A DNA stretch of 64,000 bases from NCBI GenBank assembly GCA_964035545.1, contig OZ037765.1, forward strand, positions 10,116,698-10,180,697, read 5' to 3'. The first letter of the stretch is position 1. Every line of letters starts with the position of its first letter. The stretch is from Bugula neritina (Eukaryota; Animalia; Bryozoa). Below the pieces are notes generated by a model. It was not told the origin of the DNA, searched no databases, and worked only from the letters and a program-made list of their open reading frames with translations. The position numbers and the translations under genes were made by a program. Shown here piece after piece: positions 1 through 64,000 of the stretch.

Positions 1-103
1 CCATTTTGAAATTTATTTTTATTGAATTTATAAAGCTGCTACTCTTGTTGCCTGCTTACTCTCCTATGCTGTGCTGCAAGGGGTACTTGTGGTGTGATTG
101 TAG

Positions 104-3100
104 AAGGGTATCGATACATCCACCAACTCCAGGTTACAGAGGCTACAGAAGAAGATTCAGGACCAGGAAGCACAGCTAATTCTGGCTGAACCTAGACTCA
201 GGTTCACTCTTGGCACTAAGAAAGGGGCGCAGTTCTGTTTCTTACTCCCCTCCGACTATGAACGTAGTGAATGGCAGGAGAGCATACAGGCGCTGAAAGC
301 TAAATGTAAGATACATTCAGATTTACGATGGTTTACCAATTTCTATCCTTAATTGTCTATAAAGTTGGCAATCAATTGTTTCTACATTAAAGTTCTGTAA
401 TGAGTCATGTGTTTGGTATCTGAAGGTCAAATGATTACAGCTTCAATTAAATGCTGTAATAAAAAAGCAAATTACCTGTTACCTAATTATGCTATATACA
501 CAACAATGATGCAAGAATGGTCTGGTTTTGTTTTAAATTCAACACAAAACGTAGTTTGAAGAACGTGCCTTCTAAATCTCAGGTCATCTTATGCCCTGAC
601 AAACTCGCTGACTGTAACATCAATTGACCCACTGACTTGTATCATCTTGTATTGTAACTATTGTCAAGAGAACGATTAAAGATTTTTGATTGCTGCTAAT
701 TCTTAACTTTAAATATAATTTTTATGGGTAACTTATTAAGATAGTCAAATATAGATTATAATGACGTCAATCATAGCAAGAAAGTTCTCAGTCTAATCAA
801 GATAGCCTATAATCTGTATACTTTCTCGTATGACTCTGCCGTCTGCTCTTTAGTGCCTGCCGACTCTACTGCGAAGATATCGTCGATAGACGTGCAGTCA
901 ATTGTGGATGGGTGTAGAGACAATGTACAGCTTAACAACATGGATCAGATGGTGATGAAGGAAGCAACTGATGAGGATATAATGAGTGGACAACTCACAA
1001 TAACTATACATAAGATACTGGGGCTACAACATCCGTGTGGTCAGTAGATGGTCAATTATATACAGCAATATTATGACGTAGTGTCATCTAAGTGACCCTT
1101 AATAAAAGTTTCTATAAATTATGTTTAGTTTTTGATTTTCACTTAGTGGTTGCTACTATCTTTGAATGGCTGGACAAGAGGCCTAAAGTGCTCTCCCCTG
1201 AGATTTGTTTGTATTTACAGCATAAAGTTTTCGTTCTTGGTCTAATAATTGAGAAAATTGTGAGGGTCAAATGATAGCTACATTTATAGTGATGAAATTA
1301 GCAAAATTTGTGTTGTCAAATGTTTTACCAAGGACTTGAGTTGTACTAATTATTGGGATTCTTTTTTTTAAATTGATAACATATGTAAATCTCGGATAAG
1401 TGCTTTATCTATAGTGTGCATAGTGGCCTTCATAATATGGAGCTTGACAATAGAAACAAGCATCTTTGTGTTTGGTAGTTGTATCTGGTTATCAAAATAT
1501 TGCTTAATGTGTTAATAGCACATATATTTGCATTAAATGACCATCATTTGGGATTATTATATTATTTGTAAGCCATTTTATTGTAATAAAAATAAACACC
1601 TTACTAAAATACTTATGTTGATTAATTGCCAAGTGTTCATAGTTACCTTGAAGGCCATGTTTCAATATATAGGCATGTAGATGGTTTTATCCATTCTGAG
1701 AGCAAGATGGTATGCTTCATGTATAAGAATAACACATTTTGAACTTAATATTATTTTGTAGTATTTAATATTTGTAAACAGTTAAAATAGATATCCAGGT
1801 AGTGTAGTTGAATGAGACAGTATTAAATATTCCGAAATGTTCATATATGAAATTCTACGTGAACAGCTATCATTGGCTACAGGATAGTATGACTTTTCTG
1901 TAAATTATTTAGAAACTTTCACTGCGATTGAAGTCGACTCATTTGGCCATTTCTACCACAAAGCAAAGACTAGGATCCTCAAGTCCGATCAGCCCGTGTG
2001 GAATGAGAGCTTCGCTATAGATTTAGAATCTTCCAGCACTCTTCGACTCATCTGCTACAAAACAACTGAGGGTGGGGACATTCTTCTGGGCAAAAGTTCT
2101 CTTAATGTAAGCAAGTCTTTAAGTCTTCTTTTTTACTCAATATTTTTGCCTCCAATATGTCTACTAGTTGGAATACAAGAGGGCGTTGCTAGTTCATGAC
2201 TCCTGTAGGAATAAATACTAAATATATACAACTATATGTATGCGCTCGTGCCTGTATGTGTATATAGTTTTATGTAATTATATATGTAACTATAGATAAA
2301 ATGACACAGTTGAAATTGATAGAACATTTTATTACTAATACGTTCATCAGTTATACGAAATATTTAGCAAGTTGTGAATGTCAAAAAAAAAACCATTTTA
2401 AAATAAGTTTTTATCATTATTTGTGAGACCTTGTAGGTTTGAGCAATAATCATTTAAAGTTTCAATTAAATCAGCAATAAATTCATACTCAATAGGTGAT
2501 GTTGATAGGCTCATTAGTACCATACCTAAAGCAATAAATTTATTTGAACGCTTGTTAATAATATGACAAATCTTTTCTAATCTGAGCATATTGTGAGGTT
2601 ACAGACTCCCAAGTTGGTAATCTAGTCTGCAGTTCATGTATGATACAGCACAGCATCACCTTATATCTAAAGTACAAACGCTAATTATAATGAAGCTAAA
2701 GCAACACCTAGACAGACATAATGGACAGTGTGTTGCAAATACTGTTATTGTTACTATTCTGAACGTTCTGTCGTTCATTACACTCATTGACTCCAAATAA
2801 TTTCATAGAATTGCCTGTAAAAAGGCCTTGGATTGTCTAATCATTAAGCTGTTGTTAAATTGTCCTCTCAAATGAATTCACTTCAGGAAAGAGTGCAGTA
2901 TCAATACATATTACATACATGTGCTTTTCAGTTGTCAGCAATGATATAATGTTTGAACAATAGCGATATTTTAACAAGCCAGAAACATGAAATCCATTCA
3001 AAAAATAAGGAATTCCTCTTTCTTTATTACACGTGTGGTTGCAAAAGCCTGCATACACAAGTCACAAGCAAGATAATCTTTGGCAAATTTATACTTAGAG

Positions 3101-6100
3101 ACTACTGTTTGAATAGGCTGTAGTAATTTTTAACAATTTGTGTTTTTTATGCTTGACTATATATTATTTGTAATTTTTGTAACTAGCAGTCTTGCTCTAT
3201 CATTAAGAAGTTTAAATAAACTTTCCTCTGTCTCTGTTACTCAATGATGTGTATATTAATTGAATTGTTTTCTAGTTGAATAAGCATTGGTTGAAACAAG
3301 GGTTCCAGGAGAAAGAATTATCTATGAACGAAGTTACCCTCACAGTATCCATCAAGTATCAGAATGTTGAACAAACTATTAGAAGAATACCTTCCCGGGT
3401 ATGTTTAAACATAACTATACAAGACTACTGTGTATCTCAGAACTGTTAGACCCCCTCCCCCCTCGTATAAGATGATGTGCCACTAGCAGGTATTCAGTTT
3501 GTGTTATTTGCTATCCGGTCAATACAATGAAATCTTTACTTTATTCTGCGACAGGTTGAAACTGGTGTGTTTGGCGTAAAGCTGTCCAATACGTGTAACA
3601 AGGAGGGACTAAAAGTACCGGCCTTTGTCACGGCCTGCATAGAGGAAGTGGAGAGAAGAGGTATTGATGAGACTGGAATATACAGAGTCTCCGGCACTAC
3701 CTCTGATGTACAGAGATTACGGAAAGCTTTCGACAAAAGTGAGCTCCTATTTATAGTCCATGTTGAGTTTTATAATGATGAAAGTTATTTTATTTTAGTC
3801 TACTTTTTCTTTGATTACATGTCAGTGATGTGTATATCTCTAGCTTGTTTATTGGCTCATATTGTCAGTAAGATATGCTGCCAACAAATGTTTTTCACTT
3901 TGAAAGGCTAAAGTGCATGTTATGTCTAATAGAATTAATTATACAATTAATGCTCTGTCTCAACAACTTAGTAAACCGCTGTATTGCCTCTTACTATGTT
4001 CCTAGGTGCTCGCGTTGGTAAAACTCTACTACCTGAAGTGGACATCAATGCAGTTACAGGTGCTCTGAAGCTGTATTTCCGTGAACTGCCCGAAGCTCTC
4101 ATAACGGACGCATTATATCCCAATGTCGTTGATGCATATAGTAAGTGTAACCAGTTTTTGCTGCCTCCGATAATGCTGTCCCCCTTGATCTCGGTAATAT
4201 GTCTGCGATACCCATTTCTAAGTGGATTCATCATCTCATTTCCTGTTTAATTGCTTCCGCGCTCATTATTGTTGGCCAATAATTTAGTTAGACTAAAGAC
4301 ATATCAAAGGGGATTTAATACTTCTTGAACGCTAAAGTATCTTGATGCTTTAATTGGAGAAATTCGATTAGCGTCCCAATTACTCCCATTTTTGCTTCAC
4401 CTTTTATTCTAAATTAAGGCTCCCACCAACACGATATTAATAATGAATATATTTCCGCTGCATGTTGCAACTTGTGACAAACTAATACTTTAGGTGTGTG
4501 TATTTTCAAAACTTGTTTTCAAACTTCCTCTTTATCTTCTAGCGTGATTTGCTGAAAGCATTTCTTCCAATAAACAGTAATTTTAAACCATGCTTTTCAT
4601 CAATGTCGTAATACTCCATCTAAATATATAATAAATCTAGACCAAAAATTAACTTTTTGGTTTATAATTATTTGCTTTTTACTAAAAATGGAAAGTTGTG
4701 CTGATTTGGCCTTTTTTTGTAGTTACAGTCTGTATTATAATAATACAGAGTATTGATTACATCCATTCGGTATTATATACTGACTATGCTGACCATTATA
4801 GCCATTCACATTGTTGCCGTACTGATAATTAACTAATTATCGGTGTCTCACAAGGGAAACGCTCTATAGAAATTTTACTATAACTGCTGTAAGCGAAAAC
4901 TAGGGCACTATAAATATTGTTTGTGTTGACAATGCTGCACTGGCCAGTTTTAAGCACTACTTTAACATTGCTATGACATTATCGTGCATATATATACAAC
5001 TCATGGGCTTTCCATACTCCTCTGTACCTATGTCTTAAATTTAACTTTTAGAAATACAAGACAAAAATGAGCAAGAGAAGAAAATGATTGCTTTACTTGG
5101 CTCATTGCCAGACTCGAATTACTATACAATGATGGCACTGCTAGAGCACCTTGTTAGGTGAGGGTGTATTGAGTGTTGCGATGCAAAATTGACTTCTGTG
5201 TTGGATTGGTCTCATTTCTATGATGTCTAAAATAGTGGTTCGATATGGGAATATATGTCACTGGCTTGTGGGTGTACTGCCAGGATGATATACGAATATA
5301 TATTATAATATTGTATGTTATATGGTTGTGCCATGTGTTATGTGTATTGCATATTATGTTATCCTACAATCATACTTTCCTGCTAAATATAATTTGTTCA
5401 ATTGTATTTATAAAGTGTGGGAGTTGTATCGTGACATTTTGAAATATATCTTTTCTATATTTTCTTGACCCACACCCAGGAAGGTGTTGGGAAATGATCT
5501 TCAAATAGTTTCATTGAAAGCACTTTCTACTTTGTGTGGGGTGACTGGTGACAATTGGGACTGGTCAGGGGCACTAACAGCTCCGTACTTTGTCATTCTG
5601 CGAGTTTGCTGATACTCCGCAATCTCCTGGTCAAACGCTTTTCTATAACCTTTGACAGCCCTTTTGGGATTGAAGCACAATACCTACAGCATACAGCTAT
5701 ATGAAACCACTTACATAAGCTTAGATTTGATGAGTTGGAATATATTCCATAGGCAGTTGGCATACAATAGTTGGATGCACTCAGTTTATAAACGATATTT
5801 CCGAATTTCAACTTTTTAAAATAACAATTGGAAGCACAAACGTTGTTAAATAATGTGCTTTATCATTATTTTTTGTTCAGGTTTAACTTGTGGTTTTGGG
5901 CGGTTGAATCATAACGATAACTTGAAGTAAATATTTAAGCAAATTATTTACTTGTTAAAAAATTCGCAAGCTCAACTTTAACTGTAACTTTAAATATTTT
6001 TCCGATGATATGAGCAATTTTTAATTTCAAACTGAACTACAATGTTTTTCAGTCCCAGATTACTTGTTTTACTTTAATAACAAATATTTGCTGATGCTTT

Positions 6101-6404
6101 TGCCTTTTTGGCGCACTTCTTTGCTTGCCTTGCCAATGCCTTTCTTTGGGGTTTTACTTCTTGTCAAAGTTTTATCAAATTTAACAATTTATTTTTTAGA
6201 ATTGGTGCACATGAATCAACAAATAAGATGCCTTTTCACAACCTGGCTGTTGTATTCGGCCCGACCCTATTGAAGCCGGCAGTGAAAGACCAGGCTACCG
6301 ACGCAATGTCACTCTTCTCCAGTGGAGCTAATGATGCAATGTACCAATCAGGAATACTGTTCTATTATTTGACATTGCTAAATAAAGGAACTCAGTTCCG
6401 TTAA
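104..6404 (+). CDS. ABR: 3' part of a BCR/ABR-family RhoGEF-PH-C2-RhoGAP protein (5' end outside the window). Exons 104-305, 854-1039, 1913-2106, 3276-3398, 3555-3738, 4006-4140, 5052-5157, 6200-6404
   Basis: GT/AG exons join in phase. Translation gives the PH-domain end ([16 protein letters not shown]), the C2 motif [14 protein letters not shown]...WNESF and a full RhoGAP domain ([16 protein letters not shown], arginine finger [41 protein letters not shown]). Stop TAA at 6402-6404. The BCR/ABR label is from recall; the gene is probably co-orthologous to both. Confidence 0.93.
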
Positions 6405-7052
6405 CACATAGCTTCACTACTCACTACTCAATCTGCTGTTATTAAAATATGCTATTTTACATTCATAGTAATGTTTGTATGTTATAACACTTTTGTTTTA
6501 CAATTTTTTTAATGTTCAATATTTTATGGCATTAGCTGTACCTGGAAGTATCTTGTGCATTCAGGGCCAACATTTACATTTCTGTGTAGAGTTACTAAAT
6601 TTGTGGTGCTTCATGCTTTTTATATATTTCAGCATCTTGCACTATTTTAAATTTTAATTATTTCTTTTGTTGCTTATTAGGATTTTGACGTCTATAGGAA
6701 TATTGTAATTATTATTTGCTATTTTTTGTGTCCTCAGCAATATAAAACTGATATTTATATTTTTCATATTATATTTAGCATTATATTAAATAGTGTAAAC
6801 TACCCTCTCTTGTTATAAAAAATAATGAAAGTATTCAACTTCCAAATAATTAATATTGTACAATCAAAATAAAATAATATATATAGATTTAATATGCTAT
6901 GCAATATTAATTTAATACTACTAACAAATATATAAAATCATAAATCCAAGTAAAAGTTGCCTCAATACATTTAAGGTTCTTGCACTGTAGGAAATAAATA
7001 AATATGAGCACAAAAAAGTGGTGGATGGAGTAAATGTTTAATTAGTGGTTGA

Positions 7053-7547
7053 TTATTTACCAGCATTTTCCATGTCAGTTCTAAAGTCTCTAGACTGGCT
7101 GTGGGGGTCAGTTCTGAGTAGTTCACCAATAGATACCAGGATTCTATATTCATGAGAGAATGAAAACTTGTCCATTTGATTATTTTGTCTTGAACTGATA
7201 TTTCTTTTTATTCTAGCCAATCCGTTTGTAGTTCTCGCATTATTTGCTGATCTAGTGGTTGGAAATAGAGAAGCGACTATATCCCTTTCTTCGCTACCAA
7301 ATAAGTATTCTGATAGTTTTCTTAGAACCCATTGCTTCTCTTCATAGTCAAACTCCAAAGTCTGTCCTTCTCTTTCCACTTGGGTTAGTAATTCTCTAAG
7401 TATGATTTTCGTTACCATGTCTTCACTTTGTGCTGGCTGAAATCCCAGGCTATTTTGATTGCCTGCTGGAGTTGGAGCTGCTAAAGATGATCTAATCATC
7501 AATACCACCAGTGCTCCACTACACCATAAGCACATACTAGAATGCAT
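7053..7547 (-). CDS. Secreted neuropeptide precursor (164 aa), probably CRH/DH44/ELH family
   Basis: Hydrophobic N-terminal signal peptide (MHSSMCLWCSGALVVLMIRSSLA), an RIKR convertase site, then a 47-residue peptide ending in G-K-stop (amidation signal). A splice acceptor (tgtag) lies directly before the ATG. Confidence 0.8.
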   Translation of the reverse strand: MHSSMCLWCSGALVVLMIRSSLAAPTPAGNQNSLGFQPAQSEDMVTKIILRELLTQVEREGQTLEFDYEEKQWVLRKLSEYLFGSEERDIVASLFPTTRSANNARTTNGLARIKRNISSRQNNQMDKFSFSHEYRILVSIGELLRTDPHSQSRDFRTDMENAGK

Positions 7548-7713
7548 CTACAATGAAAATAATGAAAGCATTATTTTTTTCATTTTTTGCCTAAATGTTC
7601 TTTTCATATAAAGATATATACATTTGAAGACAAAAATTTGTATTCTGTGCAAATAAAATGCAGCAGCAAATACTTGTTCAACATAATTTTATCTAAAATA
7701 CTTAGCAACTTAC

Positions 7714-7839
7714 ACTGTGTTCCAGTAAATGTGGTAAAATTTGGTACCAGATGATTTAATGTTCACAGATGGAGTAAACGTCCTTCAATACCAGTTCCTA
7801 CTGAAGTGTGACATGTCAAGTTTGCCGGGACTTTATATA
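7714..7839 (-). promoter_or_regulatory. Putative TATA box and non-coding first exon of the neuropeptide gene
   Basis: TATATAAA on the minus strand at 7839-7832, Inr-like TCAC/TCAGT around 7811-7800, and a gtaagt donor starting at 7713 that can splice to the acceptor at 7548-7549 next to the ATG. Confidence 0.55.
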
Positions 7840-10800
7840 CAAATGCTGCTTCCAGATAAATTAACTCATTATCATCTTAAATTAAGCTAATTATGCAAGG
7901 AGTGTGATGACTGATAACGTGTGCATTAACCATATGTCTTGTGGTATTCCAGCCATATACAACATAAAATACACTCTTATAGGCTGCCTTATAGTCACAG
8001 TAAACAAGTTTACTGCACGTCTCCCAGCTACCGTGTTGTTGTCCAATTGGCTAAACAACCGTTTGTATCTAAAAGTTGAGATCACTAATAGCATTGAATA
8101 TATTTATTATAATTTAAGTTTTGGGCTCTTTTTATTAAAACAATTCATGAACAGGCATAGCAAATAATTCTATGATTTAAATACATTCTATAAAATTTAT
8201 CTATTTAGCTACATGACTCATTTAGGATATTAGTAGAGTTTCACAGCAGTATTAAATAAATAAAAGTTTGAACCAATTAAAATGTCAATAACATTTTAGA
8301 TGATCATAAATATAAGTCAATTTTGTGTTTTAAAGTTACATGCATTTTGTTGAGTTTTTTTGTTTACTATTATCATCAAATATTTTAATTTTTAGTATGC
8401 ATTTAAAGCTAAATCTTTACAGTGTTGGTTAGTAATTTTCTTATTTGTGATCAAAGTTCACATTGACATGGTGCATGCAATTAAACATAAATCTTACTGC
8501 TTTCAGCAACTTCAAACCAAATAACTTGTCAACTTATTTCTGTAATTTGCGATTTTGCCATCTTAATTGTAAAGGAATAAAAAGAAGTTTAATAATTTTC
8601 TGTACATAATTATTATTCAACAGCAATAGATATCCTATCCAAACTGCCACAGTAAATATCTACATAAAACAATTTTTACACCCTCTTTTTATGCTAATTT
8701 TTTGATAATTATATTTCCTATGTTAACAGCAATATTTAGTTTAATATATTTAATATTATTAGTAACATTTATTTGTTGCTATCTTATTTGTTTTACATAA
8801 CTCTCTTTCAAAGCATACTTTTCTGACTTAGGAATAAAATTTATTCTAAGCAATCAGGAAATCATTGACAAAGTACAGTTGTCTTATTCATCCTGTATAC
8901 ATGTGTTAAAAGAAGCAAAGAATAAGCATGCCAGAATTATAGCCTGTTTTGTAACCACAGACTTTATTTTGAGGCCACTTCATTAGTGTGTGACAAGCAT
9001 TGTGTGTTCATTGTAAAGAATGATTTTAATCAATGAAAGTTTGTCATTTACAACAACTTTTCAATTAAATTAGGCCTAGTAGACCTGATTTCCTTATCAG
9101 TCCAGGTAATTTGCTCCAGGATAATTACCCCACAAACATTTTCCAAATTAATACACACTATTGTAACTGGGCGGAACAAATGTCAAAGTATTCCAAATTC
9201 ATTTCTCGTAAAGCCCAAACTTTGTCTTATTTGTTTCATCAACTTGGCCACTTAGGCTAAAGTACAGACGTCATTTAGCAAACAATTAAAAGTGGAAGTT
9301 AAAAAGATTATCAACATATTGGAAAATCTCAACTTTGGACTTTTCAATTAAAACCTGGTAAAGCCCTCAAACAAAGAGACTTCAAATTTTATCTGTTGCT
9401 ATGCAACTTTATTTTCACTAAGAAATAGTTACAATAATTATGCATAGCTTTTCAGCCAATTGAATTAGAACTTGGAATCTATCACTGGCAACATCTGTAT
9501 ATCACTAGCTTTATTGACTTTATGTAATGCGCAACTGCACAATAAATGAATGTTCATATTTTAGAAATCCTTCCCAATGTGCAATATTTTGATGTGTTAA
9601 CTCATTAAAACAGCAACAACTCCCACAACTCTGTTACTTTACAGACAAATATTAATTTTGTTTCCTTAACTATATGTTGGTTGTGATCAGCTCCTTTCGT
9701 TTGCTGTAAGCATATTTAAAAGTGTTTGTACACATGTTACTGATTACTATAAGTTATAATAGCAATGAGCTAACAATTTTATTTTAAGTATGTACTCTCA
9801 TTTTTTCTTAAGGAGAACGGATGCCTTGAGTAAAAATCTCACCGTCTGGTCACCTTTCACCGCCGTAGTCCTGCGCTGTGACGGGAATACGTGCACTAAA
9901 TAAGTACTATGGAACTGAAATTAATAAGTAATGCACATGAAAATACTCTTTAATAAAAATCAATGTATATTCATGAAGCTACATGTAAGTCATCTTTATT
10001 TGATGCCAAAATACATTTTATGAATAGTTTTCAAGCATAATATAGCAAAATCTTAAATTGCATAAAAATATAAATATAAATTCAATGCATATCTAGTAAA
10101 ACTAAACATTACTAGCTGCTGCTTATATATAGCATAACGAGTAAAAAATGAGCAGTAAAAGTATTATAAAATTGAACATTTTTTGAATATGTAAATGGTG
10201 TGCTGCGTTTGAATTAAGCTACAGTTAATAAAAAAGCAGATTTTATATCCATAAGTTATAACCATAACATCAAATATAGAAAACATGAAATGCAAGTACC
10301 TAGATATTGCACAAAATTTACCATTACCTAAAAGCACAGAAACAACTTACTAGACTAAGACCATTCGTCTACATATAGGTCCATAATCTTAGCATAGTTA
10401 GATTATATATTCAGCTATCATCAGAGAGAAGGTACCTTGAGAGAACTATGTTTACTCATTACCATTAAGTCACCACAGATTACCAGCCTAGCCATGGTGT
10501 CTGGTACTCAACGTCACGTAGTTACAGTGTAACTCAAAGCATTTATGGGGCTATAATACAGAACCCATCCTGAGTATTAAATATATTTGAAACTCTTAGT
10601 CTTAATGTGACACTGGCATTTCTGTATCTACAAAAAGAATTAGACATTTGACAATTCCAGGAGATAGTCAAAATGGCATTACCACTAATATTCATGCCAA
10701 CAATGCTACAACAAAGCACTTACAAAGCATAACATATTTTTAAACAAAAGGCATGCTAAAAATAGAAGTAACTTCGTTATTTACATTTTTATAAATGTCT

Positions 10801-13773
10801 GCATGTCATCAAGGCCTTCTCAAGTGGCCCTTCAACTGTTATGAGAAGCAAGTCAATTGGCAGATGGCGCTCAAGTTGAATGAGATTGAAAACTAGGGAA
10901 TGCAGTTAATCAACAAGCTAGGACTATGCACTACACTGGCACTGTGCTATCACTGGTTTAATAAAAAAAAGTTGTAATCATAATCTTAATTAAAAAAATA
11001 CTACTGCAATGAACGAGCTAAATTATAAATCTTTTTACAAATAATAACTTCTATTATTCTTAGACTATTAGATAGTGATTAGTACATGACTATGTATATG
11101 TAGAACTAAGACACTACTTCTGTAAGTTCAAGAAAGTTCAGATGCTAAGCTACCATATAACAAAGATGGTGCAATATTATGAGATTACACAGTAACATCA
11201 TATCTGTTAACACTACTAGCAACACATTTGTTAAAAATGTCTAGCAACTTACTTCTTACATTTGCTGCTGAATGAGGCATTTCACACATACTGCAGGAGC
11301 TACTTCAGCTCTAAAAACAAGAGATATTCAAATTAAGGTTAACAATGCAGAAACTGCTGCATATACTCCCAGCCGTACAGAGCAAGGGTTAGTGTAGTCA
11401 CCTAAACAGCAAGTCTATGGCTGTCCAGTGGAGTGTGTTTTAGGAGTTCCCAAGACTAAAGCAATAATTGGATAACTTCAACATAGTAAACATTTTAACT
11501 TTTCAAACTTGCATGTGAGCATTAATAATTTTGAATTATTACATGTGAATAATTTATGCTTACAAATCAAGCACATTACTCTGATTAGTAGTCGATGCAA
11601 AGCGTGGCTAACAACATCTATGCTATGAAGAATGGTATTTCATTTATATATTGAATTTTTTTATAAACATAAAGATTCAGTAATTACATAATTTTTTTCA
11701 TTAAAACATGACTTATTTAACTCGTACTTCAACATAGCTTCTTTGAATTGTAAAATTTTGGCTGGTAAATTTTAATAAGAATCAGGAGAATAAAACAACT
11801 TGATAACAGATCACAGGCTAATAACACAGTGTGAAAATACATAGACAGCAATTAAAACAGAATATACAGTGAGCTCTCAATTGAATTTAAAAATTACACC
11901 ACAACTAAAACATTTATTTTGATGATGCTCTTTCACATTTAAATAATAAAATTATCGATAATAGCGCAAATAACTCAAAACTTTTTAAGCTACAAAACTT
12001 TTTAACCTCTTTGCAATCTCTACTAGAATAACTAGATAGGCTCTAGCTTTGTAACAAATGACAACTATCCAAAATATACCCCAAAAGGACAATAATATAC
12101 ATCAGATTGTTTAAGGCATACAAAACGTCTGAGTGTGTGTGAACTTACTGACAATGTTTGGCACATATCGACTAGGCTTCTTTACATACCTGCAACATAA
12201 AAACTGAAAATTATGTCTTTCATTGTTTAAAAAAATTGCACTTACAGTTTTACAAATAGCGAGCTGTGACATATTGGTCCACAGAGTGTGATAAAGTATG
12301 TAAGCAAGACCCAAACATTCAAAGACCAAAACTGTCAAGGAACCCATCAGCTATTTATTGTATTGATGACATGTTTTTATCAGCTGCTGAATGAGTTGAA
12401 GGAACTCTCTTATTGAAACTTTCGTGTTTAATTAGTAGCAACAAAATCCGCCTTAAAATCAAGGTGTATACAATTACGTAAAAGCTTATCATGGGAAGAT
12501 CAACTACTTTGTACAGAAACAAAAGTGTTTCATTTTCTATGGTCACTTCACGATCTTTTTAATTAGTATTAAACTTTATATAAGCTACATGCCTTCATGA
12601 GTTCAAAGCTTGCTAAATCGTAGCGACAGAAACATGAGATGGAGTGTTTGAAAAAAATGTTATAGATTGATATAGTGTTCAAAAATCAAGCTAAAAAGAG
12701 CATTTCATGACACAGCTAACAAAAAAACTTGCATTTCCGAGATAAAGTGACATCAGTCATGCTTTCTACTTCACATCAACAAGGCTAGACCATTTCAGTA
12801 TTTAAACTACAGAACTGTCACATAAAGAGCAATTTGATTGGTTGTCAATTCTGACATCACGATCTTGCTTACTGGGACAGATTTTCTAGGTCAATATTTT
12901 AGCATGAGAAATAAACACTTGTTGGATGGAGATGTGCAACTTGATGACTAGAAGTGCTGTACACTAGATTAGTTAAGGAGACAAGTTGGTGAATCATAAC
13001 TAAAAGAATTATGCGAAAGATTCTATTTTCCAGACAAAACAAGTTGTTCTCATATTTTCAATGTCCTGTCCAGCAACGATTGAAATTGCTGATACACTAA
13101 ACTTTCAGCAACTGAGCTAAATTCAGATATTAGAGCAATAATTCTATTGAGTCCTCAAATAATTTCTACATTAGATTGAACTTAATTCCCAAAATCATTA
13201 GATAATTCTGGCAATTTTCTTCCCAATAACTACAGGCAAAACAGCAATTACAATAACAATGACCGATATTCTAAAGTACTTGAACATTGATTTTTGTACC
13301 TAACAATGCCCCCAGTCTAGTTACATTTTAATGCTCAATAATAATTATGGTGAAAATTTTTGTACATACGCTAATAAAATTGATCTCTGCCAGTACATAA
13401 AATTTTTATTTTAAAGTTTAATTTATGACTGTCTAAAACATCTCAGGACATAAAACCAAATTAGAGATCTGAATGGGCATATTAAAATTACTTGTCCCTT
13501 TTCCAGAAATATAAATCAAGACTTTCTAATTTTTGATTTGCTAAATACATCAGAACTTTCTTGTCCATAAATCTTTGATAAATTTTAAACTAATAAAAGT
13601 TTATTAAACTATAATTCTTTTAAAGGCTTTATAAATTTAAATTTGACAGTAAATTCAAAAAATCATCATTTAATTATAAATACATTATAATATTTAAGAG
13701 GCAGCCTTTTTATGTTACTAGTAAAATTGTACACAAAAATATTACAATAAAAGGCATAAAAATAAATGTAAAC

Positions 13774-14021
13774 TTAAATTATTTAAATATATCTAGACGG
13801 CAAGGAATTTCAATAAAAATGAACAAGAACCACTACTAATTTTATATAAATGAATAAAGCAAACTTATATTTCAGACTACACTGTATCCAAGCTCTGAAA
13901 ATGGATACAGTGGCATCTGAAATATGCGTTTAGTTCATTTATTTGTATAAATAATGTAGTAATCAAAATTTGTACTTTTAGTAAATGTTTTTAATGAAAT
14001 TACTTACTATTTAAAGAATTA
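13774..14021. repeat. Degenerate palindromic (fold-back MITE-like) remnant
   Basis: Core inverted pairs atatttcaga/tctgaaatat and cactgtatcca/tggatacagtg around 13867-13924, with weaker outer matches (aatttcaataaaaa versus tttttaatgaaatt). Boundaries approximate. Confidence 0.5.
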
Positions 14022-14096
14022 AAGCGTTGCTGTTCAAGAGTAATAAATTGAGTAAAGTACTTCACAGTCTTATGTTCGTAATAAAAGTAAACTTAC

Positions 14097-17000
14097 TTGT
14101 TGTACAAGTATAAGAGACAGATTATGAGGATCACAGCATCAATGAACAAGACAATAGAACTTGCAATAATCAGCCACCAAATCCATTCATAGTTATACCA
14201 GTCTAGCCAGACTCTGGTTGCAGAAACAAGTGACTAGAAACAGAAACAGTGCTTCAACATATTATATACACCAGTTGTATTTTCATCAATTTTATTAACA
14301 ATTATCTATATGTGCAAGCAGCCGTGGTCTAGGGGTTGGATCGCTGGCTTAGTAAACCCGAAGTCATGGGTTCGATCCCCAGTAAAGGCCATTGGTGATG
14401 TTAGGAAGAGCATCCAGTCATAATTGCTCCTGTGCCCATCTGAATAAGTCCTTTCCATCAGGGCTTTCTCACAGAGATAGTGACTATAACTTTTGATTTT
14501 TTATATGTGTGGGTGCAATATGTACATACAGGTTTCTGGCAAAGTGTACGAGCACCATTAAACCAACTTTTAAAAACTGAAAACGGAATCACTAGTAAAA
14601 TAATTATGTTAGAAATGGCAGGAGAAGAATAGCAAAACAAAACTATAGAGTATACATAATTTGAGCTTATTTACTTCAAAATATGCAGCTTGGCAGGATA
14701 ATTTTATTGTGGTCAGACTTTGCAAATGGCAGACTGCAATTATTTAGAGTAGCACACATTAAAAGCACGGCTAATTATCTGCCCCCTTCTGTTGATAAGA
14801 TCAACTTCGTGCATTGAGGGAGCAAACTTCACCTTAAATTATTATTGTTTACAAAGTCTTACTTCAGCTGTTGGACCTGAAAAAGTAACGCCATATTTTC
14901 TATAGAGCTCAGCCTGTTTCTCACTGTATGTGCTGTACAGTATACTGCTCACAGTGCTGGCATCCACCAAGTTACCGTCTTTATCCAACACATACATATA
15001 CACATCCGTCCTGCAATGAAAATTATCAACAGTTCTGTCATCAAATAAGAATATGAGGAAAAAGAGCTCAAGGTGTCTGCATAGAATTCCGCATTAAAAC
15101 TGTAGCCACTTAAAAATAGAAACACATTTTATACAAGCATAAAATATTTAGTTACAATAAACTTGGTGCCATGTCTACAAATGTTACAGGAAATTGGTTA
15201 AAGGTTGGAGCACCTTATAAAGTAATTGCTAGAAAAATAACCTACTTGCAAAAGAGCTATAAACTCTGTAATAATTAATGAGAAGATAACCATTCAGTTA
15301 GTTTCACAGTTGTTTATAATATTTTCTGTTATCAAAGATTCCTACTTTGATCGAATTATTTTGTTTGTTAATTAGTTAGTGCAGTGCAACTACAGTGTAG
15401 TTGAAACTTAAATTATTGTTTTAAAAAAAGCTGAATAATATTTTCTGTAAAAATGACTTTGAGAATTGCTCGAAATATGGTAAACTCAGAGCCTTACTTG
15501 TTCTGGTAAGACTGTTGGGTATAAGGATCTTCGTGAAAAGATAAACGCTGTAGATGAAATGTGTAACCTTCGTGTATCTCTTCTAATTCTCTATAAAACA
15601 GAGTGACTATATACAGCGTGTTAATAAACCACTACATGCCTGCAGTATATGTTTTAGAGTTTAAACAGTCATATTTAATGTTATGAGTCCGGAAAGTATA
15701 AAAAATTAAAGACTAATATTTACTATTAATTAGAGGTTTCTTATAAGACTCACGTGAAAAATTCTTCTATGAAGGTTTGAACTTCATCCGGTGACTGGTC
15801 TATTACTAGAATCAGCTGCTGTGTTGGATTATTTATGTATACCTACAGTATAGTATATAGTATAGGTATATTGGGTATAATATATAGTATAGGTATATAG
15901 TATGTAGTATAGGTATATAGTATATAGTAGAGGTATATAGTATATAGTATAGGTATATAGTATATAGTATAGGTATATAGTATATAGTATATAGTATAGG
16001 TATATAGTATATGGTATAGGTATATAGTATATAGTATAGGTATATAGTATAGGTATATACTATATACCTATACTGCATACTTTATACCTATAGTATGCAT
16101 TGGAATGATAACAATGTTTGTTTTTATACCGTGTTAAAGATTTAGTGACATTAGTGAAGAGTAAATTTAAAACAGGTTTATTTTATTCTATCAAACTTGA
16201 AAAATAGTTGAACATTCTAATTGAGACATGTTATACTTTATGACATTGCATACCTTCAAAAAGCAATAGTCAAGGCATCTGTGCTATATTAAATTATCAT
16301 TACTATATTAACATATTATTTCAAATATCTAATATCTACTATATACAATATAATATGTTTTGAACTCTAGATAAATCGTATTGTATAGTTTGTTTTTACC
16401 ATTCCAGAAGATGTTTAGAAATTACTATTTCACAATAATAATCTTTTGACAGCTTGTCATTATTAGCTAGAATTTTACAAAGTTTGCATAAATTTGAATC
16501 ACATCTAAAAAAAATTAATTTAGATCTAAAGAAGGTGTGTGCCTACCTAAATAACAACTGTAGGGTTGCATACCCCTTCTTTAGAATTAAACAACAAGGT
16601 CTATTAAAATTTAATGCTATCAAAGTATTTAAAGTTTATAAATTGTACACCTTTAACAGACCACATAGAGAGAGAGTTGTAAAGTAACAAAATTACTGTA
16701 GCCGTGTTATATAAGTAACTTTCACTTACTGTCAGCACTAGGTCTGCGCTGTCAGAAGATGTTCTAGCTCTGATTCTGATCTCAAACCTGGCACCAATCA
16801 TTTTTAAGTAAGATGGCAAAGTGGTAGTAACCTACAAACACATGAAACATGTTTATAGTTAAAAAACTAATTCATAATTTAAACAGAGATAGAAATCATC
16901 TCAACTGTTGAGCTACTTAGTCTAGCTTTCTACGCCATATTCATTATCAATAATAAATTTTGAATTATTTTTGTTTTAATTGTTTTATAAAATTGTAAGT

Positions 17001-20000
17001 TTCTTGCAGAGAGTAAAATTATTAAAAGAAATATTGAAAAATACAAATTAATATTACATAGCATTATGTTTTGATTAATGCAATTGATGATAATAGAAAC
17101 TGTAGAAATTCATTTGCACCACAAACCTTGCCAGTGAATCTGTTAATAACAAATGCAGATTCAATGGTCACATTATTTGACCCTTCGACAATTTCTAATC
17201 CCTTAATGTATTTTATACTCAGAATTTCATATGTGACACTGTTTAAGGAGGTAACATCTTGACCGTTGGCTTTGATTTGGATAATTTCTTGACCAGATCC
17301 AACATTCCCACCAACAACTATAAGAACAGATTTCAAACATTTAATTTATAAATAGTATGATGGTTTTATTTGGCAATGTGCAGATTTAATTTCCACACTG
17401 TAACAAACGAATTGAAACTAAATTACCAATTATGCATATTGCAAAATTTAAAACATTAAATTTTTAATATTAAGATTATCTGATCTGTTAATTAAACGTT
17501 ATTGTGTCACTGACTAGATATAATATAAGGCGCCGTTTTACATCTACAACCTACCAACAGAGATTTGAGTTCTTGTAAACTCTAACTTAAAATCATCTTT
17601 ATTCTTCACAACAATGACAACTTTCCATTGATCAGATCTAATATTAGCATTAATTCTACTCGTGCTAGCATTCACACATATGGTGTGCGTAGTAGATGTC
17701 TCGTAATCTAAAGTTCCCGGATCAACAGAGATCTCTCCAGTTTCAATATTTATTGAAAACCTTCCTGATTGTTTGGTTGTAGTACCATCCTCACCTGCAA
17801 ATATTAAACGTAATTCAACTACCTTCTTATGGCTGATATTTTCATGCTAAGCTTTATAGAGTCCATTTGTCAATAGTGCAAAATCATCAATGTAAAGGTA
17901 GACTCATCAATATTAGACTCAATTAATATTTTGGTAATTATGCAACATCTCTTCAGCAATACCACCAACAAAGCATTACAATATATTTTAATTAGACTTT
18001 GCAGTGCACTAACCTTTGAGTGCCAAAGGCATCAAGTAGTTATTACTAAGTAGAAATGTGGGCCACATGTGTGTAATATACCGCGCCCATTCACATATTA
18101 TAATTACTTCATTTATTTAATTTTGTAACCCTATTTGCCTGGGGCCTCAACATAATTGCATCAAAGCAGCACAATTACTTCAAGAAGCGAATTGACAGCA
18201 ACAACCAATTAGAACATACAACATAACAACTAAAACCATGTATCTACACTAAAGAGGCTAATTTGTAATCCAATAAAACTTATTAATAAAAGACAAAAAA
18301 CAGGAAGAATAAATTTTATTATTATATTATATAAACCATTTGGATAACATAACTTGATGATAATTTAATGTTAAGACTGTGGAAAATATGCAATTACTTA
18401 CACTCGACTATGTGATAGTATATTTTGCCATTGACTCCCTCATCTTCGTCACATGCCCTCACAGCACCGATTACCTTCTGATTGCCAGGTTCTCCCTCCT
18501 CCACCTCCAATCTCACGGGATACATCAACTACACAATGTACAGCATTTCACATTACATGAAATACACAATTTACAACACTTCAAGCACAACAAAATCTTG
18601 CAAATATTGGGAAATAAATTTGTACATATTAATATTTATCAAGCTAAGTATTACTTTAAATAGCTAAATGTTATCAAAACTTATGTGCAAATGCTTTACA
18701 TTTTGTTCATCATACAAACGACATCATTTTGACTAGCTTAAAAAATTATTCAAGGGAAAAAATGAAAAGAAACTGCAACAATGAGCTTTTTATAAATGCT
18801 TTACAGCAAAGACAGTTTTTCTTATTTTAATAACTAAACTAGTTCAATAGATACATACATCACAGTTGGAGAATTTAGGATCGTTATCATCAACATCGGC
18901 GAGTATGATTTGAAAGTACCGTGACAACTCTGTTGTGTTGGTGCGAGCGACCACAATTAGCTAAAAAGAAACGTTAATAGATACCGACAAGTATAAAATA
19001 AAACACATTGTGAATATACTATGCATAACTGACTTCGTTCTTTCACTATTACAGAAATTTGCAGATATTTCTAACAATCTAAAACACAAAAAAATAGTTA
19101 GCAAAGAGGACCTCAAAGTTCCCAACTTTTTAATGTATTTCATTTTGCTGAATAAAATTCAATTGATAATAGAATAATTATTTGCATGTTATTACACCAC
19201 CTAGATGTTATGCACCCATATAATTTAATTATAATAACATCAAGATAACAATTAAACCAGCTTTTATTCACTTTGTTTTTTAAAAATTGTTACTGCAACC
19301 ATTTATGTCTGTTAATGTTACATGTTAAATATACTAATTGCTAATTGAAATCCTAACTTGGGCAATTGGTTAGTTGCTAGGCTATGTTGCTATAGCATGT
19401 AATTTATTAGTGCAAGATCACTTAGCAATTAAAAACAAAAGTTAGTTTTTAAACTAGCAATTGGGACTGTAATGACTGCAGGGCAACGGAAGTAAAAATA
19501 TAACTGCTATTATATATTCAAATCAAGATTACATTGCATAAACTTCACTATTTTTATATTTGTTCAATATTTGCTTTTCTCTTTAAATAATCAAATACTT
19601 GTAAAAGGAAGTATAGTAGCTCACTGAACTATAGCTGCCTAGTTAGTAAAACATTAACTTTCTAAAAAGATATATGAATGATAATGTAATACATGAGCTT
19701 ATAAAAATAATAATAGTATATACCGAAATGACTGCAACTAACAATTCATAAAACAAAACTTTTTATTGAAATAGAGATTGAAAAAAGTAAACTGCTTTAA
19801 AAACTTGGGCAACAGAGAAGTAATGCAGGTATCAACTAAGATTAAAACTCAAATATACATATTTACAAAGCCCAGATGTTTACAACTTCAAGATACTGTT
19901 TGAGTCACAAACACGTGTAATTTACCTGATAGGTGTTTTTCAGCTCTCGATCAAGATCATTGACTACATAAATTCTTCCTGTTCTTTCGTCTATGTCAAA

Positions 20001-23000
20001 ATAGAAAATATCTGTCGTATTGGCCAAGCTGTAGGTTAAACCTTCCAATATTTTGTTGTCTGCAGAACGCACTTCAACTTGTAATACTGTTGAATCAAAG
20101 TCCGATCCCTACGAAAACACATTGTAAACATACGTGTATAGAGCTTGTTGGTCTATTGCTTCATATGTTTAAGAGTTACGATAAAAAGTTTCTAAACAAT
20201 AACGCAAAATATAATATTTTCAAGTAAACTTGGTTATATAAATACAGTTGAAAGAATCAATTTCCAACTATATCTGTATAACTAAAGCTAGCCGAGAAGG
20301 GAAAATCTATTATGTTAGAGTTATCTATAACAGTTGTGAACACAATTTGAAGGAAATATCAAAATTTTTAATGAAAAATTCATGTATGTCCCTACATGAA
20401 CTTTTACCTCTGGAATTGTGTATGTATATCCCTCATTGGGAGGTTGAACAAAGATTGGGAGATTAGATTGTTGAGAACTTATGACTATGATATTGACAGG
20501 GCAGACAACTTCTCTGTAAGGTGCTGTAGAGTCTCTTGCAACCACAGTTAGAGAGTATTTACTTTGCTCTCGTTGAGTTAAAGACTGCGCAGCAGAGATT
20601 ACTCCTGTCTGCTGATCCACCGCAAACTCAGCAGCTGTTGGTAAACAAAATTCGTGTTTCTATTACATGAGTAAGAACAAAACATTGCAATCTGAGACAA
20701 AAATAAATATAATATACGTTATACTAAATTGTCAATAAATAATACTTCTACTATACTGATAGAGGTGATACAGTGCACATACCTCCATTACTAATGTAAT
20801 ATTGCACAGAGTCTCCCACATCTTCATCAGTAGCCACCACTTGCCCAAACCCCCTCCCCACTACGATAGCCTTGGGTACAAAGAAAGTAAATACATCCTC
20901 AGCACACACAGGATAGAATTCATTAGCCGTATCCACATGAATGACAACCTGAAGAAAACACAGCAAAAACTGAGAATTTCTAATTTAGTTTTCTATAAAC
21001 ATAAATTTCAACAAGTGACAACATTATTTCAGTACGCAAAATAGGCATTATCTTTAGTATTACAACAACTCAAGGATATCAAAAGTAACAACCAAATAAT
21101 AAAAAACAAAACCAAGACAGCTCGTCTGATATTTCTAGTTTTTCTGTAAGGTAGTTTTTGATGCACAACTAATTTCACAGCGTCTTATGTTGGAGAAGTT
21201 CACAGGGTGATGAATCTTACAGGGACTGAGGCTTTGTATCCAGTCTGTGATCTGCTGTCAGATACTTCAACCTGCACTTCATACTTTCTAGTAACTTCCG
21301 CATCTATCACGACATTCTCTCTAACAAATATGCTACCCTGGAGAACAAACCAGTCATATTTACACTTCAACAAAGTAAACAACTCTTGTTATATTAGCAT
21401 TATATAGCTTATGAAAGTACCAAATAATAAAAGTATAATAGGAAGAAAAAACTGTGTGCAGAGAAATTAATATTTGAAAACAAAAAAGGTTATCCCAGCG
21501 ATGTTAATAATATATGCTAACTCTACCTTAAGTTTGTACGTTAAAGACTTAAACCCATCAACTCAAAATTTTCTCAAATTAATATAATGGATGTATATAG
21601 AAACAGACATACCTGGTTATTGATGTAGAACAAATTATTGTAACGCCCGACTAGCTGATATACAAGTTCTGTACCCTCATCTCTGTCAGTAACAAAAACA
21701 GACCCTACTCTTTGATTAGTAACAAAAGTACCCTCAGTCACGGAGAATGTATACATCTAAAAAGGAAATACAAATATACCTAATATACTGTAAAGATATA
21801 AATGCAGGGGAGCAGTACACGGGCTATAAATAGAAACGTACCTGTTCACTAAACGCAGGGGGATTGTCATTGACATTAGTAACAATAATCTCTAGTGTGG
21901 CAGAAGATACTTGACCAGTAGATGTCATTGCATCAACTATTATCCGTTTAGTTTTGCTAACAAGCTGTTCATAGTCTAGAGCGTGATTTAAATATACTTC
22001 ACCTGCACAAAATAAGCAGTCTTTGTAAATAAGAATATTGCAATCAATTTTTTAGAGCAAAACAATTAAATCTAAAATCAGATTATTAAACATCATATGT
22101 CTAGATTCAAAAGTTACAATTAATTAAGAGGCCTTTGAAGAATCTGAAAATCAGCCTACAAAGTGTTAGATGCTATAAGAAATGAGAAAAAGCCAGTTGT
22201 ACAGCGCACTTTTGCCAGCTTTAATGAGATACAATATTGATACCTATCAGAGCAGCTGAAACTGTATTGTGTCAGAATTGCAAGTTTCATAGTATGATGT
22301 CATTAAATTCAACTACAATAACTAATGGAAAGTTTTTGTAGATTTCCAAGCATATATAGATATAAAAACTATGCACATGTATTTCATTAGTATACTACTG
22401 GATTTAATATTAAAATTTAAGACACATCTTTATGAAAAGCTAATCTGTGATGAAAAAAAATTGCAACACAAACATCAAAGTGCAGCTAAAATAAATTAAT
22501 TTTTTGTTTTGTTGTAACATCATTGCTGTCATAAGCTAACAAGACTCACCATTTAGGCGTACTGTAAACATATTATCCGGGTCACCAGTTACTTCTGTAA
22601 AACGAGTGACCTTGGCACCACTAACGCTGTCTACAGCTATTAGACTAACAATTAAACCCACTTGTCCTTCTGCTACTGTAACTCTAATTCTCTGATCACT
22701 TGCAGTCCACGGATCATTGAGGAACAGTGGCACCCCAACCCCAACCTGTCTTATATTAACTTCGACTCTAGCTACAAAGTATAGCAATACACAGCAATTT
22801 AAGACAAGTTATTGCTGATTATAAGAAAATGAATGACAAAAAATTATGCTCAAAAATAGAAGTGTAAAATTTCATAGCATAGATGCACTCAATGTATAAC
22901 TATTGCTTTTTATATTATTCCTTAGAGTATTATCTCACCTGAACTCTCCTGAAGCTCTGATGAGTCACCATTGATGTCTACAACCACTATATGAAAGCTA

Positions 23001-26000
23001 ATGAACGCAACGACCTCTCTGTTGAATGATAGCCTTGTCACAATCTCTCCGCTCTTTTCGTTTACTGAGAAACCATTCTGCAAAATTGAAATCGAAATTT
23101 AGAAAATTAAAATCATGCAGACTGATAAGTATTTAATAGAGTAACAAACATACTTTAAAGTTGTAATCCGATGTTGATGTCACAGGTCTGTTGAAGGAAT
23201 CCCTGGCTTCATAACTGCTAGAGTCAATACTAAATCTGAGTTCGCTGTCCTCATCCAAGTCGTACGCATTTACTTGAAGTACTTTAGAACCAACTGGGTC
23301 ATCTGCAACAGCAGCAACAATCAGTTTATTTCAAAGGTAAAAAGCAACATTAGAATACATATTACTAGACGCATGTGTCTCATACATCATACCTTCATTC
23401 ATATACTGGATATACAGCTGGTTGGAGAACTGGGGAAGTCTGTTGTTAACATCACTTAGAGTTATATTAACAAAAGTAGTGGCAGATCGTGTGGGCACGC
23501 CTCTATCTTCGGCTTTAATCTGTAAAATTCATATGTTACACAGAAGCTGCCCCGCTCTTAGCCTAGGGCCACACGGTGCGTATTTTCGCATGCGAAAATT
23601 GAAATCACAAGTAGCAAAGGTGTCCACTGTACGCGTTGAGAAAACATTCGCACTTGTCGCTCTGCATTTTCAACGCAAGTGCGAATCGTCTCTGTCGTCG
23701 TCACCTAATTGGCTGGTAGTTATTCAGCGAGCCCAATTTCTTTACTTTAGTGCTACATTCCAGTAAATTGCGTTTTATTGAAAGCGAGTGCGATTTAAAA
23801 ATGAATGCTTTATTTATCACGCATCACTGACGCTACAGTGGACACCTTTGCTACTCGTGATTTCAATTTTCGCATGCGAAAATACGCACAGTGTGGCCCT
23901 AGGCTTAGTATGAGCAAAGATATCAGGGTAATTTTTATACTAAATTCTTTGTGACATGCCTCGCAACTATAACCACATCAGCATTTTAGTTTTGAGAGTA
24001 TAAAATACTTTAGATCTTCAAAAAAGAAATAAATAGTCTCTATAAAAACACATTATGTTTAATTATGACCAACTACCATATTGAAGACTTAGACAATAAT
24101 GCTACAACTTTAGAATACTAACCAGAAAGCTACAAAAGGAGAGGGGAAACTAATAACCAAACCTGGAGAACAAACATGTTCTGAACATCATAGTTGAGTT
24201 CTGCCTTCACACTCAGTTCACCAGTATTAGGATTTAGGGCAAATTTTCCGGATTCGTCTCCACTTAGTATGCTATATATAACAATGCCGCCATCTTCGTC
24301 ATCACCGTCATCATCAGTGGCCGTGATCTCTAAGATAACCTCGCCTAATAACACAGAATAAGGTTCAAAAACAAACCCTATCAATAAAATACGAATTATT
24401 TACTCGCATAATTTCGAAAATGATAAATGACAATACTTATTAACAAAGCATTGTAAGCTTCTAAAGAGTGTTATTTTTATTTTTAGCAATTATCATCTCG
24501 TAATGGTAAAACTTATAATTGAGCTTAAAATGCAGACATTTTGGGTTATGATTGACTAACAACAGAGTTGTATTGAATAAACTATGAATGATGCATACAT
24601 ATACATGTATAATAAAAAAATAAGACTTGAGCAACTGATGAAAGTTTTTGTTAAAGAAAGTTGAGAATAGAGTACAGTTTAACATGAAGCCACAATATTT
24701 GCAAATAACTAATTGCATTGAATTTATGCTTTGAATTGATTTCTATATAGAAGCAAAACTACAACCTGTTATTGCCAAGCTAAAATATATTACCAACTCT
24801 AGTCTACATGCTTGATCCTGTCACATCTCAAAGAAGTAATACACAGTTATCATATCTTGGGAAAAAGTGCAAATGACATTATAACATGTCGACCTTTAAT
24901 GTACGGCATAATAATGCTATAAGTTATAAGTTATAACAGAATTTTAAGTATTTTTCAGCATTTGTAGTCAAAGTACACTAAACGCATTATATTACAAATA
25001 GAAATTTGCAGACTGTAAATAGTCTGAGAAACTTTCTACAAGTACAAAATGTTCAATATTTACCCACTGCTGTAGTTTCCGGAATAATTTTAGCATAGTT
25101 GTCTCTAAGGAATCTAGGTTTATAATCGTTATAGTCCTACAACAAACAAAATGTTGAAAAGTTTCTATTTACACTACACACAATTGTTCACAAATATACA
25201 TTTGGGCAGGGTAAAATCACTGCATAACAATAAAAATATACCAATCTAGAAAGCAAGTAAAGCTATGCGCAAAATTTTTATTATCATCTCATTTCAATTC
25301 ACTCCTTCACTCAAATTTTATAACATTTTAAAAATAAATAATTCACTTCAGAGTAAATCTATTGCAAAATTTTGAAATATTCAAGTTGAAATATCTATTA
25401 AAAGTTGCATATTAAGAGAATCAAAACATGTCTACATATCTCTGTGATTACAGAGAACTAACATCAGGTCACGGAAAAGAAGGTGGGTCTGGTAACAAAT
25501 TTCTGTTTCATAACAATGCACTTTCTGTATTGCAATGCAATTTAATATCTAAAAACAATATGATCTTGCAAGAGAGAAGATGAATCCACTAGTATTGAGT
25601 TACAACTTTCCTTACCAACAAATCTATGTACACATGAGCTGTATCATTCAATCTCCCATCCGATACCATTATTGTTAAATCAAACTGTCGGCCATCTTGC
25701 TTACTCAGAGCTCGTCTTAGTGTCAGCTGACCGTTAGTAGGGTGTAATTGGAATGCGTCATCTTCAGTATTACCAGCCATAATAGTGAATACAATTGACC
25801 TGGAGTCTGGATCTGTAGCCTGCAGTATAACAGTCATTACAATGACAATATGGCTGACAGAAGCCATAACAGTCAAGTATAATGCGCAGAAAATTATTTT
25901 GTGGTGAGTGTATAACATCTGCAATATTCGTGACTTTGAATTCGAATAAAAATGCTCAAGTTGTTAGCTACATGGCCAAAATTATTTTCTTATTCAGATG

Positions 26001-29000
26001 TATTTTGGTTTAGTGCTGAACATCTTACAAGATCAAAATTTTTGTCCTAGTTTTTTATTTAAAGTACAGGTTTTGTTTTTTTCAACTTTTTCAACTTGCA
26101 CTTTTCTGTAAACTTCATGTACATCAGAGGTGCATCACCTAAATCACTGAATGTCATTTAGTGAAAAAAATAAGAACAGAAGTTATTATTATCAACATTC
26201 AATTAAAAGTCCAAAAACCATCTTATTTTGTGAAACCTACCTAAAATATTCAACGTTGAATACTACACAAATACAATTGATGATCAGAAAATATAATAGT
26301 GTGAAGTAATTAAGTTGCAAAAATAATAGACTATAATATATAGTGGGGGTGCCAACATGCAAAAATGGGCGGGTGGAGCACATCAATACTAACCTTTGTT
26401 GCTATATATCACTGCAAAGCCAACATTCTACTGATCTCAGATCTGCAAGTACCTTTTTTGTATCTGGGGGGGTTCTCTCGTGAGAGGGGTGGATATACAG
26501 GGGTTCAGCATTTTTCAAGGGGCGACTATGGAACTCTAAATATTTAATTTTCTGAGTAGTTTAAGTTTGACATTAAAAATATTTTCAAGGAATGTTGTAC
26601 ACATATGAAACTTTCTCTAACAAAAGTTTTGACCAAAAACAAAAAAAGTGGGCGGAGCCTATAATATGACAAACTACTTTTTTGCATATACCGGATATTC
26701 TCTAAACTGCTACTTTTCTGTTCTAGCATTTAGAATGTTGATTTTTGGTATGGAAATACTCTATTGTGTTCTAATAATGCTCTCCGGTTTTCATTACATT
26801 CTGAACTATATAACATCTTTCCCAACCATGACAAATAAAAAACATAAAACGGGAGTTATCTCCTCCGTTATAAATTATTGCATTTCTACCCAATAATATT
26901 GCTCTTTGTTGATAGGAACAACATCAGCATGATAAAAATGTATTCTTAGTGTATTTATATTAGCTTATTGACTTATTTTGAATAATTTATTACGATCAAT
27001 ACTATTAAGTATTAATATTCAATATTTACTGTATAAATTGAGTGTCAGCAATAATTAACAGACCACTAATATTCGATTTTTTTATCCATAAGTATAGTAA
27101 CATAAAATATGGTTCATAAAAAAGTAATATTATGATTTCAGCATCACAAGCAATTACTATGCTCTTTTATATCAGATATTGGTAGACATTTGTAATTGTA
27201 TTTATTTATAAATAAGATAGTATTTAAAATTTTAATTTACAATAGATCAAGCTTTATTACAAAGTTTTGTTATCTCTAGCGTTTATATACCAAATTAAAT
27301 ATATTATAATTCTTCATCAGAACTGTGTTTGTTGCCATCATCATCATAATCAGGCTCTTTGTTTGAAAAAGAAGACTGGCCACTTTTGTTGTTGCAATCG
27401 AAACATTCACAAACAACCACAGCATTTCATCATCAGGCGCTTACATTTGCATGCTTTACTCTTACAGCCGGCTTTTTTGCATTTACATGCTCTTAAAATC
27501 ACATCTGCGTTGCTCTCAAAATCATATTTTATTGGGGTCAAGTTAGTATCCCAACTATGGTCAAAAATTTGCTGATGAAGTAAAATAGGTGTAAAAGCAA
27601 GTTGCCAAAGTGTAACTTGATAATTGGCTCGTTTCACGTGATGTTCTAGATAATTCCTACTAGGTGGTAGCTGTGCTTCACTGGAGACATTTTTTAAAGC
27701 CAATATTTTATATCTTGCTTTAGTGATATCATCATAGGCACCATATAGGTTGGAGACAAATCATTCACACTCTAAGTATGTTTCTTCTGATACTGGGGGA
27801 CCAATCATCAGAACCTAAAGACAGATTATAGCTTTCTTTTTCAAGTACCTCCAGAGCACGCTTTTTAGATATTCGGGAGATAGAACTTACTGAGTCACAA
27901 CCTGTAAGTGCATGGAGTGATAACAGATTCTTGAGAATTTTTTGTAGATTTTTTTGGCTGATTCAAAAAGAGATATATATCTTCTGTGACTCCCCATTCC
28001 AACGAAGATTACTACATCTTTTATTAGCCTGCTCAGTTAAAACATTACTAAGATGATGTTAAACGCAATAATAGCAACATCGGTATCTACTGATCTTATT
28101 ACTACCAAATCGTAATCACTCAGTGCATCAGCTGCGTGAAGGATTAATCTCGTGTCTGCTTCATCATGATTGGATTTCAATTTGTTACAATTTTAGCGAT
28201 AATGGTTTTGCAGAACACAGACTTCTTTGGCGCTATACACACTAAAAATGTACCAGCTGGAATTTTCTCAATATGTCTACTCCATGCACCTTCACTATGT
28301 AATCTACAAACTCATGTTTGTTGTGAATATTGCTCAGAAAAGCACTCCAGTTTTTAGGAACAGGCAGGTTGTTATGAATAATGGAAATAGAGCACATCTA
28401 TTGGGCACCCCGTCTAATACGCTCTTGTGCTTTATTTGATGTTTCAGAATACACGTCAAACACTACATCAATCTTTGTATATCCTTTGCCACATTCAAGA
28501 AATATTTCCAACATCTTCAGAGCATAGCTATAAAAAGTGCCTAATGTTTTTGTCGAGTGAAGTATGCACATACCATCAATAATGATCGATTTGTTGGTGG
28601 ACAGTTGACTATCATCATTGGAGACCCTGTTTCCAAAATATTTCTGTTACAAAATATGCAATTTGCATGTTTTTCTCATCTGTCCATTTTCAGTAAATAG
28701 AGCAAGAGGAATGGGACCAATTTCTTTCTCTAGAACTGTATGCAAATCTTTGTATTTTTGGCACTTATGAGAAGTTTAGCAAATGATATTTTAGGAACAT
28801 TTGGTTTAATGGCCGGTTGAAGTGATTTAGCCACAAAGTCAAAGGAAGGGATTTTAAGCCGGTGAATAGCAGTGTAAAATGGTTTTATTGTAATCAAAAG
28901 TCTATCTTGAAAAAACTTTTGAACCATTTCTCCTCCCTGAGCCATAGCAGTCACTATTGACAAGGAGGTCTCCGCATCGGGACTTACTCCAGTAGCAATA

Positions 29001-32000
29001 TTAATAAGTTCAGTTGAATTATTGCTAAACAACTTAACATCAAACTGCTACAATGTAAAAAGAATTGCTTGTATATCAATCTCATCCGTCATAGTTGTAA
29101 TGATTGTGTCTTCCTTGTGTAGTGTTGATGACTGTGAGGCTATTTGGCAAAAATCCTTTTGCAAAGAAAGCAGTTGGGCTCTGATATGACTAGTTAAGAA
29201 CCATTTTGTCCGAGCTTCTTCATGGTTGCTAATGCCAATAATGCCTCCAGATGTTTTACTGTCTCGGTTCAAAGTTTGCTGGAGCCATACCTGCAATTTT
29301 TTTTCCTGTCCTGTTTATGGTGAATGAACCCTTTGCAAACATTCCATAAACTTCTGGAGCAGATTCAGGCAAATTTAGCATATCAATAAGGTATATAGGC
29401 AGCCACCTTGAGTAGTTTGTGCAATCATACGCAAAAAATACTGGTAGCATTGCCTGCATACTGTCCAAATATAATTGCCAGTTGCCACTACGCTCAGCTC
29501 GAATAAATCCCAACATGGCTTCTACTGCATGAAGGTAGGAATTCCAGAACATTGAAAGGTTAGATTTTAATTTAGTATCAGAATCAAACTTTTTTATAGC
29601 AGTAGCAACTTTTTCTGCAACAGTGGTCCATTCACGCAAGTTATCATCAATAGAAATACGTATTATGAGACTCTAATGGGTCAGACTGATCATTTTCTTG
29701 AAGCCATTCCGAAAGAGATTTTAGTTTCTGCCTTGATATTGCCTCATACAAAATCTTGTGTGCCTGTACACCTCTGTTATAATGCTTACCGCATAGCACC
29801 TGTTTCACTGTAGCTTCAGAATATATATCACTGTGTACAAGAACTTGGGCGAGGCCGCTTGATTTTACCATTTTGCCAAGTGCTGCCATGTAATTCATCA
29901 AGATATGAAAACTGCCCACTCGAATTATTGTGTTTGAAAATTCAGTTGGTTTGTTCCATTGAATCTCTTTGGCAATCTTGTAGATAGCTTGGTCAAATGT
30001 AATTACTGAATGTTTCTGATTTAAAACTTTCATAGTTTTCTTTAGCTGCAGAAGGATTGTATAAATTGTTGATGGATCTGTTGATGGTGCATTAATCATT
30101 GGGCAATACCCAATGACTGATCTTTTATTATCTTCTGTGGCAACCAAATTTCTTACATTAAAGCTACTCCAGCTGGGGCAGTTATGTGTAGAAGGACTTA
30201 TATCCAATTGAAATAGTTTGATTGGGGCAAGTCTTGCCAATAGCCATGCTGTAGTTAGATTACATGAATCCTCAAGAGACTTTTTCATATTCAGCAATGT
30301 CTCTTGACTAAGTTTTGTGATAAAATATGATTTTGAGAGCAACGCAGATGTGATTTTAAGAGCATGTAAATGCAAAAAAGCCGGCTGTAAGAGTAAAGCA
30401 TGCAAATGTAAGCGCCTGATGATGAAATGCTGTGGTTGTTTGTGAATGTTTCGATTGCAACAACAAAAGTGGCCAGTCTTCTTTTTCAAACAAAGAGCCT
30501 GATTATGATGATGATGGCAACAAACACAGTTCTGATGAAGAATTATAATATATTTAATTTGGTATATAAACGCTAGAGATAACAAAACTTTGTAATAAAG
30601 CTTGATCTATTGTAAATTAAAATTTTAAATACTATCTTATTTATAAATAAATACAATTACAAATGTCTACCAATATCTGATATAAAAGAGCATAGTAATT
30701 GCTTGTGATGCTGAAATCATAATATTACTTTTTTATGAACCATATTTTATGTTACTATACTTATGGATAAAAAAATCGAATATTAGTGGTCTGTTAATTA
30801 TTGCTGACACTCAATTTATACAGTAAATATTGAATATTAATACTTAATAGTATTGATCGTAATAAATTATTCAAAATAAGTCAATAAGCTAATATAAATA
30901 CACTAAGAATACATTTTTATCATGCTGATGTTGTTCCTATCAACAAAGAGCAATATTATTGGGTAGAAATGCAATAATTTATAACGGAGGAGATAACTCC
31001 CGTTTTATGTTTTTTATTTGTCATGGTTGGGAAAGATGTTATATAGTTCAGAATGTAATGAAAACCGGAGAGCATTATTAGAACACAATAGAGTATTTCC
31101 ATACCAAAAATCAACATTCTAAATGCTAGAACAGAAAAGTAGCAGTTTAGAGAATATCCGGTATATGCAAAAAAGTAGTTTGTCATATTATAGGCTCCGC
31201 CCACTTTTTTTGTTTTTGGTCAAAACTTTTGTTAGAGAAAGTTTCATATGTGTACAACATTCCTTGAAAATATTTTTAATGTCAAACTTAAACTACTCAG
31301 AAAATTAAATATTTAGAGTTCCATAGTCGCCCCTTGAAAAATGCTGAACCCCTGTATATCCACCCCTCTCACGAGAGAACCCCCCCAGATACAAAAAAGG
31401 TACTTGCAGATCTGAGATCAGTAGAATGTTGGCTTTGCAGTGATATATAGCAACAAAGGTTAGTATTGATGTGCTCCACCCGCCCATTTTTGCATGTTGG
31501 CACCCCCACTAATAGACAGAGTCATACAATAAAACTCCCTCTAATGATTTAATTGAGACTATGAAACAAGCGTTTCAATGTTGCTACGTAACAATACAGC
31601 CACATTTTAGTCACATGGTGAACTTACCGTAACAATCACTGGCTCATTATTAAAGTTGGCTCGATTCTCGTAAACTGTGGCATTATAAATATGACTGTCA
31701 AACTTTGGCCTTTGAGGAAACTCATTAGTAAAGCTAAGGACCAGCTGAGATGTAGTGGATTTGCCTCCCCCATCAGTAACTATGAGCTCTACTTGATATG
31801 TAGCATCCATGTCATCTCTGGGGTGGGACGTCAGATATACTGTGCCTGACTCTTTATCTATGCGAACTCTGTTTAACAAATACTTTTTAAATATAAACTG
31901 ATTGAAGATTTCAAAGTATCAATTGTCTATGGTGAGATAATTCATAGGCGAAAGCATAGTTTATTTACAAATAGAATTGTTGTATGCAGAAAGGCACAGA

Positions 32001-35000
32001 TATTAAAGAAAAAGGTAACATGTTTCTTGTACTTTTATATAGTAATAAGACTTACAAGTTGGACGTCTGAATGATAGAGTAAGTCACACTTCCATATGAG
32101 CCACTATCTCTATCGGTTGCCTAAAATTCACCGTTTTAGATACTAATTAACGGCAGCAAAAAACATTATTTCTACAAAAGAGTTGACTAATATCTACAAT
32201 AGAGTAGTATGACAAGTGACTCTAAATCTTGTTTGAAGTTTAATTGCTTTTGCTCGTTACCCGACAAATAAAAATGTAGGTAATTACTATTATGGTCAGT
32301 GATATCACTATAATATGCAAAACAGTGCAACATTTAACCTCAAACACACAGCACAACATGTAGATTCATATACTGCACGCAATGTTATATAGTCTATAGA
32401 GTTTATACTATGCATTATTATGTATATACAGACATTATCACATGTTGAATGTTACATACATTAACAGTGATGATGGGTGAGTCAAGTGGGGTCTGTGGTG
32501 ATACTCTAACTGTATATACACCTTCATCAAAGTGAGGGAAATTGTCATTCTTGTCAATTAAATTGATCTCTATTGTAGCATTTCTAGTTAGTCGCTCATC
32601 CCCAGCTCTATCAGTTGCAGTAATCTGAGAATAGAGATCAAGTTGCATGCATACCTGTTCTTTAAAACATGAGATTTGTATAAGTCATGCAATAGTAATG
32701 CAACAGGATAGCAGCAATTAAGTGGAAATTCATAGTCCTACCTTAAACGTATAGCAACTATTTGACAGAGTATACAAAATGCACTTACAGTAAGCGAGAG
32801 TTGTCTGTACATTTCTTTCTCGTAGTCAATATTGGCTTCCTTTTTCACAGACAGCGAGAGCACCGCGCTGCCCGTACCAAATGTTGGTGTGAGCTGGAAG
32901 GTGTCGCTGCCAAACCCACTCATGCCAACATCAAATGCATTGTTTGGCTGCAATAGTTGCACACAACTATAAGAAGATCTAAATATGAGCTACTATAAGT
33001 TTTTTGATATGCAATAAAAGAACACAACTTCTAAATGAAGCAAAATGATTTTCTACTCACAAGTGGTGCAGATGTACAACATTTCTGGTGAATTTTTTTT
33101 AATATTACAGCACTTAAGAATGCATAACACTATGAAGACAAAAATAGCTTAAACACATGCACATGTATGACATTACATTATTCGCTTATTTAGCAAGCAC
33201 AACATACAGGTAAATCAATGTCTATGATGGATAAGAGAAAGCCGGGTAGGTTGGTGTTGACTCCAAGCCCTTCCACTACATTGAGGACAAGAGGCTCCAC
33301 CACCCTCATTTCATACTCTGAATCAGTATAGAACTCTGGTGCATTATCGTTGATGTCAAAGATTTGTACGTTAATGTGAGAAGTAGATATAGCAGACGGA
33401 TCAGGCTGTCCATTAGCCAACAGTTCCGACACCTGCAATATGATATGCATATACATTTTTTTTATTCTATTTGCTAGATTTGGTTACTACTTGTTACATT
33501 TAGTCACTGTTTGCTACATTTAGGTACTACTTGCGTTTTTTAGTTTATATACGTGTTTCAGCTGCATATAATAGTGCTTTAAATCTTTGAAGATGGCATG
33601 AATTTATGCCAAAATATTAGTTGACATACCTTTTGTAAAAAAGTCAGTTTTTAAAATATAAATCATAATTTTCAGAGTGCTTCCAGTAAAAAAAGAACCT
33701 ATCCATATTGATATAGTTCCATAAAAAATATGACTAATTTGCACTAACAAGGCTTTAAAGCAGCTGCAGTTGTTTAAATGTATATAATATGTTTAATGTG
33801 TTATGCTTTCAAATGTGTAAAAAATGCCATTTTTAAACATCTTTATATGATGAGATTTATGATTTTTAAATCTTTTCAAAAATCTGCCAAATGGAGACTT
33901 GGATAGAATTTGCGCTGAACTTACTTCAATAGCAACTGTGTAGACTGGCCTGTTGTGATACAATTCTCTATCAATCCTATTCTTTATGGTAAGATTACTT
34001 GTGAAGACTCCACTCTGGTTCCTCAAGGGTGTTAAACTCAGCCAATTCAAACTATCTATTAATATTGTAAAACTTGGTCATTGCAAAATGTTGAATCTAA
34101 TATATTTCCAGAAATGTTGTACAATATGAAGTAATGTCAAAACTTCAATTACTTTAATATACAGGAGAACATTGCCATTTGGTGCTACAATATGTATTTA
34201 AACAGAGTCATCTCACCATGCTATACTAATAGTGTAACTGTAATAGGCAAGTCAGTTAGTCTAAAATCTGACAGAATGTAAAGGTTTTCTAGTACTTTAA
34301 TAAATTGTAAATTGAGTTCTGCTTTTCATAAACATATAACCCCCAAAAACTGACCTAAAATCAACCCATTATTATTAAATTTAGCGCTGATAGTTTTAAT
34401 TTTGCGAGAAGTTTCTACATTATTTTTGTCAAATCAGTATAATTTTAGTAACTTTTCACATATGCAAGATATCATAAGATATATTAGTAGAAGGAATAGC
34501 AGTACCAACCGTTGAGCAGTCTGAGCTGTAAATTCCGAGGCGGTTGAACCTCCTTGTCTCCGTCCCTCACTGATATCACGTCTATGACTGTACCCTATGT
34601 TTCAAATGATAACACTAAACAGCCGCCTTATTAGACAATGAATTTACTTTACAATATGTTATAAATAACATCTTAATCTAATAATAGAGCACGTGGAGTT
34701 ACGAAGAGTTGTGTATTTTTATTTGTTAGAGATTGCAATAAAGCTACTACACCAATAAAGTTTTTAGTTCAATAAATTCTAGATCAACCATCCAGAAATA
34801 GTTTCAAATTGGAGAGCTTGAAAAAGCCCAAAATATAACTATCTATAATAGCAAGATACTGTCATGTGACTAAAACTCATTATGCAGTTTATTATTATAA
34901 AATTTCAGCTAGTTTTTATCATATTTAGTTTCTTTTCAACATCTTAAATAACACTGAGACAGCTTAGTGAAGCAAAACTGTGTAATAAAATTTTTCAAAC

Positions 35001-38000
35001 ATTACAAAATTCTTAGAAATTGAAACAACTTTGAGTAATTCTTTTAATTAGGTCTTCTCAGAGAGCTTTAAGTCACCATCAATTCTAAATTTTGTCTTTA
35101 TTTAAAATTATAATTTTTAAATAACTTTTATGCAAATTGATCAAAAATACTATCTAAAATTTTTTTCTCCAAGGAAACAAAAAATATGTGATTAAGCTTT
35201 ATAGGCGAATAAAGAGACAGAAGAACAACTAACCACAGGAAGCTCTTCATCTGGAATGGGAGAGTACGGAGCCTTGATAAACACTGGACTCTGGTCTTGA
35301 GAATCCAGCACGTTTATTACAAAGTTCTTTGTGGTAAAGTTTGCTGGTGGAGCAATATTCGTTGCTTTGACTGTCATTATGTAACTTCGACGTTCTTCAA
35401 AGTCCAACAACTTCTTTAGTTTGATATCAGTGACATAGTGACCATTGCCAACCCGTCGTGGCACGACTTCAAATGTCTCACAGGCTATCTTAGACTAAAA
35501 TATTCAAAGTAGTAGAATTACAGACTTACACAATATATGCTGTGAGATAGAGAAGATGGGAAGTATCTTCATTAAACTACTCTTACTGAAATAAAATCTA
35601 TCTGGGTTTAAACATAGCCTGCCTAGCAAAATTTATTACAGACAATATCAGGCTTTCTTTCAATCAACAGCAGCCCTTGAAAATTAATTTTATTAAAGCA
35701 TATAACATCTTCAATAACCACATAACTCAACTAGTTTACTTATATAACTGCTAGATTTATTGTATACAAAATCATAAATGAACAAAAAGCTATGAAATGT
35801 ACTGTAATGATTGAGAGTATGTAAATATATCATTTCTTTTTTAAAAAATATCTTCCGAAATACCTTTCAATAACTTACACACTGCAAGTTGCTACAAGAA
35901 ACAGGTTAATAGATGCAAATATGTGCTACGAACAACACAAAAACGTGATGCATTGTTGAAGATATTAAACATTTGAGTGCAACAAGAATTAAAATTAGAT
36001 CAAACTGTTAAAAAACTTTCAAAAGTTAGCTAACTAATTAGTAATGGTAAGGTGCCTAATTGATTTAGAATTTAATATAATATTTGTAAGCTCAATAAAA
36101 GATAGATAAACATTTTCAATTACCACACAGTTGACTGATTAAATAGCTTTAAGCTCTTATACTTACATCTTCATCAATCAGCTTATATCAACACAAAAGA
36201 ATATTTATGAGAATCGAGAACATTGTAAGCAGTTCAATGATAAGACTATTTTATAAAAGGAACAGCGATTTACTGAACAAATTCTACCAGCAAGTTTACA
36301 CAACAGAGCTTTTACCTCAGGAGTAATGGAATCAACATAACACGATATTTCAGTCTGTGCATTGAGACCCGTGTCCTCATCTGTCACAACAAAGGCATCA
36401 GCTATCTTGTAGTCAACACTCACATCCTGAAAACATATAACTGTACACTTTCTCGCACTGTATGGTGACATCATACAGCATATGTTAACTTGATATTCAG
36501 TATTACAGCTTCAGACTAAAGTATCATGGTAATACATTAGGATACTTTCCATGACAAGGGATGAATGACTAAACATGCTATGACTCACCTCGGCCACCAC
36601 AAACGAGCTGCTACCTCCTTGACTAAAGACTGGGGCGTTGTCATTCAGGTCTTTTACTATTACAGATATCTGTTTTGGAGTCTGGAATAAAGATGAAAGC
36701 AGCTGCTGACAGTAAAGATAGTCATCCAAGGCTAACGATTTGGTGATACCATTTTGATGACAAAAAACCAAGCAAACGATTTTGATGTTGTGAGTTACAC
36801 GTAGAAGCAACTAGTATAAGTTTTCCCAGTATTCTTATTGCTAATTTTACCAAGTCACAACTCACCCTGCTGTTGCTGATGGTGTCTGTAGCAGTGACTG
36901 TAAACTCAAGGTTAGAGTTTTGCTCATAGTCTATGCCTCTAGTTGATCGGACAATAACAGAGGTTGCATTAACTGCAGCTATATCAAAGTAGTCATTGAT
37001 GTCTATAGAAAACTCTATAGGATCTCCATCAGGATCAGTAGCGTGTAAAGTGGTCAGTACTTCGTCTGCGAATAGACAACAACATAACTCAGCTGAGTAC
37101 AACTCTTGGTGGCCCTTTGTGATGAAATTAATAAATTTACAGACTACTAAATTTATTAACAGTTTTTACTTTTAAGGAAACTATCACAGCTTTATTTATT
37201 GAGTATATTTTTGTAGTATGCATGTTATTGTATAGTTAAAGAAAAAACATCAATATTTGAATATAATATATTCATTTATCATGTGACACCCTGTGCTGTG
37301 ACACTTTGTGCTGTGACACCTTACACTGTGACACTTTATGCTGTGACTTTATGACTTCAGATTACAACTAAACCTGCACGCAAGTGTCACTGAGACAACT
37401 ATCACACAGCCTCTCAGAAAAGACAATATCTTGTCACACACATTATTATGGCATAACTGTAAGCAATTTCAAATTCACAAGTGATAGAATTCAAGTGCAA
37501 AGTTTCACGTTAAATCAACAGTTTCATATTTCAAAAATAACAAGTTCTAACACAACCAGTCTAAGTAACAGCCAGAATGTATTGTAAATGGTTATTCAAC
37601 CAAATAAAGTTATATGTTAATTTGAATGGAGGCCTCTGCTTGTTACATTTGAATGCAGTGTTTGCTCAGCCTACTCACCAGTACATGCAGTAAATGCATC
37701 TTAAGAACAAGTTGAATAAACTAGCTACACAGTAAGACAAGTAGTAGATACATAAACTAGGTACTACTTATAGCGGCTCTCAATATAGGTCCTCTTACTG
37801 AGTAAACATCACATGTATGCTAGTATGAGTAAAGCATATTTGGTGTGCAGAAATTTCTGTTCACAATCATATTACAGCAACAAGTATAACTATTAAAATG
37901 GCTCTAAAACATCTAAAATTAAAAATATGAACAGGCAAAATAATAACAAAGTTCTATTGCTTAATGTGACTCATATTATGGGTTATTAAAACTTACGAAT

Positions 38001-38412
38001 TTCATTCTCGTTCACGGCAAACGAGGATGGACTAGGGCTAAATATAGGAGGTCTATTTGTTTGCTGACCATAACAGGCTAAAAATAACAAAACGTTGTAA
38101 GCATACAAAACCAAGGAAAAAATAACTAATTATAAGAGATAAACCTTTTTGATAATATTTATCACCAAATTGCTAAATGAAATAAAGTTCAACACATTCC
38201 AATTATACACTTTCTGTATCATAGCAACATCACACAGCGAGTAGGCCTTGTTAACTCAATGGTATGGTAACCGCATTAGTAATACATCTACATTGGAGAT
38301 ATAACACTAACAGTTCTCACAGCAACGACATATGCAGTTTAATACACATAACTTGGTTACCTGAGATTAGGATTATATGAAGGAGCACCAGTTTTATAAT
38401 CATATCACTCAT
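14097..38412 (-). CDS. Non-classical cadherin A (Cad87A/CDH23-like): signal peptide, about 14 EC repeats, membrane-adjacent domain, TM; cytoplasmic exons unresolved. 35 exons: 38361-38412, 37997-38077, 36866-37065, 36589-36681, 36316-36426, 35234-35494, 34510-34594, 33925-34055, 33208-33432, 32789-32947, 32460-32624, 32056-32120, 31628-31868, 25616-25819, 25064-25136, 24163-24344, 23393-23519, 23154-23302, 22939-23077, 22550-22771, 21842-22002, 21613-21756, 21221-21337, 20783-20948, 20408-20634, 19926-20108, 18859-18960, 18402-18528, 17555-17794, 17127-17317, 16730-16831, 15754-15842, 15498-15590, 14863-15010, 14097-14233
   Basis: Signal peptide MSDMIIKLVLLHIILISACYG, mature start QQTNRPPIF, repeated DxNDNxPxF, ATDxD and LDYE/IDRE cadherin motifs, TM WIWWLIIASSIVLFIDAVILIICLLYLY. 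The listed exons join in frame with canonical GT/AG sites. Confidence 0.9.
14318..14465 (+). mobile_element. tRNA-derived SINE (tRNA-Thr(AGT)-like head), intronic and antisense to cadherin A
   Basis: Pol III A box TGGTCTAGGGG (14325-14335), B box GGTTCGATCCC (14369-14379) and anticodon-loop-like TTAGTAA. Acceptor and anticodon stems pair poorly, and a non-tRNA body follows (aggaagagcatccagtcataattgctcc). 3' boundary approximate. Confidence 0.7.
15846..16100. repeat. Compound TATAGTA/TATAGGTA tandem repeat with a short inverted end segment
   Basis: Directly visible (tatagtataggtatatagta...), switching to the complementary pattern (tatactatatacctatac) after about 16056. Confidence 0.9.
23561..23904. 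mobile_element. 344-bp MITE, PIF/Harbinger (Tourist-like)
   Basis: 71-bp TIRs (23561-23631 and 23834-23904, 2 mismatches) flanked by TTA on both sides (23558-23560, 23905-23907). Non-coding and intronic. Confidence 0.88.
26341..31511 (-). mobile_element. Non-autonomous Academ (AcademX-type) DNA transposon derivative with 1,192-bp inverted arms
   Basis: Termini TAGTGGGGG...CCCCCACTA and ATA direct repeats at 26338-26340 and 31512-31514. Arms 26341-27532 and 30320-31511 are reverse complements: mirror ORFs translate identically and coordinate sums are constant at 57852. The interior encodes transposase, XPG-like nuclease and Cys-rich finger fragments. Confidence 0.85.
27304..30319 (-). pseudogene. 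5'-truncated, multiply frameshifted Academ transposase / XPG-like nuclease / Cys-rich zinc finger
   Basis: Colinear fragments in shifting frames: VITFDQAIYKIA...RVGSFHILMNY...GKHYNRG; FIRAERSGNWQLY...FFAYDCTNYSRW; QTLNRDSKTSGGIIG; HDEADTRLILHA...RSVDTDVA (about 28170-28070); LHALTGCDSVS (about 27920-27885); LPPSRNYLEHHVKRANYQ...CKCKKAGCKSKACKC. The superfamily assignment rests on recalled AcademX domain order, termini and TSD length. Confidence 0.8.
37283..37350. repeat. 15-bp minisatellite (tgtgacacyytrtgc)-like, about 4 copies
   Basis: tgtgacaccctgtgc tgtgacactttgtgc tgtgacaccttacac tgtgacactttatgc tgtgac. Confidence 0.8.
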
Positions 38413-41400
38413 CTTGAGCACCGCAGTAATTAATCATTCAATGTAGCTGCAACAAAAGTAACCCTTCAAATTAATTATTACACAAAAAAGAAGTCAAATT
38501 AATATTATACTAACATTATATATGAATTAAAAAGTATCCTGGCAACTGAACAACTGTGCATCTTGTGGACTAAGCGGATGTAAATAAATGTCTAAAGTTT
38601 AAGTGAGTAGAGCATTAAGGAGTAGTCAGGGTAAAACAATATTGATTCATTGTACAAGGCATGACAAATGATGGAATAATTACTCTTTTAATCACCACAC
38701 AAAGACTCTAAGCAAATACATTACAGGTTTTAACACAAGCTAACCACTGCCCCCAAACAACAGACTGATAGTACTTACCTTGAAAGTATCAACAAGAACT
38801 TTCTGATCTTTTATTTTTTATAGTTTTGAACAGCAAAAGGAGAAATTATAGCAACAATAATCTCATATTCCAGGCACACCATAAATGTTCATGCAGCTTT
38901 ATTATGGTTATGAAGTTACTATCTGTAAACAGGGACAAGATTACCACAAATATGGTTGTATGTCATGACTTCAAAATCATATAAATACATGACATTTAAG
39001 TATAGTCTAATGTTGTAATAAGTGATTCAACTGGATAAATTGAAATCTGCAGCAGCTACCCTGGTGATTGAAAAATTCTGTTGCATGAGATTTGGGCTAA
39101 GCTTGTCTCAAACAAGACAAGCTTAAAACTTGCCTGCTTTTACGATCAACTTCACATCTTCAACTCTACCATCCCAATAGAAAAAGAAAAATTTGATTGT
39201 CTATGCTCTAAACAGTTTGACAGAAAAAATTAAACTATAAAAGTTCTATAGAAGTACAACATAACTACAACTGAAATGATGTGCATATTTATAATAGACT
39301 TTAACTCCTAATATGATTATTATAAAACGTTAAATACAATGAGGCAAGTATCACAAGCCCAATTTATTAGACACAAAAATGATACTTGTGAAAACTATCA
39401 TATAAACTTTATGAGCAGCAACCATAAATGCATATAAATTAGCAAACTATGAAAAACTGAACACAGAAAAAATTATATTAACTGCTTTAACGGAGGTATT
39501 TATTGAACCTAAATTGTTCTAAATACAATAAACAAGCAGTTGATTATTCTTACAAGGCTACAGAGGTAAGCTTATAGTCAAATTTCATTTGTTTTACTTT
39601 GACTTTGCTAATAAAATTAAATAGTAAAACATTCTACCTAATCATTCCTATAAACTTATAGTCATGATTGCAACAAGATTTGTATTTTTAGAATGCCGTT
39701 TACTAAAAGTCTCAGCAGATATAATGAATAACAAAGCTGTAAACTAAAGTGTCAAATTAAAATTTTCAGGCAATTAGAAGCATTGTGTTTGTTTCCTGTT
39801 AAAAAATGTAAGTTGTAAAAGTTTAAAGCTATTGTAGAATTATAACTGTCAGCCTAAATGTTATAATGAAATATTCACAGCATTTCAAATTATAATGTTG
39901 CATCCCTATCCTAGATAAATGCACATCCATTACTATACCTAGATACATATTAATCAGGACTGCTAAATTAAGACATATAAGCTAGTTTCAAGTTAGAGAA
40001 CTAGCAGTCTGAATTTGTAAGCCATGTGTCTGTATTCTCTGAGAGGGTTAAAACTAGAAGAAACCCAAATATTATATCAATATGCAATAATGCTTATAGA
40101 AATATGCTAGTAAATATCAAATAAATAATTTAAATTCATAAACAGTAAATTAAAATTGACCAAAAGAGCAAGTAGTTTTAACATTTTGATACCAGCCTAA
40201 ATTTGAATATACATTAACATTATATTTGAATAAGGAATAATCATAGCAGCGACTTTTTTCCATTATCAAATACAATAAACCTTTTAATTAGCTTTTATTA
40301 TCAAGCAAATTTAGTATGATATTGATACATAAACAACATCATTATAATAATTGTAATAGAAAAAGAGCAAGCACTTTTCATCGACCCACAGTCACTGTTA
40401 AGGAATCGATTCGAATCAGAAACTTCTTGCAATTTTAGTATAAGTCACATATAAGTATAGTAATAATATTTTGGGTAGGAGTTTTAGATCTATATGTAAA
40501 TATTTACATTAGTGATTAGTCTCCAGGTTACTAAATTTAATTCATAATAATTATAAATCATTATTTATTAGACTTAATCTAATCATATTGATATTATTAT
40601 TAAATTTCATTATGATTATGACTTCTGCTTTTAAAATTTTCTCAATTTTCAGATGTTGCATTACTTACCATAATTGAGAAGTGTAAGTTTAGATCTATTG
40701 CTTGTTCAAAAATATAGAAGATTAAAAACTAAACGGCTCAATTTGAGACAAGTTTTTCCTAAACAGGTAAAACTAAGAGACTACATTACATAGCTTGGTT
40801 GTAGCAGGCAATATGTCGCTTGCGCCATGTGTATGTAGTAGAAACGCATGTGCTTAACCCTTAACCTGTGACCTAATCTTAAAACGGCATTCTAATTAGA
40901 AAAAAGAAATTATAAAAAAGCGTTTTTATAAGAGAAATAATTATTTACAACATATATTTTAAAATTGTATTTTGTCACTGTTTATAATTTTAAAAATAAA
41001 TTTGAAATTAATTTGTTTAAGCAATACTTTAAACTTTTTTAAGGACTATATGGGCGGAACCAATTATCAAACTGCAAAACCACGTGCAGGTGACTTCCAG
41101 CAAAATCTGCACTGCGTTGGGGTATTCAGTTGCTAACTGTATTCCAACTAATGTTTTATCAATGCTCAAACAAATAGTTCATATATACTACTTAATGGTG
41201 AGTATTACAGATGATTTATTTTGCAGTTTTATTGTGATTGCTCTGATAAACATTGACACTGACAACCTTACTCATAGTCACAGTTATATCAATAAATATC
41301 ATTATATTTATATGTAGTCATACTCATACTGATACTCATAGTCATACTGATATTCAATCTTTATGTTCATATTATTATTACTATTACTATTAGTATTACT

Positions 41401-42499
41401 ATTACTATTAGGTGTAAATTATATCTATAAATAAATTAATATCATTATAATTATGTAAGTCACAGTAAATGTAGCTCTTAAACTAATTTCACTTCTTTTT
41501 CTGATTTCAATTTGTGTTACAAAAAAGTTTGACTACAATGTCTACGTTTGGTGTTAAATTACTGTTAGGCTGGCATATTCAAAATTTTTATAATAGCATT
41601 TAGCTGTTTAATTTTAATGTTTATTAAACATTTATTATAATTATTATACCAAGCATGATTTTATTGTTAATGTACTATAAGTATGCAATGTGTACACTGC
41701 ATAACACAATAGTTTTTGCAGGAGTTAATATTGCTACAAGTGCATGTCACAGTCATGCATAGCTATGACAGATATTTTCAGTTGTAACATAAAGATTTTT
41801 TTCTACACTAAAGTTACTCAAAGTTTTAAAGGTACTTTTTGTGTCTGAGGCAGGGCTTTAAATTTAAATGTATTTCTTAATTTGCATACTCAGGGTTTGC
41901 CAACTTACTACTGGGCTTGTCTTAAATCTAAGGCCAAGCCATTTATTTTATGTTTTTTAGAAAACCAACAATTGTAGATTATTAATATTACTCAACTTAT
42001 GGACAAAGAACCTTGCTATAAAGAATAAAAATAGAAGTTTTTTTTGTAGAGAAATCTACTGATAATTATTAATAAAGACAAACATAAATTCTTTCTATTC
42101 ATCAAAAGTATAGACTGACTTAAATGATAAAGAAGCAAAACTAAATAATTGTTGCAATAATTTATGTACCTAATTCATCAAATGCTTCAACAGTGGTTTG
42201 AAGATTTATATTTTATACTCACATGTAAATTATAGGCCAAACCGCTCGATAAAATGTCAACTATATACTTATTATAAATTATGCACAGTGAGAGTGGACA
42301 GAGCAAAAAGTTTTTTGCTGTGCATAGCCTAAAGCTTGAATTGAATAGCCTAAAATAAAATGTTGTATGCTTCGGGTTAAATCAGACTGATTTTAGTAAG
42401 TGATGCATCAGGTCTGGTGCTTGCTGTGTGATTTTGTTTATTCATGATTAAAGGTTTACTTCTAGTCATAAAGACTGAAAACTGTATCAACAAGCAACA

Positions 42500-45400
42500 A
42501 TGTGGATATTGCTGATTAATATTCTATTAATGCACTCCCTGATTGGTGAGTTGATAAAAGCATATTATACACTACTTTAATTGATTTATACTATTTGAAA
42601 TTTGCTACAATTAATTTGTTTGCTGTGTCCTTGTGCTAAAAACTTAGTGTCTCACTATTTAATAATGCTGCATTGTGTGATGCAGTTAATGGACAGAATG
42701 CTCCTCCAGAAGCTGTGTTTGAAGGAAGCCGAGAATTGCCCGAGGACACTCAACCAGGTAGGCTGGCAAGGTGAAAGACAATATTAGAATAATACTGTTT
42801 GCAAGAACCTGGTTGACAACGATTTATCTTTTGTTTCAGCAAGTAGCAGGTTATTAATTGTTAGTAATATAATAATTAATATGCAGCCTGTTGTCTAAGT
42901 AATTGCATTTGACAAGCATTTATTAATCACAGCATGGTTAAGATTGTGTAAAGCATCCTGTAGTGTAACTCACTGCTTTGTCTTTGATTCCTGACATTAC
43001 TAAAGCTTGTTTGTGTTGCCTGGCAACTAAAGCTCTGTACTAAAAATCTGTTAGGAAATAAAAATATGCGTAATCTGCTAGTGGAACCTTCATAGAGAAT
43101 ATTGCTAATGACGCTGTATACATTATACTTAAGTATGATGCACACAGGTATACAAGTAATTAAATTTTTATTTGTACATGTATAATGTATAGCTAAAAAG
43201 TAAATAGTATACTTAAATATGGAAATTGGCATAGTTGTTGCAAACTTACTTGGTAAAAATTTTTGGCTAGTATACAAGGCTATTGTTTCAATAAGCATTT
43301 CTATAACATTACTTATGACTGAATAAAATGCCAAATTCAACATGGAGATTAAACAAGATTTGCTCATCTCTCTCAAAAGCCCCAGCTCATCATATTGTAG
43401 ACTGAGTGGGTGTTAGCTGAGTGTTACACTATGAAGTAGCACAATGCAGTGTATTGAGCCCAGCATGCTTGTATTTACATTTCACTATTCATTGATCCAG
43501 AGCATTGTTAATCAGGGATTGTATTACTAATAGTATTATACAAAGTTAGTCATGCGTTACATCTTGCTGTAAATATGAGAATATTAATACATGTGGATAA
43601 CTTGCTGGCTGGAAGAAGACAACTCTTGACCTTTTCTATAACTCTTATGACCAGTGCTATATTTTGTTTACGCAGGTACAGTCGTTTATTCAGTCGTAGC
43701 CTCAGACCCTGATAGTGATGACAGTAGCCTTTCACTCCATCTTGACTCCAACACCTTTCAACTGTGGAATTATGGCAATAGAGGCAACATAACCTTGCTA
43801 AAAAGTTTAAACTTTGAGGTGTGTTAGATTGTGAAATCTATAAGTATAAAGAGATTATAAAAGTACTGGATTTCTTACTAAGATATTTTGCTGATCTGCA
43901 TACAAGATAAAACAACTTATACAATATGCAGACACTATTCCATATACACTGTAATATTTTTGTATAAGGCTCTCATTGTATGCAACTGTTGATGTGTTTG
44001 ACCATTAATCTCAGTGGATATTTCTGTTGACTGCAGGCCAGTACCACAGCAGAGTTCGTGCTAACTGTAGCCGATGGAGACCAGAGTGCCACCACCTACA
44101 GGAAAGTCATCACAGTTACTGATGTAAATGATGTGCAGCCAAAGTTCAGCCAGTTAAGATACAAAACACATCTAAGTGAGGTGGGAACTCTTTATAACTA
44201 CAGCTCTGTCAAACAATGTCACTTACTGCTGATAATTATGAAGTTTATATAACCTCATTTTACTTAAATATTTTTATTTGATTACTTGAAAATTTCAGTA
44301 AGACTTGACTATAATATGCTTTAATAAGAAAATGCCTTAATATGATAAACTAAAGGTTTTGTTATTAAATATCTACTATTTTTTGTCAAAAAATAAAACT
44401 TGTAAGCTTTTACAAATAGGTAAGTTGTTCTATTTACAAGAATAGTATTCTGTTTGACTCGATGTGTAGGACACTGCAGTTGGATCAGTCGTGTTTAGCG
44501 ACATCTATGTGAGTGATGCAGACGTGAGCAACAGTGAGATCAATGTTGTCTGCTCCTATAACCCCGCCTTCCCCAACGCCTGCCAAATATTTGGTCTAAA
44601 CACCACGGCATCAACCAACACCTACTGGAGCGGGTATGTTTACCTGCGGCGCCCATTGGACTACGAGACGATGCAAGAGACATACCAGCTTCAGCTTACA
44701 GCCAAGGTATGCATTACCAATGTCAACTGCTTAAGGTGTTGTGGAGGTGAAGCACTCTAAACATGTAACCTTGTAAGAACACTAGGCCAAATTGATATAT
44801 TTGCAGGATGAACTAGAACTATGAATCATTATAAAACTGAATAAAATTTGTTATCTCTCTTCTATTTATGCGACACTTTAAAAATTTCTTTCTTAAAATT
44901 GAAACACTAATAACTGTGGTTTATTAAACTTGTAATGTGGCATTTTTGCATATTTGTAGTTTAAAGATAACCGTTTTTTGCATCTGCATTTCATATGGCG
45001 AAATTTCCTACCTTGAGAAAGGTTTTCTGTAACCCTTGACAATAGCCAGCTGCATGTTACAATGTGCTTGAAGTCAGCAACACAGTCCTGCACATGGTAG
45101 CATATAGTAGCAGTTGTTAGGCTATTATAAGGAGGGAATTCAATTCTTTCACTTATCATGCTGTAGGATGGCAACCCTGTTAATGACTACCGCATGACAT
45201 TTGAAGTTGTCATTGATGATGTCACGGATGCCCCGCCCTTTTTTACATCCACATTCGATGCTAGAATCAACGAAGATGTTGAAATTGTAAGTCTATTGTA
45301 AAACCTAAACATTGGATGCATGTATGCTGCTAGATAAAACAGGGTATAATTTTGCGCCCGGCCAAAATTGTGAATAGTTAGATTGTTGGATTTTACATGT

Positions 45401-48400
45401 AATTTGACTCGTTTAGTAAAAACGAAATCTATCTCCGTTTAATTTAGTTTTTAATATTGCTTTGGCGAAGCTTCTTTTTGAAAATGAATTTAGATAATGT
45501 TCCTCTAAGAAATTACAATGTTTCCTTTATAGCTAAACATAGCAATGCTACTTTCAGGGTACATACGTACTTACTGTGAATGCTGAAGATGGAGATGAGA
45601 AGGATCAAAGACCTATAAGATATAGCATTATAGAAAGTTAGTTTTAACTTGGAGAGTTGTTAACTTTAAGAATTATATAACTATTTTTATACTTTAGAAA
45701 TCCCCTGTCATCTGGCACTTTTTGTCTTATTAGGAAGCTTGAGGTTTGGTGGCAAAAGATATGTGCAGCATAAAAACAAGTTTTATAATATATAACAACC
45801 ATTCTAATGCATTCTAAAATATTAATTTTTTGAACATTTTTCAGCATTATTGATTATATAAATTTATTTTGTACAAATATTGTGTAACTAGTTAAAAACA
45901 GCGAATATAAATTTTTCTTACTACGCGAAAATGGCTAGGCTAGGAAGGGCTTGAACATAATTTGTTTTCTGTGAGTAAGTTTAGGGATAACTAATAGGTT
46001 TTTTTTATTACTAATTTAGTTTTAAATTTCTACTGCAAAAAATGCGGTGTAAGAAAAAAAAAATTTGTTGTTGTTTCTTCCTAATTTTATTTTAGATCCA
46101 GGCGAGCTGTTTGCTATTGAAGCCGATACCGGAAAAATAACAACCACCAAGTCTCTAACTCTAAAAGCTGATGTGATTGGATCACAGGGTATCGTTACTC
46201 TAAAAGTAACTGTAAGTTTTCAACTTAATTTGTTTATGCTAGACTGCATAAAATTATAAAGCATTCTGTGTTATTGTTTTTATCCATCTTTCAAACTTTA
46301 GAGGTATGCTACAGTCAACTTAAAGACTGTTACATAATATTTATTAAAGTGCTTATAATTAATAGGTTATGCTATTAATTCGAGGAGACTCCCCTTAACA
46401 ATTTTATAATTTTGTTTTCATCAAGCCCTTAGCTCAATGACATTTATTTTCTCTGTCAATGCCTTCTTATTGCACACTACTCTGTTACGTATAAACCTGT
46501 TCAAGTGTGGGTTACTTTGGTCTAATCGTCACCAGGGTTATATACATGATTTTAGAATCAGGTTTATTTATGAAATAATTGTTTTGTGGTGTAATTTTTA
46601 GGCCCAAGAAGTTCTTTCAGACGGTAGATTAGGCAATGACTCTACCACCCAGTCATTTGCAGATGTAAAGATAACTATTATAGATGTCAATGACAATCCT
46701 CCTATGTTTACTCAAACACATTACTCGGTTAATATGTCCGAGTCTTTAGAGAATGGGCAGGCAATTCCCAACCTGACCATGCATGTTAGCGATGCAGATG
46801 GAGTGAGTAGTTAATATTTTTTATACATTTGAAATAACTGCAAATATCTATCTTCATCTTTAGAACAGCAGCCATTATATAGCTGGTTCAACAAAACCTG
46901 TCATAGTGGCCTTTATATAATTGTTCAACTCCTTGAAATATTTAGTCAATGTTTTTATAAACATTGTTGCTTTACAGTCACTTAAATCAACAACTGTATA
47001 ACTCCATATGTTTAGGCAGACAATGCGTACTTCAAGTTTGTGTTCTCTGGTCTGAGGGAATATGAGGACATATTTAGAGTGAGTCCACCAGAAGCTCAGG
47101 GCTCTACTACTGCCACCCTTGTTATACAAAATAGCTCGGCTTTAGACTACGACTTTGGTTTAAGGGTCTATACTTTGGAGGTACTACAAATTATAGTGTT
47201 TATTTATATAGAATTGACTGATGTTTATGTTTTTACTATACATATGATTGTATAAAATATTTAGCTGTTAAATTATTTTAGATGAATAATAAAAAATTTA
47301 ATGTCATGCAAGTTGTATTCATGCTTGTGTATTTTGTCCAGGTAATAGCTAAGGAAGTGCGCACACAATCTAGTCTCTCTAGCACTGCTATAGTTACCAT
47401 CTACCTGCAAGATGCTAATGATAATGTGCCAGAGTTTAGTGTGGGATATTATAACATAGAAGACTTGTCAGAACTGACACAGCCTGGTGAACGTATAGCC
47501 TACTTACCTCAGGTATCCTATAACCATATTGTGACACATGCACGCACACACCACACTCGCACACACCACACTCGCACGCACCACACTCACACGCACACGC
47601 GAACATGCACGCACACACACATATTTTTGCACACTGTTGCACATATTATGATTATATAAAAAAATATAAACCAGTATCAACAATAATAGTATTGTGACAT
47701 TGCCTAAATCATATAATTGTGCAACTCCAATTGTATTGGTGTGTGAATATAAAAACAAATTTAGTGTAATATTGTATAAGTTATTAGAAGGTGCTCAATG
47801 AAAGTATAAATGTAAGATTAAATATTAGAACATAGCTATTGGCTTATATTGCAGGCTACTGATGTAGACACAGGACCCTATGGTAGTGCAGGCATAGTGT
47901 ACTCACTGGTTGGATATGGCAATAATAGGTATGCAGTATAGATTTTCTCGCTTAGCTCTCCTACCAACACTGTTTGTTTTATCACCTAAAATTAATAATT
48001 TTCTTATATAATATCTACAGGTTTGAAGTGAATAGGCTAACTGGTGAGCTGAGGCTACAGGAATGCTCCGTACCAGGCACTGGGAACTGCTTAGATTTTG
48101 AGTCTATTCAGTTGTATAATCTCACATTGATTGCTACTGGTATGTGTTTAGAACTTTGGTATTGTAAGTTGACTTGAACTCTGTGCTTTGAATAGAAGTT
48201 GAATAGTAGGATTTTAGTGCCTGAATCATTTTAGTGCTTTTTAAATTCATGTAAAAAATGGCTTCATCTCGAGTATGTAGATGAATTAATTTTTTATTGT
48301 GTTGACTTTTAGGTGATGTTTTTGTTTTCTAGGTAGTTTTTTTAGTCATATAAATCATTCAAAAGAATTATAAAAATTGCATAGAAATTTGAACTTCTGT

Positions 48401-51400
48401 GCAGATAATAACGGGAAAGCCCATGAAACGTCAATTCCTTTGACAATAACCCTGCTAGATGAAAATGACAACATACCAGAGTTCACTTCTTATATTTACC
48501 AGTATAGAGTGCAAGAGGGCACAACTTCACTCACTACCGAGTATCCTATTTATGTATGTATTGTCAGTTATATCAAGATATTAGCTCCTAAATGTATAGG
48601 TTTGAGGATTTTAATGTGTGGTGTTAATGACCATTACAGATTGCATGGAAAAACTTTGTCAAAAATTCATAGGATGGTAAACAACATTGTAGTAAAGTGT
48701 AGTACACAGTGTTTCACAAACTATAACTGGTTTTATATAAATCATGCATGGTTTTCTTTACTTCTACATTCTAAAGTCACTTTAGAAAATTTGAAAGAGT
48801 AGTTTTCACCAACTGTAGTTGTCTTTGGAGATATATAACAGCCACTTGTGTAGCATGTTTTGCTACCTGACAAATTAAAGCTGTTGTATTGTAACTACCC
48901 ACTAATTGAAGCAAATGTATTTATAAAATATATCATATGTAATACATGTATTTAAGCATTATATCAAACTAGTCTGTACAACTCTGGTATGTCACTGTGA
49001 TACTTTAGGCTACAGATCTAGATAGTAGCCGGAATGGAAACAATAGGATCAGATATTCCTTGGTGAGTGACAGGAGTGGACTATTCACTGTCAACCCACT
49101 TAGTGGGGAGTTGTCTCTAAATGCCCCCATTCAGTTTAAAGACGGTGATGCCAACGGGAGGTAAATTTGATGTTACTCAAAAATTAATTTTTGTTTTAGC
49201 ACACATAATATTAGATATTATAGACTTTTCTGGTTACACACATACAAATTTGCCACTTATGACTGTTCTTGAGGGACAACTTACTTAATCATTGCAATAT
49301 ATTATTTTTTCTATTTATCTTGTTTGAAATCCCTTTTTCACCATTGTACATCTACTCTAGTAAGAATCAACTATGGTATATGGGAGAAATATAAATAAAT
49401 CTATAGGGTCAGGGCAGTTGGCTGATATATAAGCTGTTCTCAAAGGACATTACTTAATTATAAACTTTTACAATATTTTGAAACAAGCTTCAAATGTACA
49501 ACTTTCTCTACACTTAGTTTTAAATTAAACAAGATTAAACATGTTATGGCAAACTTATCATTTCCATTAGTAGCTCCATAGTACCTTGCCTAAGTATTCT
49601 ATACTATTTTCAGCAATTATGCTACTTGTTGAAACCACTGTTACAGTAAAATATTGAGTTAGCGACCACCAAGAAAGTGTTGTAAGAACCATTAGAGTTA
49701 TGTTAACTTATAATGTAGGTTGAGGATTACTGTCGGAGCTGGAAATCTCTTGGAAGGAGCTAGTCAAGTGGACTTTACTCAGAACACGACAATTGAAGTC
49801 ATAGTTGAAGATGTTAACAACAATGCCCCATACTTTCTCCGAAACTACAGCCAGATCATACCTGAAAACATTCATCCAGGTATTTTGCGTAACAGTGTGA
49901 CTACACATACTGTGTGTTTTCTTCAGAACTTTTGATGGGCATAGAGAACTTATTTAACACCAATAAATTTGAAAACCAGATTAATTTTGAATACTTACCA
50001 TTAGTTGTTTAATTGACTCAATAAATCATTTTTTATTCTCTAATAATATAATACTTTAATGTAATAAGTAAACCCGGTACAATAGTCTAAAATTAGTGTG
50101 TACATGTCTTATTACAAAGTCACAGTACTGAGTTTACAAAAGTTACAGCACTAATCAGTAACTTTAATATTAAAACCCGTTGGTTATGAGGGAGCTCTTT
50201 ATTTGCAGATGTTGAGATTATTAGAGTAGAAGCTGATGATGCTGACTTTGGTGTGAATGCTGCCGTTGAGTACAGTATAGACTCTGGAGCAGATAACACT
50301 TTCCAGATAGATATATATTCTGGTGTTATCAGCAGAATACGGGGTGCTGTGCTGGACTATACCAGCAAATCTAAATATGATATTGTGGTAAGCAGTATGT
50401 ATTGTTATAGAGATATTTACTTATTTTTAGCATATGTTAGAAAACACCTAAGTACAAAGAGTTTTATATTTTGCAGGTAAAAGCCACAGATAAAGGTTAC
50501 CCTAGACTAAGTGGATATGCTACAGTAACTGTCACTCTTTTAGACAATGATAACAGGTACCCTGTGTTTACTCCTCTCACAACATACACCAATGTTTCTG
50601 AAGGTATGAATCCATTTTTCTGTTTTTAATTTTACTGTATTTCTTTCTATAGTAATCAGTATTAACATGTCGAATAAATGTTACAAAGTATTTGATTGGG
50701 CACTTTTGATTTGTACTTTGTTATAATTTACTTTTGAATCTTTTATTGAAATAGAATAGGTTTGACTTCAATTAATACCTAGCACATTATAGCTGAATAG
50801 TTTGTATAACAGATGTATGACTAATTAGGTAATTAATGTTAACAACACTTTAAATGATATTTACACGCTATTCAGAATACTTTTAATATAGATTTTATGT
50901 TTTATGTAAGTTGCAATAAATTTTACCTCTGATAATTTTACCACAGTGATTCTTAGCATAATTCATCTACCTAATAAAATTACACCCAGTGCATTCCAAG
51001 AGGAAATCTATAGAATAGTTTACATTGTTTGATTTTCGGGTTTTTTGTAGATGCAGGTATAGATTTCGCTGTCGTATCAATGCAAGCTATAGACAGAGAC
51101 AGCGACGCAGACCTTCGTTATTCATTTGTTGAGCCAATCACAGCCCATGACATCTCGGGACTTCCTGTAAACACTGAAGACTATAACTACATTGAACTCT
51201 TCAGAATAGATTCTGAAACAGGACAAGTTTTTGTAAACAGGAAATTAGACATCCACCAAGTAGAGCGGATACAATACACAGTGCAGGCGAGAGACATATC
51301 AGCTGACGATTCAGAACAAGTTGGCACTAGTTAGTTGATTCTTCATTAGTTGCTCATCCCAGGCTTCTCAACAATTCATAAATTTTATGTATAGCCTAAG

Positions 51401-54400
51401 TTTCTAGTTCAAAACATGTGGCTTTAATAATAACAGTTAGTAGACAATGTGATTGTGCACTTTTAAATACATATTGTAACTTCTGATGGGTACAAATGGT
51501 CATCAGTAGCTCCAGTAAGTAAATCTTGATCAGTGTTTTAAATTTTAATTATTGATCTGATCAGATTGTGTTTGTTATATACTCAGACCCATTATGTGTT
51601 CTCAGGTACGCTGGTGATTAACATTATAAGTGCCAATCTTCATGCTCCAGTGTTTGAGAATGTGAACAGAACATACTCAGTGCTGGAAGAGCAGCCAGTT
51701 GGTAGTCTGGTGTTAGTGTTGGTGGCAACTGATGATGACGGAGATCTTGTCACCTATGAGATTCTCAAGCAAAGCACACCTGACTTGCTTGCTGTTCATC
51801 CTGCAACTGGTATATATATAGACATCTAAACTCGATTGTTACAGTGCTTGAAATATTGCTGGTCTGTAGTCAATTTAGGAATGCAACTGTTGCTTAGAGA
51901 AGGAATGTGTTATAAAGAGAACTATTCCGTGGACTAAAGGGTGTTGTTTATGTGTTGCAGGTATTGTAACAGTGGCTAGTCATATAGACTACGAGGCTAT
52001 ACAGACCGTAACATTTACTGCCAGAGCCTATGATGGGAATAACTATCTTACGGACCAGTATGCAGACCAGCAGTTTACTGTGAATATTATAAACATAAAT
52101 GATAACACACCCAAGTTCAGTCAGCAGTTCTATGAGTCAGATATTCTAGAGAATTCTACAGACAGACAGATTGTGACAACCGTTTCAGCTACGGATCAAG
52201 ATTTCTATCCTTATGGTGACGTCAGGTAAGTTGTTAAGGGTACAACTTTTCTATAGCACTTTAGTATTATCAAAGTGTATGAAATTCTTCAGGCAAGTAA
52301 TCTATTTTATTTTATGTTCAGTACAAGTTGACAACAGCTAAACCTACAAATGATGCTGCAAAACTGCAAAGTTTAACTATTATTAAAAACCAAAATTAGA
52401 AGAGGAAATTAATTTAACATACATGTATAGTGGTTTCAGTTAAACTCAAACTCTTATGGCAGGTTACAAAAAATTATGACTATTAGTTTTTATACTATCT
52501 GTCAACTTACATAAAGCGCACTCCGCTCTGTAAAATATTGTTTTGAACAAGTCCGCAGTGAGTCACAGGTAAAGTTTGTGAAAATACTATTCTATTGCAA
52601 CAAAAACAGAAAATATTTCCTACGGTTATTACTTGTAATACGGTTGATTTGGTTGGGCTTTCCAGATACCGTCTTCCTACAAGTGTAACTCAGTTTAGAG
52701 TGGATGAAGTGAGTGGCCTGATATACAAGATACCTGGTGTGGTGTTTGACAGGGAGTCTATGGACAGTCTGTATATCCCGGTTATAGCATACGACGGTCC
52801 AGCATCTCCCAGTAGATCATCTATAGTACCTGTTTACGTGTCTATTAAAGTGAGTTATATCATTCGACAGAATACATATTTGTATTTCACAGTTGCACTA
52901 ATAATTTTATGTATAATGATATTGGTTGAATCTTCAATTAATGCTTAGAGGTTTCAATGTTCAAAAGACATCTATGTGTTATTGTAGTTTGAACTGTGCA
53001 AAATATATTAATATAATATGACTTTTGGATTTGAGCCTAAATTTCTTACATAAATCCATTTTCAAAAATTAATTTTTTCAGAAACGCAGATCTTAAATTA
53101 TTTTGAATTAATAGTTAAATGTTCTACATTTGCAATGCTTGTTAGGAAGGTTTCTGTATTACAATAATGCCGCACTAGATAGTTTAAGTATTAGTGTGAC
53201 AGGTTAGTAGGAAATCCATATCTCTATCTGAATGTAGAATGTGAATGACAACAGCCCGTACTTCAATGAGAAGGATGTTTACATCACAGTGTCTGATGAT
53301 ACACCAATAGGAAGTTTTGTTACTCGACTCTTTGCATTTGATGATGACTCTGACGATAAAATCTCATACTCTATTGGCAGCGATCCATCAGGTCAGCTAG
53401 TAGTCAGCATTACTAAATGTACACTGGGTTTTACTGGGTCATACTGCATTATGTGTATTTTCCATGAACGTGATAATATTGCGGGAAGAATAAACAACTG
53501 TATGTTATCTAACAAATTTGCTTGTCTAGTATTTTACTATTGCTGCTTAGCTAACATTAATCTCAGTCTACTTCACAATTAACTCATCATCCACACTCCA
53601 CAAAACACTCACAAATACTTTACTGAGTAAATCAGGATGTTGGATGTACGGTTTCTAAGCAGATAATGTTTAGGTTTATAGTTTTTATATGACAACTATC
53701 ATACAGTATGTATTTCAGTAAGTTTTTCTATACTCTCAAGTTTAAGTTTGTTGCGTTTTCTAAACTTAGATGTAACAATTTGACTAAGAAATGTATGAAT
53801 GTGAAATATACAGTATCACAATCACAGTAATGCTTTGTCTAATAAAAATTGTTTCACCTACGTATCACAGTCGATTGCTAAATATATATATATAATATTT
53901 ATATGAACATTTAGGACGGTATGCCATCTCGGATGAAGGTGTGGTAACTACTCGTCTACCTTTCACTACAACTCAAGATCACACTTTCAATGTGATAGCT
54001 CGAGATAGAGCAGACAACTTTGCGATTGTGCGTGTTCACGTCACTGTTATTGGTAATGATGTTGGACCAAGCTGGAAATTCCCCTCCTATGACGGAGATA
54101 GAATTATTGTCTGTGAGGTAAGATAATTCCAAGATTCTAGTCGTGTAGATTTTTCATTCAAGCTGTTATATCATTTACATGTTTGAAATATCATGTAAAA
54201 AGAAATATAGTCTTTAAAATTTCTTTTGCTTCTGCAAAATTTTTTTTCGATGTTTGAGCACTTTTTCACAAATTTATGTATGTTGTCATTATTTGTGTAA
54301 TGATCATTGATGCCAGCGAAGCACATTTTGTCACATTGTTGTTTGTAAGACACTTTAGCAAATTATTATAACTTGTACAATCTGTCTTTTTCAAGTTGAA

Positions 54401-57400
54401 ACTATTAAATATAACCACAGAAAATTATTAAGATGTTTTGATAAATGCAGTGCATCTGCTGTGTGAGAGACTCAAAGCACATTAATTTTTAAAAGTAGAC
54501 ACTTATTGCAGAAAAAACTCACAACAAACGGGTTGTTTGCGTATCTACAATCACTGAGAATGTTAGCTACTGATTGTGTATGTTGTAGAGTTGGAGCAGA
54601 GGGGAAGTTATTAACGAAAAGAAGTTAATATCTGCTGATGGTGCCAGTAAATATTACTTTCTTGTTAATGGAGAGGAGACCAGCATCTTCAACATGACTT
54701 TCCGTCTGATACCCGAGACTGGAGAGATTCTCTTACAGAAGAACTTGGATCGTGAGGAAACAGACAGATATTTGGTATGACTGTTTTTATAAGTATTCAA
54801 CATTAATCAACTCCGTATGTGTATTTTGCTTTTGAAAATGTTAAATAGTAAACTTGTAGTGTTTTAGTCATATAGGATATATCAAAAACATTTCAAGTTC
54901 TTATTTTAAACAAAATCAATTTTAATATTACTCTTTAGATATAGGTTACATAGTTTTCTGAGGTTGCCCACATATAACTAAATGTGTTTTATTTGAAATA
55001 GTCTTTCAATGTAGCATTTTAACACCAATATTGGTGTATTTATTTTTAAACTGTACTAAATTTTGCGAAAGTTGGGAACTGGAAAAAACCTGTAGATACT
55101 TTCTTGTGAAAATTTAAATTATCATGTATCAAGTATTTCTTAGATATTTTTGCTCATTTAGAAAAAAATCTAGTGGGATACTATACCAAGTGTTGTGTTC
55201 AGTACTAGAAAACGTTGGCTGGCTGTCCATGGTGTATATAAAAACTCTGTTGATGACATGTTGTTAGGTGCAAGTACTGGCCAGAGATGCCAATGGTTTG
55301 GTCAACCAACGATATCTAGTAGTTGACGTGTGTGATGAGAATGACAACCACCCCGAGTTTCCTGTTGATAACAATGAGAATGTTAAAGATTACCACTTTA
55401 CTATCTACAGTAGTGAGTTGTTTTAAAGACAGCATTTATTTAAGTTGTTTAAAATATAGTGACAATTGACAGCATGTAAATCCAAATTGAAGTTGATGCA
55501 GTAATGAAGAGATTCAGAATAACTACTGTTTAAGATGAGAAATGTAATAAAAGAAGTTATGTTCTCACAACTATTTCAGCCGTCTTCCAAAAACAAAATT
55601 TATTAAGTAACTTGAAGAATTTAGTCCATCAACATTTCTCTGTTACTGCACCTAAATGTAAATGTTGTGCACCTAAGTTGAACTGCATTTGTTGAATAGA
55701 TGAGGTTGAGTGTGTGAAAGACCCTGTAAGAAACAATGCCTGTGGTCAAGTGAAGGCGCAAGACTTGGATCTGCCTCACAACGGAATGATTGTCTACTCA
55801 ATCTCTGGTAATATTATTTCTAAGTATTAAATCACTCTGACTGTAGGTACTAAAATACTGAATAATCAATGTTATGAGATTAATCAATGTTTTTTTTATA
55901 AAAGTGTTTTTAGATTTACTTTTTAAATTCACAATGATGAAAATAAATAGGATAAATGTAGTTGAGGATTTATGATGTTCAAGCTAGTAGCTGTTCTTGT
56001 AAAAAGTAAAATAACACAACCTAACTTGTTTTCGCTCACTTGAAATGTTTTCTGTTTCAGGTGGAGACGTCAGCCATTTTGTCATTGATCCAGATACTGG
56101 AATAATCAGCACTGTTAGAGGACTTGATCATCCTTCCCAATCATTATATATCATTCAGGTCACGGCTAACAATTATATAATAGTAGAAAACCAGAAGGAA
56201 GTGATTGTCAGTGACTCGGATCGTAAAACTACAAACGTTTACATTGAGGTGCTGCCTACCCCCACAACTCCAACCTTTATTAAAAAGGAACTTAATCTAT
56301 GTAAGTGTAGATTTTGATTCACTATGAAAGTATTCGGTAAAATGTTGGTTTCAGATTTATATACTCATAAGTATGTAGGTAGATGTAATTTTTATCAAAT
56401 TTTGGAAGAATTAGTGCTCATCGTGCTGCATTTTATAGACTCAGATTTTCAATTTTATAAAAGTAACTATCCAATCCATTAGAAAATTTGAATTTCTGCT
56501 TTTGAGAGTTTTTTGTTTATTATTATTGGGGGACCTGTAAATATTTTCTCCCAAAGTTAACGAGTGTTCAATGATTGATTGTAGACACATCTATTAATAC
56601 TCAGATTGGAACATGCCTTGATTCCATGAAACCCGCAGACGCCTCATTCAACACTCTGTCTTACAGTCTTGTTAGAGAAACTGTGTTTAATGGAAACATC
56701 ATAGTACCAAAACAAGACGATAGACTCCAACACTCGGTTGGGGTTACTGCTGGAGAGATATGCACTATACAACTGTATAATCCTAAATACACTGGCTACC
56801 GATTCACCATTGATGTGAGTTATAAATGTAAAAAATTGGATGTGATTTTACACTAAGTACGTTTATATGAAAATTTCTCTCCAGTGTTTATAAACAGATA
56901 ATTGTAGAGTCTGGCTACATTTATTTGCATTCTATTTACATTACGTAGGTGGATGTTACAATAGATGGCATCGACCAAGACAGTGGTGTTGCTAACATTT
57001 GGCTGACGAGGAATATCAACATGATTAAGATTGTTATCAATGGTACTACGAGTTTTGTGAATACTCAAAGGTTGAATATAATAGAAGCCTTGACTAAGAT
57101 TATGGGTACCAAAATCTTGTGGATAGACTCTGTGGGTCATCACACCACCAAGGAGGGCACTATAGATGTTTCCAGGTAAACAATATGATAGGCTTCCATC
57201 TTGATGATACGCCAGTCTGGGATGTAGTCAAATCTCAATACTGCCTAAGATTAATTAGTTTCTGACAGTTCTGTTTCAACTGCAAGCTATAAAACAGTTT
57301 GCTACAATTTACTGCAAGTGCAAACCCAATTTACCCCCCAAGTGTGAATTTTTGATTCTATGTCTAAATTTTTAAAACATGAAATGCCTCTGTCTTTATG

Positions 57401-60400
57401 CTCATGTATGCTAAAGGCAGATTTATTGTATTGGATGTTGCCTAGCTTTAAGTTGCGTTTATACCTCTGCTGAAAAAAGTACCGAGTTTAAGCTAATAAT
57501 GCTTGTCCGGGTACTCTTTTATAGTCAAACTGAAACTCGTTGAAATCATATTGATGCGGTTGCTCACTTTCTGAAATTGAAATTTGACTCGCATAATAGC
57601 TACCTGATGCCCTTTGTAAACGTCGTGAATTAGTGAAGCGTACAGCATAAAAACGATAATTGAGAAGGCGTAGGCTATATAAATATAACCGTATAAGTAC
57701 GTTGTCTAATCGCCAAAGTAATAACTAAATAACGATGTTTACAAGGAGTTATTACTCCTATTCTAAAATTGGCCAATTAAGTTATCACAGTACAAAAATT
57801 TTTACGGGTGGCTTTTACAATGCAATGCAACTCGGTAAAATTTCAACCCGGCCAAATTGAAATTCTGTCCGAAAATCGTGAAGGTATAAAGGCAACTTTA
57901 GATTTAAGTATTAGTTTATACTACAGGTTGTCTTGTTGTTCCAGGTCAGATGTAATCATCTATGCCGTGAATCAGACCAGCAACTACCTGTTTGAGAGAA
58001 AAGAAGTCATCACTTATATTAACTCTCGTATTGATGGAGAGTACAAGAGTACAGCCTTATATGTCAAGATACTTTACGCTGAGGTAATGCACTAGATGTA
58101 ACTCAATATGTGTATAGTTATTATTTTATGGTTTTTCCCTGTCTCATATAGTATATTAATTTGTTATTACTATATTATTATGTAATATTACCAATGCACA
58201 TTATTAACAGTAGCAATTCTAACTTTTACTCTATTTCCTAAAAATAACATGTTTGATTCAAGATTCTAAATATACATATATGTCTATGATGGATATAAAA
58301 CTTTTTTCATCACACAATATTAATGTGGTGTGACGAAATTTTCAAAATATGCTCTTGCATGTCTTGAGCCCTATTTTAGGCACATAACTTCATGCTAGTA
58401 AAAAGGTATAACCCTGAGCCTTCTGAGATTAATACTACTCAAACAGCGTTAGTTAATGGAAACCTTTACAGTGGTTGTGGATTTTTCAAAGTATACTATA
58501 TTTAGTTCTCAATATTTTGCATGAAATGTGCGGTTGAAGTTTGTTCATATTATTTTTAGTTCATGCAGGTATGCGTTATCCATGCAATGTACTTTAGGAT
58601 AGTGAGAGAGAACAACTCTCTATTAGTAAATATAAATATATTTTAGCATATAGACACAGTCTCTTCTATCAATAATATTGACCAACAGTGTTATATTGAA
58701 CAGGACATTCACTCCACATATATCTACCTGCCAACTGCTGCACCAAGGAAGGTAATGGGAGGGGAAGAGTTTCCTATTGGACTACTGGTTGCTATGATTC
58801 TCCTACTTCCACTCTTACTGCTGCCTTTCTTGCTGTGCTGTCTATTGGGCTGTCCATGTTGTGGTTCACTGCTTGGAGTCAATAAAAGATATGCCGCTCT
58901 TACTGTAGGTTACACAAGTCACATTTCACCTGTAATTTATGTGGAAATACTTTTAAAAATACATTCAACATAATTTAAACTGTAGTAAAATATGCTATGC
59001 AATATAAAGCAAATTTATGTATATATTTATCAGTAGGTACCACAGCCTACATGAGCAATAAAATGTTGTTTATTCTTTCAATTAAAAATCATGTGTATGA
59101 ATTAAATTGACTGGTTTTCAAAAATGTAAAACTTAGCACTTCTTTGCAGCACTAAATTTTAACTCTTTTTGATGATTTATTTTGAAGTTTAAAGTTTTTA
59201 TTTATTGCTGTACAGTAATAATTCGTTATGAAAATATTGATTTGTATGCTAATCAAGTGTTGCTGTATTATGTGTTAATATATAAAATGAATACCAAATA
59301 TTTCAGGCTGCCCCTGCGGGAGGTTACAGTGAGGAGTCCTTTATTGATGACTGGTACGAGCAGTCGAAGATGTACACCAACCCAGCATATAATGACAACT
59401 GGGACACCGGCTCAGCTCATATGCTGGTTAACCTGCATGGGGGTAAAGGAAATGCCGGGAAACACGCCACTACAGAAGAAGAAATCACTGAGGTGTGTAA
59501 TCACCTAATTTTAATTTAGGAAAACAAAAGTTTTGCAGCAATAATTTATGTATAACTTTTTCTAGAAGTTACCAATTCTGATATAATGACTGTTATGATT
59601 ATTTTCGGTGAGAAAGATGTATTTTATAATTTTGAAGGAAACACGAGAGTACTATAGACAATATGGAAATGGGAGTGGAGGTCAAATGATGAATGGTGTT
59701 GCTGCCTTAGATACTGGTGACAGTCACAGACAAGTAACTACAGGTAATATGAGTCTGGCTCGCTCAGTGAAGGCAGAGTCGTCTGTTATAGTTGATGGTG
59801 AGTGTTAATTCATTCTATTTATTTTTATTAGCTTTTGGTAACAAATGTGTTTTGAAAATAATTATAATTCTGCATCACTAGATTGGAATTTATTTTCTAT
59901 TATCCACATAAACTACAGAAGGTATATATAGCAATTTGGGTGAAGACCTTATACTATTAGAAACTGTATTTAAATAACACATTGATTATATAGTATCCGT
60001 TGCATGAATCTTATACAGTTACAGATAGGAGCCTAGAAGTGTTTTTTCAGATATAGACATGCATTAAGTATCAAGCGTCAGTAGAACATTTTTGTATATG
60101 TGTGGTCTACAGGCTTGATTCCAGCTAGCAGAGAAGGTGAAGGTCAGACTGAGGTTGTTGAAGAGCAACGCGTAGAAAGACGTGTGGAGCAAGAAAATGC
60201 TCAGAATCAGTCCGAACATCTGAAACATTTAGATAGAAGAGATGTAAACCCTTTAGTGAGTTCCATGGATACAGAACACCACCAGACGTCTCAGCAGATG
60301 TCCTCTCTTAGTCCAGGAGTAAGTATTTTACTTGACACAATTTATCCATCCATCACATGTCTTCTTGAGAAAATCTCTATCAACAAACAAATGAGTACAG

Positions 60401-62008
60401 TAAGAGCAGTAGCAAGGAGATTACAAATTTTTATGTTTTTCATTTGACTCACTGAATATCATTAATTTCAACAGATTATATTATTTATTATTGATTTTAT
60501 ATTAAGTATGATATTACCAAGCACGTCATCACAATACAATAATGAATTGCATATAAGAGTATGATGCAAAAATTGACCAATATAGAGGTATAAAATTGGA
60601 TTTTGATGTAGCAACAGTCAAATTTTAACTTAGTAAAAAATTGAGTACCTAAAATAAAATTTCTATATGCAAATGTCTTTGAGCTATCCAAGCTGTTGCA
60701 GTCCGAAGCAAGGTGGCATAACTTGCACATAAATCTGTACTTCCTTGCTGTCGAGCAATTACATTTGTTGACATTTTATCTCTCAGACTATAGACATACT
60801 GGATTCAGCTAGTGCATACAATGCCAAGGTTGCTGCTACTAGAGCTGATCACTATGGTAGCTTCTCACACACAGCCACTGTGCCTCGGTACCACAGCAGA
60901 AGACACGATGACATCAGAAGACACGATGACATCAGAAGACACGATGACATCAGAAGACACGATGACAGTGGGCATCATGGTGATTACTTTACGTCTGACA
61001 GATATGAATCAGACTACTACTCTGATCAGAGACGGGCTCCTTCCAGTAGAAGGTATGCAGGTTGCGTGTCACAATGCATGTTTGCCTGTAATAGAGCAGT
61101 AAATAGGAATAAGTTATTACTGTCAGTGCATAAGTTTAGTTTTACTGCATCTTGTTACTGTATTATGTCTTATGTATCTTACAGCCACCGGGAGGAGGAA
61201 TCTGGCATGACTATAATATTGGATGCTGAACCAACCCCTGGAATGGCTGTAGAGGCTGTTGAATACGAGGTACACATTATGATGTGTTGGTTGTTGTAAA
61301 ACATAGTGGTAATGCTGATAGCAGAATTGTTAGAAAAGCGATATACAAAATGGCCAAATTTATAATTTGTAGATATGTTAATGACATTGCCTGATATGTG
61401 ATGATGTCTCAGTATGCCTAGTTTATTTAAAGCACTTAATTGTTTATTATAAATAAATTTTTACTTCGAATTGAAATTTTTGTTTTAGGGGGTTCGAACA
61501 TAGTTGAATGCGGACTTTTACATATAAGCCATGTTTTACCTAGAATAATGATATTTTACATTTACTAAACTTACAGGTAGTATCTAATCACCCTCCCGTA
61601 TCAAACCCGAGCTATGGAGATTTACCTGATCATGACTTGCATGGAGGTAGTCATGGCTTTACTATCGAGCTTGACCCAACAACCAATCAGAACTCAGGTA
61701 ACTTTCATGTTTCTCTGATGTCATCTCTGCTAATAATCATTAAAAATTTTGGTGATTTCTGATTTAAATTATAATTCTACACATAGAGTACTGGTTTAAA
61801 CTTCAATTGGATAAATTTGGTATTTGATTCTTATTTTTTATTCTGCAAAAACATGGTTTTATGTATGTTTATACCAGGTATGATAGCTGACAAGGAAGAA
61901 TATCTTCTCAAGGATGATGAAAGATTAGCACCAGAAAATGCTTCAAATCCCAAGCAGCATAAACGCTACAAGAGATCTACTGCCACCACCTACACTGACT
62001 ATAATTGA
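42500..62008 (+). CDS. Non-classical cadherin B (Cad87A/CDH23-like): signal peptide, about 14 EC repeats, membrane-adjacent domain, TM, long low-complexity tail. 39 exons: 42500-42545, 42686-42757, 43676-43818, 44037-44180, 44470-44706, 45167-45286, 45558-45636, 46096-46211, 46602-46802, 47016-47180, 47342-47512, 47855-47928, 48021-48139, 48405-48553, 49009-49160, 49719-49879, 50209-50387, 50477-50603, 51051-51329, 51606-51809, 51961-52225, 52666-52849, 53238-53391, 53915-54117, 54589-54774, 55268-55412, 55700-55807, 56061-56300, 56585-56814, 56949-57175, 57945-58083, 58704-58904, 59307-59492, 59638-59797, 60113-60318, 60787-61052, 61185-61269, 61577-61697, 61878-62008
   Basis: Signal peptide MWILLINILLMHSLIVNG, mature start QNAPPEAVF, repeated DVNDNPPMF/DENDNIPEF/ATDxD/LDYE motifs, TM LLVAMILLLPLLLLPFLLCCLLG. 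In-phase GT/AG joins up to TGA at 62006-62008, with AATAAA at 62205-62210. Confidence 0.92.
47538..47622. repeat. CA-rich micro/minisatellite (cacaccacactcgca units), intronic
   Basis: Directly visible just after the donor site at 47513. Confidence 0.8.
57451..57897. mobile_element. 447-bp MITE, PIF/Harbinger-like, a second family
   Basis: 16-bp TIRs AGTTGCGTTTATACCT / AGGTATAAAGGCAACT (1 mismatch), TTA on both flanks (57448-57450, 57898-57900), subterminal inverted match taccgagtt/aactcggta, and an interior richer in CpG than the surrounding intron. Confidence 0.72.
60898..60967 (+). repeat. Coding 18-bp tandem repeat (RRHDDI x3 + RRHDDS) in the cadherin B tail
   Basis: agaagacacgatgacatc repeated exactly three times plus a partial copy. 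The frame is fixed by the phase-0 join 60318/60787. Confidence 0.85.
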
Positions 62009-63512
62009 ACTCTGCTCTGTGTGCAATCTAACCTGCTTGGCTTGGGCTGCTTCAGCAAATCTGAACACGCTTTTATTCTTTTATTTATACTACACAGATA
62101 CTTACACTCGTTGATTTTAACTTCTTAGCAATAGCTATAGCAAATTTTTGAGTAACTTTTATTATAGTTTTTATATTTATGGCAATAATTTCACTAAGAA
62201 TTTTAATAAAATCTTATAATGGCATTTAGGTTCTAAATAATGTAAAGTAGTTAGTACATGATTTTCCTACTCTTTTTTGACATTTATTATCTTTTAGCAA
62301 GAGCATATATTGGGGCTAAACTAGTTGTTTTCAAAACATATTTTTGAGTTTTTATTTAACAATAACATTGCTACAGCTGCTCATTTTATAATTTACTTGT
62401 TCAGATATATTCATTGCAGATGTGTCAATATAAGACTATTTGTTTTTCAGTCTAAAAATATAGCTGTTCATCCACTTCGAAGCAATTTTGTGAAAAGCGT
62501 GACTACTACAGAATGGAAATTATAATGACAGAAGCATTGAAACGGTGGTTTTTTCATAAAAAAGTTGCTGCAAAACGTTTGTGCTTTTAATTAGAACAGA
62601 GGAAAATTTTCTGTATTTACGGTGAGTCTCGTGAAAAAATTTGCTTGTTTATGCATATATGCGTAGCTCATATATTACTGATTTCAAAATCTTTCATTTG
62701 ATGAACATGCAAAGGTTACTAGTTGACCAAATTGGTGACGCTGGTATGTGCTATATATTGAACCAATTACAGAAACAAAGAAAATATTAAAAAGTGAAAA
62801 TTCTATATTTCTGAAATCGTCATACATTAAAATATTAGGCATCACAATATTATACTTTTAATTCATCGAACTTTATAGTTAAACTACAGCCTCAGAGTTA
62901 AATACATAATTATTTTACTTTGTCCCACATCGTAAAACATCTCAAGAATGTGCAGTGTGCACTAACCAACTAAAAACAACCTGCCTAATATTGGCTTAGT
63001 GCAGCACATGTTAAATGTTAAATGAATTACGAACAGCCAATTAGTTATTATTTGCTAAAACTAATCAACTTCTAACTTGAAAATATTTTTCTTTGATGAC
63101 TTTCAATACTAACAAAAATTATGAAACACAAACATATTTAAAAAGTAAAATAATGAGTAACTTGCAAACAAACTCTACAATTATGATCTGCCGTGCTTAG
63201 TAATTACAAAAATATAGAATAATGAACATTACTTTCTTGATTGCTATGCTAAAGACAAACTGATATATGTACATTGCGATCAAAACTTCCTGAATCATAA
63301 TGAGAATTGTTTTTAAAACAAAATAAAAAATGAAACTGATTTTAAACAAAATTCAGACAACAGGACGAAATGAAATAAAAACTTTTGTAAAATGGACGAC
63401 TTTTTTGAGTGATTTGATGGATGGATTCAAGTTAAAACATGAATGAGTGTGAGACATTAATACTAAACAATGCTTTTATCTTCACTCTGTATATTACTAC
63501 TTGTTTTCATAC

Positions 63513-63621
63513 ACGGCGAGTAGGTCGGCTAGCGTTACGCCTCCATATCCTGTCCAGGTTCTCAAACACACGCTGGTCGGCTGGCGGTCCCAAACCGTGA
63601 TCATCAAGAACAGCCCAGGCC
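63513..63621 (-). CDS. Probable internal exon of an unidentified convergent gene extending beyond the window
   Basis: GC-rich 109-nt block bounded by tgtag and gtatga on the minus strand, open as AWAVLDDHGLGPPADQRVFENLDRIWRRNASRPTRR. A second frame is also open. Confidence 0.5.
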
Positions 63622-64000
63622 CTACAAGCATAGTATTATGGTGATGAGAAGCATTAGGATGTGTGCTCTATGAGATAATCAGATGAGAATGAATATTTAT
63701 CACAAAACTGACCAGGTTACCATATTTTTAACTTTAAATTATATATAATGGTAAAATTTCTACCTCCACTTTAAATCTTAGGAATTTGAGTATATAGCGA
63801 GTTGAGTGTAGGAACTGGACTGATTTTGAATTAAAAATAAATCCAAACAGTTTGTTTTCAAGTATCATTTGATATAAATTTTTCCTACAGTTGATACATC
63901 ATCCAACAAAATTAGAAGTAATAACGCTGACAAGAAAAGACAATATAGCAGAGCCTTATTTATAGTCAAATGCATAATTAAACTTGTAAGTTACATTACA

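Follow-up and report, generated by a model that had tools for sequence, protein, structure and literature searches.

Organisation of the locus

The window analysed here, a stretch of 64,000 nucleotides from the bryozoan Bugula neritina (contig OZ037765.1, positions 10,116,698 to 10,180,697 of the forward strand), contains a predicted cadherin gene on the minus strand, one intron of which holds a 5.2-kb transposable element (26341-31511) in the same orientation as the gene. The features of the locus are listed in Table 1. Concerning the host gene, the upstream exon ends in ...GTT ACG at 31628, followed by gtaagt, while the downstream exon starts with GCT ACA GAT at 25819 and is preceded by ctgcag. 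The two exons join in phase 0 (...VIVT/ATDPDS). When the exons were searched singly, without a joined spliced model, the downstream one passed the cut-off for Pfam PF00028 (Cadherin; E 2.6e-8, 34.6 bits) and the match of the upstream one was weak; the acceptor of the upstream exon (31870-31869) is a prediction made from the sequence alone. Subtracting the element and a single copy of the target duplication would leave an intron of 634 nt. Both flanks of the insertion are single copy, and no allele lacking the insertion is present in the assembly.

The repeat search returned a sole inverted pair, 26341-27532 and 30320-31511, with arms of 1,192 nt that are 100% complementary and lie 2,787 nt apart. 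No direct repeat families were found within 24000-34000. A Foldback (FB)-type element was also considered and rejected, the arms being unique transposon sequence and not tandem subrepeats.

As for the content of the arms, the minus-strand arm carries the last 226 nt of a transposase coding sequence (read from 27532 to 27307), with a Cys-rich CXC block, an acidic tail and a stop codon at 27306-27304 that is mirrored at 30546-30548, and then a 3' untranslated stretch in which polyA-like hexamers are present (27258-26991). The inward-continuing reading frame begins exactly at 30319, and the copy has two 3' ends, with neither the N-terminal 452 codons nor the native 5' region. A preliminary description of this DNA had reported the arms with their coding tail, stop and 3' region, the break at 30319 with loss of the N-terminus and native 5' end, the matching ATA flanks and the in-phase joining of the host exons, and all of these were recovered here, the loss amounting to 452 codons and a 2.0-kb 5' region when compared with an intact relative.

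Table 1. Features of the element and its host gene, in window positions
Feature	Positions	Strand	Remarks
Downstream host exon, predicted (cadherin repeat)	25616..25819	-	starts ATDPDS; acceptor AG at 25821-25820
Host intron, 5,808 nt	25820..31627	-	from exon bounds
Target-site duplication, left copy (ATA)	26338..26340	.	same 3 bases at 31512-31514
Outer 634 nt of 3' arm, native terminal inverted repeat of the family	26341..26974	-	L062 arms
Native region adjoining the 3' end (coding tail, stop, 3' untranslated stretch)	26975..27532	-	collinear with full-length copy
Internal transposase gene remnant, frameshift-broken	27533..30319	-	codons 453 to about 1386 of intact frame
Sole novel junction of the derivative, 2-nt microhomology (AT)	30319..30320	.	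native sequence upstream of junction also ends ...AT
Inverted duplicate of 26975-27532	30320..30877	+	stands in for 2,001-bp native 5' region
Outer 634 nt of 5' arm, native terminal inverted repeat	30878..31511	+	comparison with L062
Target-site duplication, right copy (ATA)	31512..31514	.	matches left copy
Upstream host exon, predicted (cadherin repeat)	31628..31868	-	ends ...EPVIVT; donor GT at 31627-31626

Full-length relatives

An intact relative of 6,621 bp (L062:1626-8246) has an uninterrupted open frame of 1,462 codons, inverted arms (1626-2259 and 7613-8246) of 634 nt that are 98% complementary, and its own matching 3-bp target duplication on either side. With the 5' end of this relative, the window arm shares only its terminal 635 nt, and it is the duplicate at 30320..30877 that lengthens the inverted repeat from 634 to 1,192 nt. 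The native 5' region of 2,001 bp (L062:5612-7612) was found in four complete copies plus fragments; at the position of the junction, four loci have a different upstream sequence, and these are mutually 99% identical. Full-length copies are 99-100% alike. One of them (L062) was read from end to end and three others in part, and two full-length copies besides L062 have a frame that is open across all of the sequence examined. Compared with the intact relative, the frame of the window copy has ten frameshifting indels, four of which are shared with 12 to 15 of the 15 short copies and six of which are private. The arm itself holds one of the private indels, a 1-nt insertion lying after the Cys block and before the acidic tail.

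The genome carries an autonomous family with 634-nt ends and a 5.2-kb non-autonomous family with 1.19-kb ends, in a copy ratio of roughly 4 to 24. The preliminary description had considered that autonomous members might natively possess the 1.2-kb ends, including the coding tail, in which case there would be no rearrangement, and most genome copies do carry arms of that length. However, the inverted ends of full-length copies measure 634 nt, and the only copies with an intact frame have such arms and the distinct 2.0-kb 5' region, whereas every copy with 1.2-kb arms lacks the 452 codons and has shared frameshifts. That the long arms are native has, in our opinion, next to no probability.

Coding capacity and superfamily

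No Pfam family scored above its cut-offs, either with ten open pieces of the window copy, the broken transposase being searched in pieces without a mended frame, or with the intact 1,461-residue protein, and the sequence of the nuclease region matched none of the solved structures. At the structural level, the model of residues 1020-1345 of the intact relative (pLDDT 85) gave Foldseek matches to T5 flap endonuclease (E 4.8e-5), as well as to EXO1, XRN1/2, T4 RNase H and FEN-1. Homologues conserve the nuclease motifs HDEADTRL, SVDTDV and LTGCDS; those retrieved are proteins without a name, encoded by genomes of echinoderms, cnidarians and hemichordates. For the catalytic region (residues 351-799, pLDDT 83), Foldseek by itself was not significant; a wider structural scan gave the P element transposase (6p5a; Z 10.8 over 260 residues) as best match, followed by integrase cores, Hermes, Transib and Tn5, a likeness at fold level only. 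The best match is the P element and not an Academ transposase because, to our knowledge, no Academ structure has been solved.

For the parent protein, these models predict a DDE transposase region with an RNase H-like fold and a nuclease domain of the FEN/XPG type, in addition to which it has a Cys-rich CXC block at its C-terminus, and the remnant in the window would hold part of the catalytic region together with the nuclease domain. The window copy is devoid of the first conserved acidic block, which is probably catalytic. AcademX lineages encode a nuclease and generate 3-4-bp target duplications (PMC10045372), and Pfam offers no model for the RNase H-like domain of Academ (PMC5751038), which agrees with the absent Pfam match here. 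An RNase H-like region (at fold level), an XPG/FEN-type nuclease and a 3-bp target duplication were all found, and the name Academ-like (AcademX-type) is used for the family on the strength of its predicted architecture, fold and duplication length rather than of a direct comparison with Academ reference proteins.

Copy number and single origin of the short form

Matches to the window arm lie at 42 genomic positions, most of them paired convergently with a spacing of about 4 kb. The identical junction was found at at least 24 loci, distributed over 8 large contigs, and these copy counts are lower bounds, 40 of 154 arm candidates having been scored. Of the 15 complete short copies, 14 are bordered by a 3-bp target duplication of their own, the flanks differing from copy to copy, and in one (C6:12673299) the two sides do not match (TCT / ATA). 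In two short copies the interiors are identical and the target duplications differ, which shows very recent movement. Four frameshifts are common to the short copies (15/15, 15/15, 13/15 and 12/15). The tree places the full-length copies in one clade (support 100) and 21 short copies in another (support 95). The same junction, the shared frameshifts and the single short-copy clade together indicate that the rearrangement happened once.

The short form is thus a mobile non-autonomous family and not a unique locus: it possesses the termini of its autonomous partner, a dead frame, its own target duplications and several copies. Two readings suggested by the preliminary description are not borne out by these data, namely that the window holds a one-off, Mu killer-like locus, since the same junction is present at at least 24 loci with individual target duplications, and that it is a snapshot of a rearrangement at the window site, since the tree shows a single shared origin and then spread. 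Another explanation is that the second arm is a fold-back assembly artefact, absent from the real genome, as chimeric long reads can yield perfect, long, palindrome-like repeats. The recurrence of one architecture on 8 large contigs, each time with an individual 3-bp target duplication, speaks against it, as do ten private changes of the window copy that are present in both arms, since polishing with family reads would erase such changes and not create them. This explanation is close to refuted.

The element in the window very probably belongs to a long-armed, non-autonomous family derived from a cut-and-paste transposon of Academ-like (AcademX-type) kind, and for this family the following origin and spread can be proposed. 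In one ancestor, and once, synthesis copying the 5' inverted end would have switched to the identical 3' inverted end, most likely during repair of the gap left by excision, would then have run 558 nt inward, across the 3' untranslated region and the final 226 coding nucleotides, and would finally have jumped back to codon 453 at a 2-nt microhomology. Such a template switch, to which one junction with just 2 nt of microhomology points, would have deleted 2.0 kb, including the conserved acidic block, and lengthened the arms to 1,192 nt. Because the outermost 634 nt were already alike at both ends, the product would have kept both transposase-recognised termini. Full-length copies could then have moved the derivative in trans to at least 24 sites, one copy entering the 634-nt cadherin intron in gene orientation and duplicating ATA. 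The family would in this respect exemplify an ordinary process, a derivative formed by template switching between a transposon's own inverted ends and outnumbering its parent, and it is useful for the annotation of the families of the B. neritina genome.

Concerted evolution of the arms

The two arms evolve in concert. Outside the arm identity, the window copy is about 1.2% diverged from its nearest relatives, and its terminal branch predicts about 28.6 differences between the arms, vs. none observed. Ten private changes of this copy, absent from 30 other arms, are found in both arms, and none in one arm only. For the family as a whole, 52 private arm changes are paired vs. 86 single, and some copies have 19-25 arm differences and few paired changes; arm conversion is episodic. 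Gene conversion from arm to arm would keep the arms alike and would account for their 100% identity in spite of the divergence of about 1.2%.

The place of this conversion is a separate matter. The perfect identity could also mean that the insertion is very young and that the arms of its source copy were homogenised shortly before, with no conversion at the window locus itself. The family was recently active, as the two copies with identical interiors indicate, and, the flanks being single copy with no empty allele in the assembly, the insertion may be of any age. On the other hand, the ten private changes in both arms need arm-to-arm copying in either case, so that the place alone differs, and the six private frameshifts and the terminal branch of 1.2% point to an insertion of some age, provided that an unsampled source copy did not already carry them. 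A very young insertion is accordingly a serious possibility, but one that we hold to be somewhat less probable than not. Wherever the conversion took place, this family illustrates cleanly how the two arms of a mobile element evolve in concert.

A possible role in silencing

Host transcription across the element would let the intron fold into a 1.2-kb double-stranded stem. A Mu killer-like silencer could be built on such a stem, host read-through giving hairpin RNA and then small RNAs that silence the family in trans, either here or at all such loci. The arms do reach into the transposase gene, covering part of its coding sequence as well as the 3' untranslated stretch, and the element lies in a predicted intron in gene orientation. 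Furthermore, the genome encodes Piwi/Argonaute, a Dicer dimerisation domain and A_deamin (adenosine-deaminase) domains, and MuDR, Ac and Tc1 are silenced by hairpins that arise when inverted transposon sequence is read through (PMC3440606; bioRxiv 10.1101/2020.01.07.897926; PMC3878927). In the parent, the native inverted ends begin 320 nt past the stop codon, and all four polyA-like hexamers of this 320-nt gap precede them, so that only the stem of the derivative would surely match the mRNA.

Against such a silencer, the locus is not unique, at least 24 copies having the same architecture, and every copy, including the pair with identical interiors, transposed after the hairpin architecture existed. 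Moreover, the frame is complete and open in one full-length copy and open throughout the part examined in two others, these copies being 99-100% alike, and a search for an RdRP gene gave no match, the search control likewise giving none. Transposition of the family after the origin of the hairpin, together with the persistence of open full-length frames, argues against strong family-wide silencing of Mu killer strength, and we consider a silencer of this kind quite improbable.

A milder effect, also unlikely, would be that the at least 24 mobile copies, several of them in host genes, jointly supply hairpin small RNAs from many sites, as a source that spreads itself and throttles activity without abolishing it. 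If this were true, the family would be an animal counterpart of Mu killer amplified by the transposon family itself, in which arm-to-arm conversion would keep the stems perfect and the transposase mRNA would be matched by the extended arms but probably not by the native 634-nt ends. Should the extended arms feed silencing of the parent, they would provide a natural animal system for DNA transposons triggering their own repression.

Comparison with known systems

Ds and the internally deleted P elements are non-autonomous deletion derivatives that arise from abortive gap repair. The short form resembles them in its parental termini, its dead or missing transposase, its microhomology junction, its excess over the parent and its presumed movement in trans, but differs in that the loss of sequence came together with an inverted duplication, by which the arms became nearly twice as long. 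Large palindromes, such as those of the human Y chromosome, and plastid inverted repeats are known to undergo arm-to-arm gene conversion. As in these, the inverted arms are near-identical while the whole unit diverges from its relatives; the differences lie in the scale, 1.2 kb within a mobile element, and in the episodic character of the conversion.

With the AcademX lineage, the family shares cut-and-paste movement, inverted ends, a large protein with predicted RNase H-like and XPG/FEN-type regions, and 3-bp target duplications (PMC10045372, PMC5751038). As regards maize Mu killer, this is an inverted duplication of the terminal repeat and part of the transposase gene that can be read from an outside promoter (PMC3440606), and the present element is likewise an inverted duplication with a terminal repeat and part of the transposase, placed where an outside promoter could read through. 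Mu killer, however, is a single immobile locus in which the mudrA 5' end is duplicated, with demonstrated hairpin RNA and MuDR silencing, whereas here the 3' end is duplicated, the structure is itself mobile, with at least 24 loci and its own target duplications instead of a single rearranged locus, and the family stayed active.

In Ac/Ds composite insertions, aberrant events at transposon ends lead to inverted duplications that can be transcribed to double-stranded RNA (bioRxiv 10.1101/2020.01.07.897926). These are locus-bound and involve two nearby elements and re-replication, in contrast to the clean, single-junction, transposing derivative with both termini described here. Finally, read-through transcripts of Tc1 in C. 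elegans fold on the inverted ends and feed RNAi (PMC3878927), and in principle any copy of the present family inside a gene would similarly give fold-back transcripts that feed RNAi; the ends of Tc1 are short and native, whereas the putative stem here is 1.2 kb long and reaches into coding sequence.

Structure of the element and its host intron

A repeat search between 24 and 34 kb of the window found a single inverted repeat, whose two arms are 100% complementary, and no direct repeat families. The termini of the element are TAGTGGGGG... and ...CCCCCACTA, with ATA on either flank. The left arm, read on the minus strand, contains the last part of a long frame: a Cys-rich CKCKK...C block, then an acidic tail, and a stop codon that is mirrored in the other arm. 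The inward-running transposase frame begins exactly at position 30319, adjoining the second arm. The arms, both stop codons, the start of the frame and the flanks all lie where the preliminary description had placed them, and its statement that the arms include the 3' coding end of the transposase holds. In addition to the frameshifts shared with other copies, the window copy has six private ones, one of them a 1-nt insertion within an arm. In a single measurement, CpG observed/expected was 0.36 in the interior, 0.52 in the arms and 0.45-0.59 in the flanks (5 kb on each side); the low interior value is possibly a trace of methylation-driven decay of the element body.

The element and the host gene have the same orientation. 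On the minus strand, the upstream exon ends with ...GAG CCA GTG ATT GTT ACG, followed by gtaagt, and the downstream exon starts with GCT ACA GAT CCA GAC after ctgcag. The predicted join, ...EPVIVT|ATDPDS, is in phase 0. The intron is 5,808 nt long, or 634 nt once the element and one copy of the duplication are subtracted. With exons scored singly against Pfam, the downstream exon exceeds the Cadherin cut-off (E 2.6e-8); on the same strand, additional open exons matching cadherin are found at ca. 37, 24, 20 and 17.5 kb of the window, those at 24 and 20 kb also passing the cut-off. Between cadherin exons, a tandem repeat with three open frames and YIPILYT-like units is probably an intronic minisatellite. 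Elsewhere in the window, a GT/GC-rich simple repeat gives Cys/Val runs in two minus-strand frames.

Coordinates of the window copy, its surroundings and related copies of the same assembly (G000)
Feature	Position	Size	Remark
Inverted arms	26341-27532 / 30320-31511	1,192 nt each	spacer 2,787 nt
Element interior	27533-30319		
Transposase stop codon / mirror	27306-27304 / 30546-30548		
Mirrored private changes (examples)	26523/31329, 26988/30864, 27492/30360		
End of upstream exon	31628		minus strand
Start of downstream exon	25819		minus strand
Tandem repeat	15832-16081		minus strand
GT/GC-rich simple repeat	47439-47794		
Full-length copy (L062)	L062:1626-8246 = G000:C82:421625-428245	6,621 bp	read end to end
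Copy with mismatched flanks (L015, L043)	G000:C6:12673299-12680286		TCT vs. ATA
Deletion derivative (L027)	G000:C6:12707701-12711891		
Deletion derivative (L030)	G000:C2:7697603-7702677		
Truncated copy (L057)	G000:C1:4095375-4099076		
Rearranged copy (L065/L059)	G000:C2:14625000-14634999		

The full-length parent and its class

Upstream of the junction (30319/30320), four loci have another sequence, 99% alike among them (C82:425 kb, C3:19.74 Mb, C9:4.66 Mb and C1:19.31 Mb). Of these full-length loci, L062 was read end to end and the others in part. The L062 copy is flanked by CTA duplications and has 634-nt arms (98%), a single uninterrupted frame of 1,462 codons, and 320 nt between its stop codon and the start of the 3' inverted end. 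The window arm matches its 5' end over the outer 635 nt only, so that arms of 1.2 kb are not native to the family, and the preliminary description was right that they are more than TIRs. It had also rightly regarded the native 5' end and the N-terminus as absent: the first 452 codons, including a conserved AAADNxD block, are missing from the window copy. The 2,001 nt separating the 5' inverted end from the junction point are present in the genome in four complete copies, besides a few fragments. The frames of two other full-length copies, at C3:19.74 Mb and at C9:4.66 Mb, stay open across all 1,191 codons covered, and that of a third is interrupted; the family may still be active.

A Pfam search of the intact protein gave no match, in agreement with PMC5751038, according to which Pfam lacks a counterpart of the RNase H-like domain of Academ. 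Homologues with 23-51% identity are unnamed proteins of Holothuria, Actinostola and Ptychodera, among others, a few of which contain the CXC domain PF03638. In structure searches, the model of residues 351-799 (pLDDT 83) matched best the P element transposase (Z 10.8 over 260 residues), with integrase cores, Hermes and Transib well below, and that of residues 1020-1345 (pLDDT 85) matched T5 flap endonuclease, EXO1, XRN1/2, T4 RNase H and FEN-1. Both modelled folds and the 3-bp duplications agree with the nuclease partner and 3-4-bp duplications described for AcademX (PMC10045372). The family would thus fit the name "Academ-like", based on modelled folds and duplication length rather than on comparison with curated Academ proteins.

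Distribution and spread of the short copies

The arm has at least 42 matching places in the 216-Mb genome (97-99% identity), mostly as convergent pairs ca. 4 kb apart, and the 720 nt just interior to the junction have 30 at full or near-full length; since 40 of 154 arm candidates were scored, copy counts are lower bounds. The arm/interior junction is identical at no fewer than 24 loci, and the reading of the insertion as a unique, special locus is therefore not supported.

Fifteen complete short copies (5.10-5.19 kb) were extracted, 14 of them with perfect 3-bp target duplications in differing flanks (TAT, ATA, AGA, ACT, CTA, TTA, TTG, TAA, TGA and AGC). The only one with mismatched flanks could result from recombination between two copies or from a flank deletion. 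L027 and L030 have facing arms that are much closer together or truncated (arm matches 1-883 and 1-964); both represent additional deletion derivatives and may be arm-only elements. L057 is truncated 16 nt interior to the junction, with a GATGA-type microsatellite where the arm is expected.

Two 2-nt frame-breaking insertions are common to 15/15 complete short copies, a 1-nt deletion to 13/15 and a 4-nt insertion to 12/15. In a tree built on the 2.2 kb following the junction, a clade of the four full-length copies (support 100) stands apart from one that unites the 21 short copies included (support 95). Two short copies have identical interiors at different locations with different target duplications. 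Judging from these shared frameshifts, the short-copy clade, the individual target duplications and the identical pair, the rearrangement had one origin, and its product, already dead, has been transposing, also recently; it would rely on protein supplied in trans. As a transposon derivative the window copy is of an ordinary kind, and it is cleanly resolved. Outside the short-copy clade branches the rearranged copy L065/L059, with ca. 90-150 nt of native 5' region beside the junction, then an inverted 160-nt piece, and no 5' inverted end within 4.2 kb.

Origin and concerted evolution of the long arms

The derivative contains only one novel junction, and AT precedes CACAAAAC both in the native upstream sequence and in the inverted 3' sequence. 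Along the simplest path, a strand synthesised over the 5' inverted end would re-pair with the identical 3' inverted end, copying would continue inward for 558 nt, and the strand would return to codon 453 through the AT microhomology. Falling within the 634-nt repeat, the first switch would be traceless, and the product would retain two working termini because the ends were symmetrical beforehand. Such switching is the usual type of error in gap repair following excision.

With a terminal branch of 0.012, ca. 28.6 differences between the arms of the window copy are expected under independent decay, vs. none observed. Each of its 10 private changes (eight substitutions and two single-base insertions) is mirrored in both arms and absent from 30 other arms examined. 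As a mutation arises in a single arm, these pairs require arm-to-arm copying, either at the window locus or in a source copy. Polishing errors would draw arms toward the family consensus and would not produce such pairs; together with the recurrence at 24 or more loci, the paired states exclude an assembly artefact for practical purposes. Over 14 copies, 52 private changes are paired vs. 86 in one arm, and some copies are little homogenised (e.g. C6:4657575, with 25 arm differences), so conversion is episodic. This concerted evolution is a modest extra beyond an ordinary derivative.

Comparison with silencing loci

The preliminary description proposed, as one of several possibilities, that a read-through hairpin from the long arms may silence the family, as Mu killer does in maize. 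PolyA-like hexamers lie 45-312 nt past the stop, ahead of the native inverted end, and the extended arms, perhaps unlike native ends, would therefore match mature transposase mRNA, a weak point in favour in a genome of 67% A+T. Several Piwi/Argonaute genes are present in the genome, as are coding sequences for a Dicer dimerisation domain and for adenosine-deaminase domains. A search for RdRP gave no hit, nor did its control. Strong silencing is, however, opposed by the copies themselves: all 24 or more with the hairpin architecture were made by transposition after it existed, some moved very recently, and the full-length copies stay open and nearly identical. The special-locus form of the proposal is not supported, and the likeness stands only in outline: both Mu killer and the window copy, the latter in a predicted intron, are inverted duplications with part of a transposase gene, open to read-through from an outside promoter (PMC3440606), and comparable cases are Ac (bioRxiv 10.1101/2020.01.07.897926) and Tc1 (PMC3878927).
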